DNA from: a virus
DNA: 34,036 nt
Virus record (IMG/VR): IMGVR_UViG_2599185304_000001
Strand: one strand, 5' to 3'
Positions 1 through 34,036 of the stretch are shown piece by piece (the stretch's first letter is position 1; each line of letters opens with the position of its first letter). The notes under the pieces are model-generated. The model ran no database searches. It saw only the letters and a program-made list of their open reading frames with translations, and was not told the DNA's origin. The translations under genes and the position numbers were made by a program.

Positions 1-45
1 CTTGTAATCAGTAGGTCCCGGGTTCGATTCCTGGTGCCGGCACCA
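1..45 (+). tRNA. 3' portion of tRNA-Thr (anticodon UGU), from anticodon loop to CCA; the 5' portion lies upstream of the window
   Basis: Anticodon loop CTTGTAA (anticodon TGT at 3-5), 3' anticodon stem TCAGT, variable AGGTC, T-arm CCGGG/TTCGATT/CCTGG, acceptor 3' strand TGCCGGC, discriminator A, CCA at 43-45. Confidence 0.85.
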
Positions 46-47
46 TA
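1..47 (+). repeat. attL core: 47-nt direct repeat identical to 33990..34036
   Basis: Exact identity read base by base. The repeat may extend further left, beyond the window edge. Confidence 0.9.
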
Positions 48-53
48 TAAATC

Positions 54-86
54 AAGGGCTTGCAGCGATGCAGGCCCTTGTTTTTT
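54..86 (+). terminator. Rho-independent terminator downstream of the tRNA
   Basis: Stem AAGGGCTTGCA (54-64), loop GCGA, stem TGCAGGCCCTT (69-79; one G-U pair), then G and TTTTTT (81-86). Confidence 0.7.
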
Positions 87-92
87 GCCTCA

Positions 93-115
93 GACGTAAC
101 AAGCGACGTAATAAG
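93..115 (+). repeat. Two tandem copies of GACGTAA(C/T)AAG, putative integrase arm-type sites (P' arm)
   Basis: GACGTAACAAG at 93-103 and GACGTAATAAG at 105-115. The same 11-mer occurs twice near attR (33886, 33938) in the same orientation. Confidence 0.5.
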
Positions 116-200
116 CGGCTCTGCACCGGGTTGCAAGAGTGTGCCGCGAACCGCTCCGCTGCGCTACGTCACTCCCCGGTTTTATGTTGACCCACGGGGA

Positions 201-481
201 AAGGGTAATTTTGGTAATTTATTTTTTTAACCTACTAAAAACCTTTGCAAATCAATAGGTTGCAATGATCTATTAAAGGTAATAATAGGGTAATTTTGTA
301 GTAACCAGGTTACCTTTTAGTAGGGTAAGAATCTAACCTTAGAAAATCCTTTAAAATCAGTACGTTAAGAAAAAATTACCTTTTCGATTACCTCAAATTA
401 CCTTTTCAGGTAATTGCTCAAAGCCACGTCCCATAAGGCTTACAGCCGCCTTCCTCTATCAAATTTCCAAAATTACCTTTT
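201..481. promoter_or_regulatory. AT-rich region with at least 9 exact copies of ATTACC/GGTAAT in both orientations (extended consensus AAATTACCTTTT)
   Basis: ATTACC at 375, 387, 397 and 472. GGTAAT at 204, 213, 278, 289 and 409. Variants are GTAACC 301, GTTACC 309, GGTAAG 324. Perfect 12-mer AAATTACCTTTT at 373-384, 395-406 and 470-481. Inverted pairs are AATTACCT(396-403)/AGGTAATT(408-415) and GTAACC-A-GGTTAC (301-313). Confidence 0.6.
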
Positions 482-577
482 CCCCACCCCTCAACCGGAA
501 ATAAGCCTACGCTGTACTTTCAAACGGTCCAGAACGTGACGTATGAGGAGCAGACTGTGAACGTAGACTGGGAGGGA

Positions 578-985
578 ATGTTGCCCATAGATGGGGTGGT
601 GATCGTGATAGAGGACGACCCAACCCTTCGGTCGTTGATGGCGAGCATAGTGGATGAAATGGGCGCCCAGACTCGTGCATTCGATACGGCAGATGATGCA
701 TTGACTTTTCTTCTGCAGAACTCTGAACCTTGCCCGTTGGTTATCGTGGACCAGGGACTACCGGGGCAGATCCAGGGAATAGAGTTCATCGAGATGGTCC
801 AAAGCCGATGGACCGGGATCGCCTCGATTCTCATGTCTGGATATTCGATTAATCCAACGGACGTGCCGCCGAAAACTGTCTATCTGCATAAGCCATGGTC
901 ACTAGATGATCTAGTCGTAGCGATAGCCACGCTACTCCAGCCTGGCAACCCTATATCCAAACGCCAATACGGGCCTGGAGCCTAG
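578..985 (+). CDS. Stand-alone response-regulator receiver (CheY-like REC) domain protein
   Basis: The ORF opens at GTG 536. ATG 578 is preceded by the SD GGGAGGGA. REC signature residues are present: IEDD acidic pair, VIVDQGLPG phospho-acceptor Asp, LMSGY, LHKPW Lys. There is no output domain. Confidence 0.75.
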   Translation: MLPIDGVVIVIEDDPTLRSLMASIVDEMGAQTRAFDTADDALTFLLQNSEPCPLVIVDQGLPGQIQGIEFIEMVQSRWTGIASILMSGYSINPTDVPPKTVYLHKPWSLDDLVVAIATLLQPGNPISKRQYGPGA

Positions 986-987
986 CC

Positions 988-1200
988 GTGTCCAACGAAT
1001 ATTCGCTATCAGACGTACTGGAAAGGATTTACGAAAATCAGGTCGCTTTAGAGGCAGCTGTGATGGAGCTGACTTTGCTGGTGGAACGACAAAATGCAGG
1101 TGAAGTCGGTGAAAACATTCGCGGGGCACTGATGACAATTGGCGAAAATGCCGGGTACATCAAACAAGGCTTGGCTCGCCTCAAAGGAGCAGAGTCGTGA
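988..1200 (+). CDS. Hypothetical 70-aa helical protein, tightly coupled to the REC gene
   Basis: GTG start 2 nt after the REC stop. No recognisable motif. Confidence 0.45.
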   Translation: MSNEYSLSDVLERIYENQVALEAAVMELTLLVERQNAGEVGENIRGALMTIGENAGYIKQGLARLKGAES

Positions 1201-1610
1201 ACCCACAAGCGAACTGAGTCAACCTGTGCAAACCCGTGTGGGCGCTCCAGGCCTTACTGGACGTGGGCCGCATCGAATTTTTTCCATTTCAAAGGATATG
1301 GCCGAGGTCCAAGAAAAAGACCAAGCCCGAAATGGAAAACCCGCTTTCAATGGACATTATCCCGGACCGTATCCAATAGGGCCGGGCCCCACAGAAAGCG
1401 CACCTTGTAACCCGGCGTCCAGGCGAGTTTGAAAACGACCTTCATTTCCTTTCAAAACTTTGCAAATCGTGCAATGGCCAAACACGTCCCAACCTCCCCA
1501 GCCGGCCTGGATGGAGGTATCACTTGCACTCCCCTCGCCCTTTCACAAAAAAGTGACACATAGCCCGTCGGCGGGAGGGGGATAAGTGCTTTTCCTTGAG
1601 TTTTTTTCTC

Positions 1611-2330
1611 TCAGTCTGGCTTTTCTGTGGGAGCCGACACTTCGTCTAGGGGCAGGATCAACTGTGGCCCCTGGCTCCTGACATTCCCCACCGCTCGGCT
1701 TACCGGAAACCACTCGAAAGCCTCCGTTGGGGTGCACTGGGTCCTGGCGATTTCTTCTGCCATTCGGGGGCTTAGGTCGAGATTCAGCCACTCGCGGGCT
1801 AAGGAAGGGGACAGCACCAGGGGTCTACGGTCATGGATATCAACCATGCCCGCATCGCTGGCGGCGGTGACAATCACATACCCGTCCTGGTCGTTTGGCT
1901 CCAGGCCGGGAGTGACCTGCGCAAGCGCACCGAAAAACATGGGGGCTTGGCTTTTGAGGCGTATGAAGTACGGCTGCTTTTTCTTTGGATCATCCGGGTC
2001 CTTGACCCATTCGAACCAACCATTTGCAGGGGCAATCGCTCGGCCATTCGGCCAAAGCTGTTTAAAAAATTTCCCAGTCGTAACCGTTTCCACTCTCGCG
2101 TTTATAGGGTCCGGCCGTTTCCCTTTTGCCCAGAAAGGAGACCATCCCCACCGCACCTTATCGACGCTGAGGCCATCATTCGTCGGACGGATGATTTCTA
2201 CCTTGGTGGTGGGCGCGACGTTGTATCGATCGATGGCCCACAGGTCATAACCGTTGATTACCAATTGCTGTGGTGCCAGCTCTCTAAGGTAATGCTCCAT
2301 CGGTTCGTAGATCGAATAGCGTCCACACAT
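1611..2330 (-). CDS. SOS response-associated peptidase (SRAP, YedK/HMCES family)
   Basis: Starts MCGRY (catalytic Cys2) when begun at ATG 2330. Contains INARVETV and DIHDRRP motifs typical of SRAP. Confidence 0.85.
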   Translation of the reverse strand: MCGRYSIYEPMEHYLRELAPQQLVINGYDLWAIDRYNVAPTTKVEIIRPTNDGLSVDKVRWGWSPFWAKGKRPDPINARVETVTTGKFFKQLWPNGRAIAPANGWFEWVKDPDDPKKKQPYFIRLKSQAPMFFGALAQVTPGLEPNDQDGYVIVTAASDAGMVDIHDRRPLVLSPSLAREWLNLDLSPRMAEEIARTQCTPTEAFEWFPVSRAVGNVRSQGPQLILPLDEVSAPTEKPD

Positions 2331-2388
2331 GGATGTCACCCGTCGAAATTTCCTATACACCAATTGACCACCTGTACAACGCAGAGTT

Positions 2389-2408
2389 TACTGTATGTGC
2401 ATACAGTA
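2389..2408. promoter_or_regulatory. LexA (SOS) box in the divergent SRAP/umuD intergenic region
   Basis: TACTGTATGTGCATACAGTA fits CTGT-N8-ACAG. A possible -35 TTGACC lies at 2364-2369, with the box overlapping the -10 region. Confidence 0.85.
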
Positions 2409-2431
2409 AACTTTCCTACCAGGTCACTATC

Positions 2432-2863
2432 ATGAGTGTCAGAATTCTAGGCCCGCTATCGGAGGGCGGCGCCTCAATCCCCCTCTACTCGTTCAGGATA
2501 CCGGCGGGCTTTCCCTCGCCGGCTGCAGATCACATCGAAAAGCATATATCCCTCGACGAGCTGTTCGAGATCCGCGCCCCTCACGTCTACCTGGCAAAGA
2601 TTGAGGGCGACAGCATGCAAGGCGCAGGAATATTTTGTGGGGACCTGGTCGTGGTCAATCGCAGCCTGAACGCAGAGCATGGCGACATCGTCATAGCCGG
2701 CCTCAATTCAGAACCTATCTGCAAGCGCCTGCACATGCGTGACAACACGATCATTCTCCTGTCGGCCAATAGCAAATATCCGCCCCGGCATGTGATGGAA
2801 GGCGATGAGCTGATTATTTGGGGAGTAGTGACCTACAGCGTGCGTGACCATGGCAAGCCGTGA
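2432..2863 (+). CDS. umuD: UmuD-like S24 peptidase subunit of translesion polymerase V
   Basis: AGFPSPAADH cleavage-site region, GDSM active Ser and CKRL Lys. Collinear by eye with E. coli UmuD. Confidence 0.85.
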   Translation: MSVRILGPLSEGGASIPLYSFRIPAGFPSPAADHIEKHISLDELFEIRAPHVYLAKIEGDSMQGAGIFCGDLVVVNRSLNAEHGDIVIAGLNSEPICKRLHMRDNTIILLSANSKYPPRHVMEGDELIIWGVVTYSVRDHGKP

Positions 2864-4127
2864 CCAGGTCTTTGCGTTGATCGATTGCAACAGCTTCTAC
2901 GCGAGCTGTGAGCGTGTATTCAGGCCTGACCTGGCAAAAACCCCCATTGTTGTCTTGAGCAACAACGACGGTTGCGTCATCGCCCGAAGCTACGACGCCA
3001 AGCCGTTCGTTAAGATGGGAGCCCCGTACTTTCAGATTAAGGACACCCTTCGCCGGAACGGCGTCGCGGTTTTCAGTAGCAATTACGCGCTGTACGGCGA
3101 CATGAGCGAAAGGGTGATGACAATCATCGAGTCGATGGTGCCCGCCGTCGAGATTTACAGCATCGACGAAGCCTTTGCAGACCTGTCGGGCATTTCCGGT
3201 GACCTGACCAGCTTTGGCCGATCGATACGCGCTGCAGTCTACAAAGGAACAGGCATTCCGGTGGGCGTAGGCATCGCGCCGACTAAGACCCTGGCCAAGC
3301 TCGCCAACCACACCGCGAAGCGCCTGCAGGCGCATACAGGCGGCGTGGTTGATATATGCGATCAGGTCAAACGCGATTGGGTATTACGCAATACCGACGT
3401 TGCGGAGGTCTGGGGCGTAGGTCGCCGAATGAAAGCGCACCTGGACGCCCTGCAGATCAAGACAGCAATGGACCTCGCCAAGGCCGACCCATGGATGCTG
3501 AGGCAGAAATTCAGTGTCGTCATCGAAAAAACTGCCAGGGAGCTGGCTGGAACCTCTTGCCTGGAGCTATCCGAGACAGAGCCGCCAAAGCAGGAGATCT
3601 GCAGCGGCCGCATGTTCGGCAAGCGTCTGACGACTATTGAGCCTATCAAAGAAGCTGTGGCGACCTATGTGGCGCGGGCTTCTGAAAAGCTCAGGGGGCA
3701 AAACTCATTGTGCAAAAAAATCCGTGTCAGCATCCGAACAGGCATGTTCAACCCCGAGGAGGCGAAGTATGCCAACGGCGCTCTGGTCGAGCTGCCCTAT
3801 CCTACGAACGACGTGCGCCTGCTGACAAAGGCTGCGTCGGAAGCGGTAGATCGGCTGTTTAGGCAAGGATTCAAGTACAGCAAGGCTGAAGTCTTGCTGA
3901 TGGATCTGACGCAGCCAGGGGAGTTTACAGACGATCTTTTCGCCCAAAGCCAACCTGTGGCTGCAGAGAAGGTCATGGAAGTGTTGGATCAAATCAATCA
4001 ACGGTGGGGGCGCGGGACGCTGAGAACTGGCGGCGTCCCGTCATGCCCAGACTGGGGCATGCGGCGGGAGATGATGAGTCAGAGCTTCACCACCAGACTG
4101 GATCAACTGTGGATCGTCAAAAGCTGA
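2850..4127 (+). CDS. umuC: UmuC-like Y-family DNA polymerase
   Basis: N-terminus FALIDCNSFYASCERVF...VVLSNNDGCVIARS is typical of UmuC. It overlaps the umuD stop. The start could also be GTG 2844. Confidence 0.9.
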   Translation: MASRDQVFALIDCNSFYASCERVFRPDLAKTPIVVLSNNDGCVIARSYDAKPFVKMGAPYFQIKDTLRRNGVAVFSSNYALYGDMSERVMTIIESMVPAVEIYSIDEAFADLSGISGDLTSFGRSIRAAVYKGTGIPVGVGIAPTKTLAKLANHTAKRLQAHTGGVVDICDQVKRDWVLRNTDVAEVWGVGRRMKAHLDALQIKTAMDLAKADPWMLRQKFSVVIEKTARELAGTSCLELSETEPPKQEICSGRMFGKRLTTIEPIKEAVATYVARASEKLRGQNSLCKKIRVSIRTGMFNPEEAKYANGALVELPYPTNDVRLLTKAASEAVDRLFRQGFKYSKAEVLLMDLTQPGEFTDDLFAQSQPVAAEKVMEVLDQINQRWGRGTLRTGGVPSCPDWGMRREMMSQSFTTRLDQLWIVKS

Positions 4128-4215
4128 TAAAGGCAGATGGCCACTTTTCAGCTAAGGTTCGTGATACCGGACGAGGACCGGTACGTAGCGCCACGTCACG
4201 AAAAGGAAGCCGTCA

Positions 4216-4989
4216 ATGCAACACGAGAAATGCTACATGTGTGATGAACCCGCAACTTCGGTGGAACATGTTCCACCGAAGTGCATATTTCCTGAATATA
4301 AAGATACGAAGCAACATTTGAGGCAGAACTTAATAACCGTTCCATCATGTGACATTCACAACGCAAATAAAAGCAAGGATGACGAATTTCTAATGGTTAG
4401 TCTTGCCGGTATTATTGGTAATAACTCAATAGGTTACGAGCATTACCATGGGAAAATACAAAGAACTTTAAAGCGGTCCTCGCACAGGCTGTTAGACAAG
4501 GTTTTTTTGAATAAATCAACAATCCGTCTCGGTGATGAAAACAAGTTTCTGGATATCATCTATGGCAAACCTGACTACCAGAGGCTCGTAGATTGCTTCA
4601 CTCATATCGGTTACGGAATCTATAGGCACCACTTTCAGGCATCTTTTGCTGGGAAAATGAAGGTTTTCTTAGGTTTTTTGCACTCTGCAAACAAAAACCA
4701 TCGCACCTTTAAACAGTTCATAGCTCATAGAGCCCAAATGGACCTCCAAGAACGACACGGACAAAATCCTGAGGTCTTTTACTATCAATTAGCTGCGCCT
4801 GATAAGTTCGGAATCTCGTTGATTCATCTTTGTTTTTACGAGAACGTAAAAATCTATATATCGCTGATGCCTGAAGGGTGTGAGCCACCGTTTGACCTGG
4901 GAATGGAGCTGATCAAAGGCGGATTTGAAACAATTGTAGAAATTGAAGGGAAACAATACAAATTCAATGAACCCGCCAGCCAACATTAA
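4216..4989 (+). CDS. Hypothetical protein with an N-terminal HNH-like (beta-beta-alpha-metal) nuclease motif
   Basis: C6-x2-C9, E17-H18-VPP, N38 and C45-DI-H48-N49-ANK give an HNH-type Zn/His-Asn-His arrangement. SD AAGGAAG precedes the start. The gene is markedly AT-rich compared with its flanks. Confidence 0.55.
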   Translation: MQHEKCYMCDEPATSVEHVPPKCIFPEYKDTKQHLRQNLITVPSCDIHNANKSKDDEFLMVSLAGIIGNNSIGYEHYHGKIQRTLKRSSHRLLDKVFLNKSTIRLGDENKFLDIIYGKPDYQRLVDCFTHIGYGIYRHHFQASFAGKMKVFLGFLHSANKNHRTFKQFIAHRAQMDLQERHGQNPEVFYYQLAAPDKFGISLIHLCFYENVKIYISLMPEGCEPPFDLGMELIKGGFETIVEIEGKQYKFNEPASQH

Positions 4990-4998
4990 GAGGTCATC

Positions 4999-5829
4999 GT
5001 GGTGAACTGGGACGTCGATCTAGTAAATTTGATAGAACTTTCCTATCACGTTATGCAGAGCAAAAATGGACAAGCGATTCCAGAGGGAAGCGAGTGGAAA
5101 AACGATGCTCAGGTGATTGGGACAAAGATTTTTAGGCATGTAGTTTCGGCGCAGCAAATTGGTGCGGGAGTGGCATTAGACTTTGGAGAGAGTCGGAAGT
5201 TTGTTCATATTGATCATCCTTCTGTGGCTGTGATAGTTAGAGCCGCAGTGGAGGCGTTTCTTACTTTTAACTATATATTTGCTAATGATGATGATGCGAT
5301 TAGCATTTACAGGCATAAGCTCTGGAAGCGTTCAGGATTAATCGATAGGGGGAAGCATGCCGCGTACACCCCCGAGAGTAAAGAAATTCAAAGGCTTGAG
5401 GCGTTAGAGAGCGAAAAACTATTAAGCGAAATACAAAGCAGCGAGTTCTATAAACTAGGAAACAGGGACTCGCGAAAGAAAATTGATAGCGGAGAATGGA
5501 AACCTATTGGCGGATGGTACGCTATCACAAAAGATAGCAATATCCATCAAGAATATTTTAATAGTATCTACAATCACTTAAGCGGCCACTCCCATGCCAG
5601 CTACATTAGCATTCTTCAAATAAGAGATGCCAATGATAAGTTTGAAGATCAAAAAATGCTAGCTGATAGCAGTCGACAAATGCTATGCCTAATTCTTGCT
5701 CACTTTCTTTTTTCATATGTGAAAGTTTTTCCAGAGTCGCGAAAAATACTGGAGCAAGACAGCCGGCTCTATGAAGCTGCCGAAACCTGGCACATACAAA
5801 AAGAAGAAGTTAAGTTTATATACAGTTAG
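4999..5829 (+). CDS. Hypothetical 276-aa protein, partner of the HNH-like gene
   Basis: GTG start 9 nt after the upstream stop, with SD AAGAGG. AT-rich, no hydrophobic segments. Motifs VRAAVEAFLTFNYIF and YNHLSGHSHASY. The family was not identified. Confidence 0.5.
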   Translation: MVNWDVDLVNLIELSYHVMQSKNGQAIPEGSEWKNDAQVIGTKIFRHVVSAQQIGAGVALDFGESRKFVHIDHPSVAVIVRAAVEAFLTFNYIFANDDDAISIYRHKLWKRSGLIDRGKHAAYTPESKEIQRLEALESEKLLSEIQSSEFYKLGNRDSRKKIDSGEWKPIGGWYAITKDSNIHQEYFNSIYNHLSGHSHASYISILQIRDANDKFEDQKMLADSSRQMLCLILAHFLFSYVKVFPESRKILEQDSRLYEAAETWHIQKEEVKFIYS

Positions 5830-5844
5830 TTGTTAGCATGTTTC

Positions 5845-6816
5845 TCAATAAACAATAGGCTTTAGCCGTGTTCCAAGCGAGCGAGTGGTTGCCGCATAAG
5901 AAGTGAAAGCACTTGCGTTATCAGGGGGCGGGGTTGATCCATGTTTATGCGCAGCGAGAGTCATGCTCATTTGCTCTGTGATATCAATTAGTTCGCTGAG
6001 AATATGCAGCACATTCTCTGTTTCAGAACCCAGCCAGGTTTTCGGTGCAGACAGCCGTTGCCCTACTAGAGCAACGCTTCTCCGAAGGCCTTGAATCTGC
6101 TCCTGCATATCGCCGCCTACCGTCGTGTTGAGCTTCTGTCCGACCACCAGGTTCAGGTCCCGGCCGGTGGCCTGATGTAGATCATCTACCGCCGCCAGGC
6201 TCGCGGACCCGCCCGACAGCAGTTTGAGCGCGCCCAGCGCCTCGATCGTCTTCACACCACCCACGGACTCGCTTGAATGGTCGTCCACCGTCCTGGTGTG
6301 GCTCTGGAACTGCTCGCGGTTTTCCAGGGCTTCGACTTCCCGCTCAATCGCTTTGTCCTGGATCTTGCCATCCGTCTGGCGCAGCCAGTTGCCATCGGCG
6401 TCTACGCGCTGTTGCGCCGCCTCGCTGTGCTGCCAGACCTGATCGCCTTTCGGCACCTTCGGCATGCTCAGGCCGTGCGGGAGGATCGTCTGGATGTAGG
6501 GCTTGTTCGGCAGGCCATAGGCGAAGCACACCACGACCTGGGTGCCTTCCTCCGGAAACGCATAGATCCCCATTTCCTCGCCACCGGTGGGCAGCGGCAA
6601 CGGAACGCCGGTGAGCTGGGGTAGGAGCGGATCCGGCTCGCCGTCCGGGCCCAGGACTTCGATGTCCACGGCATAGCGCGGCCGAAAGTCGTCGCAGATC
6701 CCGGCGCCGGCCGGTGCGTCGGCCACGGCGATAACCCGGGCGAAGCGCGGCAGGTGGTAACCGCCGGTGAGTTCAGGGAATTGCCGTTCTACGCTGCGGC
6801 GGATTGCGTCTTCCAT
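5845..6816 (-). CDS. Putative baseplate central spike (gpV/gp5-like)
   Basis: Last gene of the tail operon. The N-terminal part resembles spike OB-fold proteins (GIYAFPEEGTQVVVCFAYG). Call rests on position and size. Confidence 0.45.
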   Translation of the reverse strand: MEDAIRRSVERQFPELTGGYHLPRFARVIAVADAPAGAGICDDFRPRYAVDIEVLGPDGEPDPLLPQLTGVPLPLPTGGEEMGIYAFPEEGTQVVVCFAYGLPNKPYIQTILPHGLSMPKVPKGDQVWQHSEAAQQRVDADGNWLRQTDGKIQDKAIEREVEALENREQFQSHTRTVDDHSSESVGGVKTIEALGALKLLSGGSASLAAVDDLHQATGRDLNLVVGQKLNTTVGGDMQEQIQGLRRSVALVGQRLSAPKTWLGSETENVLHILSELIDITEQMSMTLAAHKHGSTPPPDNASAFTSYAATTRSLGTRLKPIVY

Positions 6817-7493
6817 CGGATGGCCATCTGGTCATTGGCGAGTGCCACGCTGGTGACGCGCTCGCCGGCATTGATCGTTGCACCTGGTCGTAACCCAGGA
6901 AGGGCCGCGACCATGGCGCTCTGGTTGCCCTGGTAGCCGTCGAACAGCTCCGTAGGGATTTGCAGCGGTGCCCGGACTCCGAAAAAACTGTCGGCCCAAC
7001 TGCCCACGAACACTTCACCATTGCCCTGTTGGTGCCAGGTGAAGTCGGGGATCCCGAACACTCGGGCCAAACTGTCCATCGCCTGATACCCGGCGGCCAG
7101 GCTGTAGAAATACGGCGCCTTGACGCCGGCGTATGGCCGATCGGGAACCCGAAAGCGCAGGCCGGTCTGCTGGCTGATCTCGGCCAGCACGGCGCGCAGG
7201 TCAACATGGCGCAGGTTCATCGGCAGTGGGTTGGCCAACACCGCGGCCAGCTCCCGGCAGAACAGCACCTGCTCCACCGCGTTGGCGGCGGTGCAACGCT
7301 CGACGTAGCCGATGAAGTGGCGTTGCAGCGTGCCCTGGTTGTAGCCGATATCCAGCGTCACCAGGCCTTTGAGCGGGACGCTGGATTGCACCGTGAAGTT
7401 CGCCCGCCCCGGGCTGGTGGCGTCCAGGCGAACGTCCTCCTTGACCAGGGCGATTGGCGCGCCGTTGATGGCCAACACCTTGTGCAGCTTCAA
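6789..7493 (-). CDS. Putative baseplate hub protein (gpD/gp27/VgrG-N-like)
   Basis: FIGYVERC...LFCRELAAVL...RAVLAEISQQTGL resembles the hub N-terminal pattern. TTG start overlaps the upstream stop (TTGA). Confidence 0.4.
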   Translation of the reverse strand: MKLHKVLAINGAPIALVKEDVRLDATSPGRANFTVQSSVPLKGLVTLDIGYNQGTLQRHFIGYVERCTAANAVEQVLFCRELAAVLANPLPMNLRHVDLRAVLAEISQQTGLRFRVPDRPYAGVKAPYFYSLAAGYQAMDSLARVFGIPDFTWHQQGNGEVFVGSWADSFFGVRAPLQIPTELFDGYQGNQSAMVAALPGLRPGATINAGERVTSVALANDQMAIRWKTQSAAA

Positions 7494-8032
7494 TTTGGCT
7501 CACTCCCGCCCAACCACCTGTCCACCCGGCCCAGGACCTTTTCGAAGCCACTCAGCGCAGGGTTGTCGCCCGATGCGCCACCGCCATCTCCTACCGCGCT
7601 CCCTGGCGCCCCTTGGGCGTCGACCTTGTTACTGGCGCGCCGGCCTTCGACTTTCTCCGGATTGGACTCGCGCTCGCTCAGCGTGAACTGGACCAGCCAG
7701 GCCTTGAGGCTGTCCGCCTCCCGGGCGCTGACGCCTTCGGAGAATTCCACCTGGCGCACGCCGAAGGCCTCGGCCGTATCGTTGACGATCCGGTACAGGT
7801 GCAGCTGGCCGCCGCCGGCCGTGGCTTCGGCCAGGCGCATCAGCTCGGTCAGTTGAACCCGGTCGACGAAAGGGATCATCAGCGAAACGGTCAACGTCTT
7901 GGGCTTAAAGCCCTTGTGCGCCTTGTCGGTGTTGCTGGTCTGCCCCGACATGTCCCCGCTTTCGATACGCAGGTTGGCCGTGACCTTGAGGTTCTTCCCC
8001 TGGACTTTCTGTCCGTCTAGCAACAGCGTCAT
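7490..8032 (-). CDS. Hypothetical tail/baseplate-associated protein (180 aa)
   Basis: ATG 8032 overlaps the upstream stop (ATGA). Gly-rich C-terminus. Function not recognised. Confidence 0.4.
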   Translation of the reverse strand: MTLLLDGQKVQGKNLKVTANLRIESGDMSGQTSNTDKAHKGFKPKTLTVSLMIPFVDRVQLTELMRLAEATAGGGQLHLYRIVNDTAEAFGVRQVEFSEGVSAREADSLKAWLVQFTLSERESNPEKVEGRRASNKVDAQGAPGSAVGDGGGASGDNPALSGFEKVLGRVDRWLGGSEPN

Positions 8033-8952
8033 AGGCCCACCAGCTCCTGGACAAAACTCAATCCTGCTTTGCTGCCCACCAGCAACAGGCCGGCACACTG
8101 AACCCATTCATGCCCTGGAGCGTCGCCGGCGAGTAGTTGGCGGCGCAGTTCGCTGCTGTTGCCTGGGCCGATCAAACGCGCCCGCATGCTGATGTCCGGG
8201 TTACCACCGGCCAACAACCCTTTGAGGTCGCTCAACTGCTGATCGCGGCCCTGCTGCTGGGCGCCTTTGCGAGCGGCCAGTGCAGCCAGATCGCCCAAGG
8301 GCGAACTGTCAGCGGCATAGCCCTCCAGGACGGCCAACTGGCCTGCCATGGATTGCTTGGCGGCCTTGACCACCGTGCAGCGCTCCAGGGGCAGCGCTTG
8401 CCAGCGCGGCAGCGGGCCCGGGTTGGGGATCTCCCATTTTTCACTTTCCAGCTTCACCAGGTGTTGCGCCCGGCGCTCGGTGCGCACCAGGTCGGGAATC
8501 GGTAGCAAGGCGTTGAACCGCGATAAACCGCTGGCCAACTGTTCCAGACGCGTGCCCAGGAACAGGATCGACAGTGCGTACAGCGGCCCGGCCGGGCGTC
8601 CGTCGTCCGTGACGTCTTCCAGCTTTTTGCCCAGGTGCTCGAGCACGTTCGGCGCCGACAGGAAGCGTTGATAGCCTTTGCCCTGACCAATGCCGCTTTG
8701 AAATGGGGTGACCACCAAGCACGCCGGCGCCTCGCCCAACTGCTCGGCGAGCGCGGCACGACCGGCCGCAATGGCGCCTTGCGCTGCCCCGCCAACCGGC
8801 CCCGGGTTGGTGGTGGCCAGGTCCTTAAGCCCGACCAGACGCTGCGCGGTGGTGGCCAGTTCGCCACCGGCCAGGTTCTTCGCTGCGGTCAGGCCGCCCA
8901 TCCATTGCGTGGCTTGCTCTGGCCAGCGCATCGTCACCGGTGCCCAGGTCAT
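8029..8952 (-). CDS. Hypothetical protein (307 aa) within the tail operon
   Basis: Translationally coupled on both sides, with codon usage like the neighbouring phage genes. No motif recognised. Confidence 0.4.
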   Translation of the reverse strand: MTWAPVTMRWPEQATQWMGGLTAAKNLAGGELATTAQRLVGLKDLATTNPGPVGGAAQGAIAAGRAALAEQLGEAPACLVVTPFQSGIGQGKGYQRFLSAPNVLEHLGKKLEDVTDDGRPAGPLYALSILFLGTRLEQLASGLSRFNALLPIPDLVRTERRAQHLVKLESEKWEIPNPGPLPRWQALPLERCTVVKAAKQSMAGQLAVLEGYAADSSPLGDLAALAARKGAQQQGRDQQLSDLKGLLAGGNPDISMRARLIGPGNSSELRRQLLAGDAPGHEWVQCAGLLLVGSKAGLSFVQELVGL

Positions 8953-9656
8953 GCCGGCGTGGTCCAGGTGATGAGCTTCAAGGCTTTCAGATCCTTCCTG
9001 GTCAGGGCCTCGGCCACGGCCTGGCGCAAGGTTTCGGCGTGCTGCAATGCGGCCTGCCTGAAACGCACCAGGTCATGACTGACTTTCTGCAACTGGGCGA
9101 TGGTGTGGGGCCGGAAGGCCTTCACCTGGTCGACGTCATAGCAGGGGTATACATCGTCCACGCCCAGCAGCACCTGGGCATTCAGGTTCACCTGGTCATC
9201 GATCGCGCTGCTGTAGCGGTACACCTCGCCCAACGCGCTGGAGTTGAACCCGCCGGCGATGTGGGCGCTGCAACCGGCACTGATCGCCAACAGCGTTTGC
9301 TCCTGCTGGATGGCCAGCACGGCGTCGATATCGTCGACCCATTCACCGTCTTTCCAAATCTGGTTCGGCCCGGGCTTTTTCATGGTGAAACCCGCAGGCA
9401 CCGGTTCGAAGCCCTCCAGGGTGCGGGGCTCCCCACTTTTGATGCTGTACACCACCACGCCGCCGAAGTGGTCCACCAGTTGCCAGGCCTGGCCATTCCA
9501 CCAGGCGGCCTTATGTTCGGGGATCGCCGGCGGCGGGATCTCCACGCATCCGCCGGGGATCATGTAAACGCCGGGCTCCAGGGGCGACTCGTCGGCCTTC
9601 ACCTCGGCGACGAACAGGCCCAAATGGTCCGTCTGATAAACGATCTTGTCAGTCAT
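8949..9656 (-). CDS. Tail fibre assembly/chaperone protein
   Basis: Lies immediately downstream of the fibre gene. The N-terminal WWNGQAWQLV-type segment is typical of fibre assembly proteins. The start may instead be TTG 9668. Confidence 0.6.
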   Translation of the reverse strand: MTDKIVYQTDHLGLFVAEVKADESPLEPGVYMIPGGCVEIPPPAIPEHKAAWWNGQAWQLVDHFGGVVVYSIKSGEPRTLEGFEPVPAGFTMKKPGPNQIWKDGEWVDDIDAVLAIQQEQTLLAISAGCSAHIAGGFNSSALGEVYRYSSAIDDQVNLNAQVLLGVDDVYPCYDVDQVKAFRPHTIAQLQKVSHDLVRFRQAALQHAETLRQAVAEALTRKDLKALKLITWTTPA

Positions 9657-9664
9657 GCGCGATC

Positions 9665-11329
9665 TCAATACTTGATGCAGAAAAGGAGGGCCACGTTCTT
9701 CGGCCGGGTTTCGGTACCGCCATTCGCCGCGACCGTTACCGTATGGGTGTGTCCCCCGGCAGCTCCAATCCCGACGTTATGCGCATGTGAACCAGCAGCA
9801 GCTACGGTGACGTTGTGAGCATGCGCGCCAGCAGCAGGCAGAGCGGTTACCGGCCTGTTCGGATGGGCCTGCCCTTCCTCAACGCCGCCGTTGACGTTGA
9901 TCAACGCGCCGACGCCGTTACCGGCGTGCGTGTGCTCGCCTTGGGTGTCAGTCGATGCGGTGTGCGTGTGTTGGCCCTGGGCATCCGTCGATGCGCTGTG
10001 GACGTGATCGGCTACGGCAGCGGCCGTGGCCGTGTGGCCATGCGATTGCAGCATCATGTCCTGGAAGGAGCCGAAGACACGGCCGGCATCGATGCCTCGC
10101 CCATCGTCCCAGCCACGCGGAAATACACCCCTCATGTCGGGAAGGTTAAAGGTCGTAGAGCCATCGCCCGCGCCGTAGTAGGTATAAATTCGCTGGAATA
10201 GCTTGGCGAAGGCGGTACGAGAAACGGCTGCTCCGTTGCATTTGAGCCAGCCTGCCGGCGCCGCGCTCATGGCGAAAGCGGCCACCATGCCCACCATGGG
10301 TTCGCCGATCTGCTGATTCAGTTGGTTCAGCGCGGCCGTGGTGGCCAGGATCTCGCTGCTGTTGGTTGCAGGGTCATCGCTTTTGGCATTGGGTAAGTTA
10401 CCCAGACCCACGTCAGCTTTGGTCGTCGCTCGGGCGCGCAACTGCTCATAGTCACCGTTGCGCGCCGCCAGGTACTGGATCAACGGGCCGGTGACGGGCT
10501 CCGTCGTTCTCAGGTCGACGATGTTGGTCGAGGAAATGAAGTTGGCGATTTGAACGCAGTAATGACGTGCGCCGGCGGCGTCGGTGTAGTCGGCCTGTTC
10601 CCCGTAGGCCAGCTTCCAGGTAGTGACCCGGTCGTTCAATTGGCGCTCCAGGCAAACGTCCAGCCAGATTTTGCCCGAGGGGATAATGCCGCTGATCGGC
10701 AGCGGTTTGTCCAAGACGACCCGAAGACCTTCGATGTACGCGGTTCCCGGATTCAATTGGTATTCCCCAACAATCCTGGTGAAGGCCAGCGAATTGCCGA
10801 AGAAGCAGGCGCGGCCGAACAGCTCGCGATTGTTCACGCGCTCGCGCTCATCGATGCCCGCCAGGCGTACCGTGAAGTCATGCTGCCAGGTGCTGGCATC
10901 GATGGTGATGCCGGTCAGCGCCATGGCGCCGTCAAAGGCCACCAGGAAATTGCGAGTGATGTTGTTACCGATCTGCAGGGGCGGCACGTTCTTGCGCTTC
11001 TGCTGCAACGGCACGGTGGACACGGCACACAGCACCCCGTCCTCGTCCTCCAGGCCGATCCAGTTGAAATTCCAGTCGCCTACATCCGAGCCCAACTGCG
11101 CGCTGTACACCACCTGGTTGGGGTTCACATAGCCGGCGTTCTGCGCGGGAATGCTGTAGACATGAACGATCTGCGCGGCCGGCGGCTTGCCTGCGGCGCG
11201 ATCAATCGGCGCGGCTGGGTCTAGCCCGGGCACGTTGGCAAAGATGAATTTATTGATGATCAGCGGCTTTCGTTCGCTTTGCTTCAGCGCAATTTGGCTT
11301 TCGCCGGCCAGGGTGATGTTGGCGCTCAC
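9665..11329 (-). CDS. Tail fibre protein with tail-collar domain and C-terminal HxH repeats
   Basis: P2 gpH-like N-terminus (ITLAGE...FIFANVPGLD). Collar domain WLKCNGAAVSRTAFAKLF...FNLPDMRG. Repeated HxH motifs at aa 429-530. Confidence 0.85.
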   Translation of the reverse strand: MSANITLAGESQIALKQSERKPLIINKFIFANVPGLDPAAPIDRAAGKPPAAQIVHVYSIPAQNAGYVNPNQVVYSAQLGSDVGDWNFNWIGLEDEDGVLCAVSTVPLQQKRKNVPPLQIGNNITRNFLVAFDGAMALTGITIDASTWQHDFTVRLAGIDERERVNNRELFGRACFFGNSLAFTRIVGEYQLNPGTAYIEGLRVVLDKPLPISGIIPSGKIWLDVCLERQLNDRVTTWKLAYGEQADYTDAAGARHYCVQIANFISSTNIVDLRTTEPVTGPLIQYLAARNGDYEQLRARATTKADVGLGNLPNAKSDDPATNSSEILATTAALNQLNQQIGEPMVGMVAAFAMSAAPAGWLKCNGAAVSRTAFAKLFQRIYTYYGAGDGSTTFNLPDMRGVFPRGWDDGRGIDAGRVFGSFQDMMLQSHGHTATAAAVADHVHSASTDAQGQHTHTASTDTQGEHTHAGNGVGALINVNGGVEEGQAHPNRPVTALPAAGAHAHNVTVAAAGSHAHNVGIGAAGGHTHTVTVAANGGTETRPKNVALLFCIKY

Positions 11330-11338
11330 GGTGCGTTC

Positions 11339-11863
11339 CTACAGGCTGGCAACCAGCGTTTGCTGGTCGTCGTTGAAATCCACCACGGCGACTTGCAGCG
11401 CAATGGGGGTCATGGTCACAAAGTCGTAGCGTCGGCACGTTCGGCCGTACTGCTGAATCAGCACGCGTAGCAGCTCAGGGTTGAGGGACAGCTGGGTGTT
11501 GCTGAACTTGAGCTGGATAACGTCCCAGTCTCGGTCGGGTTGGCGCTCCTCGATCTCGACGTAGCCCACGCCCAGGCGCTGGAAAATGCGCTTCATGCCG
11601 GCGGTGCTTCCGGCGTCCACGGAGTTGATGAAGGCGTACTTCACGCGCAGGCGGAACAGCGCTTCGGGCTCGCCCGGAAAGCGGGTGACGTCGCGCTGCC
11701 AGGCCCACAGGTCCAGGATGCTCATGTGGCAGGTGTCTGGGTCGATTTGCGAATAGGGCCAGCGCAGCCACCCAGTGACGGTTTCCCACCAGGCCTGGGC
11801 GGCCTGGGTGAGCTTGGAAAGCTCGGTGCCTTCCAGCCAAAAAGGTAGTTTCAGCTTGATCAC
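11339..11863 (-). CDS. Baseplate/tail protein, gpI-like
   Basis: Lies between the J-like gene and the fibre gene. The ILDLWAWQRDV segment resembles the gpI family. Confidence 0.6.
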   Translation of the reverse strand: MIKLKLPFWLEGTELSKLTQAAQAWWETVTGWLRWPYSQIDPDTCHMSILDLWAWQRDVTRFPGEPEALFRLRVKYAFINSVDAGSTAGMKRIFQRLGVGYVEIEERQPDRDWDVIQLKFSNTQLSLNPELLRVLIQQYGRTCRRYDFVTMTPIALQVAVVDFNDDQQTLVASL

Positions 11864-13032
11864 TGGATCACCACCTTCAGGCTCTGTAGCCGGGGAATCG
11901 ACAACCCGCTGACGATATCCCCCATGGGCACAAACTTGACGGACTCGATCCCTGGGAACTGCTCGTGTAGTTCCTGGGCCAAGCGACTGACACTGAATCG
12001 TGATTGCGGATAAGTCAGCGTGGGCTGGTAATCCCGAGGCGTGCTTTCGCGAAAGGCGGCGCGCACAAACAACTCAATTTCGTGTGTGAGGTCGGCAATC
12101 TGCGCCGGCGTCTGGTTGGCGAAGGGCCAGACGTTCAACTGCAGGCTGACCATCTGTTCAGGCATGACCATGGCCAGCAGATCGTCGCCGTGGCCGTGAT
12201 TGCCCTGGTCGCGGATGTGCGCATTGATCTGGTCCAGGTAAGTGCTGGCCGGCACGCCGGCATCAAACAGCACATAGGCGTTCGCGCTACCTGGTCCGCG
12301 TGGTGCGCCGTGTTCGAAGTAAACGCCATCAGGGCGCACGCCCGGGAAAGCGGAAATCATGGCGCGATAAACCGCGTCCGTGTGCCACTGGTTCACCGCC
12401 GAGAACTGGTTACGCACCCGCAGGCGCAGCTGGTCGTTGGGCTCCGGATCTGCACCAGGTGATTCCAGCCAGCCGTCGCCGTTGACGACCTGGACAATGC
12501 CCGGGACCGGAACGGGCAAGATGGCGTAGTAACCAGGTGCCAGGTTAAAACCGCTGCCCGATTCCAGCGCTTCCACCGGCACTTCAAGCTGGAGTTGCCC
12601 CTGCTGGAAGGTCGCGGCGGCCGTCGTGACAAGCTGGTACACGTTGCCGTTGATCGCGGCCGACTGCACCACAATGCCCTTTTCCAGCTCCATCACCCCG
12701 TCAGGCGTGGTCCGGGTGAACAGCAATTTGCCTTTGGCCTTCGTTGCCCCCTTGCGCTCGACGTTGACCGCCCACGCCAAGGTGTCCAGCCAAGCGTCCT
12801 CCGCTGTTTTGACAAAGAAGTTGGGCAGGACGGTCAGGCACAAAAAATCCAGCAGCCACAGCACCGGTTTGGTGACCAGGGCGGTCATCACCCGCCAAAA
12901 AGGCGAATAGCTGCTGGTGTTGGCCACCTTGGCGCCCTGGGCTTCGACTTCCTTCTCCCAGGCGGCTTTTAGGCCGGCCTCCGTGGTCGGGATGCCCGTC
13001 TCGGCGATCACCTTTTTAAAATCGACGCTCAC
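11860..13032 (-). CDS. Baseplate J/gp47-like wedge protein
   Basis: Size, position and a J-like central pattern (KGKLLFTRT...GIVVQS). Confidence 0.65.
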   Translation of the reverse strand: MSVDFKKVIAETGIPTTEAGLKAAWEKEVEAQGAKVANTSSYSPFWRVMTALVTKPVLWLLDFLCLTVLPNFFVKTAEDAWLDTLAWAVNVERKGATKAKGKLLFTRTTPDGVMELEKGIVVQSAAINGNVYQLVTTAAATFQQGQLQLEVPVEALESGSGFNLAPGYYAILPVPVPGIVQVVNGDGWLESPGADPEPNDQLRLRVRNQFSAVNQWHTDAVYRAMISAFPGVRPDGVYFEHGAPRGPGSANAYVLFDAGVPASTYLDQINAHIRDQGNHGHGDDLLAMVMPEQMVSLQLNVWPFANQTPAQIADLTHEIELFVRAAFRESTPRDYQPTLTYPQSRFSVSRLAQELHEQFPGIESVKFVPMGDIVSGLSIPRLQSLKVVIQ

Positions 13033-13346
13033 AGGGTTACCTCAATCGATCCGAATTTCAGGGTTTTGGCCGTGACCAGGTAGACGCCAGGCTCCTGCTG
13101 AGTGATGCGCGCAGTGCCCGGCACCAGGCGCTCGTCGTCCTCCACCAGCAGCTCCAACCGCTGGATGCAATCGCGTTGACGCAACCGATCACGCTCGGCG
13201 ACCAGGACAACCAACAGTCCGCTGTCGCGGATCATGTGAGCGATGTCCTGGGCGATGCAGGCGCGGTCATCGATCAGCAGCGGCTGGCGCGACGGATCCA
13301 GGGCCAGGTCGTTGTCCACGATCAACAGATCCACGTACTCGCTCAT
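13029..13346 (-). CDS. Small baseplate protein (gpW/gp25-position, DUF2590-like)
   Basis: A 105-aa ORF beginning MSEYVDLL at ATG 13346, overlapping the tape-measure stop (ATGA). The longer track ORF upstream of it is an alternate frame of the tape-measure gene. Confidence 0.5.
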   Translation of the reverse strand: MSEYVDLLIVDNDLALDPSRQPLLIDDRACIAQDIAHMIRDSGLLVVLVAERDRLRQRDCIQRLELLVEDDERLVPGTARITQQEPGVYLVTAKTLKFGSIEVTL

Positions 13347-15328
13347 CCGCCCACCGCCATGGCCACCATGTTTTCCACTTCCAGCGGCGTCATCGCCTTG
13401 CCGGTGTGAATGTTCACGTTCTCCACATGGGTGCCCTTGTTCTGGTTGCTGCTGTTGTTCTGAATGCTGGTCAGCAGGCCGCCAGGCGGCACCGCTGCAG
13501 GACGCGTCGGGGAAAGGCTGGGGATGGCCGCATTGATGGTCTGCTGGGCCTTCTGCGCGGCGCTGGCAGTGTCGGCGGCGGTGGCCGCTGCATCGATGCC
13601 GGGCACCTCGGGCATGCCACCGAAGCGCGCTTCGATGTTCACCCCCGGAATGCTGTTCAGCAGCTCGATCACGCCGTTCACGGCCTGGGTGAAGATACTG
13701 ACGATGCTGTCCCAGGCGGCCCTGGCCATGCCTGACCAGCCGCCCATGGAATCGAACCAGTCGGAAAGCTTTTGGAACTGCTCGGCAACGAACTGAAACG
13801 CGGCCGTGTTCATCAGGGCCGTGGTCCATTCGTCCCAGTAGTAGACGGCGGCAACAACCATTGCGACCAGGGCCACGATGGCGACCACGATCCACACCAC
13901 CGGGTTGGCCAGCAGCGCGGCATTGACCAGCCAGATCGCGCCCTGCCACAGCAGCATGGCGCCGCGCACCAGCGCCAGGCCGGCGCTCAAGGCGTAGATC
14001 ACGGCCATGTAAGCCAGGATGGCCAGCTTCTGCAGGACGAAGCCGGCAACGGTGCGCAGGTTCAGCAACTGGACGACTTTCCAGACTGATACCAGGCTCA
14101 TCCAAGTCATTCTGGATACGCCAACGACGACGGTGAGCAATGACATGGCCGCAACGATGCCCATGATGGTCAACGCGGTGATGCCGATCAGGCGCGTGAT
14201 GTTGGGGAACAGTTGCGACCAGCGCACCAGCGTTTTCCCAATCTCGATCATCCGGTTCATGAACGGGGTGAGCACCGGGATCAGCACTTGGCCAAACACC
14301 ACGCGCATAACTTCGACCAGGGACGCCCACTGTTGCCACGGGTCCACCATGGCCCTGGCCATGTTCTCGGCGTTCTCCAGGCCGCGCACCTTGCCCAACT
14401 GCTCGATGCCGTTGCGCAAGCGGCTGGTGTCCTTGGCCAGCGCGCCGATCACCTGGGCGCCTTCCCCGCCGAAAGCCTCCAGCAGCTTGGCCCCGGCCGA
14501 AGCGCTGTTGAGGTCGCCGAGCTTGCCCTGGAGCTTGTCCAGGATGGTCATGATCGGCAGGATCTTGCCTTGCTGGTCGGTGAACTTGACGCCCAGTTTG
14601 TCCGAGGCGGTGCTGAGGTTTTCGAAAAACGCTTTGTAGCGTCCGCCGGCATCGCCCCCTTCCATGGTGCTGCTCAGGGTGCCGATGACCGCCATCTGTT
14701 CGGCCAGGTCGACGCCCGCCGTCGTGGCGATGGCGCCGGCTTCCTTGAAAGCATCTTTCATCGCTGCGCCGCTGGTGCGGAACAGCTGGACCGCCAGCGC
14801 GGTCTGGCCGCCGAGCCTTTCGACCCATTCACCCTTGCCCATGGCATCTGCCTGGGACTTCTGCAGGTTGTAGAGGGTGCCGACGTACTCGCCCATGGTT
14901 TCGGCATCGCTCTTGGTGGCCTTGGCCAGCAAGTTGCTGGTGTTGGTGAAAACGGCCAGCTGGTTACCGGCCAGGCCCTTGATGGCGCCCTCGATCAGGT
15001 ACGCCGAGGCCACGAACTCCTGGGCGTTCTCGCCGTAGTTCACCGCGAACTCCAGGGACTTGGCATTGAGCGCTGACAGCGCATCCTCAGCCACACCCAA
15101 CGATCGGACGTCGCCCAAGGCGCGGTTGACCTCCAGCGCTGGCTCCATGGACTCGCGGATCCCGACCACGCCCGCCGTCAGCCCACCCAAGCCCAGGCCG
15201 ATGGTCTTGATGTGTTTTTCGCTCTGGTCGGCCAGTTCGGAAAACCCCATCTTCACTTTGCCCAGGGGCGCGGTGACCTTGTCGGTCAGGCTCAGGATGA
15301 AAGCCAGGCTGGCGCTACGGTCTGCCAA
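13343..15328 (-). CDS. Tail tape measure protein
   Basis: 661 aa, Ala/Gly/Leu-rich with long hydrophobic segments. It follows the frameshifting chaperone pair. TTG start. Confidence 0.85.
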   Translation of the reverse strand: MADRSASLAFILSLTDKVTAPLGKVKMGFSELADQSEKHIKTIGLGLGGLTAGVVGIRESMEPALEVNRALGDVRSLGVAEDALSALNAKSLEFAVNYGENAQEFVASAYLIEGAIKGLAGNQLAVFTNTSNLLAKATKSDAETMGEYVGTLYNLQKSQADAMGKGEWVERLGGQTALAVQLFRTSGAAMKDAFKEAGAIATTAGVDLAEQMAVIGTLSSTMEGGDAGGRYKAFFENLSTASDKLGVKFTDQQGKILPIMTILDKLQGKLGDLNSASAGAKLLEAFGGEGAQVIGALAKDTSRLRNGIEQLGKVRGLENAENMARAMVDPWQQWASLVEVMRVVFGQVLIPVLTPFMNRMIEIGKTLVRWSQLFPNITRLIGITALTIMGIVAAMSLLTVVVGVSRMTWMSLVSVWKVVQLLNLRTVAGFVLQKLAILAYMAVIYALSAGLALVRGAMLLWQGAIWLVNAALLANPVVWIVVAIVALVAMVVAAVYYWDEWTTALMNTAAFQFVAEQFQKLSDWFDSMGGWSGMARAAWDSIVSIFTQAVNGVIELLNSIPGVNIEARFGGMPEVPGIDAAATAADTASAAQKAQQTINAAIPSLSPTRPAAVPPGGLLTSIQNNSSNQNKGTHVENVNIHTGKAMTPLEVENMVAMAVGG

Positions 15329-15333
15329 TGTCG

Positions 15334-15788
15334 TTACCCATTCAGCGCAAGGGCAATGCCGTTAGCCACGGCAAATTCCATGCGTCTCCAGTGTTCGTCC
15401 TCCAACCACTTGGCCGTTCCCATCGCCTCGGGCGTGGGTTCGGCTCCAGGTAGCCAGCGGTTCGTCAGGGCCATCAACTGGCCCAGGCCGTTCTCACTCA
15501 GGCGCTCAGCGTGCTCGAGCGCTTTTTTACGATCACCTCAACGTTGGGGGCGTACTCCTCGAGGAGCGCGCCGGCGAGCTGCATCACCATCACCGGGTTG
15601 GCCAGCAAGGGTTTCAGGACGGCTTTCTGTTCCTGCAGCACGGTGGTCATCAGCAGGTTGTTGCCGGGCGCGACCTTGTTGGTTTGGGTCAGGGCATTGA
15701 AATACTTGGTGACGTCGGCCGGGGTCAGGTTGAAGGTGAATTCCTGTTCGCCGACTTCCAGGGTGATTTCGGTGTTCTGTTGGCTCAT
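15334..15788 (-). CDS. Tail assembly chaperone, -1 frameshifted long form (gpE'/GT analogue)
   Basis: After a -1 slip at A AAA AAG, the frame stays open for 62 codons (ALEHAERLSENGLGQLMALTNRW...IALALNG) to TAA at 15334-15336. That stop lies 5 nt before the tape-measure start. Confidence 0.65.
15498..15788 (-). CDS. Tail assembly chaperone, short form (gpE/G analogue)
   Basis: A 96-aa ORF from ATG 15788, directly upstream of the tape measure gene. It carries a slippery heptamer near its 3' end. Confidence 0.7.
   Translation of the reverse strand: MSQQNTEITLEVGEQEFTFNLTPADVTKYFNALTQTNKVAPGNNLLMTTVLQEQKAVLKPLLANPVMVMQLAGALLEEYAPNVEVIVKKRSSTLSA
15522..15528 (-). promoter_or_regulatory. Programmed -1 ribosomal frameshift heptamer A AAA AAG
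   Basis: Minus strand reads GTA AAA AAG CGC in the zero frame. This is the X XXY YYZ pattern, the same heptamer as E. coli dnaX. Confidence 0.65.
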
Positions 15789-16312
15789 GGGGTGGATCTC
15801 TCGTTGAGGTGGGTAAAGGTGTTGGCCTGGTGTGCCGGCGATCGCTGGCACATCCCGGTGGCGTATTGCTGTAGGCCGAGGATCATTTGCCGGCTGAGGG
15901 CGAGCTGATCTCGGAGGGTGAAATAATCCGGTCGAGCGTCTGCAGCGAGTTCGGGGGCTCCTGCATCAGCCAGGCGGGCGGCGCCGGCGGTGGTGGACAC
16001 AGATCCGGCGGCTGGACAGGTGGCGTTGACGCGCAGCCGCTGACCGCCAGTGTCAACAGCACGGCGCAGGCGTTCGTTTTCAGTAAGGGCATGGTTCAGC
16101 TCCGTGGTGTTTCGTTGATCGATCGCGTCCCGCTCCGCGAGTCGTTGCCCGCTGATGCGAGCCGCTTCGCGCAGGCCTGTGACTTCCCATTGCACGCTGT
16201 CCCGCTCGCGTCGGGCGTCGTCGCGCTGGTCCAGGATCGAATCAAAGGCCAGCCAGGCCACAAGGCCGGCCAGCAGAGCGAACGGCCCCAGGCGCAACAG
16301 GGAAAGGCTCAT
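15785..16312 (-). CDS. i-spanin (Rz-like)
   Basis: ATG 16312 overlaps the endolysin stop. N-terminal TMD LLRLGPFALLAGLVAWLAF followed by a charged coiled-coil region. Confidence 0.75.
   Translation of the reverse strand: MSLSLLRLGPFALLAGLVAWLAFDSILDQRDDARRERDSVQWEVTGLREAARISGQRLAERDAIDQRNTTELNHALTENERLRRAVDTGGQRLRVNATCPAAGSVSTTAGAARLADAGAPELAADARPDYFTLRDQLALSRQMILGLQQYATGMCQRSPAHQANTFTHLNERSTP
15883..16092 (-). CDS. o-spanin lipoprotein (Rz1-like), embedded in the Rz gene in another frame
   Basis: Signal peptide with lipobox LAVSGC, followed by a Pro-rich mature part. It lies wholly inside 15785..16312. Confidence 0.75.
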   Translation of the reverse strand: MPLLKTNACAVLLTLAVSGCASTPPVQPPDLCPPPPAPPAWLMQEPPNSLQTLDRIISPSEISSPSAGK

Positions 16313-16845
16313 TTCAGGCACAGCTCCATTTCGGCCAGTCGGCGGTTGTGCAGGCCCTGAATGAACCGCTTGCGGCCCTGGGCGTCGGTCACAAAGGCCC
16401 AGACTGGGGTTTTCCCGTCCGGCGCCCATGCCAGCGCCCGGCAACCTTCGGCAATGCGCCCAGCGTTGATCAGCCCCACCGCCCGACTGGCGCAGGTGCC
16501 GGGCGTGCCGACGTTATGCCCGTGACTGCTCAACGCGTCGAAGGTGTTCTGGCCCACATCCTGGTTGGTGATGCAGTCCGCCAACTGCAACTGTCCTTTG
16601 CTGATCACCAACTGTTCCACCTCGGCGCAGCGGGCGTCGGACCAGTAGTCGCCGACCACAACAGGAAAGGGGCTGGTGTGGCGGGTGATGCCCTTGCAGA
16701 CGGTGGGCAGCCCACCGGCCAGCTTGTCCGCATAGACGGTGTTCTGGCCGTGGCCTTCCCAGGTGCCCAGGAAGACCACCAGCGGGGCGCTGGCCAGCGC
16801 CAGCGCGCCGGCCTGGATCTTTCCGCGCAGGCTCACGGGAACCAC
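16309..16845 (-). CDS. Phage lysozyme (GH24-like) with probable SAR N-terminal domain
   Basis: WEGHGQNTVYADKLAGGLPTVCKGITRH catalytic region. The N-terminal segment GKIQAGALALASAPLVVFLG is Gly/Ala-rich and only weakly hydrophobic. Confidence 0.8.
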   Translation of the reverse strand: MVPVSLRGKIQAGALALASAPLVVFLGTWEGHGQNTVYADKLAGGLPTVCKGITRHTSPFPVVVGDYWSDARCAEVEQLVISKGQLQLADCITNQDVGQNTFDALSSHGHNVGTPGTCASRAVGLINAGRIAEGCRALAWAPDGKTPVWAFVTDAQGRKRFIQGLHNRRLAEMELCLK

Positions 16846-17129
16846 ACTCGCAGCACGGCCGGCACGACCATTTGCAGCACCGCGCCGACCAGCGTCAGGA
16901 TGGTCAGCAGGCGGCCGACTTTCGACGAGATGTCATTGACCGCCACCGTCAGCGTCTGCTGGCCGGCGTTGAGTTCCGATAGCTGGCGAGCCATGTGTTC
17001 AAAGCCTTGTTCCAGCTTCGTGACGCGGGTCGGGACGGTTTCGTGGCGGTCTTCCAGCTCAGTCAACCGGTGCTCGATCACGGCCATTTTCTGCTCCATC
17101 GATCCGAGGCGAACGGCTTCAGTGGTCAT
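16833..17129 (-). CDS. Coiled-coil protein with a single C-terminal TMD; possible holin or lysis-associated protein
   Basis: C-terminal LLTILTLVGAVLQMVVPAVLRVWF. It lies immediately upstream of the endolysin. It is not a canonical 2- or 3-TMD holin. Confidence 0.35.
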   Translation of the reverse strand: MTTEAVRLGSMEQKMAVIEHRLTELEDRHETVPTRVTKLEQGFEHMARQLSELNAGQQTLTVAVNDISSKVGRLLTILTLVGAVLQMVVPAVLRVWFP

Positions 17130-17338
17130 GTGCGCTTACTCTTTTCGTGGCCGCTCTGGCAGGGGACGCAGCGGGTCATGCCGCCCAGGGCCCGGCGTGC
17201 AGCCGGGATTTCGTTGTCGCAGTCCTGGCAATGGGTCAGGCTTGGCCCGACCGGCCGGGGCTGGCGCAGCTGGGCCTGGATTGCCTGGTCACGTTGGCGC
17301 TGCTCCAGTTCCTGGGCGCGGTCGAACCAATCCACCAT
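17126..17338 (-). CDS. TraR/DksA-family zinc-finger protein
   Basis: C-x2-C (CQDC) and C-x2-C (CVPC) pairs in a 70-aa protein with an N-terminal helical part. Confidence 0.75.
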   Translation of the reverse strand: MVDWFDRAQELEQRQRDQAIQAQLRQPRPVGPSLTHCQDCDNEIPAARRALGGMTRCVPCQSGHEKSKRT

Positions 17339-17790
17339 CAGCGCAGGCCCTCGATCTCGGTCGCGTCGAGGTACGGCACGCCGTTGATGTGGATGAAGTC
17401 CGGACTGGTGACGTCGAACGGCACCTTGTGCTTGGACTTTTCGCCGCCCTTCGGATCGATCGCCAACAGGCTGGAGATTTTCACCTTGCAGCCGAACGCC
17501 TCCACGCGCAGCTCCTCGTCCTCGCCGGCCTTGGCGAAGAACACCGCGTCAAAAGGCTTGAGCGCCCGGAAGCTGCCCGCCGACCGCGCCGCGTCGATCA
17601 GCAAATTGAAGTTGGTGGTATCCAGCTCGAACTCGCCGGCGGCGGCTACGTCGCCGTCCACGGTGCCATCGGGCACGCCCCGGGTTTGCGCCACGGCCGA
17701 GTTGTCGGTGATGTCCAGGGTGCAGTTCTCGACGTGCAGCGACAGGTCGCCCAGGCTCACGTCGAAGTTCTTGCCGCCAATCTTTGCCAT
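17338..17790 (-). CDS. Putative tail tube protein
   Basis: 150 aa, directly downstream of the sheath-like gene. I recall a DUF2597-like family but did not verify it. Confidence 0.55.
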   Translation of the reverse strand: MAKIGGKNFDVSLGDLSLHVENCTLDITDNSAVAQTRGVPDGTVDGDVAAAGEFELDTTNFNLLIDAARSAGSFRALKPFDAVFFAKAGEDEELRVEAFGCKVKISSLLAIDPKGGEKSKHKVPFDVTSPDFIHINGVPYLDATEIEGLR

Positions 17791-17796
17791 GGCGCG

Positions 17797-18912
17797 TTAC
17801 TCCGTTTTATCGGTGGAAAGATCCAGGGCGATGTTCGCCGTGAGGTCTTTCGGGCAGTTGAGGGGTTTGAGCTTGATGTAGGCCGCCACCTTGATTTTGC
17901 TGAGCCAGCTCAGCACCAGGTCGCCGTCCTTCGGCGGCTCGATGTCGCCGGGGAACACCTCGCCGTTGAACGAGGTGGACTTGGCCATGGCGCGCAGAGG
18001 GGCCATCAGTTGGTTGGTGTTGACCGCCATGCTGTTGGGTGTGCTGTTCAGTCGGCGATCGGCCACCCGGCGAATCAGCAGCGGACGGATCAGGCGAGCG
18101 GCCTTGTCGGTGATGCGCAGGTATTCCACGACCTGGAAGTCACTGGCAGGGGTGTCGAGCATGTTGCCGTCGCCCCAGTACACGCCCTGGTAATCCGGGT
18201 AGGTCTGCGAAACGGAGTAACGGGCGCGGTCCAGTTCACTGCGAACAGCCGAGGGCAGCGGCACCTTGTCGCCGTCGATCGGTACAGGGCCGAGACCGAG
18301 CACCGGACCGGTGGCCACCCGCATTGGGCTGTCGGCAATGCTCACTGCAGCGTTGGCCAGGCGGCCGGCCAACACGCCCAGGTCGTTGCCATGAAGTTGC
18401 GGCACCGGCAGGACACGCGGCGCTGCGACGTTCGCCACCAGGGCTTTCTGCTCGGCGACGTACTGCGACCAGGTCTGTTCGGCAGTGATGCCGGCAGTGG
18501 CGGCCATGACAAACACGCGGCGTCCGTAGATGTTGTTCAAGGACACAGCCGCGTCGTGCATGGCTGTGAACTCGGCGGACGTGGTGACCGGCTTGGTAAT
18601 CACTACCGCTTCCACGGAGAAGCCCTGCTGCTGAGCTTTCTCCAGGGCTTCGGCCCAGTTGCCTTCGACGCCGATCGGTGCCGCGACACAGGCCCAGCGC
18701 TGGCCACCGTTGAGACGGGCGGCGGTGATTTGGGTTTTCAGGTCGCTTGCCGGAATGCCCAGGGCAGCGTCCAGGTCGCTGTCGGTGTTCAGCGGGATGA
18801 ACTGGCCGACGTTCTTTCCGGCCGGGCCGATGAAAAGGAAGTAGCGCTCAATCTCTGTTACGGCACCCTGGCCCAGATTGAGATTGTCGACGGTGACTTG
18901 ACCGAGTGCCAT
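17797..18912 (-). CDS. Putative contractile tail sheath protein
   Basis: 371 aa, first gene of the sheath/tube pair. I recall a DUF2586-like family but did not verify it. Confidence 0.6.
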   Translation of the reverse strand: MALGQVTVDNLNLGQGAVTEIERYFLFIGPAGKNVGQFIPLNTDSDLDAALGIPASDLKTQITAARLNGGQRWACVAAPIGVEGNWAEALEKAQQQGFSVEAVVITKPVTTSAEFTAMHDAAVSLNNIYGRRVFVMAATAGITAEQTWSQYVAEQKALVANVAAPRVLPVPQLHGNDLGVLAGRLANAAVSIADSPMRVATGPVLGLGPVPIDGDKVPLPSAVRSELDRARYSVSQTYPDYQGVYWGDGNMLDTPASDFQVVEYLRITDKAARLIRPLLIRRVADRRLNSTPNSMAVNTNQLMAPLRAMAKSTSFNGEVFPGDIEPPKDGDLVLSWLSKIKVAAYIKLKPLNCPKDLTANIALDLSTDKTE

Positions 18913-18923
18913 GCAGTGCCTCG

Positions 18924-19607
18924 CTAGCGGGGTGAAATTAGGATTTGTTGCAACACCTGGTTAACCAACAGGCTGGTGTCGCGTTGGGTGTTGGCGCCGA
19001 TGAACTGGCGTTTCGGCAGGGTGATTTCCCAGCTCTGCGCGCCGCTGGACTCGTTGCGCTCGTCATCCAGGATGCGGATCAGCAGACCGGCCTGGGCGTA
19101 GTTCACGTGTTCCTGGATCCACGCCACAGACGGTCGGGACAGCGTTTTCTTGCCGGCCTGGCGCACGCGGAACCCCAGCCGGCGCAGGCGCTTGGCTTGC
19201 TTTTCGCTGGCGGCCAGGCCCGGTGCGGTCTTGTTCCAGCGGCGCATCTGCGCGGCGGTGCGTCGCTCGCTGACGCCGTTGTGCTGCTGGGTGGCGACCC
19301 AGCGGGTCAGGGCGTTTTTCCAACCCAGTTCCGCCTCGTCGGCGCTCAGGCGGGTCACCACCATCAGCTTGGCCAGACCGGCTTCCATCTTCTTCTTGCC
19401 CTTGCCGTCGCCCTTACGGGGGGCAAAGGGCGAGCCGTCCAGGTTCTGCTGATCGCGCACACGCTTGCGGCTCATCGTCCGCACGCGTTTGGTGACCTGG
19501 TTGAGCAACCGGCGGCGCAGTTTGGGCGGTAGGCTCAGCAACGCCAGTTGCTCGCGCACGCCGAGCTGGCCGCGTACGTCGAGTTCGAACGTGCTACGCC
19601 CGGCCAT
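18924..19607 (-). CDS. Virion morphogenesis / tail completion protein (gpS-like)
   Basis: RVRDQQNLDGSPFAPRK matches the Q..pdG.pw.p.k pattern of the Phage_tail_S family. ATG 19607 was chosen; the ORF opens at 19646. Confidence 0.65.
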   Translation of the reverse strand: MAGRSTFELDVRGQLGVREQLALLSLPPKLRRRLLNQVTKRVRTMSRKRVRDQQNLDGSPFAPRKGDGKGKKKMEAGLAKLMVVTRLSADEAELGWKNALTRWVATQQHNGVSERRTAAQMRRWNKTAPGLAASEKQAKRLRRLGFRVRQAGKKTLSRPSVAWIQEHVNYAQAGLLIRILDDERNESSGAQSWEITLPKRQFIGANTQRDTSLLVNQVLQQILISPR

Positions 19608-20046
19608 CGGTGGCCACCTCGCCGCGTTCAGCAATCCACAGGTCAAAAGGAACGAATGCCCAGGTCTTGCCGAAGGCCTGGATCTCGCCGGCGGGATCCT
19701 CGGCCAGGTACTGCGGCTCGACGAATTCTAGGCTGATTTCCACGTCGAACAGGTCATTGTCCAGCGGCTCGACGGCGAACTGCGGCGCCGGCAATTCGTG
19801 CCGATCGCGGTCCGGATCGTGGGTTTCCAGCCAACTGCCGATCAGGGCCATCAGTCGCGCCGGATGGTCGGCGAAGCTCTCCAGGACGATCGCGGCGCGG
19901 TAGCGCATGTCGCCCAGGTGCATGCCGTCCAGGTCGGGTTTCCACACCAGGTTGAGCGTTACCTGCTCGGTCCAGCCGTCAAGCAGTTCAGGCTCGACCA
20001 GGCGGCGCTCCAGCAGATAGGCGGTGAGGCTTTGCAGCTTGGTCAT
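19594..20046 (-). CDS. Tail completion protein (gpR-like)
   Basis: Lies between the gpL-like and gpS-like genes, with size matching P2 gpR. Confidence 0.6.
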   Translation of the reverse strand: MTKLQSLTAYLLERRLVEPELLDGWTEQVTLNLVWKPDLDGMHLGDMRYRAAIVLESFADHPARLMALIGSWLETHDPDRDRHELPAPQFAVEPLDNDLFDVEISLEFVEPQYLAEDPAGEIQAFGKTWAFVPFDLWIAERGEVATDGRA

Positions 20047-20513
20047 AGCAGCGCCGCCGTGATGCGGCCACGGCCCTGCAAGGCACGCACGGCCGACTGG
20101 CTGAAGGCGAGAAAGGTGTCTTCACGCTCGGGAGCTTCCTTGCCGGTGTTCTCGGCGCTTTCGCGGCGGGTCACGGTCGCGAACTGCTGCAACGCGCTGG
20201 CTTTGGCGCGGCAGTAAACGGCGCGTTTGTAGAGCATTGCTTTGTGCGCAAAGCCCCAACCTGCGGGGGTTCGCACGCCTGCAACAGCGGTCAGATTGGA
20301 TACGCCACTATCTTGCAGGGTGGCTTTTGCGGCGGTCAGATCCTCGTTGACTTCGACCATGGCGATAGTCAGGGCATCGGTCAGCAGATCGCCCAGGAAT
20401 TCAGCCGGCAGGCGATAGCCCTTCTGGAATTCGGACACGGAGAGGTTCGGCCAGAAGCCGTCATTCTCAATCGTCTGGTCCACAAAGGTGGTGGGTTTCC
20501 CGGAAAAGCTCAT
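20043..20513 (-). CDS. Head completion/stabilisation protein (gpL-like)
   Basis: The FWPNLSVSEFQKGYR motif resembles P2 gpL. Position fits. Confidence 0.75.
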   Translation of the reverse strand: MSFSGKPTTFVDQTIENDGFWPNLSVSEFQKGYRLPAEFLGDLLTDALTIAMVEVNEDLTAAKATLQDSGVSNLTAVAGVRTPAGWGFAHKAMLYKRAVYCRAKASALQQFATVTRRESAENTGKEAPEREDTFLAFSQSAVRALQGRGRITAALL

Positions 20514-20609
20514 GCTGACCGCTCAAATAGGGCGGGGAGACTGTTTCTCGTGGGGCTGGCCATAAATGGCAGACTCACGTCCACAGTTCCCCGCTGGGGG
20601 GGTAGTCGG

Positions 20610-21332
20610 TTATTCGGCGCCTTGAACGGCGGGTGTTTGTTTTGCCAGTGCCTTGCGGCATTTCTTGATGCGTGTCTCGTTGCCGGCCTTGGCATACAAC
20701 TCGGAGGAGCGCTCCAAGTGCTTGAGCGCGGTTTCCCACTGCTCGGCCTCCATGGCGCGTATGCCAATCAACTTGTGGTACTTGCTAGGGATCTGCTCCG
20801 TCAGCTCCCATTCACCGTCAACACGCGGCAGCAGATCGGACAGATAAGGCTCCGGGCTGCGCTGGGCGTTGTATTCGGTATAAGCCCACTCGATCACAGC
20901 GTCCGCGACGAACGTCTGCACATCGCGGCGCTTGAAGCGCTCCGGCATTTCCTGCCCTTGCCCGATAGCAAAGTCCGCCAGCTCCAGCCCGTCTTCGAAC
21001 TGCTCGGTGTCGAACAGCCAGATCATCACCTGCACCAGGACGCGGTTCGGCATGACCAGGCCCGACTCCATGTAGCGCTGGATGAAGTCCTGGTACTTGG
21101 GCAGCAATTCCTCACGCTTGAGTGCCTGCTTACTGGCCAGGTTCTTGAGCGCGCTCAGGCGCTCCAGGTCCTGGTCCAAAGAGGCTTCCATCAGCAGCAG
21201 GTGTTTCTTGGCATTGGCCGGGCTGCTCAGGGATTCCGCCGGCGAATACGCCAGCGGCGCGGCGGCAGCCGCGACTACGGCTGCGCTCCCCAAAGCCAAG
21301 GTGCGGCGCTTGTGGGCAAGGGCCAGGCTCAT
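20610..21332 (-). CDS. Terminase small/endonuclease subunit (gpM-like)
   Basis: P2 order O-N-M-L. Family-like central region (VQVMIWLFD...FKRRDVQTF). Confidence 0.75.
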   Translation of the reverse strand: MSLALAHKRRTLALGSAAVVAAAAAPLAYSPAESLSSPANAKKHLLLMEASLDQDLERLSALKNLASKQALKREELLPKYQDFIQRYMESGLVMPNRVLVQVMIWLFDTEQFEDGLELADFAIGQGQEMPERFKRRDVQTFVADAVIEWAYTEYNAQRSPEPYLSDLLPRVDGEWELTEQIPSKYHKLIGIRAMEAEQWETALKHLERSSELYAKAGNETRIKKCRKALAKQTPAVQGAE

Positions 21333-22348
21333 GCGACCAGCTCCACGTTCTCGGTCAACGCGATTTTCTCCAGTTGCTCGATCACGTAGCCCTCATTGCG
21401 GCTGTTGTAATCCTCGACACGGGAGCGTTTCGGGTTGTCCACGGCTTGCTTGCGCCAGCTCGAATCCTGGAAGTAGATCGAGAGGTTGTCCCAACTGGTG
21501 ACCAGCACGGCGTTGACCGGGAAGTTCGGCACGCTGAATGACGGCAGACCGCCATAGGTCGCGATGACCTGAAGGTTTTCGATGCGCTCTTTTTCGGTCG
21601 GGGTATCGCCCTGCTTGGTGTACAGCTTGGCCTTGTCGGCCGCCAACAGGTCCGAACCGATGATTGCTACCAGGTCGCCGTCTTCGCGCAGGATCTCGTC
21701 GACCATCTGTTTGGTGTCATGCACCAGGGCGTCCAGGTTGGCGTAATCACCGCCTGGGCCGAGGGTGACCTTGCCGGCCACCTTGCCTTCCTTGAGCACT
21801 TGCTGCGGGGCCTGCTCGCGCAGTTGTTGCAGCCAGCCCTTGTTCACGTCTTGCAGCTTGGGATTGGCTGCCAAATCGGTCTGGATTGCCGCGTGAGTGC
21901 CATGGAAACCGATAACGATACGGTCCTGGGCAATGCGCTTCTGCACAGCGGCGGAATAGCGGTCTTTGAAGTCGGGAAACTTAGCCCAGGCATCGATCTT
22001 CGCGTATGGCAGTCCCACGTCGGACTGGGTGTCGCTCAGTTCGTAGGTGGTGTTTTCCAGCGCCGACGCATCCTTGGCCTCGCGGTCGGTGGTCTTGGTG
22101 TTGGTGCGGCCAGTGACCGGGCCGTTCACACCGATGAACACCTTTTCACCCTTGATTTCACTGACCGGAACGACGTTGATGCGCTCCAGGAAGTCGGCCT
22201 TGGCGGTAATCGCGTCGTTCAGTTCCTGAGCGGTCGACGGATCAACGCTGAACATGCGGCTGGCGTGTTCGACGCCGTAGGCTTCAGCCATCGCCTCCTG
22301 CAACTCGGCGTACTGCTTGGCGCCTTTGGCGCTCAGTGGCTGGGCCAT
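21329..22348 (-). CDS. Major capsid protein (P2 gpN family)
   Basis: 339 aa, lying between the scaffold and gpM-like genes. Confidence 0.85.
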   Translation of the reverse strand: MAQPLSAKGAKQYAELQEAMAEAYGVEHASRMFSVDPSTAQELNDAITAKADFLERINVVPVSEIKGEKVFIGVNGPVTGRTNTKTTDREAKDASALENTTYELSDTQSDVGLPYAKIDAWAKFPDFKDRYSAAVQKRIAQDRIVIGFHGTHAAIQTDLAANPKLQDVNKGWLQQLREQAPQQVLKEGKVAGKVTLGPGGDYANLDALVHDTKQMVDEILREDGDLVAIIGSDLLAADKAKLYTKQGDTPTEKERIENLQVIATYGGLPSFSVPNFPVNAVLVTSWDNLSIYFQDSSWRKQAVDNPKRSRVEDYNSRNEGYVIEQLEKIALTENVELVA

Positions 22349-22349
22349 G

Positions 22350-23273
22350 TCAGAGCACCTTTTTCTTGGTTGCGGTTACCGGGCCGGTGTTGCGTGGAAG
22401 CTGGCGACCGGTGGATGTGTTCTGCATTGCAGTGAACTGCTTCTGCAAAGCGGCCATGCTCGCCAGCAACTGCTTGTTGGTGGCGGCGGCTTTACTGTTG
22501 AACTCGCGTTCTTCTTCGGCAGTCGTGACGATCGCGTCTACGGCTGCGCTCACGTCATCGACCAGGCCCTGGTCGGCATCGGGTGCGTCTGCGGCGGCGG
22601 GCTCGATGACGGCCTGAATGCCGGCAGCGACGACCAGCAGCTGTTCCAGCAGGGCTTTTAAAGCCGTTGCGGTAGCTTCATCCATTGGGGGTTTGCTCTC
22701 GGTTGGGGTGGTAGGGGTGTCGGTGGCCGGAGTCTCAAGACTGAACCGCTTGAATAATCCGGTAAGTAAGGCGGTCAGCTTGCCCAGCTCGCCTTTGGGT
22801 TCTTTGTCGTGAAAGGAACCCAGCTCAACCGATGCGGCGTAGTAAGAGGCGCGGCTGGTTTTGTTGGAAAAGTAGAGTTCCTGGGTGCCGGTGCTGGCGG
22901 GCTCATCCGTGACCGCCAAGCCAGTCATGTACGCTTTGCCTCGGCCGCGGAAATTCGGGAGGATCTCGACGCTGGAGAAGAGTTTTTCCCCGGCATCGTT
23001 GAGGCGCAGCAGTTTGTCGTTGGGCTTCAACTGCGCTTCAAGGGCGACTTGGCCAGGCTCCAGATCCTCGGCCTCTTCAATCAGGCGAAGGGCATAGACC
23101 GTTCCGAACGAGCCAGACCAGCGCTCGTGCTCGCACCAGATAACGGCGGTGTACAGCGCTGGGTTGTAGGTTTCGGCGCAGTCGCGCAGTTCCTGGGGCA
23201 GGATCTCGCGGCCATCGACGGTCGGGCCGCTGGTGGCAACACGTTTCCAGTAGGAGACAAGGGAACGGGGCAT
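22350..23273 (-). CDS. Capsid scaffolding protein (P2 gpO family)
   Basis: N-terminus RVATSGPTVDGREI...IWCEHERW is typical of GPO. First gene of the leftward late head operon. Confidence 0.8.
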   Translation of the reverse strand: MPRSLVSYWKRVATSGPTVDGREILPQELRDCAETYNPALYTAVIWCEHERWSGSFGTVYALRLIEEAEDLEPGQVALEAQLKPNDKLLRLNDAGEKLFSSVEILPNFRGRGKAYMTGLAVTDEPASTGTQELYFSNKTSRASYYAASVELGSFHDKEPKGELGKLTALLTGLFKRFSLETPATDTPTTPTESKPPMDEATATALKALLEQLLVVAAGIQAVIEPAAADAPDADQGLVDDVSAAVDAIVTTAEEEREFNSKAAATNKQLLASMAALQKQFTAMQNTSTGRQLPRNTGPVTATKKKVL

Positions 23274-23435
23274 AGGGGCAAACTGCGCTCAATCTGTTGA
23301 ATTGCCGCCACGATAGGGAGCCGTTTGCCCCCAAACAAACGGTTCAATTGCGCATATCTCCTAGATTCGAGATATAGGCGGATCGTGGCATTTAACCCCG
23401 CGTTTCCCGCCTTTTCGCCGCATAGACTGCGGCCC

Positions 23436-25487
23436 ATGTACTACTCGACCGAAGTTAAAGAAGCCGCCAAACGCCTTTTCCTGCGCCGCTGCAAGGCCAA
23501 GGAAATTCAGGCGCAGCTCAACCTGCCCAACATCCGGATCGTCTACTACTGGATCCGCCAGGGTGGTTGGGAGGACATGCTGTCCGATGAGGAACCGCTG
23601 ACGGCTGTAGGGCGGCGCATCACCCTGCTACTGGACAAAGCCACCAGCCTGACCAAAGACGAACTCAACGAACTGGATCGCCTGACCACGGTGCGCGAGC
23701 GGCTATTGAAGCAAGCGGCCAAGCCGTCACCGGCGCCGAACGGCGAGTCTCCGGCCGAGCCTCAGGAACGTCGCCAAGGCTCGCGTGGTGAACGACCTGG
23801 TCGAGGCGAAGGCAGCGGCAAGAAGCGCGAGAAGAAAGCCAAGAACGACATCAGCGGCCTGACCGAAGTCGATTTCCTGGATAAGTTCATCTCCAAGATG
23901 TACCGCTACCAGCAGGAGCTGTTCGAGGCCAAACAGAACCCGCTGACGCGCCGGATCCGCAACATCCTGAAAAGCCGCCAGGTAGGTCTGACCTACTACT
24001 TCGCCGGCGAGGCGTTCATGGACGCGGTGCTGACTGGGGACAACCAGGTGTTCCTGTCGGCCAGCCGAGCGCAGTCGGAGATTTTCCGTAGCTACATCGT
24101 CGGTTTCGCTCAGCAGTGGTTCGGTATCGAGCTGACCGGCAACCCCATCACACTCAGCAACGGCGCCGAGCTGCGCTTCCTCAGCACCAACAGCAGCACC
24201 GCCCAGGGCTACCATGGCCATGTCTACGTCGACGAATATTTCTGGATCCGCGACTTCGAGAAACTGAGCACCGTGGCCAGCGCCATGGGCACCCACAAGA
24301 AATGGCGCAAAACCTATTTCTCGACGCCCAGTGCGGTGTCGCACCAGGCGTACCCGTTCTGGTCCGGTGAAGAGTTCCGCAACAGCAAACGCGGCAAGAA
24401 AGCGGGTGGAACCTGGCCGAGCGAAGCGGCATACACCCAGGGCGCGCTGTGTCCGGACGGCCAATGGCGCAAGACGATTACCCTGGACGACGCGATCGCC
24501 GGCGGCTGCGATCTGTTCGACCTGGAGCAGTTGCAACTCGAATACGACGAGGACAAGTTCCAGCAGTTGTTTTATTGCAAGTTCATCGACAGCACACAGA
24601 GCGCGTTCGGCCTGAAAGACCTGGAGCGCTGCTACTCCGACCTGTCGCTGTGGGAAGACTACAAGCCCGACGATGACCGGCCATTCGGCAACAGCCCGGT
24701 CTGGCTGGGCTACGACCCGAGCCGTACCCGCGACGACGCGACGTGCGTGGTTATCGCGCCGCCACTCGAACCCGGGGCGAAGTTCCGGATCCTGGAAAAG
24801 CACAGTTGGCGTGGGCACTCGTTCACCTACCAGGCCGCCCAGGTCAAGAAGCTGACCGAGCGCTTCAACGTTCAGCACATCGGCATCGATGTCACCGGCG
24901 TGGGCTATGGCGTATTCGACCTGGTGCGTGACTTCTACTCGAAGGCGACGCCAATCCATTACAGCCTTGAAGCCAAGAACGCCCTGGTGCTCAAAGCCCA
25001 GGACACCATCCAGGGCAGCCGCATCGAATGGGATGCCGGCTGGACAGACATCGCCCAGGCCTTCCTGACCATCAAGCGCGGCGCCACGGGCAGCGGCCAG
25101 ATCACCTACAGCGCCTCACGCACCGACGCCACCGGCCACGCCGATATCGCCTGGGCGATCATGCACGCCCTGGCCAATGAACCCTTGAACACGAACAAGC
25201 GGCGCCGTAGCCGCTACCTCACGAGCGGAAACAATGTCCAAGCCACGACACAAAAAACGCCAGGTCGCCCAGCAGGCGCGTCAGCAACAGCCCATGCGGG
25301 CGTTCACATTCGGCGAGCCGGAACAGGTCCTGTCCGGCAACATCGGGGAATACCTGGGGGTGTTCCCCAGCGACGACGGCGAAATCTACAAGCCACCAGT
25401 TTCCCGGCCGGGGCTGGCCAAGCTGCTGCGCGCCAACGCGCACCACGGCGCCATTCCGAAGTTCAAGCGCAACCTGCTGTTGCGTGA
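23436..25487 (+). CDS. Terminase large (ATPase) subunit (P2 gpP family) with an unusual C-terminal extension overlapping the portal gene
   Basis: ATG 23436 (MYYSTEV). It is divergent from gpO as in P2. Its last 84 codons lie in an alternate frame of the portal ORF. Confidence 0.85.
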   Translation: MYYSTEVKEAAKRLFLRRCKAKEIQAQLNLPNIRIVYYWIRQGGWEDMLSDEEPLTAVGRRITLLLDKATSLTKDELNELDRLTTVRERLLKQAAKPSPAPNGESPAEPQERRQGSRGERPGRGEGSGKKREKKAKNDISGLTEVDFLDKFISKMYRYQQELFEAKQNPLTRRIRNILKSRQVGLTYYFAGEAFMDAVLTGDNQVFLSASRAQSEIFRSYIVGFAQQWFGIELTGNPITLSNGAELRFLSTNSSTAQGYHGHVYVDEYFWIRDFEKLSTVASAMGTHKKWRKTYFSTPSAVSHQAYPFWSGEEFRNSKRGKKAGGTWPSEAAYTQGALCPDGQWRKTITLDDAIAGGCDLFDLEQLQLEYDEDKFQQLFYCKFIDSTQSAFGLKDLERCYSDLSLWEDYKPDDDRPFGNSPVWLGYDPSRTRDDATCVVIAPPLEPGAKFRILEKHSWRGHSFTYQAAQVKKLTERFNVQHIGIDVTGVGYGVFDLVRDFYSKATPIHYSLEAKNALVLKAQDTIQGSRIEWDAGWTDIAQAFLTIKRGATGSGQITYSASRTDATGHADIAWAIMHALANEPLNTNKRRRSRYLTSGNNVQATTQKTPGRPAGASATAHAGVHIRRAGTGPVRQHRGIPGGVPQRRRRNLQATSFPAGAGQAAARQRAPRRHSEVQAQPAVA

Positions 25488-26265
25488 GTTCATCCCCTCC
25501 GCCGGCTGCAGCACGCAGACCATGGGCCAGGCCGGCCTGGACTACATGGTGTTTGGGGAGGCGTATTTCTATCGCGACACCAATGCGTTCGGCCAGGTCC
25601 TGGAGATGCAGCACCTGCCGACGATCAACATGCGGGTGAAAGTGGATGGCGGCTACCGGATGCTGCTGCCGGATAACAAGTACCTGGACTTCGACCAGGA
25701 CGAGATCGAGCACGTCATGGATTACGACGTAGAACAGAACATTTACGGCGTGCCGGACTACCTCGGTGGCTTACAGGCACTGTTACTCAACGAAGCCGCG
25801 ACACTGTTCCGTCGGCGGTATTACAGCAACGGCGCTCATGCGGGTTACATCTTCTACACGAACGACCCGGACCTAACAGAAGAGGACGAAGATGAGCTGC
25901 GCGCACAGATCAGCGCCAGTAAAGGGGTGGGCAACTTCCGCTCGATGTTCGTCAACATCCCCAACGGTAAGGAGAACGCTATTCAGATCATCCCCGTGGG
26001 GGACTTCCAGGCGAAGGACGAGCTGGAAAAGGTAAAGAACATCACCCGTAACGATGTGATCGCCGCGTGGCGTATGAATCCAGCACTGGCGGGGATCATT
26101 CCCGAAAACGGCGGCGGGTTTGGCGATATCGAAAAGATTGATCGAGTTTACACAAGCAACGAGATCAGACCGATTTGCCAGCTCTTCAGCCAAATCAACA
26201 ACGCCTTGCGGCAAGACCGCAGGATTGAATGGAGAACACCTACAACCGTGGAAACAGTCGAATAA
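25234..26265 (+). CDS. Portal protein (P2 gpQ family)
   Basis: FTFGEPEQVLSG...YKPPVSRPGLAKLLRAN resembles the gpQ N-terminus. It follows the terminase gene. Confidence 0.85.
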   Translation: MSKPRHKKRQVAQQARQQQPMRAFTFGEPEQVLSGNIGEYLGVFPSDDGEIYKPPVSRPGLAKLLRANAHHGAIPKFKRNLLLREFIPSAGCSTQTMGQAGLDYMVFGEAYFYRDTNAFGQVLEMQHLPTINMRVKVDGGYRMLLPDNKYLDFDQDEIEHVMDYDVEQNIYGVPDYLGGLQALLLNEAATLFRRRYYSNGAHAGYIFYTNDPDLTEEDEDELRAQISASKGVGNFRSMFVNIPNGKENAIQIIPVGDFQAKDELEKVKNITRNDVIAAWRMNPALAGIIPENGGGFGDIEKIDRVYTSNEIRPICQLFSQINNALRQDRRIEWRTPTTVETVE

Positions 26266-26338
26266 CGGACCCAAAAAGAGAATTTTTTTGCATGTTGCGA
26301 TAGGATGATGGCAATTTGATTCACCCTGGGGAGGGAAT

Positions 26339-26596
26339 ATGCGAGTCACTTGTAAATGCGGACACAAAGGCAGGATTGCATCCCGCGAGGCACTGTCTAC
26401 GGACTTCGCCAAGCTGTATTGCCAGTGTCTCGATGCCAAATGTGGGCACACCTGGGTGTCGAATCTTACCTTCTCTCACACGCTCAGCCCGTCGGCTCAA
26501 ACGTTCGACAGGCTGCTCTTGGACCGGCTGATGGAATTACCTAGGGCACAACAACGTGAGCTGTTTGAAAGGCTGGGATCGCATGCTGGCGCATGA
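26339..26596 (+). CDS. ogr: Ogr/Delta-family zinc-finger late transcription activator
   Basis: C5-x-C7, then 22 residues, then C30-x4-C35. 85 aa. SD GGAGGG. Confidence 0.75.
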   Translation: MRVTCKCGHKGRIASREALSTDFAKLYCQCLDAKCGHTWVSNLTFSHTLSPSAQTFDRLLLDRLMELPRAQQRELFERLGSHAGA

Positions 26597-26632
26597 CAAA
26601 CCGCCGACTGGACAGAGCCGGCGGCTGCAGTG

Positions 26633-26818
26633 TCAGTCTCCGTCGACTTCTTCAGGGTGAGCACTCAGCGCCTCGGTCAGCCTCCGTAAATGTTCCTGCT
26701 CGCGCTTACTCAGCCGTCGAAAGAGCCCAATCAATCGACGCTCAAGATACGAAAGCTCATCCCCTGCGGATGTCAAAATTTCAACGGTACCGACGTCGGC
26801 GTTCATGCGATCCAACAT
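26633..26818 (-). CDS. 61-aa protein resembling the C-terminal segment of the adjacent repressor, without an HTH
   Basis: Strong SD (AAGGAG, 8-nt spacing). aa 22-53 align without gaps to repressor aa 78-109 with 11 of 32 identities. Confidence 0.6.
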   Translation of the reverse strand: MLDRMNADVGTVEILTSAGDELSYLERRLIGLFRRLSKREQEHLRRLTEALSAHPEEVDGD

Positions 26819-26920
26819 GCTTGTTACTCCTTACAGTGCATTGCTGAATCGGCTTTATCGGACGGGAAGCGCGGAGAGTTATGAATGCCAGATCAGACGA
26901 TGCGCATGCTGTGTAACAAC

Positions 26921-27277
26921 CTACCTCGCCCCCCCTTCGGTAGCGGCGGCGTTTGCCAACGCACTGACGTAGCGCCGAATCGCCCTCTGGTCCTCATCCG
27001 GCAGGTTTTGGTACTGCTTGATCAGAATATCTTCAACCTGGCTCAGGGCACTGCTGGCAAGCGTCGTTCGAACTCCAGTGAGGATGTACGAGACATCGAA
27101 GCCAAATTCATTGGCGACTCTGCTCAGGTAAGAGGCAGTGGCGTCGCTCGTTCCAGATTCCCAGTTTGCCTGCGTCCGTTTGGCGATTCCGAGGGCTTCG
27201 GCGACCTGGAGCTGCGTGAGTCCACATCGCTTGCGCTCCTGCTGGAGGCGAGAACCTATCTCTTCAGAAAGATGCAC
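26921..27277 (-). CDS. XRE-family HTH immunity repressor (CI/C-like), no S24 peptidase domain
   Basis: LTQLQVAEALGIAKRTQANWESG helix-turn-helix. Divergent from the cro-like gene. GTG start. Confidence 0.8.
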   Translation of the reverse strand: MHLSEEIGSRLQQERKRCGLTQLQVAEALGIAKRTQANWESGTSDATASYLSRVANEFGFDVSYILTGVRTTLASSALSQVEDILIKQYQNLPDEDQRAIRRYVSALANAAATEGGAR

Positions 27278-27360
27278 TTTTTTTCATCCTTAGTATTTAC
27301 AAGTGCACCTAAGTGCATCATTGTGCATCTCACACCACATGAAATTGCACGGATCTGCAC
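27271..27360. promoter_or_regulatory. Immunity switch region with six phased TGCA(C/T) operator-like direct repeats
   Basis: TGCAC/TGCAT at 27273, 27304, 27314, 27324, 27346 and 27356, spaced 31, 10, 10, 22 and 10 nt. AAGTGCA occurs twice and TTGTGCA once. Confidence 0.55.
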
Positions 27361-27361
27361 T

Positions 27362-27574
27362 ATGCCCAACTCAAGCATCACCGAGCAAGCTCGCCAGAAA
27401 GCGCGTGAAGCGCTGGAAATGCGGGGACAGTCGGTAAAAGACTTCGCTGAAAAACACCAACTGAATGCCAGCACCGTTTACGCGGTACTGAGTGGCCAAA
27501 GCCAATGTCGCCGAGGGGAGGCACACCGCGCTGCCGTCTTGCTTGGAATCAAAAACGGCGTGATTGCACAGTAA
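27362..27574 (+). CDS. Cro/Ner-like small DNA-binding regulator
   Basis: 70 aa, first rightward gene opposite the repressor. HTH-like segment SVKDFAEKHQLNASTVYAVLSG. Confidence 0.55.
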   Translation: MPNSSITEQARQKAREALEMRGQSVKDFAEKHQLNASTVYAVLSGQSQCRRGEAHRAAVLLGIKNGVIAQ

Positions 27575-28083
27575 TGGCCAGCGTTCTGAGGGACCAGCAG
27601 AAAATGACCAATCCAGTTCTAAAAACTCGGCGTGAAGTCGTCAGCGCCATCATTTGCAGTTATCCAGGCGGCCGCGAATGCGCGGCCGCACGGATCGGTT
27701 TGCCGCTGAAAAAATTCGATAACCACGCCTACGAAAACAACAACTGCAGGCCGCTGACCGATATCCAAATCCGCCAGTTGGAACAGGAAACAGGAACCCA
27801 CCACCTCGCCAACTACGTGGCGAAGATGTACGGGGGCATGTTCGTCCTGGTGGCCGAGCCGGATCAATTGGACAACGTCGAGATGTATGCCCGACATATG
27901 CAGGCCTCAGCGAAACAAGGCGCGGTGGACCAGATCATTGCCCAGGCGCTTGAGGACGGTTGGATTAACGAGGATGAAGCGGATCTCATCCTGAATGCTC
28001 ACACACTCCACATGGCCGCACGCACCGCAGAGGTCTATGCCGCCATCGATCTCTATCGAGCCAAATCGGAGAAAATCAAATGA
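27574..28083 (+). CDS. Phage regulatory CII-like protein (CP76-like family, from memory)
   Basis: Lies directly after the cro-like gene (TAATG overlap). The pattern AAARIGLPLKKFDNH...LTDIQIRQLEQETG fits. The start could also be ATG 27604. Confidence 0.5.
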   Translation: MASVLRDQQKMTNPVLKTRREVVSAIICSYPGGRECAAARIGLPLKKFDNHAYENNNCRPLTDIQIRQLEQETGTHHLANYVAKMYGGMFVLVAEPDQLDNVEMYARHMQASAKQGAVDQIIAQALEDGWINEDEADLILNAHTLHMAARTAEVYAAIDLYRAKSEKIK

Positions 28084-28445
28084 TCGCCTTGCCTGCAGTG
28101 ATGGAATATCAAGACATGTTGCAGAACGCTGCGCTGGCATTTCTTGAGCGGCACCAGTGCGAACACTTGAACGACGATCAACAGCTATTCAGCCGGGCCG
28201 TGCAACACCTGGTAGCGGACTACGACGTGCTGACACAGCTCGCTGAAAAGATCGTGCACCTTGCTAACGGCGCTATGGTCGCCGTGCGTGATCGCCAACG
28301 CTTGAACATACAGAGCAGCACATCGACCCACACCGTGATTGTTGATCCTGTCACCGGCAACCAATGGGTCGTGCCGGTGAGCCTCATCTATGAGCGAATT
28401 ATCAACGCACCGGATATCGGGCGCTTTCGCTTAGCCAACTCGTAA
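28080..28445 (+). CDS. Hypothetical early protein (121 aa)
   Basis: ATGA overlap with the upstream gene. No motif recognised. Confidence 0.4.
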   Translation: MIALPAVMEYQDMLQNAALAFLERHQCEHLNDDQQLFSRAVQHLVADYDVLTQLAEKIVHLANGAMVAVRDRQRLNIQSSTSTHTVIVDPVTGNQWVVPVSLIYERIINAPDIGRFRLANS

Positions 28446-28520
28446 CACCAACCCCCAAGTAAACGCCTGTCCCACACCCCGTGGGTTTGGGTGAGCTGCG
28501 CCCAAAATTGAGGTTTCAAG

Positions 28521-28760
28521 ATGGGAAACATCGTGATTTTGACCACCCAGCTGCCACCTGCAGAAGCCGAGGCGCTTCTGGTTGCCATACGTGAGCAGTA
28601 CCGCTTGAGCCTCAACGACTACTGGTACGCAGATGAATACCGGTATGTGCCGCAGGAAAAAAGGCACAGCTCGATTCTTGAAAAAACCCCGGTGATGGCC
28701 GCGCAAAAACGCCTGATGGCGGCCCTCTCCCTAAGCCTCAAAGCAGTGAAGCAATCATGA
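28521..28760 (+). CDS. Hypothetical early protein (79 aa)
   Basis: Overlaps the start of the primase/helicase gene (ATGA). Confidence 0.4.
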   Translation: MGNIVILTTQLPPAEAEALLVAIREQYRLSLNDYWYADEYRYVPQEKRHSSILEKTPVMAAQKRLMAALSLSLKAVKQS

Positions 28761-31543
28761 AAGAAGACCTACGTCACGATGTTCTCCAGCGCATCGAATC
28801 CGATTTCGGGCTCAAGCACCGCGCCCAAACGAAGTACATGCGTGGCGGGACCTGCCCAAAGTGCAACAAGAGGGAGCTTTACACCCGGTACGACAGCCCT
28901 TGGCAGCTCATTTGCGGCAGGCAGGAAAAGTGTGGTCACACGCTTCATGTGAAAGAGATCTACGACGACCTGTTTGAAGACTGGAGCAAGCGCGCACCGG
29001 CGACCGAAAGCGCTCCTACAGCGACCGCACGGGCATATCTTGAGTTTGCCCGCGGCTTCAATATTTCGCTGATCACAGGATGGTTTACCCAAGAAACCTT
29101 TTATTCCATCCATGATCAGGCGGGCAGTGCAACTGTGCGTTTCGCCCTGGAAAAGGGCGGATATTGGGAACGCCTCATAGACCGGCCTGCCCGATTCGGA
29201 AAAATGAAAGCTCGCTTCAAGCCGGGTGAATCCTACCGGGGCGTGTGGTGGTGCCCACCATGCGTGGATCTGCTTGAGGTCAAAGAGATCTGGATTGTAG
29301 AAGGGATCTTTGACGCGATCGCATTGGTTCATAACGGCTTTTCTGCCGTGTCCGCAATGTCATCGAACGCCTTCCCCGAGGAGTCGCTGAAAGCGCTGCT
29401 GCGCGATCGCACCGACAAGTTGCCGAAGCTCGTGTGGGCTTTGGATAACGAACCAGGTGCCCATACCTACACCCGCCGCTGGGTCCGACAGGCGCGTGAA
29501 ATGGGGTTCGTCTGCGAAGCAGGACAGATCCCTCAGCGCGACGGCCGCAAGGTCGATTGGAACGACCTGCATCAGCGCTGGGCCTTCATCGAAGACGATG
29601 AAAAGCGAGCCGCCCAGATCGCTACAGAAATAAAACAGATCCGCCACCAGGGCGCGCTGCTGATCGCTGAAAGCGCCGCCGAAAAGGCACTCCTGATGTA
29701 CGACTGGAACAAGCGCGGCGAATTCCACCTGGGCTTCGGCAACCGCCTCTATTGGTTCAAGTTGGACATGGAGAAATACAACCGTGCGATCCAGGACCTC
29801 GAGGACAGTGAACGCCACGACGATCAACTGCTGAACCAATCTCAAATGCGCGAAAAGGCGCTGCAGCAGTCCGGAAGCGTGGTGGAAATCGCCAACTGCT
29901 ACCCGCAAGCATTGTACTTCCAGCGGAACGAAGTCACCGACGAGTCCTGGTACTACCTACGTGTGGACTTCCCCCATGACGCCGGCAGCGTCAAGAACAC
30001 CTTCACCAGCGGTCAGCTCGCCGCCGCCAGCGAGTTCAAAAAGCGACTGCTAGGGATGGCCGCTGGCGCCATGTACACCGGCAGCGGCCAGCAGCTGGAC
30101 AAGCTCATGAAAGACCAGCTCTATGGCATCAAGACCGTCTCCACCATTGATTACGTGGGCTACAGCAAGGAATACGAGTGCTACATCTACGGCGACGTGG
30201 CTATCAAGGATGGCAACGTTTACCCGGTGAACAGTGAGGACTATTTCGAGTTCGGGAAAATGCGCCTCAAGACCCTGCAAAAGGGCGTGCCGGTGCAGCT
30301 GCAGCGCGATGCCAAAGGCTACGACGAGGAGTGGCTGCGCCTGCTCTGGATCTGCTTTGGCACCCAAGGATTGGCGGCTCTGCTGTTCTTCTTTGGTTCG
30401 TTGTTCTGCGAGCAGATCCGCGCCCGCTATCAGTCGTTCCCTTTCCTCGAGGCCACCGGCGAAGCGGGCGCCGGCAAGACTACTTTGCTCAACCTGCTGT
30501 GGAAGCTGCTCGGCCGTGAAGGCTATGAAGGGTTCGATCCGATGAAGTCCACCAAGGCCGGGCGGTCGCGCTTGATGGGGCAGGTGTCCGGAATGCCGGT
30601 CGTTTTCCTCGAAGCAGACCGCCATAGCGAAGATAAGGCGCATGCCAAAACCTTCGAATGGGACGAGCTGAAAGACTTTTTCGGCGGTGGCACGCTGGCG
30701 ACCAAGGGCGTCAAAACTGCGGGCAACGAAACTTACGAGCCGCCGTTTCGCGGCACGATCGCGATCAGCCAGAACGCCCCCGTGGTTGCCCACGAAGCAA
30801 TCATGACGCGCATCGTGAAGCTGCACTTCATTCGGCCGGTGGTCACCCCTGAAAGCCGCGCAGCAGCGGACAAACTCAACGCCCTGGACGGGAAGACGCT
30901 GAGCCACTTCCTCTTGCAGGCGGTACGCAAAGAGGCCGAGGTAATGGATCTATTCAGCAAGCGCTTTCCTGAGCACGAAACCAAGCTGCGTCGGCTGCAC
31001 ACGCATTGCTTCGCATGTGACACCCAGTTCAAGGGGGAAGGTGTCTGCAGTAAGTGCGGCAACAGCCTGCGGGGCTACATCGGTGTCGAGCGGATCATCA
31101 AAAACCACGCTCAGTTGCTTGCCCTTCTGGACGCCATTCGCCTGGTCACCACTTTGACCGAGGTGCAAGTCAGCTCCACGCGCCGGCAGATCGTCGAAAT
31201 GGCGCTCGAGCGGCAGAGCACCACCAATGCAGACCACAGTGCCGTGGCCGAGTTTTGGCAGGTTTATGACTATCTGGAATCGATCTACGACGAGCCCCTG
31301 GTCAACCACAGCAAGAACCCGGACGTCATCGCCATCAACCTCAACGAGTTTGCCGAGCGAGCTGCAGAGCATCGTCAGAAGCTCGCCGACGTCACCACGC
31401 TGAAAGACCTGCTCAAAGAATCCCGTAGCCACAAGTATCTCGACTACAAGGCCGTAGACAGCGCCGTGCGCTCTGCACAAGCGCTCAAGAACCCCATGGT
31501 CACCCGCTGCCCCACCGTCAAATGCTGGATTTTCAAGGCCTGA
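28757..31543 (+). CDS. Replication protein: zinc-finger/Toprim primase fused to a P-loop helicase-like domain
   Basis: CPKCNKRE...CGH zinc finger. Toprim-like IWIVEGIFDAIAL...WALDNEPGAH. Walker A GEAGAGKTT and Walker B-like VVFLEAD. A second Cys4 ribbon, CFACD...CSKCG. Confidence 0.8.
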   Translation: MKEDLRHDVLQRIESDFGLKHRAQTKYMRGGTCPKCNKRELYTRYDSPWQLICGRQEKCGHTLHVKEIYDDLFEDWSKRAPATESAPTATARAYLEFARGFNISLITGWFTQETFYSIHDQAGSATVRFALEKGGYWERLIDRPARFGKMKARFKPGESYRGVWWCPPCVDLLEVKEIWIVEGIFDAIALVHNGFSAVSAMSSNAFPEESLKALLRDRTDKLPKLVWALDNEPGAHTYTRRWVRQAREMGFVCEAGQIPQRDGRKVDWNDLHQRWAFIEDDEKRAAQIATEIKQIRHQGALLIAESAAEKALLMYDWNKRGEFHLGFGNRLYWFKLDMEKYNRAIQDLEDSERHDDQLLNQSQMREKALQQSGSVVEIANCYPQALYFQRNEVTDESWYYLRVDFPHDAGSVKNTFTSGQLAAASEFKKRLLGMAAGAMYTGSGQQLDKLMKDQLYGIKTVSTIDYVGYSKEYECYIYGDVAIKDGNVYPVNSEDYFEFGKMRLKTLQKGVPVQLQRDAKGYDEEWLRLLWICFGTQGLAALLFFFGSLFCEQIRARYQSFPFLEATGEAGAGKTTLLNLLWKLLGREGYEGFDPMKSTKAGRSRLMGQVSGMPVVFLEADRHSEDKAHAKTFEWDELKDFFGGGTLATKGVKTAGNETYEPPFRGTIAISQNAPVVAHEAIMTRIVKLHFIRPVVTPESRAAADKLNALDGKTLSHFLLQAVRKEAEVMDLFSKRFPEHETKLRRLHTHCFACDTQFKGEGVCSKCGNSLRGYIGVERIIKNHAQLLALLDAIRLVTTLTEVQVSSTRRQIVEMALERQSTTNADHSAVAEFWQVYDYLESIYDEPLVNHSKNPDVIAINLNEFAERAAEHRQKLADVTTLKDLLKESRSHKYLDYKAVDSAVRSAQALKNPMVTRCPTVKCWIFKA

Positions 31544-31558
31544 CCAGGAGGCAGATCG

Positions 31559-31849
31559 ATGCACATCCAAGTGATTGTTGAGCAGGAACCTGACAACGCG
31601 GCCCATGAAATCAGTCGCCTCAATGGCGTGATGATTCAACTGGGTTATGAAGGCCGTACAGTTTTCGCCGAAGCCTATGGCACCGAAGGGCTGGTGCAGA
31701 TCCTTGAAGTTCGAGCCAGCACTGGCCAAGGCGAAATCCTCGTCATGGGCTGTTCACGCGAACAGATCCAGGCAGTTCTGGAGTGGCAGTCCTGCCACGA
31801 CGAAGGGGAATTTGAAGACTTGGTAATTCACCTGGTGCGAAAGGCCTGA
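31559..31849 (+). CDS. Hypothetical protein (96 aa)
   Basis: ORF with SD AGGAGG upstream. No motif recognised. Confidence 0.4.
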   Translation: MHIQVIVEQEPDNAAHEISRLNGVMIQLGYEGRTVFAEAYGTEGLVQILEVRASTGQGEILVMGCSREQIQAVLEWQSCHDEGEFEDLVIHLVRKA

Positions 31850-31945
31850 GCCAATCCATCAGTCTCTGAAGCCGGCAAAGCCGGTAAATGAACGGTGCCG
31901 AGGAGTTGCAGCTCCCCGACACCAACCACCACTGGGGGCAAAACC

Positions 31946-32209
31946 ATGCAAGCACAGCACCAAAGCAGCAGCGACCCGAAGGCTACCACATCGCCGCCTG
32001 AGGTTACGCAGGCGGCACGACACCTTATGGCCGTCCGAATCGTTGGCACAGCGCTCTTCGACTACCAAGTGCAGAAAACGGCCGATGCTCGGATCCGGCT
32101 CGAGTCTGTCACCAACATGGCTCGACTGCTGGGGGATCTCGCTCCGCACGAAGCGGCGGTGGTATCAGAACTCTTGGCCAAGCCAATCACTACCGGAACA
32201 TCCCTATGA
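31946..32209 (+). CDS. Hypothetical protein (87 aa from ATG 31946)
   Basis: The track ORF opens at 31895. ATG 31946 follows a GGGGG SD-like run. Confidence 0.35.
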   Translation: MQAQHQSSSDPKATTSPPEVTQAARHLMAVRIVGTALFDYQVQKTADARIRLESVTNMARLLGDLAPHEAAVVSELLAKPITTGTSL

Positions 32210-32415
32210 GCAGCTATACCCGAACTCGGCCGGCGATGGCCAGTAAACGCCTCGACCTGCCAAGCGTTTGCGATATCTGTGGCGTTGCTCGTTCAACCCG
32301 CCGGCATCAGACCTGCAGCAAGCTACGTCAGCAAAGGAAATCAGAGGAATGGGCAGCCTTGATGGCGGAAAAACTTGCAGCTCGAGCAGCTCGGGCAAAA
32401 CGCTACGCACGCTAA
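32206..32415 (+). CDS. Hypothetical basic protein (69 aa) with C-x2-C...H-x2-C motif
   Basis: ATGA overlap with the upstream ORF. CDICGVARSTRRHQTC. Confidence 0.35.
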   Translation: MSSYTRTRPAMASKRLDLPSVCDICGVARSTRRHQTCSKLRQQRKSEEWAALMAEKLAARAARAKRYAR

Positions 32416-32519
32416 GTTTGGTCAATAGATCTCAGCAGTTTGCATCGCATTTTCTAATAACCATGCCCCGGCCGCAGGGCTAGACTGCCCGGGGTGCTTC
32501 AGTTTACAGAGGGCTAGCA

Positions 32520-32732
32520 ATGAACTCTCGATCGGACAACGTCCTGGTATTCACCGACCTGCAGCGTATTACCGGCTATCAACGCCGGTCTGATGTTGAA
32601 CGGTCGTTGATCAACCAAGGCGTTCGCCTGTTCCGTGGCCGGACCGGGCCATGGACCACGCTGGATCTCATAAACCAGGCCGCCGGTATGAAGCCAGCCA
32701 CAGCAGACAGATACGACGCCGACATCCTATGA
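32520..32732 (+). CDS. DUF4224-like small protein, candidate excisionase/recombination directionality factor
   Basis: LVFTDLQRITGYQRRSDVERSLINQGVRLF matches the remembered DUF4224 pattern. ATGA overlap with int. Confidence 0.55.
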   Translation: MNSRSDNVLVFTDLQRITGYQRRSDVERSLINQGVRLFRGRTGPWTTLDLINQAAGMKPATADRYDADIL

Positions 32733-33877
32733 GGAAAGCACGGAAGCGGAAGCACAATCCGCACATACCCGACCACATCGACCAGGCCGCTCTGCCAGCA
32801 GCCGTTTACTTTGACCATCGAAAAGGTCGGGTCTGGTACACGCTGCACTATGACGAAACGGGAAAACAGCGGCGGCGCAACATTGCGCCAGCGGACGTTT
32901 CTCTGGCTGAGCTGCACCAGATCATGGACGAAGCCTCCAACGTCGACCGTGGGACACTCCGCTACGTTTGCAGCCAGTTTCATGAGAGCGACCGTTTTAA
33001 GAAGCTCAGTCCCAAAACCCATGACGACTACAGCTATTCACGGGACGTCTTGCTGAACTTGCCCACAAAGCTGGAAAAGCCCCTTGGCGACTTAGCGGTG
33101 CGCAAGTTCACTTCCGCTCTGGTACAACGGATTGTCGACCGGCTAGCAGACGAAGGTACTCCGTCCAAAGCTGCGCATGTTCTTCGGTATCTACGGCGCG
33201 TTCTGCAGTGGGGCCGCAATCGCGGTTATCTGGACGTCAACCCCGCCCTGGGCATTGAGGCACCCGTCGAACGCAAACAACGCCGCCTGCCGGACCATCA
33301 AGTCATGGATGTCCTCATCGATCGAGCAATTGCCCGAGGCCTTCTGATACGAGGCGAAAAAGGCGGCTGTCCGGAATACCTCGGCTATGTGATGGAACTG
33401 GCGTATCTCTGCAGGCTGCGCGGAATCGAGGTCGTAACGTTAACCGACGCGAACGAGCTAGAGACCGGGATTCTGACCAACCGGAGGAAGGGGAGCCGGG
33501 ACAACATTGTTCGCTGGACACCCCGGCTCCGAAAGGCTTGGGACCACGCAAAGGCCTATCGAGCCAAAGTTTGGGCAAAACGCAAAACAGCGATACCTAT
33601 CGCACCGTCACGACGGAATATTATCGTGGCCAGCCACGGCGGCCCGCTTCGCAAGTCCAGCCTGGACACCGCCTGGCAACGCTTCATTACCCTGGCCATC
33701 GCCGACGAAATCATCACACCGGAACAACGGTTCGGCCTCCATGACCTGAAACGGCGAGGCATCACCGACACGGTAGGCAACCGGGCGGACAAACAAGAAG
33801 CAAGTGGCCACCGCGACCCCAAGATGATGGACGTCTACGACCACAGCGTACCTACTGTTTCCCCTTCTGCAGACTGA
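32729..33877 (+). CDS. int: Tyrosine recombinase (phage integrase)
   Basis: Catalytic-type residues are present: LCRLRGIE (Arg), HDLKRRG (His-x-x-Arg), GHRDPKMMDVYDH (His...Tyr). Adjacent to attR. The track ORF opens at 32651, but ATG 32729 is coupled to the upstream gene. Confidence 0.9.
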   Translation: MRKARKRKHNPHIPDHIDQAALPAAVYFDHRKGRVWYTLHYDETGKQRRRNIAPADVSLAELHQIMDEASNVDRGTLRYVCSQFHESDRFKKLSPKTHDDYSYSRDVLLNLPTKLEKPLGDLAVRKFTSALVQRIVDRLADEGTPSKAAHVLRYLRRVLQWGRNRGYLDVNPALGIEAPVERKQRRLPDHQVMDVLIDRAIARGLLIRGEKGGCPEYLGYVMELAYLCRLRGIEVVTLTDANELETGILTNRRKGSRDNIVRWTPRLRKAWDHAKAYRAKVWAKRKTAIPIAPSRRNIIVASHGGPLRKSSLDTAWQRFITLAIADEIITPEQRFGLHDLKRRGITDTVGNRADKQEASGHRDPKMMDVYDHSVPTVSPSAD

Positions 33878-33885
33878 GCAAATCG

Positions 33886-33948
33886 GACGTAATAAGCGAC
33901 ACAGGGCCCGCCTTATACGCGGGCCTTGGCGTATCTGGACGTAATAAG
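33886..33948 (+). repeat. Two copies of GACGTAATAAG, putative integrase arm-type sites (P arm)
   Basis: Copies at 33886-33896 and 33938-33948, in the same orientation as the two copies at 93-115. A GGCCCGC/GCGGGCC hairpin (33905-33925) lies between them. Confidence 0.5.
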
Positions 33949-33989
33949 AAATCACCTAAGTCATTGATTTACATCTATGAAGCACCTTC

Positions 33990-34036
33990 CTTGTAATCAG
34001 TAGGTCCCGGGTTCGATTCCTGGTGCCGGCACCATA
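33990..34036 (+). repeat. attR core: 47-nt duplicate of the tRNA-Thr 3' end (not an intact tRNA)
   Basis: Identical to 1..47. The preceding bases CCTTC cannot pair with the anticodon-stem strand TCAGT. Confidence 0.9.

Follow-up and report, generated by a model that had tools for sequence, protein, structure and literature searches.

An AT-rich pair of separable cargo genes, a candidate PtuB-like nuclease and a DUF5677 protein, in a hypervariable slot of a Pseudomonas P2-like prophage

A 1.6-kb AT-rich cassette of two genes, ORF1 and ORF2, is accessory cargo of a Pseudomonas P2-like prophage, located in the slot that separates attL from the baseplate-spike gene. ORF1 and ORF2 can occur apart and do not constitute an obligate pair, and their pairing within a Pseudomonas subclade is real and non-random. 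The explanation judged best, tentatively and at a little short of even chances, is that two autonomous cargo genes travel together in one Pseudomonas subclade and probably serve lysogen defence, with ORF1 as a nuclease and ORF2 as an accessory.

The window, that is, the whole stretch of DNA that was analysed (34,036 nt), is a single complete Pseudomonas P2-like prophage flanked by att repeats, in which the following features are relevant.

1..47, no strand: attL, left copy of a 47-bp perfect direct repeat, CTTGTAATCAGTAGGTCCCGGGTTCGATTCCTGGTGCCGGCACCATA, marking the prophage boundary
1611..2330, minus strand: SRAP (SOS-response-associated peptidase, YedK-like) cargo gene, Pfam PF02586, E 4.5e-48
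2391..2406, plus strand: LexA-box-like palindrome CTGTATGTGCATACAG between SRAP and umuD, with a putative regulatory role
2432..4127, plus strand: umuD (Peptidase_S24) and umuC (IMS, IMS_C, DUF4113), translesion polymerase V operon, directly 5' of the cassette
4216..4989, plus strand: ORF1, ATG start, 257 aa
4999..5829, plus strand: ORF2, GTG start, 276 aa, DUF5677 (PF18928)
5845..6816, minus strand: baseplate spike protein (gpV-like), 323 aa, Pfam Phage_base_V, E 3.8e-5
32651-33877: integrase gene, adjoining attR
33990..34036, no strand: attR, right copy of the 47-bp direct repeat, adjoining the integrase gene

The two att copies are 100% identical (repeat family D3) and similar to the 3' end of a tRNA gene; a complete tRNA was not found in the window by ARAGORN. 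Genes for P2 capsid, GPO, portal, Toprim_2, integrase and spike were all detected. The spike gene closes the tail operon and forms the constant border of the cargo hotspot, and its product, with 442 relatives among IMG/VR viral contigs, bears out through its Phage_base_V domain the earlier identification of this convergent neighbour as a tail spike.

ORF1 begins 88 nt after the end of umuC (4127), with AAAAGGAAG 7 nt upstream of its ATG, and is followed after a 9-nt gap by ORF2, whose GTG is preceded by AAGAGG; the stop codons of ORF2 and the convergent spike gene lie 15 nt apart. Both the tight coupling of the two genes and the 15-nt distance to the structural operon had been described in a first-pass annotation of this DNA and were confirmed. 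A second GTG at 5002 may be the true ORF2 start (275 aa, 12-nt gap), because homologues begin MNWD. The G+C content, judged earlier at about 40% against about 60% outside, was computed as 0.412 for the cassette (ORF1 0.407, ORF2 0.415), compared with 0.567 for umuDC, 0.621 for the structural genes and 0.589 for the whole window, and in a sliding profile the dip to 0.37-0.45 was confined to about 4200-5900. This difference (0.41 vs 0.57-0.62) upholds the claim that the cassette was horizontally acquired. Similarly, ORF1 homologues were poorer in G+C than their own locus in 93% of 73 loci, and ORF2 homologues displayed values of about 0.40-0.45 irrespective of host G+C.

The slot was compared among 67 related prophages with a spike 78-88% identical and at least 1.5 kb beyond the spike gene. 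More than 200 families were found among the genes after the spike, in agreement with the proposed variable cargo position in a P2-like prophage, and the slot content varied as the first-pass annotation would have it, with ORF2 in 1/67, ORF1 in 0/67 and umuC plus SRAP in 2/67. The slot or its neighbourhood held an OLD-like AAA_15/TOPRIM gene in one relative (L172), HTH+RVT and AIPR genes in two others (L087/L088), TacA/GNAT in a fourth (L175) and Fic in a fifth (L176). The cassette shows the same position, variable content and foreign composition by which prophage cargo hotspots are recognised. A conserved structural or assembly role in the phage was rejected for ORF1/ORF2, both being absent from 66/67 related prophages. 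A 98-aa ORF located 5' of some ORF2 homologues was rejected as an alternative partner, as it is a conserved hotspot-flank gene (family F1) that is common without ORF2. The P2-like defence hotspots (old, tin, fun/Z; Rousset et al. 2022, PMC9122126; PMC13586616) also occupy a fixed slot beside structural genes and are hypervariable, AT-rich and often defensive in content, whereas the present slot belongs to a Pseudomonas lineage with another gene order (HP1_ORF34-like genes) and, at the att end, follows the spike; ORF1/ORF2 match no named P2/P4 system. In P4 hotspots, six of eight randomly chosen unknown loci gave phage protection, which serves as a prior in favour of a defence role, and the terms HNH and DUF5677 are absent from the text of that report (PMC13586616).

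An N-terminal motif of the zinc-finger beta-beta-alpha, HNH type was found in ORF1 (C6-x2-C9, E17-H18, C45-x2-H48-N49, K52). Over 59 homologues, C9, E17, H18, C45, H48 and N49 are invariant, C6 is almost so, and K52 is listed as invariant too. The HNH-type arrangement reported earlier therefore stood for C6, C9, E17, H18, C45, H48 and N49, but not for N38, which was rejected as the HNH asparagine, position 38 being variable among homologues (N, K, D, H, E or Q). In the predicted structure (pLDDT 81.9; strands 15-18 and 41-44, helix 46-68), strand 1 ends at E17-H18 and the helix starts at H48-N49, as in a beta-beta-alpha-metal motif; beyond this, an alpha/beta domain is predicted, to which no fold was assigned. 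Four PADLOC PtuB profiles align weakly with residues 2-57 (E 1.1e-3, 16.7 bits), and the PtuB profile PDLC00340 was matched by 27/59 homologues (best E 7.9e-5), followed by PDC-M01B with six. The family comprises 2,485 clusters (50% identity) without a Pfam model or name. No match to ORF1 was found in Pfam, NCBIfam or PHROGs, and no Pfam HNH family was matched at E <= 1 by ORF1 or 58 homologues. Profile searches of PDB sequences with the family, and with its N-terminal 66 residues, gave 0 matches, and hhalign found none between the family and an annotated HNH endonuclease (L184) or a 164-aa gene 3' of an AAA_21 gene (L189). Foldseek, put forward earlier as a check, returned for the ORF1 and ORF2 models no PDB match with E <= 0.001; the best value for ORF1 was E 0.05, with no HNH protein.

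ORF2 is, judging from its match to the Pfam DUF5677 model (PF18928; E 1.7e-11, 45 bits against a cut-off of 27.1, residues 75-213 of 276), a true DUF5677 protein, which turns an earlier faint resemblance into an assignment. The same model was passed by 57/58 homologues, and relatives carry the NCBI label 'DUF5677 domain-containing protein'. The AlphaFold model is all-helical (pLDDT 95.6, pTM 0.92) and agrees with the description of ORF2 as soluble and helical. The invariant or near-invariant residues are K43, H47, D72, H73, R81, E85, R105, W109, R117, E134, H183, Y191, H199, S201, S204 and Q207, and the invariant His, Asp, Arg and Glu among them suggest an enzyme or a phosphate- or nucleotide-binding pocket. 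No match with E <= 0.001 was obtained by Foldseek in BFVD either, no solved relative was found by a sequence-profile search of PDB with the family, and PADLOC gave no meaningful match for ORF2 or its homologues. The sole DUF5677 gene reported as tested, a gene of Bacillota beside a serine recombinase and distant from ORF2, was not among the 5/9 genes that protected E. faecalis (PMC12632615).

Named defence systems were searched in PADLOC-DB v2.0.0, which covers systems described up to 2023, and no single system in it had component models matching both ORF1 and ORF2. The claim that no named system is matched thus held, the PADLOC matches being limited to weak ones of ORF1 to PtuB and PDC-M01B, with nothing for ORF2. 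Septu PtuB, the HNH nuclease partner of the PtuA ATPase, provides the sole library models touching ORF1 over CxxC...EH...CxxHN, and is similar in size (about 215-270 aa) and in the N-terminal position of its nuclease motif. The difference is that ORF1 has umuC and the DUF5677 gene as neighbours in the window, without an adjacent PtuA-type ATPase, and that the 149 genes immediately beside ORF1 homologues include no recurrent ATPase family, ORF1 normally standing alone. The same 149 neighbours included strong PADLOC matches to GajB, DRT2, type II restriction-modification and ThsB, and also PDC-S39, PDC-S20, PDC-M71B and PDC-M14A, in a tally made without background comparison; one homologue lies among DUF262, HNH and DUF2971 genes on an Aliarcobacter plasmid. 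Defence genes in such proximity support a possible defence role for ORF1. McrA-type enzymes (type IV, modification-dependent), which are stand-alone HNH restriction enzymes, serve as an analogy for ORF1. In these, one polypeptide combines an HNH nuclease with a second, target-choosing domain and needs no methyltransferase partner, and their distribution is sporadic in defence-rich regions, like that of ORF1; however, the domain order is reversed relative to ORF1, and ORF1 showed no similarity in sequence or structure to McrA or to a reader domain in Pfam, PDB profile or Foldseek searches. It seems reasonable to regard the cassette as an anti-phage candidate.

The pair was found in seven diverged Pseudomonas lineages, with order, orientation and short gaps (8-41 nt) kept despite identities of 58-72% for ORF1 and 48-65% for ORF2. 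It moves as a unit into differing contexts, namely after umuC (window, L179), after Fic (L176), beside TacAT (L175) and beside an AAA_21 gene (L189), and as each family occurs in roughly 0.1% of genomes, chance adjacency is negligible. These observations favour an obligate two-component defence with ORF1 as nuclease effector and ORF2 as sensor/regulator, neither working properly without the other. Such a single unit had been proposed in the first-pass annotation, but ORF2 was present within 8 kb of ORF1 at 0/80 loci (the best 80 of 183 genome loci, from a scan with two exact peptide patterns that missed paired Pseudomonas genomes, e.g. P. asplenii, so that 0/80 understates pairing in Pseudomonas), and ORF2 is also missing beside the nearest relatives of ORF1, at 80% and 73% identity. 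ORF2 homologues are mostly without ORF1 and stand solo in Enterobacter, other Pseudomonas and Pantoea loci; even in the close ORF2 clade about half lack ORF1, including a copy flanked by opposite-strand genes alone (L095). Moreover, paired and solo members are intermixed in both the ORF1 and the ORF2 tree. The obligate unit as proposed was not supported and is considered unlikely.

The position of the cassette after umuDC could instead indicate a function in DNA damage rather than in defence, with ORF1, and perhaps ORF2, read through from the LexA-controlled umuDC and acting on damaged or replicating DNA in the SOS response or prophage induction. ORF1 lies 84-89 nt 3' of umuC in four loci (window, L179, L172 and L173), no promoter-like or terminator-like site was found in a scan of 3900-6100, and a LexA-box-like palindrome is located upstream of umuD, the pattern CTGT-N8-ACAG having two matches in the window against 0.36 expected. 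The folding of the umuC-ORF1 spacer was not unusual (z -1.5). Enterobacterial ORF2 homologues are also found beside SRAP and umuDC, with umuC in L083-86 and L101, but there ORF2 and umuDC are convergent in Enterobacter and not co-transcribed, and no umuC is present near the remaining ORF1 and ORF2 loci. In addition, the G+C of the cassette is 15 points from that of umuDC, so the two were acquired separately, and umuDC and SRAP are themselves rare in the hotspot. An SOS function was judged quite improbable.

A toxin/immunity or addiction module, in which ORF1 would be a toxic nuclease neutralised by ORF2 and the prophage thereby stabilised, would fit two small, tightly spaced genes on a mobile element, one of them nuclease-like, and toxin-antitoxin genes (TacA/GNAT, Fic) do occur in the same hotspot of relatives. 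A toxic nuclease could not be maintained in the absence of an antidote; in the loci examined, however, ORF1 is solitary in more than 90% of cases and frequently monocistronic, with no close co-directional neighbour at 19/73 loci and no recurrent neighbour family found around its homologues, and ORF2 too persists without ORF1. The obligate co-occurrence expected of toxin-antitoxin or toxin-immunity genes was not observed; an obligate pair of this type, raised in the earlier annotation, was rejected because each gene occurs alone, as in the nearest ORF1 relatives, and a toxin/immunity or addiction module is regarded as very improbable. More remote still is the reading of ORF1 as a selfish, free-standing homing-type HNH endonuclease, with ORF2 as an unrelated passenger and neither host nor prophage benefiting. 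In its favour, ORF1 is small, HNH-type, low in G+C and sporadic across phyla. Against it, the neighbours of ORF1 are not a conserved target gene; tblastn gave no match for ORF1 (nor for ORF2) in 50,697 phage genomes, and for ORF1 just two in 2.9 million viral contigs; and conservation of the full-length architecture across about 2,500 clusters points to selection acting on the entire protein.

Under the preferred explanation, that of two autonomous co-travelling cargo genes, ORF1 would be a small metal-dependent DNA nuclease with a zinc-stabilised beta-beta-alpha (HNH-type) active site, in which H18 would act as the general base and N49 as a metal ligand, with zinc presumably held by C6, C9, C45 and H48. 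As members of the ORF1 family normally occur as single genes, target choice or activation would fall to the C-terminal alpha/beta domain of ORF1 itself. The role envisaged is that the prophage protects its lysogen from competing phages or other mobile DNA, with ORF1 as the putative DNA-cleaving effector and ORF2 as a second, independent or accessory module probably co-transcribed with it. The tight recurrent pairing could mean a real functional coupling that this explanation underrates. A bolder version, doubtful but conceivable, is that ORF1 and ORF2 form an undescribed modular anti-phage system of a stand-alone, ATPase-free PtuB-like HNH nuclease and a new-fold helical DUF5677 enzyme or nucleotide/phosphate sensor; each part would work by itself, and coupling, perhaps with induction together with the SOS-controlled umuDC, would let either one extend or gate the activity of the other.

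If neither gene protects, the cassette would be one more pair of prophage morons without an assigned function. If either protects against phages, a function would be gained for two sizeable uncharacterised families, namely the HNH-like one of about 2,500 clusters (50% identity, no Pfam model) and DUF5677, for whose confidently predicted fold PDB and BFVD contain no relative. If ORF1 were protective, a PtuB-like nuclease would be active in the absence of the ATPase that keeps PtuB under control in Septu, and one would have to ask how self-damage is prevented. Furthermore, the hypervariable slot after the spike of this widespread Pseudomonas P2-like lineage (442 IMG/VR relatives) could be mined systematically.

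The window corresponds exactly to a single integrated P2-like prophage, bounded by a perfect 47-bp direct repeat (1–47 and 33990–34036) that resembles a tRNA gene's 3' end (GGTTCGATTCC T-arm). Between the repeats were found a major capsid protein of the P2 family, a GPO scaffold, a portal, an integrase and a primase-like Toprim_2 protein. A spike domain (Phage_base_V) was identified in the 323-aa gene adjoining the cassette, and the Pseudomonas assembly GCA_900119645.1 has an identical locus. The repeats and the prophage gene content therefore place the cassette (ORF1 plus ORF2) at the attL-proximal end, beyond the last tail gene, where the other cargo comprises a response regulator, an SOS-response-associated peptidase (SRAP) and umuDC.

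Features of the prophage around the cassette and at its integrase end
536–985, stand-alone response-regulator receiver gene (142–149 aa), inside the cargo end, in a region of 0.38–0.50 G+C
~990–1200, 70-aa ORF, in the same cargo-end region of 0.38–0.50 G+C
1611–4127, SRAP and umuDC (umuC ends at 4127)
2391–2406, LexA-box-like palindrome between SRAP and umuD
4216–4989, + strand, ORF1, ATG start, 257 aa
4999–5829, + strand, ORF2, GTG start, 276 aa
end at 5845, − strand, 323-aa spike gene, convergent to ORF2
31750–31765, LexA-box-like palindrome near the regulatory and integrase end
32651–33877, integrase

The coordinates and features that the first-pass annotation gave for the cassette are all present in the sequence (ORF calls, spacers and G+C). 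The spacers are 88 nt from umuC to ORF1, 9 nt from ORF1 to ORF2 and 15 nt from the ORF2 stop to the convergent stop, and purine-rich ribosome-binding sequences precede both starts. Two GTG codons stand side by side at 4999 and 5002, and the second may be the real ORF2 start (275 aa; intergenic gap 12 nt), since ORF2 homologues begin MNWD. The AT-richness judged by eye (about 40% against 60% or more G+C) agreed with the computed G+C: the cassette has 0.412, umuDC 0.567, the structural genes 0.621 and the whole window 0.589, and the sliding profile has a single sharp trough at ~4200–5900.

ORF1 found no match in Pfam, NCBIfam or PHROG families, and none of 59 homologues matched the Pfam HNH models. 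The family is large and coherent, with 686 matches in a word-indexed search and 2,485 clusters at 50% identity in an exhaustive one (E ≤ 0.001), nearly all members being 220–260 aa and matching end to end. It spans Pseudomonadota, Campylobacterota, Bacteroidota, Planctomycetota, Nitrospirota, Verrucomicrobiota and others, occupies only 183 loci in 185,579 species genomes and is nearly absent from phage genomes. Invariant residues include C9, E17, H18, C45, H48, N49, K52, D56 and E57, with C6 nearly invariant, giving the motif C-x2-C ... E-H ... C-x2-H-N-x2-K, the layout of zinc-containing HNH nucleases. In the AlphaFold model (pLDDT 81.9), strand 15–18 ends with E17-H18, a second strand covers 41–44, and H48-N49 open a long helix (46–68). 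Four PtuB profiles in PADLOC align to ORF1 exactly at residues 2–57, and 27/59 homologues matched PtuB PDLC00340 and 6/59 PDC-M01B. On the opposite side, Foldseek and PDB profile searches with ORF1 returned no match, and N38, part of the HNH-type arrangement proposed at first pass, is not conserved among the homologues. ORF1 is a putative and likely HNH-type nuclease. Residues ~97–250 form a mixed alpha/beta domain in the model, with no detectable relatives. The motif is like that of Septu PtuB, but ORF1 is not assigned to Septu because it has no counterpart of PtuA beside it; its PtuB scores are marginal.

ORF2 is a genuine DUF5677 member (45 bits; family cut-off 27.1), as had been tentatively suggested at first pass, and the same model is matched by 57/58 homologues; with ORF1 reaching only marginal PtuB scores, neither protein matches a named defence system, as was first claimed. 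The expected helical character was borne out by a model (pLDDT 95.6, pTM 0.92) that is all-helical apart from one small hairpin. No significant structural match was found in the PDB (best E 0.09, TM ≤ 0.3) or BFVD, and the sequence matched no solved structure. The invariant or nearly invariant polar residues (K43, H47, D72, H73, R81, E85, R105, R117, E134, H183, Y191, H199, S201, S204 and Q207) suggest a putative catalytic or phosphate-binding pocket. In the literature searched, DUF5677 is mentioned by only two papers; one of them tried nine candidates in E. faecalis, including a Bacillota DUF5677 gene located beside a serine recombinase, which was not one of the five reported as protective (PMC12632615). 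A conserved ~118–154-aa gene (…EIEGxKFSFLALGSQKW…) precedes enterobacterial ORF2 homologues and may offer DUF5677 an alternative partner (relatives' loci L083 5532–5888, L101 2425–2907, L102 7432–7896, L103 3413–3877 and L105 7426–7890). A further same-strand gene (309 or 343 aa) follows some ORF2 homologues before the spike gene (L177 1902–2831, L091 3627–4658, L093 868–1899).

IMG/VR contains 442 relatives of the spike protein, and the slot beyond it was compared at the 67 best loci (78–88% identity) with at least 1.5 kb beyond the spike gene. More than 200 families occur there, ORF2 at 1/67 loci, ORF1 at 0/67 and umuC with SRAP at 2/67, the latter lacking both ORF1 and ORF2. ORF1 and ORF2 are therefore rare hotspot occupants and not phage core functions, and the first-pass claim of a variable cargo position holds. 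An OLD-like AAA_15/TOPRIM gene, an HTH+reverse-transcriptase gene, an AIPR gene, TacA/GNAT and Fic occupy the same region in relatives. The only recurrent flanks are a 98-aa gene (family F1) and an ~83-aa gene (family F3) on the slot's far side in numerous related prophages (L198, L200, L210, L228, L230, L237 and many others; L087 5650–5946), and these look like a conserved second flank of the hotspot. SRAP and umuDC travel together as prophage cargo, adjoining ORF1 in Pseudomonas or an ORF2 homologue in Enterobacter, in a different phage type (window, L083–L086, L101, L172–L174, L179, L191, L194).

Seven lineages (window/L179, L176, L177, L175, L092=L187 from P. asplenii, L104 and L189), which differ in their upstream neighbours and share 58–72% (ORF1) and 48–65% (ORF2) identity, all have the ORF1–ORF2 pair in one order and orientation, with gaps of 8–41 nt; the pairing is not accidental. 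An ORF2 homologue lay within 8 kb at none of 80 ORF1 genome loci (best 80 of 183), a count that missed paired Pseudomonas such as P. asplenii and understates pairing there. No recurrent family was found among the immediate neighbours of ORF1 homologues, and 19/73 loci had no close co-directional neighbour. The closest ORF1 relatives, in Pseudomonas sp. OA65 (80% identity) and GXM4 (73%), lack ORF2 and both keep the order SRAP-umuD-umuC-ORF1, and P. chlororaphis has ORF1 alone, in the chromosomal region that matches the surroundings of the window prophage's insertion site. This homologue (L185/L186 7001–7777; 63% identity, no prophage) lies just beyond ABC transporter, Methyltransf_32 and Methyltransf_21 genes that also precede the prophage in GCA_900119645.1, marking a variable chromosomal position that coincides with the att site or lies close to it. 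ORF2 without ORF1 was found in Enterobacter hormaechei, beside SRAP and convergent umuDC at the end of a different prophage, in other Pseudomonas prophages of the window lineage, on a Pantoea plasmid and at most metagenome loci. Both gene trees mix paired with solo members inside a single gammaproteobacterial clade. The simplest reading would be two autonomous genes that were linked once and often travel together, either being repeatedly lost or replaced. The two may be optionally coupled in function. The nuclease effector plus sensor/regulator first proposed is weakened as a two-component mechanism, each gene being usually alone, although the pair recurs. The same solitary occurrence rules out that either gene depends obligately on the other, whether as toxin and immunity or as effector and sensor. 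About 1 kb upstream of an ORF1–ORF2 pair in a relative, an AAA_21 ATPase gene (391 aa) and an overlapping 164-aa gene (L189 3379–5045, L190 206–1872) are possibly a separate two-gene defence module; hhalign found no similarity between the 164-aa protein and ORF1.

A link of the cassette to the SOS response is worth keeping as an alternative to the defence role discussed below, given a umuC–ORF1 distance of 84–89 nt at four loci, no predicted promoter or terminator in that interval and the LexA-box-like palindrome upstream of umuD (CTGT-N8-ACAG; two in the window against 0.36 expected by chance). However, umuC is missing at all other loci, and cassette and umuDC lie 15 points apart in G+C.

Guilt by association favours a defence or anti-mobile-element role for the candidate genes, because of their hotspot position, foreign AT-richness, sporadic cross-phylum spread and defence neighbours. 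ORF1 homologues were poorer in G+C than their own locus in 93% of cases, and their 149 immediate neighbours included strong PADLOC matches to GajB, DRT2, type II restriction-modification, ThsB and several PDC candidates (a raw listing); one plasmid copy sits within a DUF262/HNH/DUF2971 cluster. In P4 hotspots, six of eight randomly chosen unknown loci were protective against phages (PMC13586616). The cassette, in which an unnamed HNH-like family is facultatively paired with DUF5677 inside a prophage hotspot, is a legitimate and better-defined candidate, one among very many of its kind.
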